A DNA stretch of 59,437 nucleotides, the filler included, from Globobulimina sp. (taxonomy: Eukaryota): assembly GCA_003354225.1 (NCBI GenBank). It is 11 parts of 11 records of this genome, joined end to end, with 100 filler letters (N's around TTAATTAATTAA, not from the genome) between each part and the next. Parts side by side here need not be neighbours in the genome. Positions count along the whole stretch, not along the records: positions 10,854 to 16,172 come from PIVH01000631.1; 10 more parts are not named here. One strand, written 5' to 3'. Below are positions 1 through 59,437 of this stretch, piece after piece. Position 1 is the first letter of the stretch, and each line of letters opens with the position of its first letter. The notes under the pieces are model-generated. The model did no database searches, had not been told where the DNA came from, and saw only the letters and a program-made list of their open reading frames with translations. The position numbers and the translations under genes are program-made.

Positions 1-534
1 TTATTGGATATTTTAAGTGAAACAAGAAAAAGAAATAAAATAAAATGTTCATTATATGGCGTATGGAAGGATAGAAAAGAAGAAGATGAAGATAGACGAA
101 GTTGGTTATTTTATTTATATTCATCAATCTCATCATCATTAAATATTAAATATCCAAAAAGAAAAATATCAATTCAACAAACAAGTGATTATCGTGGTTT
201 TAGAAATGATTTATTAATTTTTGACTGTGTGTGATTGTTATTTATGTGTTTTGTACAGAAGATTTATGCAGAAGATTCTCAAAATCGTCCTACAAAAAAA
301 TAAAACAATGGCTTTTCACAGAAAAGCCTGGCAAAGTATTTGCACTGCAAAAATGGACCGCAGACTTCAGACTTCATTCATTTATACCACCATTTCAAAA
401 ACAAAAACAGTTGGATTGATTAATGGAGCTATTTTTGATACAGCTGATATTGTTTACCCTCCATTGGATGCCATGTTGTAGATTTGTCAGTACGTATTTT
501 TATTAATTATTCTAAAAATAAAACTCTTTTCATC

Positions 535-3500
535 ATGTCACAAGAAGAAGACGAAAGTTCTTCAGTCGAAACAGCCTCAACAGGAGACGGTGATGAATCC
601 TCCACTCACGAGTCTGATTTCGATACATCAGAAGACAACGACCTCAACACCCATGCCACAAAAGCAACCCCTTCAGGCCTCGCATCAAAAGACGACATTG
701 ATATCGACACTGACAATGCCGAAGAATATGAAACTGATGACGAGTCCTATGAAGATGGCACTGCATCCACCGACGACACGGACGAAGACACAGACTCAGA
801 TTCTGACTCAACTGAGCACGATGATGATGACTCAAACGACTCAGATGACTCTGATGAATCCGAGCCCAAATCGCGCAGTGTAGAATTACTAAAATTCAAC
901 GACGATAATCCCACACAACGCAAAGGCCAACATAACGAAGTCACCGACGAAGAAGCCGAAGCGCACACTGATTCAGACGAGAATGAGGAGAGTCTAGATT
1001 CAGATGAGGATATAACTGATGATGACGAGGATGACAACGATGAAGAGGCCGAACCCCAACTAAAATACCAGCGATTAGGTGGCGGTGTGACTAAAATGAT
1101 GGAGAATGACGCCGCCTCTTCGTTGAAATGCCATCCTCGTTTTTTAGTGTTGGGCATGAAATCAGGCACTGTGTACGTGTTAGATCCGCACGGCGATATT
1201 ATTAAACAATACAGACCTCACAAGAACGCAGTGAATGCCATCTCGATTGACCAGAATGGCGATCATGTTGCGACATGTTCTAAAGACGGTATATTATCCT
1301 TGCACTCATATGCATTTATGCCATTATGTGGGTCAGTTTGAGACTGCAAAATATTGAATTTCCCACCATCCAAAGTCATATTTTTCAGTTTGAAACTGAC
1401 CAGTTTGCGACTTATATATTTTTATTCAGTTTGAAATTATATATTTTCAGTTTGAAACTCCATATCACAAAACGAGTCGGTTTGAAATTACATTGCATCC
1501 ATAAACTAAACAGGAAGGGTGGTGATACGCGATATATTTAAAGATGTGCAAACCGTGCATAATTTCCGCAATCAGGATTTATTGTCGATAGAATTGCATC
1601 CAAACTATGGCACATCACAGATGTTTGTGACTGGCGGACGGGGACAACAATTGTTATTACGCAGCATAGGCTTCTTCCGATCTGATAATAAGGTGCTTCA
1701 CAGTGGAGAAGGTCCCATATATTGCATATCGTGGCAATGTGAGTTGATTGCGTGGGCCAATGACCGTGGGGTTAAAATCTTTGACATCTCTGATCATAAA
1801 CCGATTGCACACATTAATAGAAGTAACCGTGGCTCACCGGACCCGGAGCGGTATAAATGTTGTCTATGTTGGGAGAATCGAGAGACTTTACTCATTGGAT
1901 GGGGCGATTGGGTCAAAATTGGCAGGATACGCACTGTACGGACACAAACAGGACATATGATGAAGGAAGTACATGTCACCAATGTGTTCATTACAGATTT
2001 TTATATCTGTGGCATTGCGCCGTTCAAGGAACATCTCATATTATTAGGTACCATACGTTTCCATACAAAAACACTTAGTTTTCAATATAAAAACGTATTT
2101 CCACTCATTTTTATACAAAAACACTCGTTTTTAGCGTTTCTGGAGAATGACGATGATGAGAGCAGCAGTTCAGACGACGAAGAAGAACATAAACAAGATT
2201 TAGACCGCGGAATAGGTAAAAGTAAGCCGCCCGAACTACGCATTGTGTCCCGCCGCGGTGAGTGGATCGCCACGGATGCACTGCCAATCAATAAATATAA
2301 AGCAAATCAAGCCAAAGATTACAAATTAGTATGGAGCCATGACGATGTGTTAAGGTATAAATACATGTTAAATAATGTATATTTCTCAACAAATAACAGC
2401 TACGATTCTAGCTCGCTAATGTTTGTACATAAAAAATGTACAAACATAGCTATACATTGTTGAAAAATACCACATTATTTCAGCTCAACACTTGCGGATT
2501 CCTCCTCGGTCTACGATCCATACAACTCCTTTGCCGGCACCTTCCACACTAACACGACCAATATCGGCCCGGACCAAGACTTAAAAAATCGCAAATCGCG
2601 CAAATCCAACATCGACGAGACGTTTTACATCGTCTCCCCGTCGGATATCGTGGCCTCACTGCCCCGCACCGTGGAAGATCACATAAAATGGTTATGGGAG
2701 AAGGAGGAATACGAAAAAGCTTGGCGACAGTCGGTATTATACAGCGACGACTTAATTCGCAGCAAATTAAACCCGACGAGTTTAGGTGAAGAGTTTCTTA
2801 AATACGTCTTGGAAGAAGATGAGAAATCGCACGTCCGTTTTGGCGATTTGTGCAGCGAAGTTTGCCTCAAAAACAAGCAATTATGGGAGAAGTGGATCGA
2901 TTCCCTGTCTTCCTGCGGCAAATTGAATTTAATCATCGACGTGATCCCGCTGACCAACCCGCAGTTAAATGCGCGTTCGTATGAGCTCATTCTCCGCGAA
3001 TTGATCAAGAATAACCATTTGCAGTTCTTGCAATGCGTCAGTACGTGGGACAGCAACTTGTATGACATGAAGACCATACTCCGCGATGCCACCAATCGGC
3101 TGAACGAGGTGCGACGCAGTGACCCCTTGATCCAGGCTCTCGCGCAGTTATTTCGAATGGACGAGGAGTTTGACAAAGCATTGGAGTATTATTTGCAATT
3201 AAAATCGCAGTTATTGTTGCATTTGCCGCGCCGCTACAACATCGCGTACTTATTTGTGAGTACACATACCGACAACAAGGAGTACAAATATATGATGAAA
3301 AACTGCACCATCGACGCCATCATCAAACAGGATGAGGAGGAAAAGTATCAGCGCAAATTGCGCAAATTGAAGAAGAAGAAAGAGAAACATTTGACAGTGG
3401 GCAGCGGCCTCAATGTGGAAGATATGAATAAAAGCGACGATGGCTACGACTCGGCTGCGTTGGACCTGGAGCAAGAAAAGAAAATCAATCTGGAATTAAA

Positions 3501-5001
3501 CCGAATATCGTCCGGCGTGTTCACCATGATCAAACAGCATAAATTGTGGCAATATATCCAGGATAAAATCATCCCGTTGATCGAATTGGACATTTTCCGC
3601 AGCAGTAAGCTGTTGAACCAATATCGCGACGACATCCATCCCAAAGGCGCCAATTTCATCATCGAGCAGGTTACGTTACGGATCTCTGAGATCGATCAGA
3701 ACAACAAATTGAGCAAAAGCAGCGGGCGCAATGCCATGAATATGAACAACGTGTTCAAGAACCGGCATTCGTGCCAATTAAAAAAAGTGTCGCCCGCAGT
3801 GTACAAGAAGTATTTGAAGTTTTTTATGTATTTATACTTGCACGAATTAGTGGGCTGTTGCGGCGACGCTTCGTCTTATCCGGAATTCCATGATTATTTG
3901 GTGGCGCTGTATGCGGAGTTCAATACGCGACAATTGTCCAACTTTTTGGCGGTGTCACATCACGTAAAGTTCAGCAAAGCTCTGTCGGTTTGCGAGAAGC
4001 GGCTGACTCATACCAAGGATGTGTTGAATCGCAGGAATTTGAATGAATGCTATGTGTTTATATTGAACCGGATGGGCAATTTCACCGAAGCATTGCAAGT
4101 GATATTGATTAAGTTGAAAGATGTCGATAAAGCGGTGAAATTCGTGGAGGAGCAGTCTGATAAATCGCTGTGGAACCATTTGATTGAGCGGACACTACGC
4201 GATGCGGACGAATTGATGCCGAAGCTGTTGGATGCGGTGAAAGGACATCCTAACGTCGACGCGCAAGAGTTGATCAGTAAAATCCCAAACAAGTTGAAAA
4301 TCATTGGCTTGAAACAGAAAATCATCGCTATTTTTGAAGAGTATTCGCGAGAGAAGTTGTTGACAAAGGGGACCACTGACATTTTGCGCTCTGACTGTTT
4401 GAAGTTAGGCAATAAGTTATATAGCGAAGCTGGCAAAGGCGTCATTGTCAACAATTCGAGCTATGGCAAGATCAGTATTTGTATCATCTGCCAGTTGCCA
4501 TTGAAAGTGTATCCGTCGTATTATAAGGAGCATATGGCGCGCATTAAGAAAATGGAGGAGTTGCAACAGCGGAGACATGACGATGTGCAGTATATGCATT
4601 TGCAAGAAAAGGAGTCGGCGTTTGCGAGGATCTCAATTAATAAAAGCAACCCGTTCGAGCAGAAGATAGGAAAAGAAAAGGAATCTGTTGAAGAGAAAGA
4701 AGCGATCGGTTCGACGCGGTTAAATATAAAAAATAGCAATGAGGATTATGCGGATAAGAAATTGTTGTCCAATAATAAGAAATGGAGTGAGTTGTCGGAG
4801 ACATTGCCGTCGATCAAAGTGTTTCATTGCGGACATTTTTATCATATCGATTGTTATCGGGATGCGCAGTCCGATAAAAAATATAATATTGTCAATGAGG
4901 AGGACGAAAAGGAGGATGAGGAACAGGATAAGTGTTTGATTTGTTTTTCTGGCCATGGATCGGGACAAACAAAATCTAAACGACGCAATTATAGATATTG
5001 A
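535..5001 (+). CDS. VPS41: Vacuolar protein sorting 41 (HOPS subunit), 4 exons (535-1288, 1514-2047, 2135-2354, 2484-5001)
   Basis: EPQLKYQRL start of WD region, LIAWANDRGVKIFD, LLIGWGD, FYICGIAPF, PPELRIV, EDHIKWL, clathrin-repeat region and C-terminal RING-H2. Three GT-AG introns restore one frame. Confidence 0.92.
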
Positions 5002-5327
5002 ATAGAATTTTTTCAATGTAAAATGTAATAATAATACGAAGTAATGACTTATACCATTTACACAGAATAATATTGGATATAATATATATGTATAAAATAA
5101 GCCAAAATGACAGTCATGACAGTCATTAAATTATTAAATTTTTACAATTTTTAAAACAATCAAACTCAAAAACACTTTGAGAAATGAAAAGTTGCATACG
5201 CCTAAGGTAAGGTACATTTTTTTAACGAGATCGTATATCCAGCTTATTTCACTGACCAGTCAGCTATCACAGTGACCTCGTATCTGATTGCCTCGATCTC
5301 GAGAAAATTAAGAAATGTACAAATAAA

Positions 5328-5427
5328 NNNNNNNNNNNNNNNNNNNNNNNNNNNNNNNNNNNNNNNNNNNNTTAATTAATTAANNNNNNNNNNNNNNNNN
5401 NNNNNNNNNNNNNNNNNNNNNNNNNNN
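5328..5427. other. Artificial contig-joining spacer (first of 10)
   Basis: 44 N + TTAATTAATTAA (stops in all six frames) + 44 N. Identical spacers at 10754-10853, 16173-16272, 21591-21690, 27006-27105, 32419-32518, 37827-37926, 43234-43333, 48637-48736, 54038-54137. Confidence 0.99.
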
Positions 5428-6157
5428 ATTTTTACCGTTACAATTAATTGGACAAATTGCCATTAAAATGAATTGTATATCATGCAATGCTGGACATTGG
5501 CTATATAAAAAGAATGAGATTGGAGATGAGTTTTATATTCAACGCAGTGGTATTTCTATCATTTACTATCATAATTTATATGATACAATAAAGAGAGGCG
5601 ACGTTATTGGAGAAAACATATTATGTTCAAACAAACGAAAACATTCCATAAAATGTGTAACCTGGTCAGAGTTTTATTGTTTGACCAAAAATGATTTAAA
5701 ACATGTCATTTATTCAAATTATATGGACGGAGATATTATATGGAATAAAATAAAAAATAAAATAACAAATTCTAGCGGCAACAAAAGGATAAATGTCTAT
5801 GAAAAGCACGACGCAAATGACACAATTGCAAATACAGAAATAAATAAAGAAACAAAACAGATAATTCATGATTTAAGCCATGAGGCAAATAAATTGAAAC
5901 GATTCATGCACAGTGAAACGCCTCCACCCTATTCATCATTGAATGAGATGGTATCAAATGGTGATAATAATTATCAATATGAAATCATTGCAACTGATGG
6001 GCATACAAATGACATAAATGATGCAAAGGATAAGAGTGAACATGATGAAAATGTCAATTTTGAACAAGTTGAAATGAAACCAATACACATTCTAGAAAAT
6101 AAAAGGAAAAATGCCACAAACAATGATAATGATGGCAACATATTATGGAGTGATTGA
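5428..6157 (+). CDS. 5'-truncated cyclic-nucleotide-binding domain protein (probable CNG/HCN-type channel C-terminus)
   Basis: LYKKNEIGDEFY...RGDVIGEN...RKHSIKCVTWSEFYCLTKNDL matches the cNMP-binding pattern; frame is open to the contig start. Confidence 0.7.
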
Positions 6158-6240
6158 TATCATATCTTTCAGTACAAAAGTTTTTTTTTTTGAAATTTTC
6201 GTACTACCTTGATATTTGATATTTCATTATCGGTGAAACA

Positions 6241-7662
6241 ATGCTTGATTATGCTTCTTCTATGAAATGGATCTTGTTCAAGCCTGCTGTTAAAAGAGCG
6301 AGATGCTTTTCTGTGTCAATTCATGATCCCACATTGATCAACAGAGCAGTCAGCAACAAATTAAAAAAGACATCAAAACGAATAGTTGAAAAATCTGGAA
6401 ATTCCACTAACCGACAAAACTCATCCAATATCTTGAATATATTGCATAATAATACAATTTGCAATGAAATCAAATATTTGGATGCAATTAAGCGTCTGGG
6501 AAGCATCGGTGACATTCAATGTGCTAAAAAAGTAATAAATGATGTTATAAATTTTCGTCCAATTTTGCCTTCATTGCGGATATACAATCAATTATTTAAT
6601 GCATTTGCATGGAATGATTGTATTTGGGAATCGCAATTCTATATTGATTCAATGATAAACGTCGAGGGAATTATGCCAAATATTGAAACAGCCACAATAT
6701 TGATCAAAGGTTGTAAACGAAAGGGAATGGTTAAATTTGCAGAGAAAATATGGAAAGACATGATTACAAATTACCATTTAAAACCAAACATAAACACTTA
6801 CTCGCAAATGATGGGCGTATATGGCATAGCTGGTAAACATATTTTGGCTGAAAAACTGTTCAAAGAAATGACAGAATGTCAACATATTGAAGCAAACATT
6901 GTTGTTTGTAGTTATTTGATGAAAGCATATGCAGAGAATAAAGACACACCAAAAGTATTAAAAATGAAACAATACATTGAATCAAAACATATGAAGCTGA
7001 CACACGTACAATATTTGATTATAATGACATGCTATTTGAAGAATGATGATTATCACAATGCATTGAATATATATGATGAATATGTAAATGTTTGTGTTAC
7101 AAAACACATTAAAATGTTTGCATTGCAAATGGTTGCATACATAGGAATTATGACTGTAGAGTCTAGCAATAATATAGAAAAAAGGAAATATTATTTTGAT
7201 TTGATTACAAATTCAATTCAATTGAATTGGAAATATCTGAATATTACATTGGCAAATATTCAATTATTTGCAACCATAATATTTTACGAAAATGATTTTG
7301 ATGAAATATTGAACATATTCAATAAGTTACAAAGTGAAAATATGTTTGGATATTGGACCAAAGATTATTTGAGCATTGATTTGCATGAATTTGGATACGA
7401 CGTTGCTCAATTTATATTGCTATATATTTTTAAGTTTGAGAAGCAACGCATTTTAAGTATGAGTTGTGTGCAAGTTTTGGTTGGAAGAGGAACACACAAA
7501 GATAGAAAGAGTGCATTATTAGGAAACTCAAATAAGTGTAAAGGAATTCGAGAATGTATCGCCAGAGAGTTAATGAATTATTCACCTCCGATAAGATCCG
7601 ATAACTACAAAGCATTTTTAATTCTTAATAGAGACGATATCCTCAAATACTATCAACAGTAA
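6241..7662 (+). CDS. PPR protein with C-terminal SMR domain, probably mitochondrial
   Basis: Tandem ~35-aa PPR motifs (PSLRIYNQLFNAF, PNIETATILIKGC, PNINTYSQMMGVY), then SIDLHEF and VLVGRGTH SMR motifs; basic N-terminus. Confidence 0.8.
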   Translation: MLDYASSMKWILFKPAVKRARCFSVSIHDPTLINRAVSNKLKKTSKRIVEKSGNSTNRQNSSNILNILHNNTICNEIKYLDAIKRLGSIGDIQCAKKVINDVINFRPILPSLRIYNQLFNAFAWNDCIWESQFYIDSMINVEGIMPNIETATILIKGCKRKGMVKFAEKIWKDMITNYHLKPNINTYSQMMGVYGIAGKHILAEKLFKEMTECQHIEANIVVCSYLMKAYAENKDTPKVLKMKQYIESKHMKLTHVQYLIIMTCYLKNDDYHNALNIYDEYVNVCVTKHIKMFALQMVAYIGIMTVESSNNIEKRKYYFDLITNSIQLNWKYLNITLANIQLFATIIFYENDFDEILNIFNKLQSENMFGYWTKDYLSIDLHEFGYDVAQFILLYIFKFEKQRILSMSCVQVLVGRGTHKDRKSALLGNSNKCKGIRECIARELMNYSPPIRSDNYKAFLILNRDDILKYYQQ

Positions 7663-7817
7663 CTTCTGGTGTTGTTGTTGTTGTTTTTATGACTGTACTT
7701 CTCTCAGATTTTTCCAACACTCTCTGGAGCAATGCTTACACGTGGTTAGCCTTCAAACAATGATATAGATCTGGCAACTATAATCCATTATAATCAGGGT
7801 AATAAAAAAGAAGAATA

Positions 7818-10582
7818 ATGAAGAATGCGCAGATCGCTCAACAACTCCCATGCCAACCTCTGATAAATAATGAACTCCGCGTTGACATAAAGACCAACAT
7901 AAATAAAAGCCCACCGATATTACAATCCATGTCAGCTGATCCCTATCATCAACAACAGTCACCACATCATCATAATGTCAATTTATTGGAGTTTCCAATT
8001 GCAACAACTGGCAATAAGAAAAATAATATTAATCACTCTCATTCACCACCAATGCCAGTACCAGTACCAGCCACACAAGTGACACTGACACAACCTCCAT
8101 TACGAATTGTTGCATCTGCGCCAGAATCGTATCATAATAATAACAACAGTTCTGATTTACTTCTGACTATTCCTATATAATAACAATACGATTATTCGCA
8201 CGCAACATACAATACAATATATTATATATAGGGCCAATAATGAATGGAATTCAAATGGCACATAATATGCAACAGCAACAGATTACTTATCCACAACAAC
8301 ACTATTCACAGCCATATATTTATAACGGATCACCATATCACTCACCAACATTATCCTCTGCTCATCATTCATATTCATCATTGCCTGCTGCCCCTATTAA
8401 TATGAATATGAATATGAATATGAGTGCAGATGGTGGTACGACACATATGGCTCAGCAATTACATTCAGCAGCAATCACAATTAATAATAATAATAGTCAA
8501 GGATCGAGATCTGTGCCATTTACCGATGATACACAAATTTATTATCAACAACAGCAACAACAACAACAACAACAACAGGATTATACCTCGCAACAATTAA
8601 GGAGAATGTATCAACAATATCAGGATTATTATAGAAAATATAAACAACAACAACAACAAAATAACCTCAATCAAAATAATGGTGCACAGCAACAACAACA
8701 ACAACATAACCAACAACAACAACCACCACAGCAAGCAAATAATGGCAGATATCCCAATATGAAAAACACTCGACAATATGTATCAAAATCGCATAGCGAA
8801 TACATGAAATATTTGATGAAAACCGTGCGTGACCAAACTGCAGAGATGAACCAAATGCAACAAACAATCTCTCATTTACAGAATAAAATAAATACCAAAA
8901 AATTATTGGAAGAAGATTTTTATTCGTTTTTATCACGCATAGAATTTCCTTCATGGATATCTGACAAAGATAAAGCTTTGTGTCTAAACAAATTATTTGA
9001 AAACGAAAAAGAAAAACTAACTGCTCAACTAAAGGAAGCTGAGTTGTCGCGAAGAGAGGCCGCCACTAAAAATCTACTCTTAGAAACCGGTGTCATTGAA
9101 TTAACCGATGATATATCTGCGTTGCGGGAGCATTTAGAACAAGAAAAACATAAAAACTATTTACAATCTGTTAATCATAATAAAAATTTAGCCGCAAAAT
9201 TAGCAAACCACAACCATAACAATAATAAATATAAAAAATACAATAAAAATCGATATCATAACAATAATAACATGGATTATCCGCCAGAAAATATAGTAAT
9301 TCAAAACCTAATCCGTTCGCAGATTGAATTTTATTTCAGTGATTATAATTTAAAACGCGATAAACGTTTATTGGATCAATTGTGCAGTGACAGAATCGGC
9401 TTTTTGAAGATCGACAGCGTAATGAATTTGACCCGGGTTCGCCAGCTATCCTCGCATCGAAATCAGGTCATAAACAGTCTGCGTAACAGCAAGTTTTTGT
9501 CCTTAACCGCTGACAATGAGTGGGTTGGTCGTTTAGGTTTTGAGCGGCCACAAGAGAAACAATTCCCGTTTAGACGGACCGTATTTGTATTTGGTTTACC
9601 AATGGATTGTTCCGAAAAGTATGTGACAGAAATGTTATCCCCTTTCGGTAAGCTCAGTAAAGTAAAATTTGACCATGGACCCGATACTTTGGACAGATTA
9701 GTATCTGAGAATATGTTTTGTGAGATGAAAGTGTATAAATACCGCGAGATGCGCGTATTATATAACTACAAACAGGAGGTAATGGTCGGTGGCAGTGTGG
9801 AGTACACATGCAATAAATGTAACAAATTAAAACAATGTGATGAAGGTTTTTATGAGACGTGTTCGTATCAAACACTTATATGTTTGCAATGTGCAGCAGC
9901 CAGCGCAGAATTGGTATTACAGAAATGTAAGAATAATGATGGCGATAAGATCTATAACGAGAGAATGATTGAGTTATTATGTGGTAAACCGCCCAGAGAT
10001 GTACATAACACAAAGACTGCTTTAGCTGTATTTACTTCGCAACGCCAAGCCAGTAAATGTGTATATGTGCGGAGCAGAATTGCCTACGATGGCTGTTTTG
10101 CCACTCATTATCATCATTATAGTAAACTAAAAAAGGAGATTGCTTTAACATTACAACCATTCCAGCACAGATTGCGCGAGATTCCACCGAGGAGAGTATT
10201 GCATGATATTAATAATAATAAGTTAAGCATTCAAAATATTGAGATTAGCCCACCGCAATTACATCACGACATTGATAGTTCACCGGAATCATTAACTATC
10301 GATAGTTCTGAATTACGCTCTCAATCTGAATCCGATTCCTCTGAATTACAAATGAATAACAACAAAGACGATGATATACCGAAAATTGTGCCTAAATTCA
10401 CCTCACCAAAGTTGCAGAATTCATCAGCTGGCTCTCGTACTGCGCCTGTTGTTGGCGGCAAAGGGGAAATATATCTAATGCGAGATGCATATAACAAAGT
10501 TAGTAATATTAAAGATAATAAAACTAAAAATAATAATTCATCAATCAATGCATCCTTTGTTGATGATGCTAAACGTCAATAA
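7818..10582 (+). CDS. La-related RNA-binding protein (La motif + RRM) with Q/N-rich N-terminus; probable intron ~8149-8231
   Basis: IRSQIEFYFSDYNLKRDKRL La motif, then RTVFVFGLP RNP2-like motif; polyQ tracts. First-exon boundary is inferred. Confidence 0.8.
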
Positions 10583-10853
10583 ATTCAATTATTGAGGGAA
10601 AGGGTAATAATTGAAAAGTATTTCTATCTGTTTTTGCAAAATGATGGTAAATCGTATTCAAATTTATGTCCCTCATACTCATATACTCCCACTCCACACA
10701 TTTTTTTTATTAAAATATTTATCATCTTTGAGCAAAAATAGCATTTATACTTTNNNNNNNNNNNNNNNNNNNNNNNNNNNNNNNNNNNNNNNNNNNNTTA
10801 ATTAATTAANNNNNNNNNNNNNNNNNNNNNNNNNNNNNNNNNNNNNNNNNNNN

Positions 10854-11465
10854 CAAATCAATTTATTCATCGCAGCTATTATTTATTATAAATGAAACAG
10901 GAGCGCGGCATCTCATTTCTGGCGGCAAATATTCTGAATCATCAGAGTTATATCTCTCCGATGGTGGCTGCCGTGGGCCAAATATTGATAATACGAATTG
11001 TTGCGCATCTCGCAAACCAGCGGTATCCAATGCCTTTGATGATGAATAAGATCGCGATCCGGATGAATAAGATCGCGATGGCGACGAATAAGATCGATAT
11101 CTGGATGCAGAGAGAGCGCGCGATATCGCTGGCTGGCCGTACGTAGCCATATATATCTCACGGAAGGTCGGTGTTGAGCCATCCGAGCCGGAACTGTATG
11201 ATCTGGCCGGCGTTGATGAGCCGGAACTGGACGATCTGGCCGAAGTTGTTGAGCCGGAACTGGACGATCTGGCCGAAGTTGTTGAGCCGGAACAGGATGA
11301 TCTGGCCGAAGTTGTTGATGTTGTCGACGTTGTAGATGATGGAGATGTTGATGGCGATGTTGATGGAGATGTTGTCGACGCTGTAGACACCGATGGCGAC
11401 CTTCTTTCTAATGGCGGGGCGCGCTGGTTCTCCGGGATATCGATAATGTTGCGACCGATTGACAT
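10854..11465 (-). CDS. Hypothetical Ser/Thr-rich repeat protein, divergent from the 11784 ORF
   Basis: ATG at 11465, 200-aa ORF, GC-rich, encodes TTSARSSSSGS and SRSYSSP repeats; may continue by splicing past the contig end. Confidence 0.5.
11041..11103. repeat. 3 x 21-bp tandem repeat (GATGAATAAGATCGCGATCCG-like)
   Basis: Read directly from sequence. Confidence 0.85.
11185..11316. repeat. 4 x 33-bp tandem repeat (GAGCCGGAACTGGACGATCTGGCCGAAGTTGTT-like)
   Basis: Read directly from sequence; unit length is a multiple of 3. Confidence 0.9.
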
Positions 11466-11783
11466 TGCACTTAAATGTTTTGCTGTGACAATGTTTTTAA
11501 ATGTTTAATTTGTGTGTTTGTGAAAATCATAATTTAATCTTTTTTTTTTCTATTTTTCAGAATTGTGAAAAATATGCAATGATGAAAATGCATAGAAAAA
11601 AAAGTTGTATGCATGAAATGAAAAAAAAAAGTCAGTACGGTATTCTTCAATACTCGCAGAGTCACGCAATTCAAACTTTTTCTTCTTTTGTGCTTATTCA
11701 TCACAATATGTGATGATTGATAATGTGACGTAATTTTTTCAAATCTGACGATTTTTTCCAAATCTGTTTTTTCAAATCTGACG

Positions 11784-12197
11784 ATGCCTTTCACGAAAAA
11801 AACTTCCAAAGCTGCCGCCAAAAAACGATGGGACGCTGCAAAGAAGGCAAAAAATGTTCGCAAAGAGACAAGCCGCATAGCAGTGCATATGAAACATCTT
11901 CAAAACTTAAATTATGATGATTTTAAAAAAACATTTACTGGGGCTATAACAGTAAAGTCCCGTCAAAATTATCCAGATCCACCATTTGCTCAATTTAAAG
12001 CAGGAAAAGCAAGTTCCGTTAGCAGCTGGAAAGAGACTCCGAGTTGGTGCCAAGGACCAACAGCAAGCCAAACCAAGCAGGAAATTATGGAAACCTACGG
12101 CTCTCAAAAAAGATTACTGAAAGCACAAAGAAAAAAAAAGATCTCAAGATTTGGGAAAGCTCGAATTTTTAAACACGTGAAACAAGTAAATATTTAA
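11784..12197 (+). CDS. Small, very basic hypothetical protein (137 aa), convergent with the transposase
   Basis: ATG-initiated ORF MPFTKKTSKAAAKKRW..., Lys/Arg-rich; ends 16 bp from the transposase stop. Confidence 0.55.
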   Translation: MPFTKKTSKAAAKKRWDAAKKAKNVRKETSRIAVHMKHLQNLNYDDFKKTFTGAITVKSRQNYPDPPFAQFKAGKASSVSSWKETPSWCQGPTASQTKQEIMETYGSQKRLLKAQRKKKISRFGKARIFKHVKQVNI

Positions 12198-12213
12198 ATA
12201 TCACCACATAAAA

Positions 12214-15200
12214 CTATCTTCTATTATTGTTGCAATGTCTTTTTCGTCGTCCCAGAGGTATCAAATTGCCTCGCTTTCTTTTTTTCTTTCTTGCTTTGCT
12301 TATATCCATTAATGATTCACTGTTTTCATCGATTGATTCGTCACTGCTTACATCGCTTGACTCATTTCCAGAAATTTCTTCTTTGTCATTACTTGCTTTT
12401 TCCTCATCACTTAAATCGCTGTCTTCATCATTTAAATCACTCTTTTTTTCATCCAATCGATCCATAATTGACACTTTTTTTTGATTTCCTTTCTTAATAT
12501 ATTTTATTCTATGTTCATTTATTAATTGTTTCAATTTTTTTGAAACACTTTTAAAATCATCGGGTAATACCAATGTTGTCTTTATATCATAGTCATCGAC
12601 TGATTTTTTTAATATTCTTACTAATTTAATAAAATTCGCTGTGCCCACTTTATATTTTTCAATATCATCGAAATAAATCTTATCGGCTTCATCATAAATT
12701 GATTGTAATTGCTCTTTTTGTATATCTTGAATCGATATAGTTTTTGTAAAATCGCAGATATTATGATCTAAATCACCCTTTTCGACCGTGTCATGTCTAT
12801 TTACCACGGTCATCATCCAATTACTTCCATTCACATTGTTTACATTGATTTTCTGTGGGCAAACCGATGGAAAATGCCACGATAAATGATTGCCGATTGA
12901 TTCCATTGCTTGGCCGGTATATGACGCCGCTCCCAACTTTGTGCTAATCACTGTACAAAGAGTGATAAAAGGAGCTACTTCCTGGCTCAGTATCGTGTAA
13001 AACTGGTCACGCTGACATGTTAACATAAATGCAAAGCAAAGTAAAATGTTCATGTTTTTGAAAAACAGTACAGTCGAAGTTTAAAATGCATGGTACTGTG
13101 AAAACATAGAAACACATACATGCAAGTCTGGACATAAGCGATGCGAATGATATCTTAAGCTGGATCCATATGCATCTAAGCGAATTAATTCATTTTCTAA
13201 TTTGTCATTGAAACTGAATATTTTGTATGCGATCGTTGAGCAATGTTGAAAATGAGCATTTACATATTCAACTGCTAATTGTTTCGTTAATGCATCATTG
13301 CCATCCAAATCTTCACTCAATTTTAATAATATTACAGGCAATGCTGGTAATAATTTGTCGCATTCAGTACCGATTAATGAGCACGATATTTTTTTAGTCT
13401 TTGTTTGCGTTTTTAGCGCCTCTCGCAATCCAATCAATGGCTTCTTAGCGGCGGGAAATTTCTTGATAGCATAATCAATGACATGTGTTGCTTTCGTATC
13501 ATTGTATCTGTAATCAACTGATAATTGATTGGATAAAATATGTGTGAAAACACGTATTTTGACATGCAATCCACAAAAAACAAAAAATACAGAGAACCGC
13601 AATCCTTTTTTAGTAAATGGAATCCCGTTTGCTTTGGCATATAATTTCATTTTATTATGATACCAAGCATCGGATTGACCGGGATTTTCACGCTTCAGTT
13701 TATCTGATTGCTCACCAACCAAATACCATAGCTGTTGTATATAGGATTTTGGTGTGAGAATACGTCCTGTTTTTGATGTTGTTGGTTTGTTAATAATTTG
13801 CTTCTCGAAATCTTGTGGGGAATATTTTGTTGATTGCAACCATACTTTGTAATTAATATCATCTCTAAAATAAAACCATACTTTTTTGCCATTCATAATG
13901 TGATAATGATGTGCATTTTTCTCATCTCCTTTCAATTTAAAATAAACAATCATGAAATATTTATCTTGTTGGCTCCCAACCATCGGCCATATCATATGCA
14001 AATCGCCTTTAATCATCAAATTAAATGTATATTCGATAAATGCCAATCTGTTTTCTTCTTCGTCTATTAATATCTGCAATTTATACTGCTCATTTTCATC
14101 CAATTTATCCGTCCATTCACCATAAAAATCGAAAATATGTTTATCGACATCATCGCAATTTGCTACAACGCATGAATGAGATCCACGATGATGACTGCAC
14201 AAAAGAGAGAAATGTTAACATAAAAGTAAAGGTTAAGTGAAAATGTTTTTGAGTCACACTGAAAATGAATGACAATCAATGGCACGCTTCAGAGACAAAC
14301 ATACTGTGTTGCACCAGGTTTCATTGCTGTGATGGCACATAATACGCCATGCATAAATTTCTTGGATGGAATGTCTGATATTTTGCCTTTTGCATCCAAT
14401 GATAACGCCATCCATTGTACTTGGTTTGATTTTAATATAACACACGATAATGAATCACCATCATCGCTCTTTCTTTCCTCCCAACGAACAGTAATATCTT
14501 CTGGGAATTCATCATTATAAATATCGTATTCAATGTCACCACTCTCTCGCCATAAAAATTCGTCAATCTGTTTTTGATAGTTTGTAATATGAAAAACGTT
14601 TGTTGCCCCGTAATAAATTATATTTGTAGATAATTGATAATAAATTGCTTTTGTTAAAGCAAATAAATCCTTGTGTACAATCAATAAAATGTCTTCATTC
14701 CGTTCTTCTTCATCCAATTCAATCCAATACCTTTGCCATTGCGATATATCACGATAACGTACCAATGAGTCCATGTATGCTGTACATTTTTTATATTCAT
14801 CGGAATTCACAAATTGATTAATTATCTGTCCATCATTCATTTGTTTCCGTTTTGATACTCCATCTTTAATACAATGTGTTGATATTTTGGTAATTAAATT
14901 GCGATATTGCTGGTTTGTACGCTGCGATTGCTTGGTTTTGCATATTGCATACCAATCTTTATATAATTTTGACAATAAATGCTTGACATTTTTCAGATCC
15001 TTTTCATATTTAATATTATATAATTTTTTAATTTTATTATCAGATTCTACGCATAAAAATTGCATCTTCTTTGAGCCGGTTAATATTTTCGTTGCTAACT
15101 TAAATCGTCCATTATCATCCAATGCATTATCTGCAGCTGTCTGCAATTCATTTATTCGCTGATTCATTGTCCGCGGCGCTATAATTGTTTTGCGGCATTG

Positions 15201-16085
15201 TCGTTTTTGCGACAAAGCACTGCCCTCAAATAATTTTTTCATATATCTTTTCGTGTTTTGGTGCTGCTCAAAATTATCAGCTGCAACTTCGCCAATTATT
15301 GACGCCATTTTTGTCTCTAAAATCGACCCAATTAATACCATCATTTGCGATTTATGTACATATATTTGATTCACTCCATTTGTATCCAAAACAGATATCT
15401 CTGTCGGGATATTAGTTGCATTTATCATTGTATTTGTCATTTTTTTTTGTGGGATTGGTGTGTCTGTATTTAATTGCTGTAATTCTGTGATTGGTGTAAT
15501 GTTTGATGTCATTGATCTGGTTCTGCGTCGGTAGGAAATTAAATTGTTAATCATCGGTGTTTCTGGCTGCTTTTTTTGTGGCTGCTTGGTTTGTGGCTGC
15601 GTTGTTTCTTTTGATTGCTCTTTTTTTTCATCATTTTGTTTACTTTTTATCTTAGCCTTTCTCGCCTTTTTTGCTTTTTTATTGCTCTTTAAAATATCCG
15701 TATTACACAATATACTCAATTGATTCCATATAGATTGATAATTTGCTTTGATTGTATTTGTTTCTTTTTTATTGCTACCAAATACCCATTTTTTGCTTGA
15801 ATAATATGTTTCTAATGATTCGTCATCATCTGTGTGCAATGCATATTGTTTTGTGCATTTTATAATTTGTGTTTGTGATTTATTTGATGACCATGCTGTA
15901 TAATATTCATCGACAGATAAATATGATGTCGATTTATGTTTATCTTCAACCGATCTGTTTCGAATTGTCCATTTATCGGTATATTGCGGCAATGATTTGC
16001 ATGTGAAAATACGCCACGAATTGGTGAATCCGGGAAAAGTGAATCGACGCTTTGTAGGAAGCGTTGCGTTTGTTACTTTCACCAT
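12214..16085 (-). mobile_element. Spliced RAG1/Transib-like DDE transposase gene (~1200 aa); introns 14195-14304 and 13012-13119, possible third in-frame intron ~13510-13597
   Basis: Three ORFs join in frame through GTATGT..AG introns. Motifs occur in RAG1 order: APRTMNQRINELQ, NQQYRNL, ALSLDAKG (D), KGDLHMIWPMVG (D), SLIGTECDKLL, GAASYTGQAMESIGN (E). Confidence 0.65.
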
Positions 16086-16272
16086 AATGTAAAGCAAGAG
16101 AGATAAATGTTGAAGTTTAAGGTTTTTCACTCAGGATCCATATATGGTCATCGGGATCCATGGATGCAGAAANNNNNNNNNNNNNNNNNNNNNNNNNNNN
16201 NNNNNNNNNNNNNNNNTTAATTAATTAANNNNNNNNNNNNNNNNNNNNNNNNNNNNNNNNNNNNNNNNNNNN

Positions 16273-16391
16273 GCCAAATGGAAGAACAAAACAATATAAT
16301 CATGTACAAACTAACAAATGTTACAAATACTTACAATGCAGTTTGTACCCCATCCACCATCAACGATGTTCCAGTACAAAACTTTGATTCA
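16273..16391. repeat. 119-bp terminal direct repeat of contig 4, identical to 21472-21590
   Basis: GCCAAATGGAAGAAC...CTTTGATTCA occurs at both contig ends. Confidence 0.97.
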
Positions 16392-16507
16392 GCACTGGCA
16401 AAAAACAAACATGCAAAAGCCACCTCCTTTGCTGTCCCAGTCCTTTTAATAATTTGTTCTTTGCATTTAATTCTTTCCCATTCTTCAAAACTCCATTTAT
16501 GATCTTT
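16331..16507 (-). pseudogene. Orphan 3' exon of a short-chain dehydrogenase/reductase (not in the ORF track)
   Basis: After a CACAG acceptor it reads KDHKWSFEEWERIKCKEQIIKRTGTAKEVAFACLFFASAESKFCTGTSLMVDGVQTAL*, the typical SDR C-terminus. No 5' part is present in the contig. Confidence 0.75.
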
Positions 16508-16596
16508 CTGTGAGATTTGTTACTTTGTAAAATGATTATACCTCTGCATACTTTGATACTTTTCTGAAAACAGCGCAGTACCTTCTAACTCAAACA

Positions 16597-17745
16597 ATGC
16601 TGCTTTCAATAATTGGGCTTTTATCCTGTTGTTTTATTGCCTTCCTTTGTTTTCGTTGGCATCTTCATAACAGATTCGCCAGTATCCGTTCCGAACAGCG
16701 AAAGAAATTCTTGCTTCGGAAAAGAACAAATGTGGAGCATATAACAACAACCATTCACGACATAGCTTCAGAAATTTGGAAAATTAGCTCCCAATCAACA
16801 CCCAATTGCAACACGAATGAAACAGCAGATTGCAGCTCAAAACTTATTTACATACTGATCCCCGGCAATCCCGGCATATCATCGGCATACGTTCATTGGA
16901 TGCAAATTTTAGTTTCGATGTTTGTGGCACAACGAAGTAAAACTTATGATTCAATGGACGTATATATAATGAGTCATGCCGGGCATTCTGGCGATCCCTG
17001 GAATTGTAATGAAAGCAAATTATTTAATTTAGACGATCAAATCCAACATAAAATACATTGCATTGAATACATAATCAGCAAAAACTACAAACATAACAAT
17101 AAAAACTGTCATTATGTATTTGCTGGACATTCAATCGGAGCCTTTATTTGCTTAAAAAGTATAAAACATTTTGCGTTTATTGATATTAAACAGATTCATT
17201 TGTGGACGCCAACCATCGTAAATATTGGGAAAAGCTCAAATGGACTGCGGACACAAAAACTATTCAAATATTTCTCTTTTTTGTTCCCAGTGATTCAATT
17301 TGCGAGTTCCTATATTTTACCTTTTTGGATATGTAAGTTATTGGCGCCGCCGTCTTTGTGTAATATCGAAGTGGCGATTCGAGCGATTCAATGTAAAAAT
17401 TCCAAGCTCTTTCTAAATATGGTGGCAATGGCACAGCAGGAATTTATTGACGTGGTAGGTTTGGATGGAACGGAGATTGATCGCTTATTACAGCATCACA
17501 GGAAACGAATTGTGTTTTATTGGGCGGATATCGATGGATGGGCTCATAAACAGTGTCGTATTGACATAAAGGATCTATTCAAAAAACAGCATGACGAGGA
17601 AATGAATGACATCTTTGCATTCTGGGAAGTTGACAGAAATATTAAGCATGGATTAATGGTGGATGAGTCGGCAAAAAATGTTGAAAAAAGGTTATCTCGA
17701 AAAATTTTAAATTGGGTTCATAACGAATTAACCATTGATAATTGA
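16597..17745 (+). CDS. Lipid-droplet-associated hydrolase (LDAH/C2orf43-like alpha/beta hydrolase)
   Basis: IPGNPG, SHAGH, LDDQIQHK, GHSIGAF motifs; N-terminal hydrophobic anchor. Confidence 0.85.
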   Translation: MLLSIIGLLSCCFIAFLCFRWHLHNRFASIRSEQRKKFLLRKRTNVEHITTTIHDIASEIWKISSQSTPNCNTNETADCSSKLIYILIPGNPGISSAYVHWMQILVSMFVAQRSKTYDSMDVYIMSHAGHSGDPWNCNESKLFNLDDQIQHKIHCIEYIISKNYKHNNKNCHYVFAGHSIGAFICLKSIKHFAFIDIKQIHLWTPTIVNIGKSSNGLRTQKLFKYFSFLFPVIQFASSYILPFWICKLLAPPSLCNIEVAIRAIQCKNSKLFLNMVAMAQQEFIDVVGLDGTEIDRLLQHHRKRIVFYWADIDGWAHKQCRIDIKDLFKKQHDEEMNDIFAFWEVDRNIKHGLMVDESAKNVEKRLSRKILNWVHNELTIDN

Positions 17746-17824
17746 TAATTGATATGATAAGATATGATATTCTTTTTAATACTCTCAAATTAAAAACTTT
17801 CCTTTGCAAAAACTGTCTTTTGTG

Positions 17825-18805
17825 ATGGGTGTTGGTTGTAGCAGCTGCGGCAAAAAAGTAAAAATTACTATTGACACAAGTGCCTATCTGGAAAACCCAC
17901 GTTGGTCGGATGCGAGCACCAAGAACAAACTGGGAGGTATTCGCATGTTACACGCCGAGAATCCAGACCTAATAAACGAGTTTGTCGATAAGGCCGGGCA
18001 CACCGCCATCCACTTGGCGGTACAAAACAAGAATGGCGAGTTGTTACTCTATTTATTGGATAATGGAGTCGATATAAATGCGAAAGGAGGCCGCCATCGC
18101 AATACAGCGTTGCATGAAGCCGTTGTAATCCAAGATATGAAAGCAATTCGCCTTTTATTTTCGTATGGCATCGATGACTCTGTGTTGAATAAACGTGGTC
18201 AGAGAGCCATTGATTTGTGTCCAGATTTATTGAAGCGGCAGTTTACGAAAGCAAAGCAACACCGACATAAACACAGAGAGAAACTCATTAATATGAAACA
18301 TCGCAGGGAGCCGACGGATATAATTATTGCTGGAATGTCTTTGAAATCGGCCGCAAACACTCAACAAATAAAGAAATTCGTTCGTGAACAAGACGTTGCA
18401 TTGATTTTTTATAAGAATAAGAAGAAAGAAATCGAGGACAGAGGGAATGTGGCGATAACCTCATTTGGTGAGAACGTCGGCTGTGAGATTGATGAAATTG
18501 CAGTCACTTTATACAAAATACCGAACTCTGCCAAAGTATGGCAAAAATGGGCGGGAAAGCCTGCGTTGACGCGGCAGACCAATATATACAAAATGTTGTA
18601 TGGTTTGACAGTGCTGACATTGCGGAAAAAGAATCCGCGAGCAAAGAAACCGCCGGGTCATCCCATTAAATTATTGACGAGTAAGCTATGCAAGAAATTG
18701 CCAAAAAGAAAAGGAAAAAAGACTTTGACAAAGAAATACTTCGTTAAAAAGTGTCATAACACTCTGTTTGCTTTGCATCAAGAAATGGTTAATGTGGGAT
18801 TATAA
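17825..18805 (+). CDS. Ankyrin-repeat protein with possible N-acylation motif (MGVGCSSC)
   Basis: GHTAIHLAV, GVDINAKG, RNTALHEAV ankyrin motifs. Confidence 0.85.
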   Translation: MGVGCSSCGKKVKITIDTSAYLENPRWSDASTKNKLGGIRMLHAENPDLINEFVDKAGHTAIHLAVQNKNGELLLYLLDNGVDINAKGGRHRNTALHEAVVIQDMKAIRLLFSYGIDDSVLNKRGQRAIDLCPDLLKRQFTKAKQHRHKHREKLINMKHRREPTDIIIAGMSLKSAANTQQIKKFVREQDVALIFYKNKKKEIEDRGNVAITSFGENVGCEIDEIAVTLYKIPNSAKVWQKWAGKPALTRQTNIYKMLYGLTVLTLRKKNPRAKKPPGHPIKLLTSKLCKKLPKRKGKKTLTKKYFVKKCHNTLFALHQEMVNVGL

Positions 18806-19365
18806 TTTATAATCTATGTTTTTATATATATTTATATTATATATTTAGATCAATTTTTGTGTGTTCTTTTTTAATTTTAATTCTAAGAATGTTTTAAAAC
18901 ATTACCTTTTTGATACGTGTCCATTTTGTGATTCACCACAATTTTACAGAAATAATGGAACACCGTCAGAATGTCGAGCCATTCTGGTTGAACCATATTT
19001 TTTTCAAAACTGGTGGCCCATCGGAATGTTTCTGCATCTGGTCAAGCAAATGCAAATGCACCAAATGTACCACCACACGCAAATGCAGTTAATGAACCGC
19101 AAGGTGGGGTGGGGGATATTATGTTTTATACTGCTTTTGCTGTTTTGTTCACGGTCAAATTTTCTTGTGAACTGAAGCTTAAAATCTGTCGTCAAGTGAG
19201 AACTAACAGGGATGTCGTCGTCGTCAGGTGAAGAGGGTTTATTACTATTTTTTGGTGTTCCAAATGATGCAAATGCTGATCAAAATCCAATAGTTAACGG
19301 AACTCAAAGTTACGAAACGCCTGAATACTCTCACCGGCCACACTAACATACGTATATAATTAACA

Positions 19366-20106
19366 GATGCTAACGATACAAAAGAAGAGCCAGAAAACAA
19401 GTATAATAAAAGAGGCGAATATGTTCACTCATTTAATAATCTTATCTCAATCATTGAGTCAACAACACTTTTCCAGCAAATTAATGAATCCACGAAAATG
19501 TATTCAACCATTATCGCACAGATGATAGTAACAGCGGATGTGATTAAAATTGATTATAAAACAATGTTATTAAATATTAGCAAAAAAGGCTGGTCAGAGG
19601 CAGATGGAACATATGGCTTAAAAAATTTATTTAGGCGCAATGATAGGTGTTATTGTTCGAGCACTGGTACTGGAAATTGTGTTGACTTATTGCTTGATTT
19701 AAAACAGGAATATACTTTAAATACATTCCATGCCTGGACCACCGGCTGGGGTTATACCTGTCCGTTAATTAAAGCATATTTATGGGTGTTTGGCTCAAAG
19801 ACCGCAGTTTCTGTGGGTCATATTAAGAAATTATGTGTTGGAAAATTATATGCTAAGGAAAAATTTGAACAGTTAAAAGTTTTTGATTTTGATGTTATTG
19901 ATCCCGACACAAACGAAAGGCGAAGAGACGAAATGGTTCCGGTGAGCTGTGTGGATGGATCAAACGAGGCAGAAAGCAAAGGTTGGAAATTTGAGCAAAA
20001 AATAGCATCACACATAAAAGGGAGATATATTTTAATTAAATTAATTTCCAGAGGGAATTCTAATGTTGATGCTAAATATGTTGGTATTGAAGGATATAAA
20101 ATGTGA
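19366..20106 (+). CDS. Hypothetical protein, last exon; possible galactose-binding-like beta-sandwich
   Basis: Frame is open from an AACAG acceptor near 19365 to 20106; ends GRYILIKLIS...NVDAKYVGIEG. 5' structure unresolved. Confidence 0.45.
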   Translation, partial: DANDTKEEPENKYNKRGEYVHSFNNLISIIESTTLFQQINESTKMYSTIIAQMIVTADVIKIDYKTMLLNISKKGWSEADGTYGLKNLFRRNDRCYCSSTGTGNCVDLLLDLKQEYTLNTFHAWTTGWGYTCPLIKAYLWVFGSKTAVSVGHIKKLCVGKLYAKEKFEQLKVFDFDVIDPDTNERRRDEMVPVSCVDGSNEAESKGWKFEQKIASHIKGRYILIKLISRGNSNVDAKYVGIEGYKM

Positions 20107-20480
20107 TTTGATCGATCGAATCGTGTGTTCACTGTGTTGCGTTAATTGTGTGTAAAGATACGCTGTTTTTATTTTACAAGTTTTTGAGTGAATTAAATAT
20201 AATCATCAAACTACACACTGCCAACACTTAATTTAATTCCCTTCTGGGAATGGGAAATCACGAATCACATCCAATACACAACGAAAATGGATCCGGGTCC
20301 AAACGCAAAGAAGACACTGACACACCTTAACTAAAACCCAAACAAGTTGAACAGAAAGAATCTTACTGAGACTAAAAAATTAAACTGTTGGATGGATTGG
20401 TTATGTCGATGGTGGAACTTTCGTATATTTATATAATTAAACATAGATTCTACTAATTCTACATGGACAATAGTGCGAAA

Positions 20481-21342
20481 TTAAATACCGTACGGAATTG
20501 TATCTACGACGTTTACATTGCCTCGGATCCCTCCTCCGCCTTCTCCGCCTTCTCCACCTTCTCCACCATCATCATGAGGTGCATTTGGATTATAAGCAAA
20601 TAGCTCTGCGGCATTTACTTCTGGCACATTTGGCGCAATATATTGTGGATTAACTTGCTGATTAACTTGCTGCTCAAATACAGTGATTCTAAAAAACATA
20701 CGTAATCGGATTGAAAAATCAAAAAAATCTACGGATTTCCCGCCGGTTATACTATACATTTGAAAGTGGCAAATACCATAATTATACTTTGCGTTTAATT
20801 GCTTCATTGCATTGCCAACTCTCTGATGAATGTCTCTGTGATATGCTTCTTTTAATGTTGACAATTTACATCTTATTGCACATCCGATTGGAGCACATAC
20901 ACACATTAAACACATGAAAATCACACCAGATACCGAGATACCTTAATAAACAAACATATATATGTAATGTTTTTGTATTTTATAAGAATTTATTTTCATA
21001 ACTGGTAGCTCCAGATATTAAAAAATGAATATATGCATAAAATGAATATATTATCACATAAAATGCAGATATTGCAGATATTATCACTAAAACCATTGGC
21101 AGCATTGATAAACATTTGTATGTTCCTTTCCAATGAGTTAATTGAGGATCGTGAGTGTAAGAATGAACTGCTGCTTCAACACTTTGTCTAAATTCACTCC
21201 AAACATTGAGTGAAAATCTAACTTGAAATCCTGGATCAAATGAACTGTAATTATTAAAACCCGAAATTCTTAAATTACGTATTGGAACTGAGAATTCTAC
21301 ATTACTTGTATCAACCACTTTTTTTGAACTTCCAACGCCCAT
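20481..21342 (-). CDS. Two-exon membrane protein with N-myristoylation-like start (MGVGSS); intron ~20942-21002
   Basis: Two ORFs join through a GT-AG intron; two hydrophobic segments, Cys-rich stretch, Gly-rich tail. Confidence 0.6.
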
Positions 21343-22195
21343 TATTTATTAAAACAGTTTTTGTACAGTTTTAGCTCTTTAAATGATTTACAGTCTTCTT
21401 TACAGCTTTCCTATCAGAGGGCATCTCATATGTATTGATTTATAGAACAAAGCGATTCAAAACTTTAAAAAGCCAAATGGAAGAACAAAACAATATAATC
21501 ATGTACAAACTAACAAATGTTACAAATACTTACAATGCAGTTTGTACCCCATCCACCATCAACGATGTTCCAGTACAAAACTTTGATTCANNNNNNNNNN
21601 NNNNNNNNNNNNNNNNNNNNNNNNNNNNNNNNNNTTAATTAATTAANNNNNNNNNNNNNNNNNNNNNNNNNNNNNNNNNNNNNNNNNNNNTGAAAACTAT
21701 GCACTCCCAAATCAACAACAAGTTATTTTTAATCAACAAATGGCAATAAACAATGAGATTTTGCAAGAAACAGAAGGTGGAGTTGATATTATTGATGAAA
21801 TACAATATGATGGAAACTACACAATTCAATAATCAGTTTGCTTAAAAACTTTTTTCCGAGCTAACAGATTAGCAACGCTAGTTTGGAAACACTTTTGTAT
21901 AAAATTAATAGTAATATTACGTAGTCATATATGACAAGATAACTTTCATCATAAATATAACATTAGTTTCGTAACATAACTTTCTTGAAACCTATGTACA
22001 ACCATCAAACCTGCGTCCAGATTATTTTGGTTTTGCTGTAAACGTATAGGAAATGCGAAACCTAGTTCCATGTCACAGAAAAAACTGCGACACTAAATCC
22101 TCTATCATTTTGAAAGGTTATAAAAAACACCAAACTAAGTTTCCAAATTTCAACAAATAACCATACATCAATCGAAACAGTGGTTGTGTGATTTG

Positions 22196-23853
22196 ATGGA
22201 ATTCAAAGGAGTCCCGAAGTATGGGTCAATTCAAGCCGGTTCACAGCCTATTATAAAAGCAAGAGCACACACTGAGCCGGCAGCGACCCATAACGAAAAC
22301 CAACAATTAGATTTGCCTCAAGGTTTACTATTTCGTTCAAAATCGGTACCTGAACAAATAACACATAAATTAAGCAATATGAACAGAGCATTATCACAAA
22401 CATTTTATACCCCACCGGTGGCAACAAATGAGTCCGTTTTTGTGATAAAGCGAGCTCGCTCTCAATTATTACAAGAAGCAGTTACTTTTGACAGCGCCAC
22501 ACAGCTACCAGACACAAGCAGGAATTTAAATGTATTTAAAGCTGGAACAAATAATTCTTAATTTATTCGTTGGTTTGGGATTATTGTCACAACCATACGC
22601 CATCAGACAAGGTGGTATTATTTCGTTGGTTTGGTTGTTAATCATAACTATGATCGCAAGCTACACCGGCAAAATATTGGTGCGGTGTTTTAAAAATATG
22701 AGTCCTGAAATGAAATCATATCCAGACATTGGTTGGAGTGCATTTAATAAATTCGGTTACGGTGCGTTTGGCAGATACTTTGCAAGAATTGCAATACTTT
22801 GTGATGTTGGTCTCGCATTAAGCATTTTTATTGTTATCAGCTGGCAAAATTTGATATATTTATCTGATATTAATGCGGAATACAATTATATTATCATTAT
22901 AGCAGTGTCTGTTGCTATCATACCAACAGTTTTATTGTTAAAATGGAGTGATTTGGTGTTTATTAGTTTAATTGGTATTATTGCTGCGGTTTTTTTATGT
23001 TTTATAATTGTCGTAAATTTGTTTGTTAATTGGGATGTAGTGAAGTCAAATTATCACAACAATGAATTTGCTGTATTTCCAAAGGATTTTGAGTCATTTG
23101 CCTTATCATTTGGCATTTATTTATTTACGTACGGTGGACATGCCTTTTTTGCACCGATTTATGATGAAATGAAAGCTGAATCACAGAAGAGCTTTGAACC
23201 AATGGTGGATGTTACATTTTTTATCATGTTTATTTTGCATGCAGTGATTGGCATTGCTGGCTATTTGCCGTATTGTGGTACAACACAAGTATTAATCACA
23301 CAAAATCTACTCTCAAATAAAAAATTGGGCGAATCTGTGTTATCAATGCTTGCCACTGCCTTGATTTTTTTGTCTTCGTTTTGCACAGTTTCGCCCATTA
23401 ATTCTGCTGTTTGTGGCACTTTGGAAGATATGTTGGGAATTTATAAGGGTTATAAAAAAGTTAAGTGGATTGTATTTGTTTGTATATGTAACAACACACC
23501 GTTCACATAGAGATTATTCCGTATCTTTATTATTATTGTCTGGTGTGTATTTTCCTGGGTTTTAATGAATAAGTTGGTTATTTTAGAAGCAATGGCGGGA
23601 GCTGTTGCCATTATGACTGGTATGTATTCGTTTTTATTTATTTTTGAAAAGATTATATTAATTGAATAATATAATATATATAGTTACTTATATTGCACCT
23701 TTCATGTTTTATGCAATTATTTATCAGAATAAGTTATCAACAATCAACTATTATTTACTTTTGTCATTTGCTGCTATTTGCGTAGTTTTAGCCATATTTT
23801 TTACTTATTTAAACGTTTCAGCTGCGTTAAATCCAATCAATAATAATTCTTAA
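22196..23853 (+). pseudogene. AVT1-like amino-acid transporter (Aa_trans) with +1 frameshift near 22553; introns 23460-23510 and 23620-23683
   Basis: NLFVGLGLLSQPYA, SYPDIG..AF, FTYGGHA motifs. An extra A in ACAAATAATTCTT splits the frame (pseudogene or assembly error). Confidence 0.75.
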
Positions 23854-24498
23854 AAGAATGCGTGTGTTTTCTTTAGTATATTGATATTTATTTTTAATTT
23901 TATTGCTATATTGTTGTTGTATGTCAGTTAAGCATACAAACTACAGTTTATGAGCACTAGTATAATTTAAATTGTATCTTTTTTTTGTTATAAAATAACT
24001 GAACCTCGCACATCTTGCACTGCAAGAGAATCACGAATAAAAAGCGAACACGTTCTTTATTAATCCGTCATCAAAAATCCAGCATTTTTTATCCGTCATC
24101 AAAAATGTGATTGTATACAAAGAAATGTCTGTGCAATGATAATATATCATTTCATCGGTCATCTGGTTTATGCGTTTAGATGAGATAGCCGCCTTTTATT
24201 GTTTGAATCTTAAAGTTTTGAAGAAGTATTTGTTATCACCATCTTCCTGATGTGCAAGGATATAATCGCAAAATAAAAGATTGTTTTATCCGTCATCAAA
24301 TAGCAGATTCAAGTAAGCTTATACAAAAGAAATTTGTGTGCAAGGATAATATATTTCTTTCAATTTCATAGTGGATTGTATGCTTAACTGACATACAAAC
24401 TTAAAATAATAAAATATTATATTATTACAAAAAAAAAAGAAATAATTAATAACAGGCAAAAATATAATGCATTTATAACTATAATTCTTTTCTTTTCT

Positions 24499-25665
24499 TT
24501 ATCGTGTAACTTTTAATTGTTTAACTTTCGCAAGTAATTGCTTGGCATTTGCATTATTTTTAAAATGTTGTCTGACCGGTTCGATCATTTCATTTAAGGC
24601 TTTGGCCAATGCAGGCTTCAAATCGGCGGGATGCAATTTTAAATCTGCATAATCTTTTTCCAACTCATCGTATGATTTATACACTTTGTTCTCCTCATTC
24701 CTTCGTTGCACGCCAAACACCGCAACCTTTCCAAACACTAAATGTTTGACATAATCTAAAATGGGATTATTCTCAACAACACCCGGCGGCGCATACGCTT
24801 TCTTAATCTTTCTGCGAATGTCATCGGCAGAGTCCTCCATAAAAACGGCAGAGTCGGTCATCGATTTACTCATTTTGTGCTGTCCCTGTTTCAGACCCAT
24901 CAACATGTGATGCGATATCACCACTGGCGGCCTCAGCTCTTTTTTCTTGGCATACTCCCTCGCCAACATATTAACTTTTAATTGGTCCATCCCCAACTGA
25001 CAGATATCTGCCTTCAAAAAGAAAATGTCTGCGCATTGCATGCAGGCATACAACAGATTGGCAGTCGGCATGTCGTCCGATTCTTGTCTGCCTAATATGG
25101 TGCAACACCTTTTCGTGCGCGTAATGCTGAACATTTTGCTGATATCAATCACGCGCAGCCAATACTCGTTGCTGTTATTATTGATATCATCCGAACACCA
25201 CCGAAAATAAACGTGTTTCATATCCATTCCGGCGGCTCGCCATACTTCGATCATATAAGCACCGACAACGCGAATCGCCTCCAAGTCGCCGCCCATTTTA
25301 TTGTTTAAAAGAGCAAACCAGTCAGCAATCCAAAACACAAAATCACAGCCAATCGATGTCAACTTATTCACATTAATCGCCTTTAATATTCCCTGTGCGA
25401 TATGCATTCGTCCCGATGGCTCAAATCCGTCATAGGCAATGGGTCGGCTCTTCTTATTCAAAAATATTAAGCGCAATTCATCCAAACCCACAATATCCTC
25501 ACCAATCGATTCTGCGATGCGCATTCTGCCATTTATATCCATTGATTTATCATTTTCTGCTTTTAATTCTTCTTTTACATCGTCATCAACACCAATCACT
25601 GCTTTATTTTGTACGAATGATATTGTCGAATCTATTTCGGATAAAAGTTTACTTGTTGTTGACAT
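24499..25665 (-). CDS. YARS: Tyrosyl-tRNA synthetase, archaeal/eukaryotic type, intronless
   Basis: AYDGFEPSGRMHIAQG (HIGH-like), YACMQCADI, QLGMDQ, KMSKS. Confidence 0.95.
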   Translation of the reverse strand: MSTTSKLLSEIDSTISFVQNKAVIGVDDDVKEELKAENDKSMDINGRMRIAESIGEDIVGLDELRLIFLNKKSRPIAYDGFEPSGRMHIAQGILKAINVNKLTSIGCDFVFWIADWFALLNNKMGGDLEAIRVVGAYMIEVWRAAGMDMKHVYFRWCSDDINNNSNEYWLRVIDISKMFSITRTKRCCTILGRQESDDMPTANLLYACMQCADIFFLKADICQLGMDQLKVNMLAREYAKKKELRPPVVISHHMLMGLKQGQHKMSKSMTDSAVFMEDSADDIRRKIKKAYAPPGVVENNPILDYVKHLVFGKVAVFGVQRRNEENKVYKSYDELEKDYADLKLHPADLKPALAKALNEMIEPVRQHFKNNANAKQLLAKVKQLKVTR

Positions 25666-25784
25666 CTGTGATCGATTATAATTATATCAACTTCTGTGGT
25701 TATTTATTAGTGATTAAACAACTTAATTGTGAAGAGGATGGAAGAAAGTTAACGTAAGTTTTTGTTGTGATTTTTTTTCGTGTT

Positions 25785-26456
25785 TCATGGCAGCAAAGTA
25801 ACTGAAGACTCCATAATATAAGCGGCTAATCTGTACTTTACATTCTTTCCACTCTTTATATCCAATGTCGCCGCATGCTCATTATTTACAAAAAAATGAA
25901 TAGCTTTGTTTTTCAAATTCAATTCGACTTTAACAATATCACCAACATTATACTTTTTTCCACTATGCAAACGGCCACCTTTTTCAAACAATATTCCATG
26001 GAAACTAAAGGCATAATGATTTGAATCCTTTCCATTGAACCAGGTTTCTGTCCATATTGCATTGGCATCGTCAATTCCTATCGACAATGATGAACATTTA
26101 TTTATTTTTAATTTCCAAATGTAAGTATTGTGATTTTTGTGCGTGTCAATAATTCTGTGGCAATATCCAGTTTGTGCTGCTTGGCATGATATAGTTTTCT
26201 TATCCTCACTTATTTTAATCTGAGATCCTAAGATTTCAAATCTCTCTATAAATGCAAACAAATATATAATGCAATATTCTATGATGGCCTGTGGCATATT
26301 TACATTTTTCAATTTATAATTACGAATGAAGCCAAACACTAAATACTTATCCTTTTGTTGGATATCTTTCAATAACACATTTATTTTATTGCCAATATTG
26401 CGAGAATTAAAGTCAGACGCCATTCTCTCTCCAATAGTCAAACACTCAAAATCCAT
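25785..26456 (-). CDS. SPRY/B30.2-like domain protein
   Basis: WKLKI...IGI...GDIVKVELNL...IHFFVN pattern; N-terminal YLVFGFIR...P..II..C..Y motif. Start ATG inferred. Confidence 0.65.
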   Translation of the reverse strand: MDFECLTIGERMASDFNSRNIGNKINVLLKDIQQKDKYLVFGFIRNYKLKNVNMPQAIIEYCIIYLFAFIERFEILGSQIKISEDKKTISCQAAQTGYCHRIIDTHKNHNTYIWKLKINKCSSLSIGIDDANAIWTETWFNGKDSNHYAFSFHGILFEKGGRLHSGKKYNVGDIVKVELNLKNKAIHFFVNNEHAATLDIKSGKNVKYRLAAYIMESSVTLLP

Positions 26457-26485
26457 TATATCTGTCGACAAAATCCTTTTTGAGA

Positions 26486-27005
26486 ATGGCAGCCACAGAG
26501 TATCACTATCACTATCATAAAAATCTGATATATCAACGAATTGATAAAGCAACATCAGTCAATGATGTTATTCCAATGTTACAATTGATGGAATTGGAAA
26601 TAATAAAAAATATCATAAAAAGTCAGATTGAAACAATAGCATTAAATGATATATCAAACATATTTTATTCGTCATTATCAATTGAAACAATATTACCAAT
26701 GGATGTTATGCAACATATTACATCTTTTAATAATTCAGCAAATATTAAAGCAGTCAGTAATACATTTCATAAATGTTATAAAAAAAATAAAATGATCCAA
26801 TCAAAAGAGAGAGAACAAGAATTTCTATCAATAACACAACAAAATAAAAATGAAAAGAATGAGACTTGGATTGTTGATAAAAAACGAAGAAAATTAAATG
26901 ATAAAGAAATTGAATTAAAATGTAAGGGACCAATTAATAATTTAAAAGATGCACTGACTGAGGTAAAATCTGGTGATAAAATATTAATTTATGATGGAAA
27001 ATATT
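26486..27005 (+). CDS. 3'-truncated hypothetical protein (F-box-like motif, start of a beta-helix-like domain)
   Basis: ILPMDVMQHITSF and NLKDALTEVKSGDKILIYDGKY; runs into the contig end. Confidence 0.5.
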
Positions 27006-27105
27006 NNNNNNNNNNNNNNNNNNNNNNNNNNNNNNNNNNNNNNNNNNNNTTAATTAATTAANNNNNNNNNNNNNNNNNNNNNNNNNNNNNNNNNNNNNNN
27101 NNNNN

Positions 27106-28224
27106 AAGCATTGTTTTCTGATGGTGACTATAAATTAAATTCAATCGATGATGAGTATGATAATCGTATTATTTTCCTCACGGATGCACGACCAAACAGT
27201 GGCAGAACTGACGAAAAATCGTTGTTTGGAATGGTTCAGAAATATGCTGAAAATAAACCAAGTTTCGGGGTGGAATGTGATGAAAATGAATATATTCGAA
27301 ATAGAATTTATACCACAGTTATATGTATATACTATTATATATTTTATTTATTTTGTAATGTTTACATAGTTTATTGGAATTGGGGTTGATTTCAATTCAA
27401 ATTTAATTGAATCAATATCTAAAACAAGAGGTTGTAATTATTATTCAGTGAAATCAAGCAAAGATTTTATGGATAAAATGGATGAAGAATTTATTTTTAT
27501 GGTAACTCCGTTAGTGTTTAATGTATGTTTGAAAATAAATTGTGAAGGGAACCAATGTCGAATTGATAAAGTGTATGGTTCCAGTCATGCAAAATCAAAA
27601 GAGATTATTGAGAATGGGGAGATTTCCAGAATTCATTCTTTGTTTCCATCCAAACGAAGACCACAAAAAAAAGGTGGTGGAACGAAAGGTGGTATACAAT
27701 TAATTAAATTAAAAAAACTGAAGAATGATAATAATAATATGAATGTTGAGTTAATTGTAACGTTTGAAGATAGAAATTGTAAAAAATATAGAAATGAACA
27801 AATTGTGACATTTAAATCGCAAACAGCGGCAATGCCATTGATTAAAAATGATATGATTGAAAATGATGAAGATGAAAAAAGGGAGAATAACAATGAAAAT
27901 ATTAATTTTTATGATAATACAGGAATAAGAAAAGGAATATTAGTTTGTAAATATGTGGAATTAATGCTTGAATGGATCAAAAATACAAAATGTAAAACAT
28001 TGAAAGTTGATGAGAAATATAAAAAATTATTTGTTAACTTTATGGCCCATTTTAAACAAGAAATGGTAAAATGTAATGATAAGGATTTACAAAAAGAACT
28101 TGATTTAATGCAGAAATTGGTCAATTTAAAAACCATAACCACAACAAATGCAAACAATAATAATGCGAATGATGGTGAATATGATTGGGGAGATTTATCA
28201 AAAAGATTAGCAATGTTAAAATGA
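27106..28224 (+). CDS. 5'-truncated von Willebrand factor A domain protein; intron 27318-27369
   Basis: NRIIFLTDARPN; spliced IYTT|FIGIGVDFN. Confidence 0.75.
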
Positions 28225-28410
28225 ATGTACATACATTCAAAAAACTATAAATATTAATTTTGTTGTTAATTATTAATTTATTATTATGTTTGTGTGTAAT
28301 GATTTTGATTGATGAAATATCTTAATTAAAAATCATTTTTAAGTACTAACTGATTTTATAGTATTTATAAAGATAGTTTTCAACTTCAGTCCAAAAAGAC
28401 TAACAAATCA

Positions 28411-31400
28411 ATGTATGGCTGTCTGGTCCGCAATGCAAAAATATTGCGATGGAATTCACTTTCATGCAAATTCAAACCGTTTATCTCAAATACATCCAAC
28501 TTCAAACGAAATTTATCATTGGCAACACTGAATAGCATTACAAAGAACAAAACACCCGTATTGTTGTCACATAAACGATATAATTTCAATCCAAGCTCCA
28601 AAAATCCACATAAAGCAAACGATACAATACACACTGGCTCACTAGGTAAGGCACTGCATCCTTGCGCACATATCCATGTCCTATACATCATACATTTACG
28701 ACATAGGTCAATACGCGGATTCACTGTTCGAACAATGGCAAAATGATCCAAACTCCGTTGAGAAATCATGGCGGGAATATTTTGAGAAATACTATGCATA
28801 TTTCAGTACAGGTGACTTTTTATCCGATGAAGAGGCACCGTCCAATTTATCACACGAGAAAACAACTAAAATGATATCTGATGCGACCAATTTATTAAAA
28901 TTGGTGCGTTCCTACCAATCCTACGGACATTACGTAGCTACATTAGACCCATTAGGTATACTGCATCAAGGCGTGGATCGTAAACAATTTCAGCCGGAAT
29001 TACTGAAAAAAGAACATTGGGGCTTTACAGAGAATGATTATGATCGACCGATATATGTCGGCGATCACTCCCAATTTTTGCAATTAATGGGAGTCGAATC
29101 CCCTATGGTCACACTGCGAGCTGTTGAGCAAAAATTAAAGGAGATTTATTGTGGTAACATAGGTTCGTTCCATACGGAAAAAACAATTAATTCGAAAGTT
29201 AAGTGAAAATTATGTGAATACACAGGCTATCAATATATGCATATTGCGAATTTCGCGAAGAATCAATTTATGCGGAAAACAATTGAGCGCGAAATTGCTG
29301 ATTATCAATGTAGTTCGGAGGAGAAAATCAGAATTTTGGATCGCTTGCTGTGGGCTGAAGAATTTGAGAACTTCTTAGATGTAAAGTATCCGGCTCAAAA
29401 GCGGTTTGGTATCAATGGAGCGGAGAGTTTCGTGCCTTTATTGAAAGAGATCATTGACGAAGGCGCTCGTTTGGGGATCAGCGATTTTGTGATCGGTATG
29501 CCGCATCGAGGCAGGTTGCTATTTCTAGCAACGGTGTTACGTAAGCCGCTATGGCAAATATTTTATGAATTTCGAGGGTTGGCAGTGCCGTGGGAGCAGA
29601 TTGGTGATAGTGGCGATGTCAAGTATCATTTAGGACACTCATTAGATAGATCGACGCCGGATGGCTTATCTGTGCATTTGTCATTGTTCCCGAACCCGTC
29701 GCATTTAGAAGCTGTGGATCCTGTGGTTATGGGCAAAACGCGCGCAAAACAATACTTTAATAAAGATAGCAATCGCAGCAAAACCTGCGCCATTGTTATA
29801 CATGGCGATGCTTCGTTTAGTGGACAGGGCGTTGTCTATGAGTCTATGGCCTTGACAGATTTACCTAAATATACCACAGGTTTTCAACGTTGCATAAGCC
29901 TTTTTGCCCAGAAACGGTTTAAATATATCTGACCTTTGAAACATGTACAATTTAAAGGTCAGATAAATCGTTTCTTGGTTTAGTAGTTTTAGAGTGTTTT
30001 CCAAGTAAGTTTTTGTACAAATACGCAGGTGGCGTGGTGCATGTCATCGTGAATAACCAGATTGGATTCACCACCGATGCCTACTCTTCTCGCTCCAGTC
30101 CATATTGCACAGACGTGGCTCGCTCCGTAGCCTCTCCCATATTGCATGTGAATGGAGACGATCCAGAAGCAGTGACCAAATGTGCCAAAATTGCCATGCG
30201 ATATCGGCAACAATTTAAGTGTGACTCCGTCATTGATATGTTATGCTTTCGGCGGTATGGCCATAATGAAGGGGATGAACCAATGTTCACTCAGCCATTA
30301 ATGTACAAAGTGATCAATGAGAAGGTGAAAAGTAAAAACATTGTGACTGAAAATTATATAAACAAGTTGCTGAACGAAGGAGTGTTGAATGAGAATGAAA
30401 TTAAAAATATCAAGGATAAGATTGGAACGATCATGAAAGATAACTATGAATTGTCTGCGAATAAAGAAGACATTGAAAGTGAATTACGGGCAGATTGGCT
30501 GGGTGCAAACTGGAGTGATATTAAAGGGAAATACGAAGAAGATGTCAGTGATTGGAATAACACATCGATTGAGAAAGATACTGCATTGTATATTGCTGAT
30601 TGTATCTCTCCCAACAATTTCCCGGAGAATTTCACTGTGCACAGGAAATTAAAAAAAATATTAGGTATTAATCATTTGTGTGTACTTTTGTTAATCATTT
30701 GTGACAAATCATGTGTTGTTTAGATGAGCGGAGTAATTCTATATTGCATGAGAATGGAATCATTGATTGGGGGACCTGCGAACAATTAGCTTTTGGCTCA
30801 TTACTGTTGGAAGGTATCCATGTTCGTATAAGCGGGCAAGATTGCGAAAGAGGCACTTTTTCCCATCGACACTGTGTTATTCATGACCAGGACAATAATG
30901 AACAGAGAGTGGAATATATTCCGTTAGCTCAAGGATTAAAAGATAAAGTAACCGGTAAACCGATGGGCGATTTATTCCAGATTTCCAACAGTAATTTATC
31001 AGAGTTTGCAGTGTTGGGATTCGAGTATGGATATTCCAGTGAATCACCGCAATCATTGGTGATTTGGGAAGCGCAGTTTGGTGATTTTGCCAATGGTGCT
31101 CAGGTTATATTTGATCAGTTTATTAGTTCCGGAGAAATTAAGTGGTTGAGGTATATACTTAGATGTTATATAGGTCACATTTTGCAAACTTATAAATGAA
31201 TGTTTGTTGCATATGAATCAGACAAAATGGGTTAGTCATTTTGCTGCCGCATGGATACGAAGGTGGAGGACCAGAACATTCATCCGGTCGAATGGAGAGA
31301 TATTTGCAAATGATGAATGACGATGAATCCGTATTTAATGAAAATGATTGTAAACAATTGCAAGAATGCAATTGGCAGATTGTGAATATCACATCGCCAG

Positions 31401-31969
31401 CAAACTACTTTCATTGTCTACGACGACAAGTACATAGAGATTATCGTAAGCCGTTAATTGCGTTTACGCCCAAGTTTGGACTGCGACATTCTTTGGTTAC
31501 TTCGAGTTTGAATGAATTCATTGGGGGCAGCAAATTTAAGGCGGTTATTCCCGGCAAATGTGATAATAAAAAAGCAGCTGAAAATGTGAAAAAATTGATA
31601 TTTTGTTCTGGGAAAATATGGATTAATTTGGAAGAATATCGATTGAAGGAAAAGATTGATTGTAATGAGATTGTAATTACTCGAATTGAGGAAATTGCGC
31701 CATTTCCATATAGATTAATTCGCGAAGAGATTGAGAAATATCCAAATGCGCAGATTTTTTGGCTGCAAGAAGAACCTAAGAATATGGGCCCATTTTCTTA
31801 TGTTAATCCCAGATTGAATACAACATTAAAAAATTGCAACCCTGATATTAAAATACAATCAGATGGTATTAAATATATTGGCAGAAAAGCAAATGCTTCG
31901 CCGGCCACTGGATATCCGCAGGTTTATAAAGCTGAACATACTGAAATTATTAATCAAGCATTTGAATGA
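28411..31969 (+). CDS. OGDH: 2-oxoglutarate dehydrogenase E1, mitochondrial, 6 exons (introns 28646-28706, 29163-29225, 29880-30028, 30665-30723, 31151-31221)
   Basis: [60 protein letters not shown]; introns restore the frame. Confidence 0.96.
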
Positions 31970-32211
31970 AATGCGTGAATGTGTTTTAATTGAAGCCCTA
32001 TCGCGTATATACCGATTCAAATTCATTCTGGCCTCAAATAATTTGTTGTCTCTGTTGTTATTATTATATATTTAATCAAAAAATTCAATAGATTCACTCA
32101 GTAAATCAATCCGTCAATCATGATACGTACATTTCGTCGAGTTTACACTGACTCTTTTGTTTTTTCTGCACTACACTAGAACTTTTAGTAACTGTTAATT
32201 TACAAAACTTA

Positions 32212-32418
32212 ATGTTTGCTTTCTCAAAGAAGTCAAATGAAATAAATTTAATCCAAACCAATAACAGTAATAACAGTAATAATATCATTAAAGAAGGCTA
32301 TTTAGAGAAAGAATCAGTTCATCTAAAAACATTTAGAAAACGATGGATTGTGTTAACAACGGATTATAAATTATACTCATATAAAAAGTAAAAAATATAT
32401 GCAAATTACACTGAAATT
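32212..32418 (+). pseudogene. PH-domain gene start with in-frame TAA at 32389-32391 (not in the ORF track)
   Basis: IIKEGYLEKESVHLKTFRKRWIVL...LYSYKK*KIYANYTEI. Confidence 0.65.
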
Positions 32419-32518
32419 NNNNNNNNNNNNNNNNNNNNNNNNNNNNNNNNNNNNNNNNNNNNTTAATTAATTAANNNNNNNNNNNNNNNNNNNNNNNNNN
32501 NNNNNNNNNNNNNNNNNN

Positions 32519-32696
32519 AGTCAATGCTAATGTAGAAATGTCAATGCTTGGAAGTTATGCATATTATGATTGGAAGAGCGAGTCCGGAGATATAATCCGA
32601 GTTCGATTGGATTGTAATTTTTGGACAGTTTGTTTTTGGAAAAATGGTGAATTTGTGTTCGAGGCAGAATTGAAAGACAAAAATAAAATCTATTAA
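32519..32696 (+). CDS. 3' fragment of a SPRY-like domain gene
   Basis: SGDIIRVRLDCNFWTVCFWKNG pattern at the contig start. Confidence 0.45.
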
Positions 32697-33016
32697 CGAC
32701 GTATCAGTCTGGATATAACGATTTTAAATTGCTTTGAGTATCAAAACGCAAACTCTATTTTTTTCGAGCTGTTTGATAAAACGTAGTAGGTTTTTTCAAC
32801 TTTAATCTTATCTCAAAACATGACACTGTTCTTACTACAGCAAAAAATGGAACTGAAACCCAGTATTACTCCAAGACAAACCTATTGCAAACCGTTCCTC
32901 AGATAATTGAAAAAATGTATAGAGCTCGATTGAATTTTGTCCCACTACCAACTACTTATTTGTGTAATTTTGTGTTACAATATTCTATGTTTTACAATTT
33001 CTACACAACACAAAAA

Positions 33017-35181
33017 TCAGTTTAATAATGAATCAGCTGTCAGTTGTTGTTGTTGTTGTTGTTTATAATGATATTTGTTTTGAATAGTGACATCATCAAA
33101 GCCCTGTTGAATCATATTGGCAGCGACTTGTAGCAAATGTTGACATTTCTGATAATCGACAAATGTGGGAAACCTAAACGATAAAAAGCGATAACACGAC
33201 AATATGGAATATAATAATTCCACATCGTTTATATCATTCACATCGATATTGATATTGATATTGATATTGATGCCCTCCGTATTTGTAGTTTTCAATTCAT
33301 TCAATCCGATTTGTAAATTATTTTGTACTCTTTGCATGATCTCAATCAGTTGTTTCTCATCAAAATGCAGATAAACCAACTTATCATTTGCCAGATTCAC
33401 GGCCCATTCATGAATAAAGCCGAGAGCCTCAATCGCATTCTGTCTCAGCGGTATTGTGGTGAATATATACTTATCCTTCACTGACAACGGGATATTCTCC
33501 AAAATCTGCGCAATCTGCAACATGTCGTTATAATTTGCGATGAAAAACTCCTTTTTATTGATCTGACAGCGGTCTTTGAAACATTTGATGATATCACTGA
33601 ACCTCAACCATGGAAATTGCTGCGCGATGTCATGGATATGAAGCTCTTCCGGACGCAGACAGGCAATGCCTTGGATTGGTGGCCGTTGTTGCAAATTCTT
33701 GTAAATATATTTGTAATCCCTCAGATTCACACAACTCACAAATCCCTCCTCGTACAGCTTGAACCGACCCGCTCTTCCCGCAATTTGCAGTATTTCCGAA
33801 GTGCTCAACTTGACTTTCTTAAATCCGTTGAATTTCTCCACCGAATAGAACAAAATGCGCTTAATATTCAAGTTCAAGCCCATTCCGATGGCGTCCGACG
33901 ACACCAACACGTCATAGCCGGTGTGCTCATTATTAAATAGCTTTGCTTGCGTCCGTCGGTTTTCTGGCGGCAAACGACCGTAAATCAGCGCACATTTATA
34001 CGCCGTATTGCGCTCAATCTCGTTTTTGATTTTGTACAAATCGCCGCGATTAAAGCCGACGATGCAATCTCCTCTTTGGATGCCCTCATAATTCGTCATC
34101 GGGTTATCCATCCTCAGCGGACATAATCTTTTGTACTTTTTATACTCGATGCTGTCGCCGCACTTTTTCGCTATTTTGGTCACCAACTTCTTCACCGTCT
34201 CGTCGCCGCAAATATGGATTTCCTTCGCATGAACTCCTAACAATGCACGCGTCCACGCCCAGCCACGGTCGTTGCCACATTCGCCCATTAACTGAATCTC
34301 GTCAATGACCGCGACATCGTATTCGGCCTCGAACACGTCGCACATCTCAATGGTGCACGAAGTGTGACTCGCACTCTCATCGCCAAACATCTCTTCGCCA
34401 GTCACCAGACGCGAACATATGCCGTCTTCCAACAGACTTTCATAGATTTCCCAGGCCAGCAATCGCAACGGAGCTTATTCGTAAATTGGAAGTTTTGCTG
34501 TTAATTAATTTATAGAAATATGTACAGTGACAAACATACCGCAATACACTCCGTTCTTTGCCCGTTTTAATGCTTGCAATGCATGGTAGGTTTTGCCTGA
34601 ATTTGTAGGTCCGTAATGATAAATTATTTTGCGTTTTTGGTCTCTGGTCCGAGGATACCATGCTATGTTTGTTTGGCGCTGAAATTTACTGAAATTTCCA
34701 AATGAGACTGACTTAACATTGCGGGTTTAACATATTTAGATTTGGTGCGGGTTCCTGAATGTATTCGTCATCCATTTTATCAATTTTATCCAACTCTTGT
34801 TTGAGAAGTTTTATTTGATCGCAGGAATATTTGGGTTGCTGTACGTTGTTATTATTATTATTATTATTGCCGTTTTGATGGCCATTCAATACCAGTCTGG
34901 ATATGTCATTTGACACTAATCCTAAATGCGAATAGGTCACCAATTTTAGTGCTCGCTTTCTGTCTTTTAATTTCATAAATTCGTCTTTGTTCAAAGTGAG
35001 CTCAGCTATTCGCTCCGATATATTTACACAAGGCGGCTGATCCAATATTAATTATATTGCAATTCAAATTAATACAAAGTGTAAGATGAATGAAACAAAT
35101 GTTTCACAAAACTCGTAGCATTGCTGGTGTCAGAACAGTGCCAAACTGTCTATTTGCGATGACATAAAGCTGTCTCCTCAT
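33017..35181 (-). CDS. SUV3: SUV3-like mitochondrial RNA helicase, 4 exons
   Basis: Spliced [67 protein letters not shown]. Confidence 0.93.
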
Positions 35182-35573
35182 TTCTATTTTTTGCTTTGGT
35201 AACAACCGTTTCTTGTTTTGAAAAAAACCTACTTACATATATATTGTTATATAATACCAACCTGAGATGGGAATTTCAGTCATTGCAATTTATTGATATG
35301 TTGCCATATCAATAAATTGCCACATTTTTTATGGTCAAGAAATTTGCACCAATATTATTGTTGAAAAAAACGCCACAACGTATCGGTATCGACTCTGATG
35401 AAATGACAGTGCTACGACAGTGATATGTATATAAATTAATTTTTTTATTGTGAATTATTAAATTTCAAATAAATCTTTCTGTTGTGACAACTCGAACAGA
35501 AACGTTTGACGCTAAGCAAGAACAGTTTCATGTTTTGAAAAAAACCTACTCACATATATTGCTATAATATAGC

Positions 35574-36671
35574 ATGTCCAACAAATTGATAAATATTATT
35601 GTAAATGGCTACATTCGGAGGCATACAGATATACTACTAATACCAAACGATGTTATCAACATTTGTTGCATGTTTTATTCAAATGGACTTAAACTTTTTA
35701 TTCATTTATCCAAAAACACAGAGATATTTCAAATATATGATGTAAATAGCCGCAAAATATCAAAATTATCGACGTACACAAGATTTCGATCTTGTGCGTC
35801 GTCATTATGCTTTCCATTTTGTTACATCAATAACATATCATCCTATTTGCAAATACCATCACGATGCAATGGATTGGATATTAATTCGAATAAAGTGTAC
35901 GACGGAATTATAGGAATCCAAAGGAAAGAGCTCGAGTTTGGTTCAGCGCATAGAATAAAAAAGCAATACAAGCCATGTATTATGATATTTGACTCGAATA
36001 AGATCGGTCATAACAAACTGAAATATCATCGCTTTTTTTCTACACAAAGCGTACAAGCAACATTTGAGCCATTTATCTTTTGTGAATCTAATGGAATCAT
36101 TCAAGAACATAATGGTTACTTATATCAAATGAAATTTTCTGCAGTTGATCTTACTCACTTTACTCCAAATTTCCATTTTAAAATGATTGAAAGCAATGCT
36201 TTTTGGAATAAACCGCTGGGATATTTATCAATGGCGTATATGCAAAATTGTTCTAAAATATTCGCTATGACATTATGTCAATTACCAAAAACGCAATGTA
36301 AAGTATTTGATTTTGCAAACAATAAATGGAAATCGGTCAAGTCTTTTGATTGTCAGAGAACGGAAGAAAACGCATATAAGCCACTGCATAATGACTATGA
36401 TACAAACATTGTTTATGCAGTTTCTAATAATGGTGGTATTGGCAAATTAGATATGAATCAAAATAAATGGAATACATTGGTGCGGAATAAACATGCAAAC
36501 GTTAAAATGAGTCTTAATTTTGTATTGTGGATGGATAATAAGCATGTTTTATGCTGTTCAGATGCAAATTATTTTGGATATTGTGATTTAAGGACAAAAG
36601 GTACAAAATGGTGTGCAATGTATCATGATAAGCAACGTTCAAAGTTTGTTGATCCAACAGTGTTTTTATAA
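35574..36671 (+). CDS. Hypothetical protein, possible Kelch-like/beta-propeller
   Basis: 365-aa ORF; IVNGYIR...IPNDVINIC..FY N-terminal motif; repeated FD...NKW strand ends. Confidence 0.5.
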   Translation: MSNKLINIIVNGYIRRHTDILLIPNDVINICCMFYSNGLKLFIHLSKNTEIFQIYDVNSRKISKLSTYTRFRSCASSLCFPFCYINNISSYLQIPSRCNGLDINSNKVYDGIIGIQRKELEFGSAHRIKKQYKPCIMIFDSNKIGHNKLKYHRFFSTQSVQATFEPFIFCESNGIIQEHNGYLYQMKFSAVDLTHFTPNFHFKMIESNAFWNKPLGYLSMAYMQNCSKIFAMTLCQLPKTQCKVFDFANNKWKSVKSFDCQRTEENAYKPLHNDYDTNIVYAVSNNGGIGKLDMNQNKWNTLVRNKHANVKMSLNFVLWMDNKHVLCCSDANYFGYCDLRTKGTKWCAMYHDKQRSKFVDPTVFL

Positions 36672-36702
36672 CAATATGAAACTGTAAAATGTAATAAAGT
36701 CT

Positions 36703-37760
36703 TCAGTCGAAACAAAACCAACATAAAGGTACAGCTTCCTCCTCCTCCTTTTTTTTCTTCTTCTTCTTTTTTTTCGAAATATCGTCCAATTGTTTTTTTA
36801 GTTCCACAATCTCCAAATCGTGCTTCCTTTGCAACTCATCCAATATCAAATTATATTTTACTTCCAAATCATGAGCAATTGCCGGCGCAGTGTCACATAT
36901 AACAACACTTTTTTTTATATCACTTATATCCAGTTTTGCACCTTTGGCACTTTGGTGTAATTTCATTAAATATTTCAGCATTTTCTCGTGTCCCTTTGCT
37001 ATGCTTTCTTGTTGTGTGTGATTTGCTAATTCTTGTTCAATTTTTAAAGCGTGATCAGTCGCATCAGATAATGACAGTAAATGTGCGATTTTGTCATTGC
37101 ACTGTTCCAATTCGCTATTTTTGTTTGAAATCTCTTCATTTAAAATATGATTGGACTGCACCGCCCCATCCAACTTATTTTGCAGTTCACCAATCTGACG
37201 AATATAATTCAAATCTTCTTCATCATCGTCATCAGAAAATAAATGGTCAGATCCTATGCTCTGTGCCGCACTGTATACAGTATTTACAAAATATGACAAT
37301 ATCAAATAGCATATACACACATTAATTGCTCCTTTATTGGCGGTATCGGCGAAGGTTTCTTTCTCGGCGACACAGCATTGCCGACGTGGAAACTCAATCT
37401 TTTTCTCGTAATCCTAGTCACGAGCTGTTGCATTCCCTTTTGTTGCACTAACTGCGCTTGCAAGGACTGCACCGTTTGCTGCAATTTCTTGATTTTGAGC
37501 TTTAGTGCCTGCACTGATAAGTCCTCGTTTTTCTTCGCTTTGTTTTTAACGGTTTTGGCAGTTTGGGCGAAGCGCAGAGCTCGGATCGTTTCGTTGCGAT
37601 TATAAATATGCGGCGAACAGGCGACCAACATAATGGTCTTCGAGTTGCCGCCGAGAGAGTCCTTCAGAATGTGCGTTAATGGCGAGTCCCGATAGCCCGG
37701 TTTCTGTCCTTTGGAGAGATAGGAAATAGCGGTGGTCAATGCCGACAAGGAAGAGTGAAC
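36703..37760 (-). CDS. Kinesin, 5'-truncated (end of motor domain + coiled coil), one intron ~37273-37318
   Basis: SSLSAL, YRDSPLTHILKDSLGGNSKT.M...CSP, ETIRALRFA. Confidence 0.9.
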
Positions 37761-37926
37761 TGCAGTCAGGTTTGAAAAGATCTGGTTATCAAACCTTTCA
37801 ATCTTCTCAAGCTTTTTATGATCTTANNNNNNNNNNNNNNNNNNNNNNNNNNNNNNNNNNNNNNNNNNNNTTAATTAATTAANNNNNNNNNNNNNNNNNN
37901 NNNNNNNNNNNNNNNNNNNNNNNNNN

Positions 37927-40065
37927 TCCTTGGAAGCCATCCACACTCGAAATATCTATACAATCCAAAATATTATTATGTTTGCCATATACTTGTGTCA
38001 ATTTATCACTTATTACCGAAACCTGAGCATTATAACCAGTAATAATCCCAATTGATTTCAATATATCGTCAGACTCTTCTTTAGCTTGATTTGCTTCGAT
38101 TATATTTCTTAATATTTTAACAATTATATTTGCTTCGCTTACATTGCGTACAGAAAGATCAGAATTCCGTTTCAATTCTTTGCCTTTCACATCAATAAAC
38201 ATCAAAGGCGAGTTATATTCGAAAAAGAAACTTGATTTCTTATGGTCCACCTCATCATATATTTTCTTGGCTGGCCATTGAAATCCAGGGATGTCAAATG
38301 CATCTAAATCCATTGCGGACTTTGCGTTTCTAATTTTATTCTCATAAACTACAGAATTTGGCCACTGTGCAATATGAGGATGCATTCTGTATTGGATTGA
38401 TAACAAATTGTTTGCAAATAGAGGAAAGTACGAGAGGTAGCTTGTTGCAGTGGATGCTTCAATTAATCTGTCAAATAGTGTTTTATCCAATCCTTTGTGC
38501 TTGGCTTCTTGTGATATGATAAAAGGTGGTAACTGTTTCTGATCACCAATCATCACTAACTTGCCATATCTAGAACAGCTATGAATCAACGGGATTAATA
38601 CAGCGGGCTCAATAGTTTGACTAGCTTCATCAACGATGATTAACGAAAACTGTAAAGTTTTTGCATTTATAAACACATCACTGCCACAACCAACACATGT
38701 CGCACAAACTACATCTGCTGAGGATAAGATATCTGTGCTCATCTCATTATATATTTTTTCTTTTCTTACCAACAACTCTTGCTTTTCTTTGGATAGTTTC
38801 TCTTTTTGATTTTTGTGTACTCTTCTTATTGCCGGAGTGGTTATGCTAATCTGTTTTGAACGTATATGTACGTTATTTAATTCATTATTTATCTCTGTCA
38901 GACGGCTTTCAATTTTATTTACCTCTTTCTTTCGCGGATGATTTTCAATGTGAGATGGCAAACACACAGACCTCACATCCGAATGCATTCGAACAGGCAA
39001 ACCAACGCGAACTATGTTCAGTTCTTTTTGTAATAATCCATGCAATATTTGATCCACCCCAGCGTTGGTAAATGCTGTTGCTAAAATAGGTTTGCGTACA
39101 AATAGGTTTTCCCGTTTTCTATGCGTTAATTTATGGTAATATTTCTCAGTCAGTTGCTGTATTTTAGCAACAATATGTATCAATTCAACGGCTGTTTTGG
39201 TTTTGCCAGTTCCCGGAGGGCCTTGAATTAACGTGATTGCATTTTGAAATGAAGCTTGAACTGCATTTAATTGGCTTTCATTCAATGATAGATCAGATTT
39301 ATCACATATTTGTTGGATTTCATTCTGTAATTCTTTGTATACGGTGGAATTTTTATCCCTTATTTCAGAGAACTGATTGTTTATATTGAACAGCAATTGT
39401 TCAGTTAAAAACGTTTGAAACCTTGAAAATTCAGGATTTTTCAGCTTAGGATTTGCAGTCTGTCCATGCCCATCGGATTTATCATTTTGATAATATTTTG
39501 GATTATGTTTTAATATTTCATTTGTATTAATCCTCAATAAGGCAGCCGAGTCATTGTAATTATGGCATATCATTTGCTGTAATAGTTTGGATCCATTATA
39601 AGACATATCATCATTGAAATTATCCAAAGCATATTGCATCCGATTAATTGTTTGTTCGTCGACACCAACATCTAATCTCCAAATACCGTTACTTATTTTG
39701 TTGGATTTGTCAATGCCTTGCAATTCATTTTGATGTAATACAATATCAATATATCTTTTGTTTCTTTCTAAGACCGAGCCTTTTAATATGATTTGATCTC
39801 TTGAGAGTATGATTTGATTTCCATCATTGAATTGGTGATTTATCGGGAAAATCTCATTATTATTAAATGATAATCGGGCAATTCTGTCTCCGTAAAATAT
39901 ACCTTTGATTTGTAATTTGATGTTCATGATACAATATCCGTGTCTTTGTAAATCTTTTGTTGCCATATTTTGCAACCGATTGTTAATTATATTTGTTTGC
40001 GCTGTATACTCACATTGAAGCAATTGTTTCCAACGTGAACAATATCTCGCAACTTGAATATTCAT
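37927..40065 (-). CDS. SF1 helicase of the UPF1/IGHMBP2/DNA2-NAM7 group, 3'-truncated
   Basis: LNESQ, IQGPPGTGKT, TNAGVD, VDEASQ, GDQKQLPP, QYRMHP, SVDGFQG. Start codon uncertain. Confidence 0.9.
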
Positions 40066-40637
40066 GCTGACATATACTGCGCTGTAACTCAACAAATTGT
40101 AGAAGCAGCATCTAGTAATGAATATCACTTGCACAGTTTTCCAAAACAGTTTTTAATTTTTCAACAGGAGACGTTTTTTTTTTATTCCAAAGCCAAAATT
40201 GTCACCTGATTTGGAGCCAAAATTGTTAAACGAAATTGAAACTATAATCAATTGTTCATTTTGTAGTACGCATGCGACAAACACACACAACGCAAACACT
40301 GAATATAACGCTGCCATGAATAATTCAGACCAAAGCAATCGTAATTCCTCAAACAATAATGCCGCAAACCATCGCACATTTTCTGCGTTTGATAAAGGCA
40401 GAAATAACTCCGACGATGACGAAAAGAAAACCAATAATCGCAAAGCAATCGAGGATGAGTTTGTCGATGAGAGCAAATGTGCGGACAAAAACATCAGAAT
40501 TTAACGGAATTTTATTTTTGACCAAACCAGTACAAATTCACTGTGATTTGATTACAGCTGTGTCAATTATGAATTATGATGGTATTTATAGGAACTCACC
40601 GATAATTTAACAGGTTTCAAATCCAATTCGAGCAAAC

Positions 40638-41684
40638 ATGTCCATTCCATCGTCAAAAGCACTAAAGACTGCGACACAACGTATCGCAATATTGAACAAA
40701 GTGAAAGTACCCCCAACCAACAAGAAACAATCAGACAAAGTCATAATCGACACAGAATTTGTTGAAAAACCGTGGAACAAAGAAAAATTGTTTACCAAAA
40801 TAGTGAGACCAACAAAGAAATCAAACGCAAAGGGAATGATTTTCTTTGTCCAAGGCTTTGGCACTCACTTGACCGAAGGGTATGGTAACCATAATATTGC
40901 CGTAACGTATGCTGAACAAGGATTCATTGTATTCATGTTTGATGCAAAAGGGCATGGCAGAAGTGATGGTTCGCATTTACAAATCACTGATTATGAAAGT
41001 GACTTGGTCAAAGATGCACAATTCATGGTCAATTATGCAAAAGACAAATACATCAAAAAGGATGAATTGTATTCTCAAACAATTGACAAGAATGGAAATT
41101 ATTTTGCAGTTGGACATTCGATGGGTGGTGCTGTCGTAGTATTGCTGGCATTGCAAGACTTAAAAGCTGAAAGTAGCGGTGAACAGGCCATGAATTTTAA
41201 AGGATTGGTACTGGCTGCACCTGCAATCGGAATTGCTCCAGAATTGATGCCACCAAAGTTGGTTGTATGGTTGGCGAGGAATGTGTTAGTAAAGATCTGT
41301 CCCAACGCAAGATTAATTCCAAGTAACTTTAGGCATAACTTGACAGACGATCAGGAGATCGAAGCATTACATGACATGGACCCGTTGAACCCGTTGAATG
41401 CATGTCCGCTCATCACAGGAGTAAATGTTTTAAGAATGAGTGAATTCATCGTTGCAAATGCACACAAATTGAAAACACCATTATTCATTGGCCATGGAGC
41501 CGATGACAGAGCGACTGACTGGTCAAGTTCAGAAGCATTTTTCAATCAATACAGTTGTAATGAAAATGATAAAGAATTGAAGATTTGTCCTGAAAGAGGG
41601 CATTTACTATTTCAAGAAGAAGAGAACATATTTAAAGATTCTGTGGAATGGATGGAAAGAAGAATGAATATGACATTCGCCTGA
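40638..41684 (+). CDS. Alpha/beta hydrolase (monoglyceride lipase / lysophospholipase-like)
   Basis: DAKGHGRSDG, GHSMGG, HGADD, GHLL catalytic motifs. Confidence 0.88.
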   Translation: MSIPSSKALKTATQRIAILNKVKVPPTNKKQSDKVIIDTEFVEKPWNKEKLFTKIVRPTKKSNAKGMIFFVQGFGTHLTEGYGNHNIAVTYAEQGFIVFMFDAKGHGRSDGSHLQITDYESDLVKDAQFMVNYAKDKYIKKDELYSQTIDKNGNYFAVGHSMGGAVVVLLALQDLKAESSGEQAMNFKGLVLAAPAIGIAPELMPPKLVVWLARNVLVKICPNARLIPSNFRHNLTDDQEIEALHDMDPLNPLNACPLITGVNVLRMSEFIVANAHKLKTPLFIGHGADDRATDWSSSEAFFNQYSCNENDKELKICPERGHLLFQEEENIFKDSVEWMERRMNMTFA

Positions 41685-42469
41685 CTGTTAATTATAGTTT
41701 TGACCGTGTTTACATTATAGTGTTTCTTTGTTTTATCTTGATGAACATGTGAGGATCTATCAAACAATACACGCATACAAATTGGTTATCCCATAAAATA
41801 TTATGATCAACAGAAAAAGTACACTCTTGAAACAATTCAACACCAAAAATGTTACAAATTAAATCCGGTCTAGCAACATCCGAATCAGAAACACATGAAA
41901 ACGTGTGCGATAATGTTTCTGATTCGGATTCTGTTATATATATATATATATACATATTATAAATTATTGTGTTACCATCAGCTTAAAAAAAGCTCTGTAT
42001 TTGTCCATATAAATTTGATCATACATAGGTATGATCATATATTATGTACGTATAAATGTGATCATACATATATGTATGATCACATGTACTTGAGGCACAT
42101 GAGCAAAAAAAAAAATAAAAAAAATACCTTGATCATAAAACAAATATATATTTAAAGGTTAATGATGGAGGGAATTTACGGGAGGTGTTGGTGAATATAT
42201 TAGCGATGGAGGCGGAGGACTTATTACAGAGTCGGATTCGCAGAGATTTCGCTGATGAGAAGGAAGAGGATGAATATAAGGAAGACGTTATCAAGGCATT
42301 AGAAAAGAAGTGAAGCCGGCAGAGATTAAGGATGCGACCAAATATATTCCGTGGGGGCATTAGAGAGCAATTACAATTACAACAGGAATGTGAGGCTTAT
42401 CGCCTCGATCGATATCCAGCAATTGGCGCGAATGAAGACGTAAATGATAATGGCGAGCGATGCCTATTT

Positions 42470-43233
42470 TATTTTGAAGATAAGACGGATATCAATAAGC
42501 AGTATAAAAAAGCAATTGAAACAATCAATCAAATAATCACGCTGCTTAATCGACCTTTAAAAAATCCGGTAATTGATTCTTCAAATAAGAGTCTTAAAAT
42601 AAGATCAAATCTTAAAAAGAATGATTTTAAGGATATCGTAAATAAAGCAAAAAAATATATACGGGCAGGGGAAATTATCCAGGTTGTCCTCTCACAGCGC
42701 TTTGAAACTGACTTAAATACAGATCCGTTTAAACTCTATCGATCTTTGCGAATGGTAAATCCGTCTCCTTACATGTACTACCTTAAGATGGATAAAGATA
42801 TTATTGTGGGATCTTCACCTGAGGTACTGGTCAGGCTTGAAAATGATGAGATATTCCTTCGTCCCATTGCCGGCACAAGACCAAGAGGTAAAAATGAAAA
42901 AGAAGATACTGCCCTGGAAAACAGCCTAAAAAAAGACCCTAAAGAGATTGCTGAACATATCATGCTTGTTGATCTCGGCAGAAATGATGTGGGTAGAGTA
43001 TCAAAAATGGGCCAAGTCAGAGTTGATGATTTCATGGTGATTGAAAGATACTCACATGTTATGCATCTGGTATCCAGTGTTTATGGAATTTTAAAAAAGG
43101 GCAAAAACGCATTTGATGTTTTAGCGGCATCTTTCCCTGCCGGCACTGTTTCCGGTGCACCCAAGATTCGCGCTATGGAGATTATCGATGAACTTGAGAA
43201 AAACAGAAGAGGGCCATATTCAGGATCGGTCGG
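42470..43233 (+). CDS. trpE: Bacterial-type anthranilate synthase component I, internal fragment at a probable chimeric contig end
   Basis: [68 protein letters not shown]; no introns; N-terminal domain absent. Confidence 0.85.
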
Positions 43234-43788
43234 NNNNNNNNNNNNNNNNNNNNNNNNNNNNNNNNNNNNNNNNNNNNTTAATTAATTAANNNNNNNNNNN
43301 NNNNNNNNNNNNNNNNNNNNNNNNNNNNNNNNNAAAAGAGTTATTCAGCAAATACACGAGATCGAGAATGAGTCATTTGAGTCATTATTAATGTATACGG
43401 AAAGTGCTGACAGCATGGAAAGTACTGGCAGCTATGAGGAAGTTCATCACTCCCGTCTTCTAAACAGTATTTAAATTAAATGGAATTGAGTTCCTTGATT
43501 GACTAATTTGACTTGAATAAGTTATAGAACTCTGAGTTACGCAAATGTACTGACACAAACAAGCACTCCTTGTCAATTTGTACATGCACACATACCAAAT
43601 CCTAATTGAATTATTTATTTTACACGACACGTGTTATTTTACTTTGGTACATGTTTATTTGTATAGATTGAAACAAGAGTACTGAGTGTATGCAAGATAT
43701 TATTTGTTGTATACATGAAGAAAACATCAACGGTCAGAAACATTTAATACGATCAAGATTGCATATACAATATACAAATTAAAGTGTG

Positions 43789-44545
43789 TCAACACGCACA
43801 GTTTGATTTTTGAGGTGCGTCCATATCCAATGGCTCATCTAACTGTACCTTTAATTCTGTTTACATAAAAAATTAAATTGTTAACGTTCAAAAAAAATGA
43901 TGGATTTACTGCCTTAACTTGGTTTTATGTTTGTTATTTCAGGCAATCGCTCTACAATGCGGCTGAATACCTCTTCCACGTTAAATCCTGTTTTTGCGCT
44001 AATTTCTATGGCATGATTGATTTTCAATTTTTCAGCTATTTCTTTAGTTTCTTTGAATGTTACTAATCTCTGTGAATGTAAATCCGCTTTATTCGCAATC
44101 AGAATGATTTGTATTTTAGATATAGCACAATATTCTGCCATTTTTTTATACCAAAATTCGATATTAATGAAAGATTGCTTGCAGGTTATGTCAAATACCA
44201 AGCACACACAGTGTGTATTTCTGATATAACTTGGTATCAAAGATCTAAATCTCTCTTGGCCGGCAGTGTCCCATATTTGCAGTTTGACTCTAGTTTCATT
44301 GGCTTTGCACGCAGTTTTCGTCAAAAAATCAACGCCTATTGTTGCCTGTTTATGTGTTGCGATATTTTGTTATTTGTTTTGGAGAAATGCTATGCTTTGT
44401 TATTTGTCTTAACGTCGTAGTTGTCGTTGAATTCTCCATTAACATATCGAGTGATAATTGAGGTTTTGCCCACAGCCTCGTCTCCAATAAACACTAATTT
44501 GTATTTTGATAGTGCAGTCATTCTGCCTTCCTTCGGTTTAGGCAT
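43789..44545 (-). CDS. Rab6-like small GTPase, 3 exons, C-terminal CAC prenylation motif
   Basis: KYKLVFIGDEAVGKTS, spliced YD|ATIGVDFL, WDTAGQERFRSLIPSYIR, NKADL, EISAK. Confidence 0.88.
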
Positions 44546-44844
44546 TGGTTTTCCGATAAAAGTTATGTTCAGATTCTAAGAATATCGATTATGAATCTAC
44601 AAAATGCTGCACAGTAATTATGAATGCGGATATCAGCCGCACACGTTTTTAAAGCACCTTGAAAATGTATAATTTTCTACAATTAAAAACCATTTGCAAC
44701 CATCTGAACGCTTGCGCGAAGGATGATAATTAAAGTTTTTCTTTAAGTGACTTTAATAAAAGAACCTAAACCAATCTTCATTTAAAAAAATATTCTCCAT
44801 TCTCTCCATCACTGCGTCACCTCACAAAGCAAAGCTAAAATACA

Positions 44845-45927
44845 ATGGATGCAGACATAAAAGCTCTAGAAAACGAAGCTGCAAAAATCAATCCACCACC
44901 ATATTCATCTCACGTATGTCCATTTATACCAAATCCACTCCTCGCTCCATACACCATACAACCAATACACATGCAGTTATACCCGGCACCAATCCCACAA
45001 CAACCACCAAACACAAACTACACCTCATCCCATGGGCCCTCTCGCCCTAAGCACCACCTACAATACCATCCATATGCAGTTCCCTCCAAACCGCATACAA
45101 ACACTCCCACCATCATCCACCACCAACAAATCGCTGCTCGTTCTGCCATCGCCCAAGCTCAAGTGCAAGCCGCTCGGTTGCAAGCTCACGCCGCGGCCAT
45201 CAACGCAGCGCGAACTCGCACCATTATGTCCGCTGCGGCACAGGCTCAGGCCGCGCGTGTCGCGGCCATGCAATCCAATAATTCCTTGAAGTCCGGGGTG
45301 ATAACCGCTGGCCCCAAAAGCAACAAAACTGAGCACGAAGCGAATGTATCGTCGGTAGGGCCGAGTTATACGAAAAACACTGTTGCCAATACGTACAAAT
45401 ATAATAAGCTGGGATACCATCATCGGAGTACAAACTACAAACGATATGATTATGAGTATGGCAAAAAGCATGCGAGCACCATACCAAATAGTTCACTGCG
45501 TAATCATTTGAACGATATGGAGATGAATAATGGCGGCAAAGCTGTGAAGAAACAAAAATTGAAAGCAACGCATCAATATCAGCTGCGGACGGCTGCCAAT
45601 GACAAATGGGTCGATCCCACAATGACCGATTGGCCGGAAAATGATTTTCGAATTTTTTGTGGAGATTTAGGCAACGAAGTAAGCGATGCTATGCTGACCA
45701 GCGCGTTCAGCAAATATCCGAGTTTTGCGAAAGCGAAAGTGATTCGGGATAAACGGACAGGGAAAAGCAAAGGGTACGGCTTTGTCAGTTTTCTAGAGCC
45801 ACATGATTTTAATCGCGCGTTTAAGGAAATGAATGGGAAATATGTGGGGAATCGACCGATTAAATTAAGGAGAAGTAAATGGAAGGAGAGGATGAAAAAA
45901 GTGAAAAACTTTAAAATCAGGGAGTGA
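44845..45927 (+). CDS. RBM42: RBM42-like RRM protein
   Basis: WVDPTMTDWPENDFRIFCGDLGNEV...KSKGYGFVSF...MNGKYVGNRPIKLRRSKW. Confidence 0.88.
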   Translation: MDADIKALENEAAKINPPPYSSHVCPFIPNPLLAPYTIQPIHMQLYPAPIPQQPPNTNYTSSHGPSRPKHHLQYHPYAVPSKPHTNTPTIIHHQQIAARSAIAQAQVQAARLQAHAAAINAARTRTIMSAAAQAQAARVAAMQSNNSLKSGVITAGPKSNKTEHEANVSSVGPSYTKNTVANTYKYNKLGYHHRSTNYKRYDYEYGKKHASTIPNSSLRNHLNDMEMNNGGKAVKKQKLKATHQYQLRTAANDKWVDPTMTDWPENDFRIFCGDLGNEVSDAMLTSAFSKYPSFAKAKVIRDKRTGKSKGYGFVSFLEPHDFNRAFKEMNGKYVGNRPIKLRRSKWKERMKKVKNFKIRE

Positions 45928-46056
45928 ATGTTTTTTATTTAATATTGCATGACTTTGTTGACTTTGTAATTCTGTGAAACGTTGCATTTTGAAACCCGAT
46001 ATTACTATTTTTCCATGATAATCTGCATAAGTTTTGCATGTTTATAGTAGTTTCAA

Positions 46057-47052
46057 ATGTCCTTCGAAAACTTTGTGCTAATTATGAGCTTGCTATCATT
46101 GTCTCGTCATTTAAATGCAAACGTTTTGCGTGACTTTTATAAATATGGTTATTGTGTGATTGATAATGCATTGCCTGATATAGTGGGCAATAACATTTTA
46201 TCCGAAATAAAGCCATTACATGAATTTGATATAATGTATGAATGTCATAGCCATATCCATATGAATGATAAAACTCATTTGATTTCAAAATCAAATGTAT
46301 GGGAATTAGAATTGCATTCTTATCCCGAATTGCAATCAATTTGTACAGATACTTGGAATATTTTAAATGATAAATCGCTGTGTAATGTTCTAACTGCACA
46401 TAGCAAAACAAACTATGAATACACGCATCAAACATTAAAAATGTTATACAGTTTGAACAACGGTTGTTTTCCAATTCATTTTGATTCCGATCCGACCATT
46501 GATTTACGGAGAATTACAGGTGTTTTATATTTAAATGAAGAGGATATAAATGGTGGGGAATTAAGAATATATCCTTTGTTAAGCAAACCTATTGATATCA
46601 TACCAAAATATAATCGATTGGTGCTATTCTCAGCGTGTTTTATGTTACATCGAACATTGCCGTCAATGCAACAAAGATATGCATTAAATTATTGGTTCCA
46701 CATTAAAGAATGTGTTGGGAAGAAAACTAATGTAAAAGATATGGATAAACTAAAAAAAGATGATCCTTTTCAATATGTGTTGCAGCCAAAATATTTGAAA
46801 TGTATTGCGAAATTGTTGTATAATGATGAATGGACGCAAAGTATCATGGATTCGCATAAAGGACATAAGGATATTGAATGGTTATTGGATACGCATAAAA
46901 ATGATGTTAAATTGTGTGATAATGTTCTGTCATCGTTGAAATTGAATGATGTTTATGTGAATTTGCAAGAAATTATAAATGATGAAAGTAATGAGGATTG
47001 CTATTTATCCAATGAATGTTGGCAAAATTGTGAGATTGATTGGATGTGCTAG
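46057..47052 (+). CDS. 2OG-Fe(II) oxygenase (prolyl-hydroxylase-like)
   Basis: HFD...YLN...GGELRI...NRLVLF...H...R. Confidence 0.85.
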   Translation: MSFENFVLIMSLLSLSRHLNANVLRDFYKYGYCVIDNALPDIVGNNILSEIKPLHEFDIMYECHSHIHMNDKTHLISKSNVWELELHSYPELQSICTDTWNILNDKSLCNVLTAHSKTNYEYTHQTLKMLYSLNNGCFPIHFDSDPTIDLRRITGVLYLNEEDINGGELRIYPLLSKPIDIIPKYNRLVLFSACFMLHRTLPSMQQRYALNYWFHIKECVGKKTNVKDMDKLKKDDPFQYVLQPKYLKCIAKLLYNDEWTQSIMDSHKGHKDIEWLLDTHKNDVKLCDNVLSSLKLNDVYVNLQEIINDESNEDCYLSNECWQNCEIDWMC

Positions 47053-47238
47053 TTTTTTAAAAAAAGTTTTTGTAAACGATGTACGTAAATATACGACCAT
47101 CAAATTGCATTCATTTTAATGACTGAGCTGCTTTCCATATTTTTTTGATGTTTGAAAAAAAATCTTTAAATTTTAAACATTTTGTTACGTTTTGTACACT
47201 ATAAAATATTATATAAACAAGATTTAAGTGAATTTAAT

Positions 47239-47949
47239 TTAATTATCATACAATGGAAATTTTGAGCTGATATCATCCTTTGTATATTGAGCAAGCCATC
47301 CATCCGCAATGCCAAAAAACCGAATAATTTGAAAATATGGACTTGGTCCCATATCAAACCAATGTTTTGTATTTGCAGGAACAATCAGCAAATGTCCTTT
47401 GCAACATTCAACACGAATTACTTCCTTCCTTTCAGCCAAATGAATATAAAAACAGCCTGAGCCGTCAATAAAATATCTAACTTCATCATCAAAATGAATA
47501 TGTTCATCCAAGAATTTTTGACGAAATGTCTCCTTTTTTGGATTCGACGGAGTTATGGAAATAATATCATTAGTCTGGAAATTAAATCGTTGCATAATTT
47601 CATCAATCTGTTTTTTATAATATTTGAAAATATCATCATGCGATATATTAATTTTACTCTCCAATGTTTCCCATTTTTCATATCCTAATCCACGCAATTT
47701 TAATTCACGTGATATTTCTCCAAATGTTGAATAGCGTGCTACGATTTTACTTGGATCTGATTGATTCCATACAATTGCTTCACCTGCGATGTTTTCAATA
47801 TAATTGGTTTTAATTATATAGGAGATTATTTACATTATTGTTAAAGTCAATGCAGACAAAAAAACACTTTGTACTCAACTGACAAACGACCTGGAATCAA
47901 TTTCTATGAAATCCAACGCCGCATCAATTGCTTTCACAGCTTCGGACAT
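47239..47949 (-). CDS. mtnD: Acireductone dioxygenase, bacterial MtnD type, with one predicted spliceosomal intron
   Basis: KFLDEHIHFDDEVRYF, VPANTKHWFDMG, GWLAQYT; short first exon from ATG 47949; CGCAG acceptor near 47785. Confidence 0.85.
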
Positions 47950-48289
47950 TCTCAGTTGTTTACACTCAACAATTAACAACAAAAAAGATTGTACAAGAGT
48001 CTCTAATTAGACTAGCTCTTAAAATGCAGGACAAACATTTAAAAGCTGGCCAAATTCACACACATCTATGACAATGCTTGGAAAGTGCTGATCAGCCTAG
48101 ATCTACCCCAAGCATGCAACCACACTCGAACAAAGTCGTCAGCATATTTGGTCTCACTGCAAACAGACCACCGGAGGGCGCTAGCTGTCAATGACATCCA
48201 CGGCAAACATCTAGTTGTGCATGGTGCTATATTTGACATGCTTCCACGGCAGCCTGCTAATGTCCTTCGTGTTACCTCCTCCTCTTGGC

Positions 48290-48636
48290 TACAATCTTCA
48301 AGAAGAGGTTCAACCTCTAATTTTCTGCTTGATTCAAGGTCAACTTGATCCCGAGAAATATCAGACAACTCCCAACCAGCGGTTTTGTCATACCTTGTTT
48401 TAAAGCCATTTTTTTCAAGTTCTGCTCTTAAATATGATTTATAAATTCGGTCAATTTTATGCTTACTATAATATAATTCTCTTAGATTTGTGCTGTAAGA
48501 TTTCGCTGGATCATCTAAATATCCGGAATTTGCAATACACACATGAGTATGCAATTGTGCATCTAAGTTTCGATTTATTGAATGATCAAAACCTATCGCA
48601 AGCATACCATTTGCTTTATATTTTTGTAATATTCCA
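48290..48636 (-). mobile_element. Fragment of a MOBF/TrwC-type conjugative relaxase
   Basis: FDHSINRNLDAQLHTHVCIAN three-His motif, Y...LRAEL...GF, WEL..I....SSR; truncated on both sides. Confidence 0.8.
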
Positions 48637-48736
48637 NNNNNNNNNNNNNNNNNNNNNNNNNNNNNNNNNNNNNNNNNNNNTTAATTAATTAANNNNNNNN
48701 NNNNNNNNNNNNNNNNNNNNNNNNNNNNNNNNNNNN

Positions 48737-48900
48737 GCTGCAGTTGGGTGGACTTTGGGAGCTGCAGTTGGGTGGACTTTGGGAGCTGCAGTTGGGTGGA
48801 CTTTGGGAGCTGCAGTTGGGTGGACTTTGGGAGCTGCAGTTGGGTGGACTCTGTTGGACGGCGCTCTGTTGGATGGTGCTCTGTTGGATAAACTGCTCTG
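48737..48900. repeat. About 4.7 x 24-bp tandem repeat (GCTGCAGTTGGGTGGACTTTGGGA) followed by 3 x ~15-bp CTCTGTTGGA repeats
   Basis: Read directly; the array runs off the contig start. Confidence 0.95.
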
Positions 48901-48972
48901 TAATTATGAGAGATTATGAGAGATTTTAATATTTTTGCCATAAATCCAAAATACATTTTCCCATACATAAAC

Positions 48973-49316
48973 TGCATGTAATTCATCAGCATCGATCATA
49001 GTGACAAAGCTTTTTTCATTTTCGGATTCAGCACCATTTTCCGGGTCTATACACATAAAAGTATGATTTTTTATCAATCATACATACCAAACGAATATTA
49101 TTAAAAATTCTATATTTTCAATAGTTATCAGTTATATCTATATGTACTTTCTATAATAATCTTATAATCAAAATACAGAAGTCTCAAATAATACTCGTTT
49201 CGCCGGTATGATTGATAAATAATGCCAGTTAAATGTATATAGATCTGAAAAATGGTGCTGAATCCGAAAATAAAAAAAGCTTTGTCATTATGATCGATGC
49301 TGATGAATTACATGCA
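48973..49316. repeat. Long imperfect inverted repeat (arms ~125 bp, spacer ~90 bp)
   Basis: TGCATGTAATTCATCAGCATCGATCATA..ACAAAGCTTTTTT..TTTCGGATTCAGCACCATTTT is mirrored by AAAATGGTGCTGAATCCGAAAA..AAAAGCTTTGTCA..TATGATCGATGCTGATGAATTACATGCA. Confidence 0.92.
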
Positions 49317-49684
49317 ATTTTCCGAAATAAATGTAGATTGTAGCTGACACATATTCATAATTTCATAAGTCGGTAATTTTATACTAAAAATACATTAATT
49401 AAATGTTTTTCTGCAATTAAATGTTTTTCTGCTTTGCACGTCGGATGTAACAGGTGATGTCCTGTCGCGCTGGAACCCTCTGGTCCTGTGAATCAATTTT
49501 GGTTCACTGGAGGTTCACTTTAGCAAAACAGTTTAATGTTTAATTGTTAGAATTCATTTTCTTGGGTTTGTTCTGTGTTTGTTATTACTTTTTCTTGGGT
49601 TTGCAAATCCAGAACAAAGTCAGAACAAATTTACAATTGAATTTATTTTGCAATAAATAAGTCATTTTAATCAATACATATTCT

Positions 49685-52600
49685 ATGCCTCGTCCAAAAC
49701 GAATCAAAACCAAAGGGATAAATCCGAATGAATCCGAACGACATAGAGCTTGGACTGACGATGAAATATTTGACTGGAATCACAATAAAACATTAAATCG
49801 TTCATATGTTAAATGTATCGAACATGATAATTGTTCAAAACCATTTAGAATATTAAATAAATATAAATTGCATCTTCAAACAAAACATAAATCATATTTA
49901 TCATCAAATAAAAAGGATTATCAATATTACACATTAAATCATGATAAAGAATGGGAATTAACTCTCATTAAAACCAAAAAACGTAAACGAAAATCATTGA
50001 TCTGTATTGAATCTGATCGCAGCGCTAAAAAACTAAAAAAAACTAAATATAATAATTTTTGGAGTGTTTCAGGTTTTAATGTGTCTTCAAATAATAATAA
50101 TATCCAATCTGCGATTAATGAGTCTCCAATAAATGAGTCTCCAATTAATGAATTAAATGAATCTGACCAAAAATCTGAGAGCGTGGAAGTTATTCAAGAT
50201 ATCCAAGATGCAAACAGTTGGATTGTATCTCCTCCTCAATTACAAGATAGATATTATTCATCTGGTTTGCAATTAATATATATACAAAATAAAAATAATA
50301 TATTTACATGTTTTTGTGCCACATGTAATCAACCAATGATGGATAAGAAACAATATAATCGTAATAATATCGGTGAATGGGTTGCTGTTAAAAATGCAGT
50401 ATACCAACATTTCAATACAAAGGGTAATACACATTGGATTTATGCAAATAGGGATAATGAGGACAATATTACATACGTTCGAGCTAAAAATGTATATTAT
50501 AATATGTGCGGACAATATTTGATGAATCTGCAACAAAATAAAGGATATTTATCATGGACAAAAGATATTAATTACCTTCACGATTTTCGTATAGATATTG
50601 GCAATAAACAGCATCATGAACATGGCCCAGAATTATTCATTGAGCCAGTTTACAGAGAATGTTTGGATGTGATCAATAAATATATTACGACGCCAAGTGC
50701 TGCATTAGGCGGTGTACCATATGGATTTTCAATGTCATTTGATAAAGGCACACCAAATGGATACCGTTATACCATGGAATATAATCGAATAAAAACGTTT
50801 GGGCCTGATTTTTATCCGATATCTGCGGCTGTTTATCAACACGAAATAACAGATGAAAGTGATAAGGAATGGACGAAAGGGACTGGACAGGGACTTTGTG
50901 ATAATAAGCAATTGGTTTTTGATGCAATAAAATTGAGCAAATACGAAAATTCGCGGGATTGTATGGGGCGGCATGCCGATCGGCAATATGATAATAACAA
51001 TTTGGGTGTTTTACATTTAATGCGGGAGAAATATGAATTGACTGAATTTTCATCAGACCAGTCTGACCCAGCACATTTAATAGAATCTGGCGATGCGTTC
51101 GTACGCAAAAATTCAGGATTTTATCAATCAGTAAACCGGTGTTCAAATGTACTGATATCTCCGTTCAATTATTCTAAAAAGAAATTCAATAAAATCAGGC
51201 AACACTTGAGCATCTGGGCGGTTACATATAAAAAGAAGACTGAGGTAAAGTTTTTAGCTCACAGCACAACATCTTTTAATTCTGTCATCAGAAACACGAA
51301 TGGAGCATTGCATTTATTTGGACAAAATTTACGGCCAACAAATCAAAAAGGTCGTAATAACATTTATTTACAAAAATTAACAAAATCCGGATATTTTCAG
51401 ATTGGAATGAGATTTATTAATGATACAAGTAATCCGATTATTACTGGTATCACAAAACCATCACAAGGTGACATGTGCCCTTTGTATAGATATCCGGCAA
51501 TAAAAACTGATATAATTAATGATTTTAAATATAGATTAGGATTATTTGAAATCGCATACGGAAATTGCGATGAAAATACATGTCAATTAATCCCAGATGA
51601 ATTAATTGATTTATATCCATCATTTAAGGAATTAAATTTTTATGGAAATTGTGTGGATATTAATATAAATATAATGGATGATAAATATGAAGGAATTATT
51701 AAAGGAATGAGTAAGAATGATATTGAAGCATTGCAAGTTACCGTTGGCAAAACGGAATTGGATTATAGTATTTTAACAAGTAACGCTAAAAACGAATTAT
51801 GCGGAGTTTGTCGATTGGGAGATGGGATAAGTAATTGTGAGATGGTTAACTGTCATCGATGTGACACATGGTTTCATTATGGAAGGGATAGTTGTGAGTA
51901 TCATAGGACTAGGAATTATAATATTGATTTTTGGGATGATCATCCATATTATTGTCAACATAATGGGTGTTGTCTCAATAAAAACAAAAAATGGAATGAA
52001 TCGGATAGGAATATAGTCAGAGAATTATCCAGACCCGAATTAAAAGAGGATATATCTATTGAAGAAGCAGAGCACCAAACTGGAGAGGAACAAATTGGAA
52101 TTGAGGAAGAAAAACATTTGGATACAGTTACTGAAGAAATCGAAGATATAAAAAGATTATATAATATAACACAGGTTCGGAGATCTGTGTTTATTCAAAA
52201 TATGATGATTGAATTTATGGGACATTTATCATTATGGATACAATGTTTACAGGAAGTTGTTTTATTTGAAAAGAATTTGGAACTTATGGCGAAAGTTTTT
52301 GACACAAAGTTACATTTATTTGAAGTGGATAAGATTTTAAGCAGCAAAGAAAGCTCGAAACAGAAAGATAAAATGTATAAAAAATATATAGATCGTATGG
52401 GTAGGAAAGAATATTGGCAATTAGCGGGATTATGGAATGATTCATTTAAGAAATTTAATCTTGACAAACCTATCCCAGAATTCCTGTCAGCATACAAACT
52501 ATTCAAAAAACGTTTTTTTAATCTCCGAAAAAAACACCTTCTTTTGGGACACTTTGAAGCAAATAAGAAACAATATTATAAGAAATATGGTGTAACTATT

Positions 52601-53116
52601 CTCAAACATAATGAAATATTTCGCCAATTTATTGAAACTCCGGAATTGTATCGTGATATTGAAGCATTTAATATGTTATGGGCAAGATGTGAGGTTATGG
52701 GTTGTTCAGAAGGTCGAGTTGAAGGTGAAGTAAAATCTGGCGATGAACGTTTACGCAATCGATACAGATTAAAGCCAAAAAGATTTAGAATGGAACACAC
52801 AGCACGCGATATATTAAGAACACAAACACAAGAACAAAAAAAAGAAATACAAGAAAAAGTAAGAAAAACCTTAATGAAAAATGCAAATTCAGTCAAAAAA
52901 GTTGTGTTTGTTACCAATAGGGTCAACCCAACACATTATCCATCAAAAACAATTGCGCAATTTCGCAATCCTCCAAAAATAATGAAAATACAATCAAAAG
53001 ATTTAATTGGTATTGATAATGAACATTGTTTTGAAAATCCATATTTATATATTGATGATGATGCTTGTTTTGATTCCGATGATGAGGTTTGTTTCGGTTT
53101 GATGACTTTGCAATAG
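49685..53116 (+). mobile_element. hAT-superfamily-like DDE transposase (1143 aa) with N-terminal zinc fingers and an internal PHD finger
   Basis: C2H2 finger, CxxC..H..H finger, DIGNKQH, SMSFDKGT (D), HADRQY (D), DPAHLIE, PHD (CGVC..CHRCDTWFH..C..YYC), CSEGRVEG (E). Single uninterrupted ORF. Confidence 0.7.
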
Positions 53117-53457
53117 TTTGAATTAATGTTATTGTTGTTGATGATGTATAAAATGTTATTGTTTAATTAATGTTATTGTTGTTAATGTTATTGTTTATTT
53201 AAAATGTTATTGTTGATGTTGTTAATGAATTGATGTTATTGATGTTGTTGTTGATAATAAGTTGCTTTGTATGCAGTATGAGGCAGTGGATAATTGTGGT
53301 TGTAATTGTTTATTTAACCACGACTTGTTGGCAGTGACAATTGGGTGCCATTGTTGGCACTAGACTGAAGAATAAAAAATGTGAGGATTGTTTTATTTTT
53401 AGTCATTATTAATGGCTTTCCAGAGTTAAGAAAAAATAATGGAACGCTTTCGACCTA

Positions 53458-54037
53458 TTGGTGATGGTTTGGTTCCTGTTTTTCAGCTTGAAAGTGACGC
53501 CGAAAACGAATTTCATAGTGTCGGACTTCTGGCGGTGGATGGTGGTGCATATGTGGGTGGAGGTAACATTCGAGGTCTTCACCACTGTCATCGTGGCCTT
53601 CTTGTACCGCCACGTACATCGCGGTGATGCTGTTCTTTCTGTCCGCGACCATCGGCATCGGGCATAACTTTTATTGGATTGCGAAGCCGACGGGGGTCAT
53701 TGCGATGGGCAGCGCCTTCTCGACGACGCAGGTGATGCCGCTGATTTTGCTGACGATGGACGCCTGGAAATTCATCCAAATTCGTTGGAGCAGGCGAAGG
53801 GAAATCAGAAGCACATTATGCGCGGAGTGTGGTTGTTTATGCTCGGCGTCAACTTCTGGAAAGTGTTTGGTGCCGGAATCCTGGGCTCGTTTATCAATTT
53901 GCCGGTGGTTAATTACTATATGCACTCGACATATTTGACTGGGAATCATGCTCATGCCGCCATGTGGGGCGTGAAGGGCAATATCGCCATTGCCGGAGTC
54001 TTGTTTTGTGTGCAACATACGGTGCAAGAGAAGTATT
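53458..54037 (+). pseudogene. Nitric oxide dismutase (Nod)-type qNor-family fragment with two frameshifting deletions (~53605, ~53778)
   Basis: Three frames give SDFWRWMVVHMWVEVTFEVFTT, IGHNFYWIAKPTG..STTQV and NFW.VFGAG..GSFINLPVVNYY.H.TYLTGNHAHAAMWGVKGN. Confidence 0.88.
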
Positions 54038-54591
54038 NNNNNNNNNNNNNNNNNNNNNNNNNNNNNNNNNNNNNNNNNNNNTTAATTAATTAANNNNNNN
54101 NNNNNNNNNNNNNNNNNNNNNNNNNNNNNNNNNNNNNCGGCTTCTCCGCTGCATGTTTCATAAATCATAATTATACCGACATATATTTGTGTATAATAAG
54201 TATACACAAATTGTATAATCCGCTCTGATAGAAAGTATACAAAATTCTGAAAGTTACTTTTTTTTATTTTAGTGTAAAAGAACAAGTTTGATGAGTATAA
54301 TAAACAATTAATTATATAAGTATAACTGCTATAAAATTAAAATTAAACGGATTGACACAAACATAATAATATAATATAAAAAAAAAAGAAATTAATGCGT
54401 CAAACAGAGCAAATCACATAAATTATGTACGTATAAATCAATTATTTTTGTTGACCAAATATTCATACTTTATGTAAGATATAATACAATATAAATTATA
54501 AAAATCTTATCCGTTAATAAAGGCTATACAAAAATGCGTTTGACGTATATAAAACATATAAAACATATAAAATAATATGTAATTTAATAAA

Positions 54592-55657
54592 TTATTCAGC
54601 CAAATAATTTGGGCCAAACACTTTTTTCATATTTCCTAAAATAAATGATGCACGGATTGCCAATGAATGATATCTTGAATCTCGTCGATAAATACCACCA
54701 ACCATTCCCCAGTCCATTTTATTTCGTCCAAATAGTTGCTCGATATGAGCTCTCTCTGCTTTATGTCCATCGGTCCCATCCGGACCTATAAAACGCAAAT
54801 CATTTGGATACCCATCATCAACCAAAGTGGATTGATTCCACTCATTTTCAGCAATATAACGACTCGCATTTGAGTCGCACATTCGGCCCGGAATTCCTGT
54901 TGAAAATATATGTAAAACACACAAAAAAATATGTAAAACAAATACATGTACCTGTCACTAAATGGGTACAATAATTGGATTTGGTTGCAATTGCTTGTAC
55001 GTTTACAGCCTCTGGATATTTTCTTTTATGATCATAAAAATCGCTTCGATTAATACCAGCCGGTAAAATACGCGTTGCTCGTCTTCTAAACATAGAACCA
55101 TCCAAACTGCAATACGCGGTGGGATAATTTTCGTATATTTGTGCTGCTGCGCGTTGTCCATTATTTAATGGACGGATCCAATCATTAAATATGTCTACAA
55201 AATGGAGTAAACAATGCTTAAAATCCCTGGATACGCTGGATGCATTCCATCCGTTTTGATACGCGGTATCCCATACTTTTGGTTGCTCCCCTAATTGGTT
55301 TAAAAAAGATAAAATTCGATTCTCATTTGTTATTTTGCACCGCCGTCTGCGTTTGCGTGCATTCTCAGCCCTTGGTACTGTCAAATATATATTCCTGGGC
55401 TCACTAATTGCTTGATCCATGCCTTCGAAAATGTATTCAAACATATTTTGATTACAATTCGCATGATGCGAAAAGTAACCAGTGCCTGTAATATTAATGT
55501 AATTATTTTTGGCAATTACATTCCTTCCAATTCCAACATATCTAATATTATTTGCATATATGTCGTCATCCTCGTCATCGTCAATAATTAAGGAATAGAA
55601 TTGATGTATCAATGTGATTAGAAATACAACAATTATCGACTGTCTGTTGAGCGCCAT
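54592..55657 (-). mobile_element. PIF/Harbinger (HARBI1-like, DDE_Tnp_4) transposase with intron 54897-54951
   Basis: HTH-like region, SLDGS (D), FYDHK, NVQAI, spliced VT|GIPGRMCDS, VDDGY (D), RAHIEQLFG..K..W (E). Confidence 0.82.
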
Positions 55658-55879
55658 GCAAAAGTTTTTTTTTACTGATGAAATGCAAAAGTTTTTTTTT
55701 CTTCGATTATCAAAGCGTTCATTGATGAAATGAACTAAAAGCAAAAACGCTATTGTACTTTTTGCAACATGTTTCTAAATAATTGAAAAAATGCAAAACA
55801 GTGGAGTGATCGAGTGATTGGAAAAATTATGTCTTGTGGATAAGATGTAACAAATCAAGAAAAAAAGGTTATTTATAAC

Positions 55880-58293
55880 TTATTTCCCATATATTTTCCA
55901 TTTTCCTAATCCAATATAACCAAAAAATCTAATTCGAAGTGCTTGAACGTCTTTATTTATCATCACAATTTTTGATTCATTGTCTTTAAATCCTTCCAGC
56001 AAACAAATAGTAATCCAACTATTCCGTGTTGGATTCAATGAGTATTGTAGTGTCTGGCCATTAATGTCCTTACAGCTCCAATTGTTGGACATACCCATTG
56101 AAGTCCCTGGTGGTCCAATGTCCATACAATAAACATACGTTGTTTTGCTAAACCTTGCTTCAATCCATTGTAAGGACATTGTGCCGTCTTTATTCTGATC
56201 TGTAGCGCAACCTTGATTTAGATTATCATTCATCATTACTGAATATGTATTAAAAAAATCCAAACCCGCAAAGTCCTTAAATTTGGAAGACATCCTTAAT
56301 GTATATGACACATTCCTTCCTATCTTTGGTTGTTGCAACAAATTCAATTTTTTTTGCACTTCATTGCAATCATTCTGTAACTTGACATGTTTCAGTTGAT
56401 AAACATTACAATCATTCTGTAATTTGAAATTTTTCTGTTGACAATCATGCAATTTTTCTTTCACTAATTCCAACGGAGACTTTGGTTTTGGAATTCTTCT
56501 CTTTGTGTTAAACGCACCACACTCACTATCTGGATTCTGGAAATATAACAAAATACAAACTAATTCTTGCTGCGTTAATATATTCAATGGTACAACATAT
56601 TTTGCAAAATACTTTCCGTCCATCAATCCAAACCTGACCAAATCACGAACAGATTTTAATAACTGTACTATCTCTCCTTTTTTTAATCTATTTGCCCATT
56701 CTTGCATTTTTTCCCAGATCTCCTCCTCAGACAATGGTAACGTACATTGTAAAAAGACTCTCATCGTTGATGCTTTCATGCTGTAAAACGAGTCAGAATT
56801 TAAAATATCAGCAATAACGGTTGCGGTGCTTTGATTGACATATTGTATACATTTAGAAGAAAAAGTGTCCAATTTCAACGACAATGATTTATCTAATAAA
56901 AAACACACATTTGATGGATGTATGCATTGATCAAAGTAAGTTTGACAATACAATGGCAATGCTATAATTTGATATCGATCGCAAATACACAATACATCCA
57001 ATACAGTTTCTGTGGTGACGTACGTCTTTGGATTAGCACAATATGCAAAATTTAAAATGCAGTCAAATGCTTCACAATCAATATCATCAATAACTACTTC
57101 TGAATTGGATTTGCTTTCTTCCATTTGTCCAAATAGCATACCTTCAAACAAGAAAATCTAATTTGGTGAGACAGGAATATCAAAAAATAAATATTAACTT
57201 AACCTTCAAATACCGGACTAATAATTTCCAAAAATAAACGATTTAATGAGAATTCCCGTTTCTTTGTTCCATGTCCAATTACAAACGTAACGTCTGTATA
57301 TTTTGAAATTGTCAATAAATTATGTATAGTTTTGCGTTGTGCTGTTTTGGCCTCATCAGTGTATGGATCATATTCCACTGATTCCTTATTTCCATCAATG
57401 GTCATTGTCCTTTGTCTTTGTGTCGTATTAAATATACAAGTGGCAGATGGCGCATATGAATATGTTAAAACACTCAGTGATTCATCTTTTGATAATATGT
57501 GCTGTGACATAACATTTTGTACAAAGTAATTTCCGCTCATTAAAGGAAATCGTATCAAATCTTTTATTGCGCCAAGTGACTGCAATTTGGATTTATTTTC
57601 ATCAATATTTAAGGAATTGCTTTGATGATTTGCCCATTCCAACACCATTTCCCATATAATTTCTTCTTTTACAGCTAACGCATCCAATTGCAAACACAAT
57701 CGCATTGTTTCCACGCTCATTTGCTTAAATCCATCTGATTTAATCACATCCTCAATCGCATTTGCATCATCTTCTAAATATTTCAAACATTGTTTACGTT
57801 GAACATCTAATTTCCATTTTGTTGCTTCATTCAGTAAGATACAAACATTATTTTCACGTATATTATTCTCAAAATATTCATTGCATAATGTGGTCAACAC
57901 AGGAATATGATATTTCTCACAGATATACAATACAGATAATACATTGTTGGCTGACAGGTTTGGATTGTTACAGTATGCAAATTTTAATACCGATTGGAAT
58001 GCATTACTATCAATATCTGCCAACACAAATTCCTCTAATTTGTCATCACCATACAATAATTCGTCAAAGTGATTACTAACTGAGGATAAAAACAAACGGT
58101 TTATGTCATACCGATCGCGATATTGGGTTTGCGTCGGACCAATAACGAATGACACATCAGTATATTTATGTTGGTTGAGCACGACAGATAACTGTGCATG
58201 CATTTCAAATTCAATATCCGTGTCTGGACTCATTCGTTGTTTTTTGTATGCAGGTAATTTGAGACCATCATCATTATCTCTACGACGTTTCAT
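55880..58293 (-). CDS. Tandem BTB-BACK x2 protein with coiled coil and C-terminal discoidin/galactose-binding-like domain; intron 57142-57203
   Basis: Two YTDV.FVIG...NRLFL BTB starts, EE.IWE...WA BACK motifs, LIRFPLM; WIEARF in the C-terminal domain. Confidence 0.85.
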
Positions 58294-58463
58294 CTTCGGC
58301 GATTCTTCGCGGCGCAACTATGAGGTATAAATCATGTATATTAGTAGTTGCAGTTTTTGTATTTTAATGGTATTTTTGCAAAACTGTTTCACCCAATATT
58401 CAAACTGTAAACATATACAAATTTGGTTGTACTTTTATTGTTTGTATACCGTGCACAGTTTCT

Positions 58464-59437
58464 CTAGTTACCGCAACTGCATTTACTATTTAGAAATATA
58501 TGTTTTTGTCGAGTGTCAGTGCAAGAAATAGGTAGATTTGGATAAAATTTTGATACTTTTTTAAAGAAATTATGACAATCTTTACACATTCTCATATTAA
58601 CTGTAATATCAACATCATTTTCCGAATTGATATCCAATAAAAATGCTAGTGCTTTTTTTTCAGAATGATATTTAATTAAATGATATGCTCCATAAATATC
58701 ATTTAATTCTGGATATTGCGTAATATCTATTTCATATTTTATTAATTCAATAAGTTTATCCACCAACTCATTATAATTATTATTCATATCATTATCATTG
58801 GTTACATTATAAATAATTCCATTACATTCAAATTGAGCAATAATTGTTGATGATGGATATTGCATTTTATATTTATTTACAAATATTTCTTTTATCATAT
58901 TTATCATATAAACATCATTCACATTTATAGCTGTTCTATAAAATAACTTCAATTGATATTGTTCCATTTCATACCAATTTGATTTGTTGAGAAATATTTT
59001 GGCTTCATTTAAAGCTTTTTGTTTGTTTATATTATCCATGGCCAGACAGCAAATAGTTGTTAATATATTGATATGTGGTTTCAAATTATTTAAGTTACAA
59101 AACAGTTTATATCCATTGTATTCATTCCACATTTTATCATAATTTGAGTTTGATAGATTAGCATAAGCAGTGATGATTTGATTCCATGAAAGATGCGACA
59201 TTTTATTCATAAAATTATGCTTTATATTTGAAACAAATAAATCAAGCAATACTTCATTTTTTGACTTATAGGCTGCGATAATAGCAACACAATATGTATT
59301 TATATCTGGTTTTATCTCACATTCAATCATTTTATCCCAATAAATATTAATTAAATAGGGTTTGCCACATTTGATAATTCCAGCAATTATATTTGTAAAA
59401 CAATAATTATTTATATGCGTTTTTATAAATTCATCGG
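58464..59437 (-). CDS. 5'-truncated PPR protein with C-terminal DYW-type cytidine deaminase domain
   Basis: PPR motifs (KPDINTYCVAIIA, SWNQIITAY), then YHSEKKALAF, NMRMCKDCHNFFK.VS, D....H.F...CSC. Frame is open to the window end. Confidence 0.88.
   Translation of the reverse strand, partial: DEFIKTHINNYCFTNIIAGIIKCGKPYLINIYWDKMIECEIKPDINTYCVAIIAAYKSKNEVLLDLFVSNIKHNFMNKMSHLSWNQIITAYANLSNSNYDKMWNEYNGYKLFCNLNNLKPHINILTTICCLAMDNINKQKALNEAKIFLNKSNWYEMEQYQLKLFYRTAINVNDVYMINMIKEIFVNKYKMQYPSSTIIAQFECNGIIYNVTNDNDMNNNYNELVDKLIELIKYEIDITQYPELNDIYGAYHLIKYHSEKKALAFLLDINSENDVDITVNMRMCKDCHNFFKKVSKFYPNLPISCTDTRQKHIFLNSKCSCGN

Follow-up and report, generated by a model that had tools for sequence, protein, structure and literature searches.

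A three-exon gene of Globobulimina that may encode a zinc-less and very distant relative of RAG1 and Transib

We describe a gene of Globobulimina sp. whose product we read, with a probability of roughly 0.55, as a zinc-less and deeply divergent DDE enzyme of the RAG1/Transib type, low-copy and under purifying selection. The evidence suggests a very distant kinship with RAG1 and Transib. The gene lies on a 5.3-kb contig (PIVH01000631.1, positions 10854-16172) within the window, that is, the whole stretch of 59,437 nucleotides from assembly GCA_003354225.1 that was analysed. The origin of V(D)J recombination is bound up with the history of RAG1 and Transib. These form a small superfamily, of which one broad screen counts 35 transposases (bioRxiv 10.1101/2021.09.26.461848). 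RAG1-like genes have already been published from protists, for example AanRAG1L of a pelagophyte, a unicellular eukaryote (PMC9435367). We found no paper tying RAG1/Transib to Foraminifera or Rhizaria; the supplementary tables of PMC9435367, which list 'fragments in other primitive eukaryotes', might already contain such sequences.

Gene structure

Three open reading frames follow each other on the minus strand (16130-14289, 14202-13081 and 13053-12214). Joined in frame via two introns they give a coding sequence of 3,651 nt (16085-12214, minus strand) for a protein of 1,217 amino acids, which starts with the ATG at 16085 and has no internal stop. The gene is composed as follows.

Exon 1: 14305..16085, minus strand; ATG at 16085-16083; residues 1-593 and two bases of codon 594
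Intron 1: 14195..14304, minus strand; predicted; 110 nt, phase 2, GTATGT...TATGTTAACAT...GTGCAG
Exon 2: 13120..14194, minus strand; residues 594/595-952
Intron 2: 13012..13119, minus strand; predicted; 108 nt, phase 0, GTATGT...TATGTTAACATGTCAG
Exon 3: 12214..13011, minus strand; residues 953-1217 and stop codon

Common to both introns are the GTATGT donor, the TATGTTAACAT element and an AG acceptor, and the second reading frame is terminated by an in-frame TAA inside intron 2. All three exons are collinear on the uninterrupted 787-aa homologue P0010, where the alignment columns adjoin at both junctions. The exons tile on the transcript-derived homologue P0007 too, and junction 2 is crossed without a break by P0005, P0007 and P0009. 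L001, a copy of about 70% identity, has an intron at the position of intron 1. A spliced joint at either intron was not found in the contigs of four runs; X1 behaves as genomic DNA. Judged from the sequence, the model of one spliced three-exon gene with predicted introns holds, and the original prediction that the three reading frames make up one protein of about 1200 residues is borne out. The standard code applies, because the ciliate code (table 6) gives only overlapping junk reading frames and was rejected.

The N-terminal ~450 residues of exon 1 are homologue-free, and its C-terminal ~110 residues are conserved with P0010, P0012 and L001. Here lies D564 (14394-14396) within L-x-L-D-A-x-G-K. 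Exon 2 carries D658 (14002-14004) within G-D-L-H-M, the [C/D]xxH motif as C801...H804 (13575-13564) and the invariant G869 (13371-13369). Exon 3 brings the invariant Y957 (12999-12997) and P966 as well as E989 (12901-12903) within Q-A-M-E-S-I-G-N; after E989 follows an acidic and Ser-rich tail with a KKKRKR-type basic patch at its end. D564, D658 and E989 are the very codons that had been proposed by eye as D, D and E, and the six strings quoted along with them are all present in the translation.

A small, probably foraminiferan family

Among 1.84 billion representatives we found ten homologues (E 2e-77 to 1e-4). The two with a name both come from foraminiferan transcriptomes. P0011 (1,068 aa, tandem repeats, 10 short stretches) was removed from the family as spurious. 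L001 is one metagenome locus found by a search with alignment A4; the A4 search of viral contigs and genome contigs found no related locus. A word-index homology search returned nothing for exon 2 among longer proteins and nothing for residues 270-613 of the first reading frame, and with alignment A2 it returned P0010 itself only. The family is small and so far met only under foraminiferan labels.

Family members are only 20-35% identical to each other. The proposed D/D/E residues are conserved nevertheless: D564 is invariant in 3/3 rows (4/4 with L001), D658 in 8/8 and E989 in 5/5. The His of [C/D]xxH is invariant in all six rows, within [C/D]-x-[L/V]-H, and so is an Arg four residues after it (6/6); the same is true for the columns of G869 (7/7), Y957 and P966 (5/5 each). 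A comparison of 250 codons with the L001 copy gives a dN/dS of 0.23. We are dealing with an intact, low-copy gene that has been shaped by purifying selection.

Comparison with RAG1 and Transib

No sequence search connects the protein with RAG1. Pfam hmmscan gave no RAG1 family for the three exons (E<=1), for 11 hits (E<=1) or for 13 alignment rows (E<=10), and Pfam detected neither a RING nor zinc fingers at the N-terminus. In the PDB, neither phmmer with the three reading frames nor hmmsearch with alignment A2 gave a RAG1 or Transib chain at E<=10. The original prediction had placed six RAG1 strings on the protein by eye. We slid these strings ungapped (BLOSUM62) over the spliced protein and over 1,000 shuffles. 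The proposed position is the best match for none of the six strings; it ranks second for the nonamer-binding string and third for the second string. The best score was reached by 71, 956, 629, 389, 900 and 289 of the 1,000 shuffles, respectively, so that the six matches are within chance. In exon 1, the matches to the nonamer-binding string and to SQYHKMYR are supported neither by the shuffles nor by the ESM Atlas, where residues 290-613 of the first reading frame gave a best score of 0.83 and no lead.

The six landmarks of RAG1 (PMC6854553, also for L794 next to H795) recur here in the same order, with these positions and intervals.

RAG1: D600, D708, H795, G851, Y935, E962; intervals 108, 87, 56, 84, 27
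Globobulimina protein: D564, D658, H804, G869, Y957, E989; intervals 94, 146, 65, 88, 32
P0010: intervals 101, 155, 68, 89, 37

Of the five intervals, four resemble those of RAG1; the remaining one, from the second Asp to the His, is about 60 aa longer. The common order with RAG1 and RAGL can be written D...D...L-H...G...Y...E-S-x-G-N, and the immediate contexts of the residues are in agreement too: D-G-x-G in RAG1 versus D-[A/G]-x-G in the family at the first Asp, D-x-K versus D-L-[K/H] at the second, L-H-x-x-I versus [L/V]-H-x-x-[I/V/N] at the His, and E-S-G-N versus E-S-I-G-N at the Glu. Within the family the two Asp are 94-101 aa apart. From the second Asp to the Glu we count 331-349 aa, which exceeds the 206-214 aa of Transib and the 253 aa of RAG1 (PMC1131882).

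In the ESM Atlas, the first match of exon 2 is a cluster of RAG1 fragments (score 0.96, 178/256 features shared), 79% of whose members carry PF26101/PF26104. Ranks 1-4 and 8 carry the RAG1 ZnC2/ZnH2 families (credited hits 3+3+1+1+2), and among the matches listed there is no transposase family besides RAG1. In a low-confidence AF2 model of P0010, a strand ends just before D118, D219 sits between strand and helix, and E568 is part of a helix; the likewise low-confidence model of exon 2 has D658 between strand and helix. VIA structural alignments of the two models match RAG1 791/792-897/899 (mouse numbering), the exon 2 model aligning to 792-897. Both alignments start at the first residue of the [C/D]xxH motif and at RAG1 791/792, and their register is that of [C/D]xxH on the H795 motif, H795 being the active-site His at the beginning of the helical ZnH2 region of RAG1; the helical region past the His aligns to RAG1 792-897. 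The structural matches are at the level of a generic helical bundle. Transib, Hermes/hAT and P-element chains are not among the matches listed (50 rows in three VIA lists), and the best Foldseek match of the exon 2 model is to BAR domains with E 0.44. Atlas, structural alignment and landmark order are three weaker lines that point to RAG1. The proposed RAG1/Transib affinity is not upheld by any sequence statistic; the Atlas neighbours and the alignments of the two models support it independently but weakly.

RAG1-like and Transib proteins are taken to share a conserved zinc site made up of ZnC2 and ZnH2 (PMC1131882, PMC7204232). Of the SxxCxxC (ZnC2) motif after the second Asp, two Cys are present in none of the eight rows. 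P0010 and P0012 have one Cys 19 residues past the second Asp, presumably at the position of the first zinc Cys of RAG1; the other rows have V, I or L there. As to ZnH2, the stretch from the invariant Tyr to the Glu contains no conserved His in the five rows, and an H-x-H-x2-C-x3-H stretch of the Globobulimina protein (residues 943-952) is not conserved across the family. The absence of a conserved CxxC past the second Asp and of a conserved His pair ahead of the Glu, already suspected from the single sequence, is confirmed.

From RAG1 and RAGL the protein differs in the missing zinc CxxC and His-His ligands and in undetectable sequence similarity. Further on, a RAG2-like neighbour was not seen within the 5.3-kb contig, and the pelagophyte AanRAGL genes are single-exon (PMC9435367), whereas two spliceosomal introns are predicted here. 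A stand-alone DDE enzyme without RAG2 partner would suit Transib better than RAGL, and members of the superfamily typically occur rarely and in a patchy manner. In Transib, however, SxxCxxC is perfectly conserved.

Alternative readings

The protein could be a DDE transposase, or a derivative of one, that belongs to a different eukaryotic cut-and-paste superfamily, be it known (P, hAT, Kolobok, MULE, CMC) or new, which likewise has a [C/D](2)H motif and in which an insertion domain separates beta5 from the Glu helix; its likeness to RAG1 would then lie in features common to all of these. We regard this as unlikely, albeit with an appreciable chance. P-element/THAP9 and hAT transposases do share these two features and the DDE triad with the protein, the distance from the second Asp to the Glu matches the 325 aa of hAT, the defining zinc motif of RAG1/Transib is lacking, and a generic helical bundle would fit this reading as well. 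However, no hAT, P, MULE, CMC, PIF or piggyBac match was found by Pfam in 13 rows at E<=10. There is no THAP or P-transposase match, although P-element/THAP9 transposases are marked by a THAP DNA-binding domain and a GTP-binding insertion; BED and hAT-dimerisation matches, the latter to the C-terminal domain that in hAT holds the catalytic Glu, are also absent, a test which very divergent members could escape. In P elements [C/D](2)H follows directly after beta5, 36 residues past the second Asp, but here the distance is 143-152 residues, so a separate long module lies in between, as in RAG1 with H795 87 residues past D708. Moreover, the Atlas neighbours are, among the matches listed, RAG1 clusters only.

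It is improbable that we deal with a lineage-specific foraminiferan protein which is not a nuclease, where the two Asp and the Glu have a structural role or are there incidentally, while chance accounts for the RAG1 signals. Such a protein would explain why similarity to known families is not significant, why the AF2 models are of low confidence and why the motif matches are within chance. Against it, three acidic residues together with His, Gly and Tyr are invariant among members of such low identity, the order of residues and the predicted secondary-structure elements fit an RNase H-like DDE core, and two different tools indicate the same part of the same protein that had been named beforehand. 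Finally, it is very improbable that the three reading frames are genes of their own or parts of a pseudogene interrupted by stops: in the X1 genomic contigs both introns are unspliced, as expected of DNA, but both gaps have the donors, the shared TATGTTAACAT, the acceptors and the right phases, the exons abut on uninterrupted homologues (one from a transcriptome) with no lost or extra columns, intron 1 is conserved in position in L001, and dN/dS is low.

Proposed mechanism

For the zinc-less RAG1/Transib-type enzyme, which we prefer, we suggest the following. The protein would be nuclear, and its C-terminal ~700 residues would form a DDE (RNase H-like) nuclease or transposase core, into which a large and mostly helical domain is inserted. 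D564, D658 and E989 could hold two divalent metal ions, and H804 and Y957 may line the active site like H795 and Y935 of RAG1. The enzyme would nick DNA and then make a double-strand break by transesterification, as RAG1, Transib and hAT do. As the gene is low-copy, intact and under purifying selection, it would therefore encode the transposase of a rare functional DNA transposon or be a transposase-derived host gene.

If the kinship is true, RAG1/Transib would gain a rhizarian branch, the enzyme would be able to work without the ZnC2/ZnH2 zinc site and the family would be a natural test of the purpose of this site. If the kinship fails, what remains is a DDE-like protein family of Foraminifera that has not been described before. 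A bolder reading, which we consider decidedly improbable, is that Foraminifera keep a sister lineage of RAG1/Transib, which lost the structural zinc site, as a domesticated recombinase for programmed DNA rearrangement or elimination. Such an enzyme might be used in the foraminiferan nuclear cycle, encoded by intron-bearing genes that are low-copy and under purifying selection, and would by analogy parallel RAG in vertebrates and the piggyBac-derived enzymes in ciliates.

Ends of the contig

Elements of the RAG1/Transib superfamily are expected to have RSS-like terminal inverted repeats that start with CAC, and target-site duplications of 5 bp. Upstream of the ATG, the contig extends for 87 nt. 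Between its ends there is no inverted repeat, and a search of 10500-17500 gave N-linker artefacts and weak AT-rich pairs only. The heptamer CACWRTG of Transib occurs nowhere in the contig (10854-16172); the ends of any element would lie beyond it. The two other open reading frames of the contig have no Pfam match. Two stretches flank or overlap the gene (no strand assigned).

11552..12183: repeated stretch, ~620 nt; starts 31 nt past the stop codon; several divergent versions in the best-covering run
16005..16172: 5′ end of the gene with the 87 nt before it, to the contig end; variant contigs in the best-covering run

The first may be an unrelated repeat or a subterminal part of the element. 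At the second, additional variant contigs occur in the best-covering run, as does a single skip of 76 nt.

Gene structure

The window consists of eleven pieces of ~5.3 kb, seemingly ordered by size and joined by N44-TTAATTAATTAA-N44 linkers:

5328-5427, 10754-10853, 16173-16272 and seven more, every ~5.4 kb: linkers

Since the pieces are separate, neighbouring genes in the window are uninformative on synteny. The gene of interest sits on the piece 10854-16172, and the remaining pieces carry ordinary eukaryotic genes, e.g. for Vps41, PPR, La, Suv3 helicase and BTB/BACK proteins. The window genes use the standard code (table 6 gives just overlapping junk ORFs) and the G+C content is 30-44%.

Three consecutive minus-strand open reading frames of 613, 373 and 279 codons are separated by two short gaps, with TATGTTAACAT close to the 3′ end of both. 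We read the gaps as introns:

14304-14195, minus strand: intron 1, 110 nt, phase 2, GTATGT at the start and AG at the end
13119-13012, minus strand: intron 2, 108 nt, phase 0, GTATGT at the start and AG at the end

Scripted joining of the exons gives an unbroken frame of 1,217 amino acids from the ATG at 16085 to the stop at 12214-12216, and an in-frame TGA lies just 5′ of the ORF. The original prediction that the three ORFs splice in frame into one protein of ~1200 amino acids is thus borne out. On the uninterrupted 787-aa homologue P0010, exon 2 follows directly on the end of exon 1, and exon 3 on exon 2, with neither overlap nor lost columns in the family alignment A2. The second junction is crossed unbroken by the homologues P0005, P0007 and P0009, the source of P0007 being a transcriptome-based set. 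A second copy on the metagenome contig L001, ~70% identical at the protein level, has an intron located as intron 1. These homologues support both predicted exon junctions. In X1, the one sequencing run that covers the gene well, the introns are unspliced; this run behaves as genomic DNA. That the three ORFs do not form one gene is very improbable.

A protein family with invariant residues

An exhaustive phmmer search of 1.84 billion representatives with P0001 (exons 2 and 3, intron 2 read through, X at the stop) returned 11 matches at E ≤ 0.001. Ten were kept (E from 2e-77 to 1e-4); P0011, a tandem-repeat protein, was removed. Word-index searches of 5.8 billion proteins yielded no further homologues. 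Names are attached to two of the ten, both from EukProt, namely Bolivina argentea and Nonionella stella. Both species are Foraminifera, which makes a foraminiferan the probable source of the window. Identity to the window protein ranges from 20 to 70%, with several deeply diverged lineages (~55-70%, ~32% and ~22%). The invariant residues are, in window protein numbering:

D564: first Asp, 3/3 rows (4/4 including L001)
D658: second Asp, 8/8 rows
C801/H804: [C/D]-x-[L/V]-H motif, His in 6/6 rows, followed four residues past the His by an Arg (6/6 rows)
G869: G-x3-D-x6-P motif, 7/7 rows
Y957/P966: Tyr and a Pro nine residues downstream, 5/5 rows
E989: Glu of E-[S/N]-x-G, 5/5 rows

The conservation shows that D564, D658 and E989, which had been proposed as catalytic residues, are genuine positions of the family. 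AF2 models, of low confidence, put them after a strand, between strand and helix, and on a helix, respectively, a placement which would match that of an RNase H-like DDE core. Taken as a whole, the models are of poor quality (mean pLDDT 50.4 for exon 2 and 40.5 for P0010). We regard it as quite improbable that the protein is not a nuclease.

Relationship to RAG1 and Transib

Kinship with RAG1/Transib is not indicated by the sequence statistics. The Pfam library searched includes RAG1 models, and no family was found in the exons (E ≤ 1), the 11 matches (E ≤ 1) or the 13 rows of A2 (E ≤ 10). Likewise, among all PDB sequences, neither phmmer with each of the three ORFs nor hmmsearch with A2 retrieved a chain of RAG1 or of Transib (E ≤ 10). 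The kinship had been proposed from six pairs of motifs, and these pairings do not exceed chance: in an ungapped BLOSUM62 scan against 1,000 shuffles, none of the six RAG1 strings scored best at its proposed position, and the best scores were reached by 71-956 shuffles. Among the homologues, the Glu string matches best at the family Glu column in P0010 (score reached by 178 of 1,000 shuffles) and the first-Asp string at the family Asp column in P0012 (339 of 1,000).

SxxCxxC after the second Asp is described as perfectly conserved in RAG1 and Transib (Kapitonov and Jurka, PMC1131882) and ZnC2/ZnH2 as having four conserved zinc ligands (Martin et al., PMC7204232). A Cys pair after the second Asp occurs in 0 of 8 family rows, and none of the 5 rows covering the invariant Tyr and Glu has a conserved His between them; the remark that the protein is zinc-less is correct family-wide. 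P0010 and P0012 have a single Cys 19 residues past the second Asp, which we take to be the place of the first RAG1 zinc ligand. Judged from the alignment, the missing zinc site counts against membership in RAG1/Transib.

Three lines, however, point to RAG1, namely the ESM Atlas, structure and landmarks. In RAG1, the segment flanked by the second Asp and the Glu is ZnC2-ZnH2, and exon 2 should match it if the proposed D/D/E assignment is right. With exon 2 alone and no hint, the nearest Atlas clusters are RAG1 fragments with PF26101 (ZnC2) and PF26104 (ZnH2); the top score is 0.96 (178/256 shared features), followed by 0.95, 0.93 and 0.93, at a recognition value of 1783, below the tool's 2300 mark. 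For structure, the AF2 models were compared with 48,161 PDB representatives; residues 210-310 of the exon 2 model have pLDDT 57-87. Finally, the invariant residues of the family have the order of the RAG1 landmarks, in similar local contexts (D600-G601-M602-G603, D708-E709-K710, L794-H795...I798, G851, Y935 and E962-S963-G964-N965; PMC6854553).

Table. Intervals between landmark residues
Protein: Asp-Asp, Asp-His, His-Gly, Gly-Tyr, Tyr-Glu
RAG1: 108, 87, 56, 84, 27
Window protein: 94, 146, 65, 88, 32
P0010: 101, 155, 68, 89, 37

Just the Asp-His interval differs strongly from RAG1, where this segment carries zinc-binding cysteines.

What had been observed thus largely stands, and the RAG1/Transib interpretation is plausible and unproven. 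We favour a zinc-less RAG1/Transib-type enzyme with a probability of about 0.55. Membership in a different DDE superfamily, known or new, is on the whole unlikely and remains a serious rival, because P, hAT and other superfamilies also have a [C/D](2)H motif and an insertion domain (PMC8230255) and because the D2-E distance of the family is hAT-like. The Atlas list for exon 2 contains no other transposase family.

RAG1-like transposons of the unicellular eukaryote Aureococcus, RAG1L fragments of other protists and Transib-like genes of bacteria, fungi and plants have been published (PMC9435367), so a RAG1-like protein in a protist is not new in itself. If the kinship to RAG1 is true, the novelty would lie in a foraminiferan, intron-bearing lineage that lacks the zinc site and has diverged so far that Pfam and phmmer miss it. 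In the literature searched, which includes the main text of PMC9435367, no paper links RAG1/Transib to Foraminifera or Rhizaria.

Mobile element or host gene

The evidence on mobility is mixed. Two long X1 contigs cover the coding body with 0 differences. Extra divergent X1 contigs lie on 11552-12183, just 3′ of the stop codon, and on 16005-16053. Internal skips in single contigs (160 nt at 13338-13499 and 76 nt at 16053-16130) imply that other, partly deleted versions exist. Over 250 codons shared with L001, dN is 0.18, dS 0.80 and dN/dS 0.23, so the protein was under selection through most of the divergence of the two copies. Neither inverted repeats at the contig ends nor a CACWRTG heptamer were found in the contig, which reaches 87 nt upstream of the ATG. 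The small convergent ORF 11784-12197 is without Pfam domains and does not encode a kelch protein of the RAG2 kind. These observations agree with an old and rare family of DNA transposons whose copies have decayed; alternatively, this may be a host gene family.

On L001 (1,788 nt) similarity is lost past residue 744, and directly thereafter follows an intact DUF4442 (hotdog-fold) ORF (1122-1631, E 1.9e-53). The join may reflect chimeric assembly, rearrangement or gene transfer.

Other features of the contig

The ~620 nt at 11552-12183 have many divergent X1 contigs, with a summed word depth of up to 198 vs 14.6 on the gene, and also lie under one contig of run X2. The plus-strand ORF 11784-12197, Lys-rich and 137 codons long, is mostly within this stretch. 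Further downstream of the gene lies another ORF:

10863-11465, minus strand: Ser/Thr-rich ORF, 200 codons, near-repeats of STTSARSSSSGS units

Pfam gives no domain for it. A skip of 153 nt in one X1 contig suggests that the number of repeats varies. In exon 1, a 744-nt X2 contig (other organism label and study, 2024) matches 15168-15883 with just 2 differences; the X2 sample contains either this species or a copy that is nearly identical. A ~33-nt AT-rich stretch of exon 1 (15005-15040) is covered by very deep short contigs (summed depth 5,248 in X1 and 1,486 in the run X4) and is simple sequence common elsewhere in these samples.

What the first reader, a model, noticed from the sequence alone, without database searches (positions are those of the whole stretch)
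53458..54037. Nitric oxide dismutase (Nod)-type sequence in a eukaryote assembly
Seen: HMWVEVTFEVFTT (His at 53548), GHNFYWIAKP (His-Asn at 53663-53668), STTQV (Gln at 53729) and NHAH. Established: canonical qNor has HLWVEG, a His-His pair and SALEV, while the putative O2-producing Nod of Ca. Methylomirabilis replaces one His ligand and the Glu in this way; Nor homologues related to this clade are reported from denitrifying foraminifera. Inference: the host or an associate has a Nod-type enzyme, which raises the possibility of NO dismutation to N2 + O2. Activity cannot be read from sequence.
Basis: partly seen in the sequence, partly recalled or inferred. Interest (0 to 1): 0.8.

Follow-up and report, generated by a model that had tools for sequence, protein, structure and literature searches.

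The report
Broken foraminiferal Nod-like nor gene fragment
This is a truncated, frame-broken piece of the nitric-oxide-dismutase-like gene family already described in denitrifying foraminifera, so it confirms a known gene family and cannot itself encode an enzyme.

Summary
Window 53458-54037 carries HMWVEV, GHNFYW, STTQV and NHAH at the stated places and matches quinol-type NO reductases far beyond chance.

It is 187 of 191 residues identical to P0121. P0121 shares a 90% cluster with Globobulimina turgida transcript proteins. In a 61-row tree it sits inside the foraminiferal clade of the Nod-type group, away from 13 canonical qNor representatives. No bacterial or archaeal species genome exceeds 55% identity.

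The locus is not a gene. It covers only residues 471-680 of about 800. It starts abruptly at 53458 against AT-rich foraminiferal DNA and runs off a contig end into an artificial linker. Two deletions (38 nt, and 16 nt replaced by 3) put the three pieces in two reading frames.

In four public runs no contig bridges the junction or either deletion; the contigs laid there carry the intact sequence. So it is either a dead partial copy (about 0.55) or an intact paralogue garbled by assembly (about 0.35).

Nod-like Nor in foraminifera is already published (PMC6783311, PMC8153729). Interest is low.

The parts
48737..54037 (.). One 5301-nt contig of a draft assembly. The window is 11 such contigs, sorted by length and joined by artificial linkers.
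   Evidence: N44-TTAATTAATTAA-N44 linkers at ten places; segment lengths fall from 5327 to 5300 nt.
49685..53116 (+). Orphan 1143-aa ORF in AT-rich host DNA (GC 0.31, GC3 0.23).
   Evidence: ORF; no Pfam family; none of 4252 candidates of 628-2001 aa scored E <= 0.001. GC3.
53117..53457 (+). AT-rich, G/T-repeat-rich spacer after the orphan ORF, with AATAAA at 53371-53376.
   Evidence: Contigs of run X1 match 52900-53458 with 0 differences (records 1 and 2).
53458..53458 (.). Abrupt junction between host DNA and the nor-derived sequence.
   Evidence: tables 7 and 8. The host-side X1 contig runs on for 59 nt of other sequence. nor-side contigs of X2, X5 and X9 run on upstream with letters I translated by eye as WLFYGS, matching the intact proteins. 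No listed piece bridges the junction.
53458..53610 (+). Piece 1, frame of 53458. It equals P0121 residues 471-521 (51 of 51 identical) and contains HMWVEV (His508 and Glu512 kept, Gly513 to Val).
53610..53611 (.). Deletion 1: 38 nt missing by my count from the sequence (P0121 residues 522-533, EMGLVSKKAAER). It shifts the frame by +1.
   Evidence: table 7: contigs of all 4 runs continue here with GAGATGGGATTAGTAAGCAAGAAAGC, which I translated as EMGLVSKKA.
53612..53781 (+). Piece 2, frame of 53459. It equals P0121 residues 535-590 (54 of 56 identical). It contains GIGHNFYW (His559 kept, His560 to Asn) and STTQV (Glu581 to Gln).
53782..53784 (.). Deletion 2: 16 nt of the intact form replaced by TCG, net -13 nt. 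P0121 residues 591-596 (MREKAE) are lost and the frame returns to that of piece 1.
   Evidence: table 7: contigs of X1 and X2 continue after 53781 with GCGCGAGAAAGCCGAGTTGGAGCAAGC..
53785..54036 (+). Piece 3, frame of 53458. It equals P0121 residues 597-680 (82 of 84 identical; 83 of 84 to G. turgida P0001). It contains NHAH, the heme ligands His651 and His653. The gene runs off the contig end.
54038..54137 (.). Artificial linker (N44, TTAATTAATTAA, N44). What follows is an unrelated contig.

Best explanation
The stretch is a dead partial copy (gene fragment or young pseudogene) of the Nod-like quinol-type NO reductase (NorZ) gene family that denitrifying foraminifera of the Globobulimina type carry and express.

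It keeps only the part coding for residues about 471-680, the core helices with the binuclear centre. It has lost everything upstream at an abrupt junction with AT-rich foraminiferal DNA. Two internal deletions (38 nt, and 16 nt replaced by 3) put the middle piece out of frame. As it stands it cannot make an enzyme.

Shown:
- family identity
- the Nod-type residues
- the breaks
- foraminiferal rather than bacterial affinity

Inferred:
- The breaks exist in real DNA and are not assembly products.
- The parent was a functional paralogue until recently, because its differences from other copies are almost all synonymous.

The intact family members would bind heme b and heme b3 through the conserved His residues. 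They would bind a non-heme metal through two His plus Asn, and they lack the quinol site. Whether they dismutate NO to N2 + O2 or reduce it to N2O is unknown.
For: Identity:
- 187 of 191 residues are identical to P0121, and 98% to G. turgida P0001.
- In the tree the fragment sits in a 4-row clade with G. turgida proteins (SH-aLRT 99). That clade lies inside a 13-row foraminiferal-type clade (100) and a 47-row Nod-type clade (100).

Nod residues: His560 to Asn and Glu581 to Gln, with His508, His559, His651 and His653 kept.

Breaks: three pieces in two frames, and a stop at 53665 in the first frame.

Real-DNA reading:
- An assembler working from exact shared words is not expected to create a 38-nt deletion, a 16-to-3 replacement or a junction without shared sequence.
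- I saw no long shared word at any of the three breakpoints in the window sequence.
- At several listed places table 3, for example 53668, 53695, 53985, 53997 and 54003, nearly all covering contig depth in most of the four runs differs from the window. This suggests a separate copy rather than a patchwork of the abundant ones.
- 22 of 23 listed differences are synonymous, so the copy descends from a constrained gene.

Host side: the AT-rich part matches run X1 with 0 differences. A TyrRS on a neighbouring contig is 97% identical to a G. turgida transcript protein.
Against: - No contig of four runs bridges 53458, 53610/11 or 53781-84. No joint is reported (tables 5 and 8).
- At all three places contigs carry on with the intact gene. 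At 53458 the host-side contig of X1 (depth 5) carries on into other host-like sequence.
- X1 to X4 hold only about a tenth of the sampled words of the nor part. This is my estimate from the shares and the coverage. It is what copies about 93% alike would give, so this exact variant may be absent from those contig sets, although X1 keeps other nor variants of depth 6-12.
- These are Logan contigs, which drop rare variants, so absence is weak evidence.
- Two indels with only two private amino-acid changes would be many indels for so young a pseudogene.
Confidence: 0.55

Rival explanations
1. Assembly or library artefact. The last 580 nt come from an intact but rarely sampled nor paralogue, or a mix of paralogues. 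It was wrongly joined to the end of an unrelated host contig, and the two internal deletions arose in chimeric molecules or in assembly of a multi-copy family.
For::
- The host-side X1 contig passes 53458 into different sequence.
- nor-side contigs pass all three breakpoints with the intact gene.
- There is no bridging piece and no joint in 4 runs.

The fragment sits at the very end of a contig of a highly fragmented assembly. The family is multi-copy with many variants 90-99% alike: 39 to 877 contigs were laid per run. All but one of the listed differences are synonymous, as expected of a working gene.
Against: - Three independent artefacts within 580 nt would be needed.
- None of the breakpoints shows a long shared word that would mislead a word-graph assembler.
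- The 16-to-3 replacement looks like a repair scar.
- The other ten contig ends of the window show no similar foreign ends. GC islands at 10854-11453 and 48737-49036 are low-complexity coding sequence or a minisatellite.
- Published Globobulimina drafts come from pooled individuals of two species (PMC6783311, passages). In data of that kind an alternative continuation at 53458 could be an allele without the insertion.
Confidence: 0.35
2. Bacterial contamination: the fragment comes from a Nod-bearing bacterium associated with the foraminifer.
For: - The family is of bacterial origin, and the GC3 of the pieces (0.64-0.84) exceeds that of six host ORFs in the window (0.23-0.60).
- Two members of the P0001 cluster come from JGI/IMG with no organism attached.
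Against: - The best match among 185,579 bacterial and archaeal species genomes is 55% identity.
- The best metagenome contig is 68%.
- The nearest named proteins are foraminiferal transcript proteins: G. turgida 98% and Bolivina argentea 81%.
- The published work validated Nor by RT-PCR on oligo-dT cDNA (PMC6783311, passages).
Confidence: 0.03
3. A working gene read in an unusual way: the missing stretches are introns or the frame changes are programmed.
For: The two deletions sum to 51 nt, so the frame returns to the original after the second one.
Against: - The window lacks sequence that is present in the proteins predicted from transcripts, which is the opposite of an intron.
- The N-terminal 470 residues are absent from the window.
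- The first frame stops at 53665.
- The out-of-frame piece holds the metal ligands His559 and Asn560.
Confidence: 0.02

Closest known systems
Foraminiferal Nor/Nod-like proteins (Globobulimina turgida, Bolivina argentea; Woehle et al. 2018 PMC6783311, Gomaa et al. 2021 PMC8153729)
   Same: 98% identity to G. turgida P0001 over piece 3, and 187 of 191 to P0121 of the same 90% cluster. It shares the clade signature GVGHNFYW-type plus STTQV (the window reads GIGHNFYW). It falls in the same tree clade.
   Different: - It is only residues 471-680.
- It has two frame-breaking deletions and no N-terminal part.
- It has two private residue changes (Thr to Ser and Val to Ile just before His559).
- It has several letters that nearly all covering contig depth in most of the four runs does not share.
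Putative NO dismutase (Nod) of Candidatus Methylomirabilis oxyfera and gammaproteobacterium HdN1 (Ettwig et al. 2012, PMC3413370)
   Same: His560 to Asn and Glu581 to Gln, HMWVEV, and conserved heme ligands. The near-identical full-length P0121 also lacks the quinol-site residues: His328 is Ile, Glu332 is Arg and Asp746 is Gly. It belongs to the same 47-row clade.
   Different: - Local identity to the M. oxyfera (P0098) and HdN1 (P0036) proteins over the stretches that align runs from about 74% to 100%. That is far below the 98% to the foraminiferal proteins.
- The foraminiferal clade is a separate 22-row branch with STTQ instead of STLQ.
- The foraminifera were reported to make N2O (PMC6783311).
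Canonical quinol-dependent NO reductase (qNOR/NorZ; Geobacillus stearothermophilus 3AYF, Neisseria and Alcaligenes structures)
   Same: Same fold family. P0121 aligns to 3AYF over residues 35-775 at E 3e-130. His508, Glu512, His559, His651 and His653 are kept.
   Different: His560 and Glu581 are replaced. The quinol site is absent in the full-length relative. It groups apart from the 13 canonical representatives.

Membership tests
Heme-copper oxidase superfamily, NO reductase branch (Pfam COX1, PF00115) | Sequence match to the catalytic subunit profile above the curated cut-off | tested here: met
   Piece 3 scores 51.6 bits against a cut-off of 34.8. Pieces 1 and 2 alone fall below the cut-off at 13.3 and 21.3 bits. 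PDB qNOR hits at E 8.4e-13.
Heme-copper oxidase superfamily, NO reductase branch (Pfam COX1, PF00115) | Axial His ligands of the two hemes and His ligands of the non-heme metal | tested here: met
   His508, His559, His651 and His653 (3AYF numbering) are kept in the window's pieces, mapped through P0121. The other heme b ligand lies outside the fragment.
Canonical qNOR (NorZ) | His559-His560 pair and Glu581 at the binuclear centre | tested here: not met
   The window reads His-Asn and Gln.
Canonical qNOR (NorZ) | Quinol-binding residues His328, Glu332 and Asp746 | tested here: inconclusive
   These lie outside the fragment. In the near-identical full-length P0121 they are Ile, Arg and Gly. The residue numbers His328 and Asp746 come from PMC3413370 passages; Glu332 is recalled.
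Nod-type clade (putative NO dismutase) | One metal-coordinating His replaced by Asn, and the nearby catalytic Glu replaced by Gln (Ettwig et al. 2012) | tested here: met
Nod-type clade (putative NO dismutase) | Groups with M. oxyfera and HdN1 Nod rather than qNOR in a tree | tested here: met
   47-row clade with SH-aLRT 100, with 13 canonical representatives as outgroup. This was a quick search with no bootstrap.
Nod-type clade (putative NO dismutase) | Intact reading frame for a full-length protein of about 800 aa | tested here: not met
   Only residues 471-680 are present, in three pieces and two frames, with a stop at 53665. No other part of the gene is in the window.
Nod-type clade (putative NO dismutase) | NO dismutation to N2 + O2 | not testable with these tools
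   A 2024 preprint states that no Nod has been characterised biochemically (10.1101/2023.11.21.568154, passages).
Foraminiferal Nor clade | Near-identity to foraminiferal transcript proteins and no close bacterial counterpart | tested here: met
   98% to G. turgida. At most 55% to bacterial or archaeal species genomes. At most 68% to metagenome contigs.
Foraminiferal Nor clade | Physical linkage to host nuclear DNA | tested here: inconclusive
   The window joins it to host DNA at 53458, but no contig of 4 runs bridges that place and the host-side contig of X1 goes elsewhere.

The most novel reading that the evidence does not exclude
The fragment is a genuine relic of an otherwise unsampled Nod-like paralogue, inserted in truncated form next to an orphan gene in the foraminiferal nuclear genome. 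It may be present in only some individuals. That would give direct physical linkage of this laterally acquired family to host DNA. It would also show that the family is undergoing duplication, dispersal and decay.
Probability: 0.4. Interest if true: 0.3.

Novelty: already known. Interest (0 to 1): 0.15.

Why it matters
Foraminifera are the only eukaryotes known to carry this bacterial-type NO-converting enzyme. Whether it makes O2 in the dark or N2O bears on marine nitrogen loss and greenhouse-gas budgets. That question is already posed in print and needs biochemistry.

This locus adds nothing to it, because it cannot encode the enzyme. Its only possible value is as a marker of gene-family turnover and of host linkage, and only if the junction proves real. 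For a scan, the useful lesson is practical: the window is a chain of unrelated small contigs, so neighbourhood across the linkers means nothing.

Tried and rejected
- **Whole-genome search for other copies:** no genome is held for this window.
- **DNA of an intact near-identical copy:** the metagenome scan returned 80 loci, best 68% identity. It did not return the contig that encodes P0121, so the deletions could be described only from loose ends of laid contigs.
- **Sequencing runs:** no RNA holder listed. Parts of the stretch without cover in a run are not used as evidence.
- **Neighbouring 1143-aa ORF:** no Pfam family and no relative of similar length (shorter and longer proteins were not searched). 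It therefore gives no independent proof of eukaryotic origin. A first Pfam call failed because I included frames with stops.
- **Repeats that could explain a misjoin:** only short imperfect matches, for example 18 of 21 nt between 51778 and 53492, judged chance. The 22-nt continuation of the X1 host contig is not elsewhere in the window.
- **Flanks of the nearest environmental relatives (L003, L005):** 6 ORFs, no Pfam hit.
- **Paper searches:** the searches for a purified or cryo-EM Nod and for Globobulimina nor pseudogenes listed nothing relevant among the 12 rows each. I did not search further, so I make no claim that such work is absent from print.
- **Supplement of PMC6783311:** the one file held as text has 'Nor' 73 times, but no 'pseudogene', 'frameshift' or 'partial'. 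Its Data S1C, the Nor alignment and gene list, was not seen and may already list this fragment.
- **Intron and programmed-frameshift readings:** rejected (see rival explanations).

Full report
**What the window is**

The 59,437-base window is not one piece of a chromosome. It is eleven contigs of 5327 down to 5300 nt, sorted by length. They are joined by identical artificial linkers (44 N, TTAATTAATTAA, 44 N). The finding lies at the 3' end of the tenth contig, 48737-54037, and runs straight into a linker. Nothing beyond 54037 is a neighbour.

**The observation**

Translation of 53458-54037 gives the reported motifs. HMWVEVTFEVFTT and NHAH are in the frame of 53458. GHNFYWIAKP and STTQV are in the frame of 53459.

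GC rises from about 0.25-0.35 in the flank to 0.50-0.56 in the stretch.

The last piece alone matches Pfam COX1 at 9.1e-14 and Geobacillus qNOR 3AYF at 8.4e-13.

**What it is related to**

A search with the last piece found a 230-aa protein 98% identical, an 81% match, and about a hundred full-length proteins at 64-76%. The cluster look-up names the first as Globobulimina turgida and the second as Bolivina argentea, both from EukProt transcript sets. It also places an 801-aa JGI protein, P0121, in the G. turgida cluster.

tblastn of P0121 against the whole window finds only this stretch (E 3e-77), and no other part of the gene.

Piece by piece the window equals P0121 as follows:
- residues 471-521, 51 of 51 identical
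- residues 535-590, 54 of 56 identical
- residues 597-680, 82 of 84 identical

The assembly is foraminiferal. A tyrosyl-tRNA synthetase on another contig of the window is 97% identical to a G. turgida transcript protein and 70% to Reticulomyxa. Other contigs carry ordinary eukaryotic genes such as Vps41, La, Suv3 and PPR.

**Nod type or canonical qNOR**

I mapped the residues through the alignment of P0121 to 3AYF.

| 3AYF residue | State in the fragment or in P0121 |
|---|---|
| His508, Glu512 | kept |
| Gly513 | Val |
| His559 | kept |
| His560 | Asn |
| Glu581 | Gln |
| His651, His653 | kept |
| His328, Glu332, Asp746 (quinol site; outside the fragment, read in P0121) | Ile, Arg, Gly |

These are the changes that Ettwig et al. 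used to set the putative NO dismutases apart from qNOR (PMC3413370, passages).

Wherever my three patterns were found, the 129 proteins of the first searches and 79 of the 80 metagenome loci read Nod-type. In 9 proteins and in locus L078 no pattern was found. Canonical HLWVEG, His-His and Glu types appeared only among distant representatives at 26-36% identity.

I built a tree of 61 rows (IQ-TREE quick search, SH-aLRT only, no bootstrap):
- The fragment sits with G. turgida P0001, P0126 and P0121 (support 99).
- That group lies inside a 13-row clade with Bolivina (100).
- That clade lies inside a 22-row clade that shares GVGHNFYW and STTQ (100).
- All of this lies inside a 47-row Nod-type clade that holds M. 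oxyfera and HdN1 (100).
- The 13 canonical representatives form the outgroup.

Eight rows, the fragment among them, fill under half of the columns. The outgroup rows have long branches, so only the placement of the fragment near G. turgida and within the Nod type is taken from this tree.

- The fragment does not group with canonical qNOR.
- The best of 185,579 bacterial and archaeal species genomes is 55% identical, and the best metagenome contig 68%.

**Why it is not a gene**

The homology starts abruptly at 53458, at residue 471 of about 800, and ends at the contig end. There are two internal breaks.
- At 53610/11, 38 nt are missing by my count from the sequence. These correspond to P0121 residues 522-533.
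- At 53782-84, 16 nt of the intact form are replaced by TCG, and residues 591-596 are lost.

The breaks shift the frame by +1 and then back. The first frame stops at 53665. The missing stretches are present in proteins predicted from transcripts, so they are not introns.

**Is the broken state real?**

Ten public runs hold part of 52900-54037. I laid four of them, all as Logan contigs.

Against a real broken copy:
- In X1, the AT-rich part 52900-53458 is covered with 0 differences at depth 5-8. The contig that reaches 53458 continues for 59 nt into other G/T-rich sequence, not into nor.
- Contigs on the nor side in X2, X5 and X9 continue upstream of 53458 with letters I translated by eye as WLFYGS, the intact protein sequence (compare).
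- At 53610 contigs of all four runs, and at 53781 contigs of X1 and X2, continue with letters I translated as EMGLVSKKA and RE KAELEQA, again the intact gene.
- No joint and no bridging piece is listed.
- From the shares and the coverage, I estimate that X1-X4 hold only about a tenth of the sampled words of the nor part. That is what copies about 93% alike would give.

For a real broken copy:
- The fragment is not a patchwork of the abundant variants. At several listed places nearly all covering contig depth in most of the four runs differs from it (table 3).
- One stretch uses AGC for a serine where the laid contigs use TCG (table 7).
- 22 of 23 listed differences are synonymous, so the copy descends from a gene long under constraint.
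- None of the three breakpoints shows a long shared word in the window sequence of the kind that would mislead an assembler.

Contigs drop rare variants. Published Globobulimina drafts were made from pooled individuals of two species (PMC6783311, passages). If the window's assembly is of that kind, an allele without the insertion is expected.

I therefore cannot decide. I put a real dead copy at about 0.55 and an assembly or library artefact at about 0.35.

**What is known**

- Woehle et al. 2018 reported Nor homologues in Globobulimina as monophyletic, nested in NorZ and next to the M. oxyfera Nod clade. They described Nod-like catalytic residues and one copy beside a eukaryote-specific gene. 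They concluded against Nod function because N2O was measured (PMC6783311, passages).
- Gomaa et al. 2021 found the same family highly expressed in Nonionella stella and Bolivina argentea. They noted the missing quinol site and proposed a putative Nod, while citing acetylene experiments that argue for N2O as an intermediate (PMC8153729, passages).
- Two further texts cite foraminiferal nor with Nod features (PMC6636425, passages; 10.1101/2023.11.21.568154, passages). The second states that no Nod has been characterised biochemically.

**Verdict**

The kind is already known and interest is low.

Noticed in passing
window 5328-5427 and nine further places, last at 54038-54137: The window is a chain of eleven unrelated contigs of about 5.3 kb, sorted by length and joined by N44-TTAATTAATTAA-N44 linkers. 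Gene neighbourhood across linkers is meaningless.
   Followed up: yes
window 49685-53116 (+): An intronless 1143-aa ORF with very low GC3 (0.23), a Cys/His-rich cluster near residue 720, no Pfam family and no relative of similar length in 5.8 billion proteins. It may be a lineage-specific or mobile-element gene.
   Followed up: partly
window 48969-49102 and 49187-49320: A 134-nt inverted repeat, 86% complementary, 84 nt apart, upstream of the orphan ORF. It looks like a small foldback or MITE-like element.
   Followed up: no
window 48737-48880: A 24-nt minisatellite, five copies, at the very start of the contig.
   Followed up: no
window 58464-59435 (-): An ORF ending in a DYW-type deaminase domain (Pfam PF14432, E 1.5e-13), with a PPR protein at 6241-7662 on another contig. 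DYW proteins are editing factors in plant organelles (recalled), so this hints at C-to-U RNA editing in a foraminifer.
   Followed up: no
window 55880-58317 (-): Two adjacent BTB (one BTB-BACK) genes in tandem on the last contig.
   Followed up: no
window 484-5001 (+): Vps41 is spread over three ORFs (beta-propeller in two parts, then TPR and RING) separated by about 180-nt gaps, which fits short introns.
   Followed up: no
L003 1650-4043 and flanks; also L006, L007: The nearest environmental relatives of the foraminiferal clade (64-68% identity) lie on marine metagenome contigs. In L003 the gene (GC about 0.56) is flanked by GC 0.42-0.45 DNA whose 4 tested ORFs have no Pfam hit. These may be other eukaryotes rather than bacteria.
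   Followed up: partly
window 53710-53718 versus contigs of runs X2, X5 and X9: nor paralogues differ by a serine codon-family switch (AGC in the window, TCG in the laid contigs) while the protein is unchanged. This is a sign of old paralogues under strong constraint (table 7).
   Followed up: partly
window 53371-53380: AATAAA at 53371-53376, and the X2 contig covering the end of the orphan ORF stops at 53380. This is a weak hint of an mRNA 3' end 78 nt before the nor junction. The kind of run X2 is not on record.
   Followed up: no
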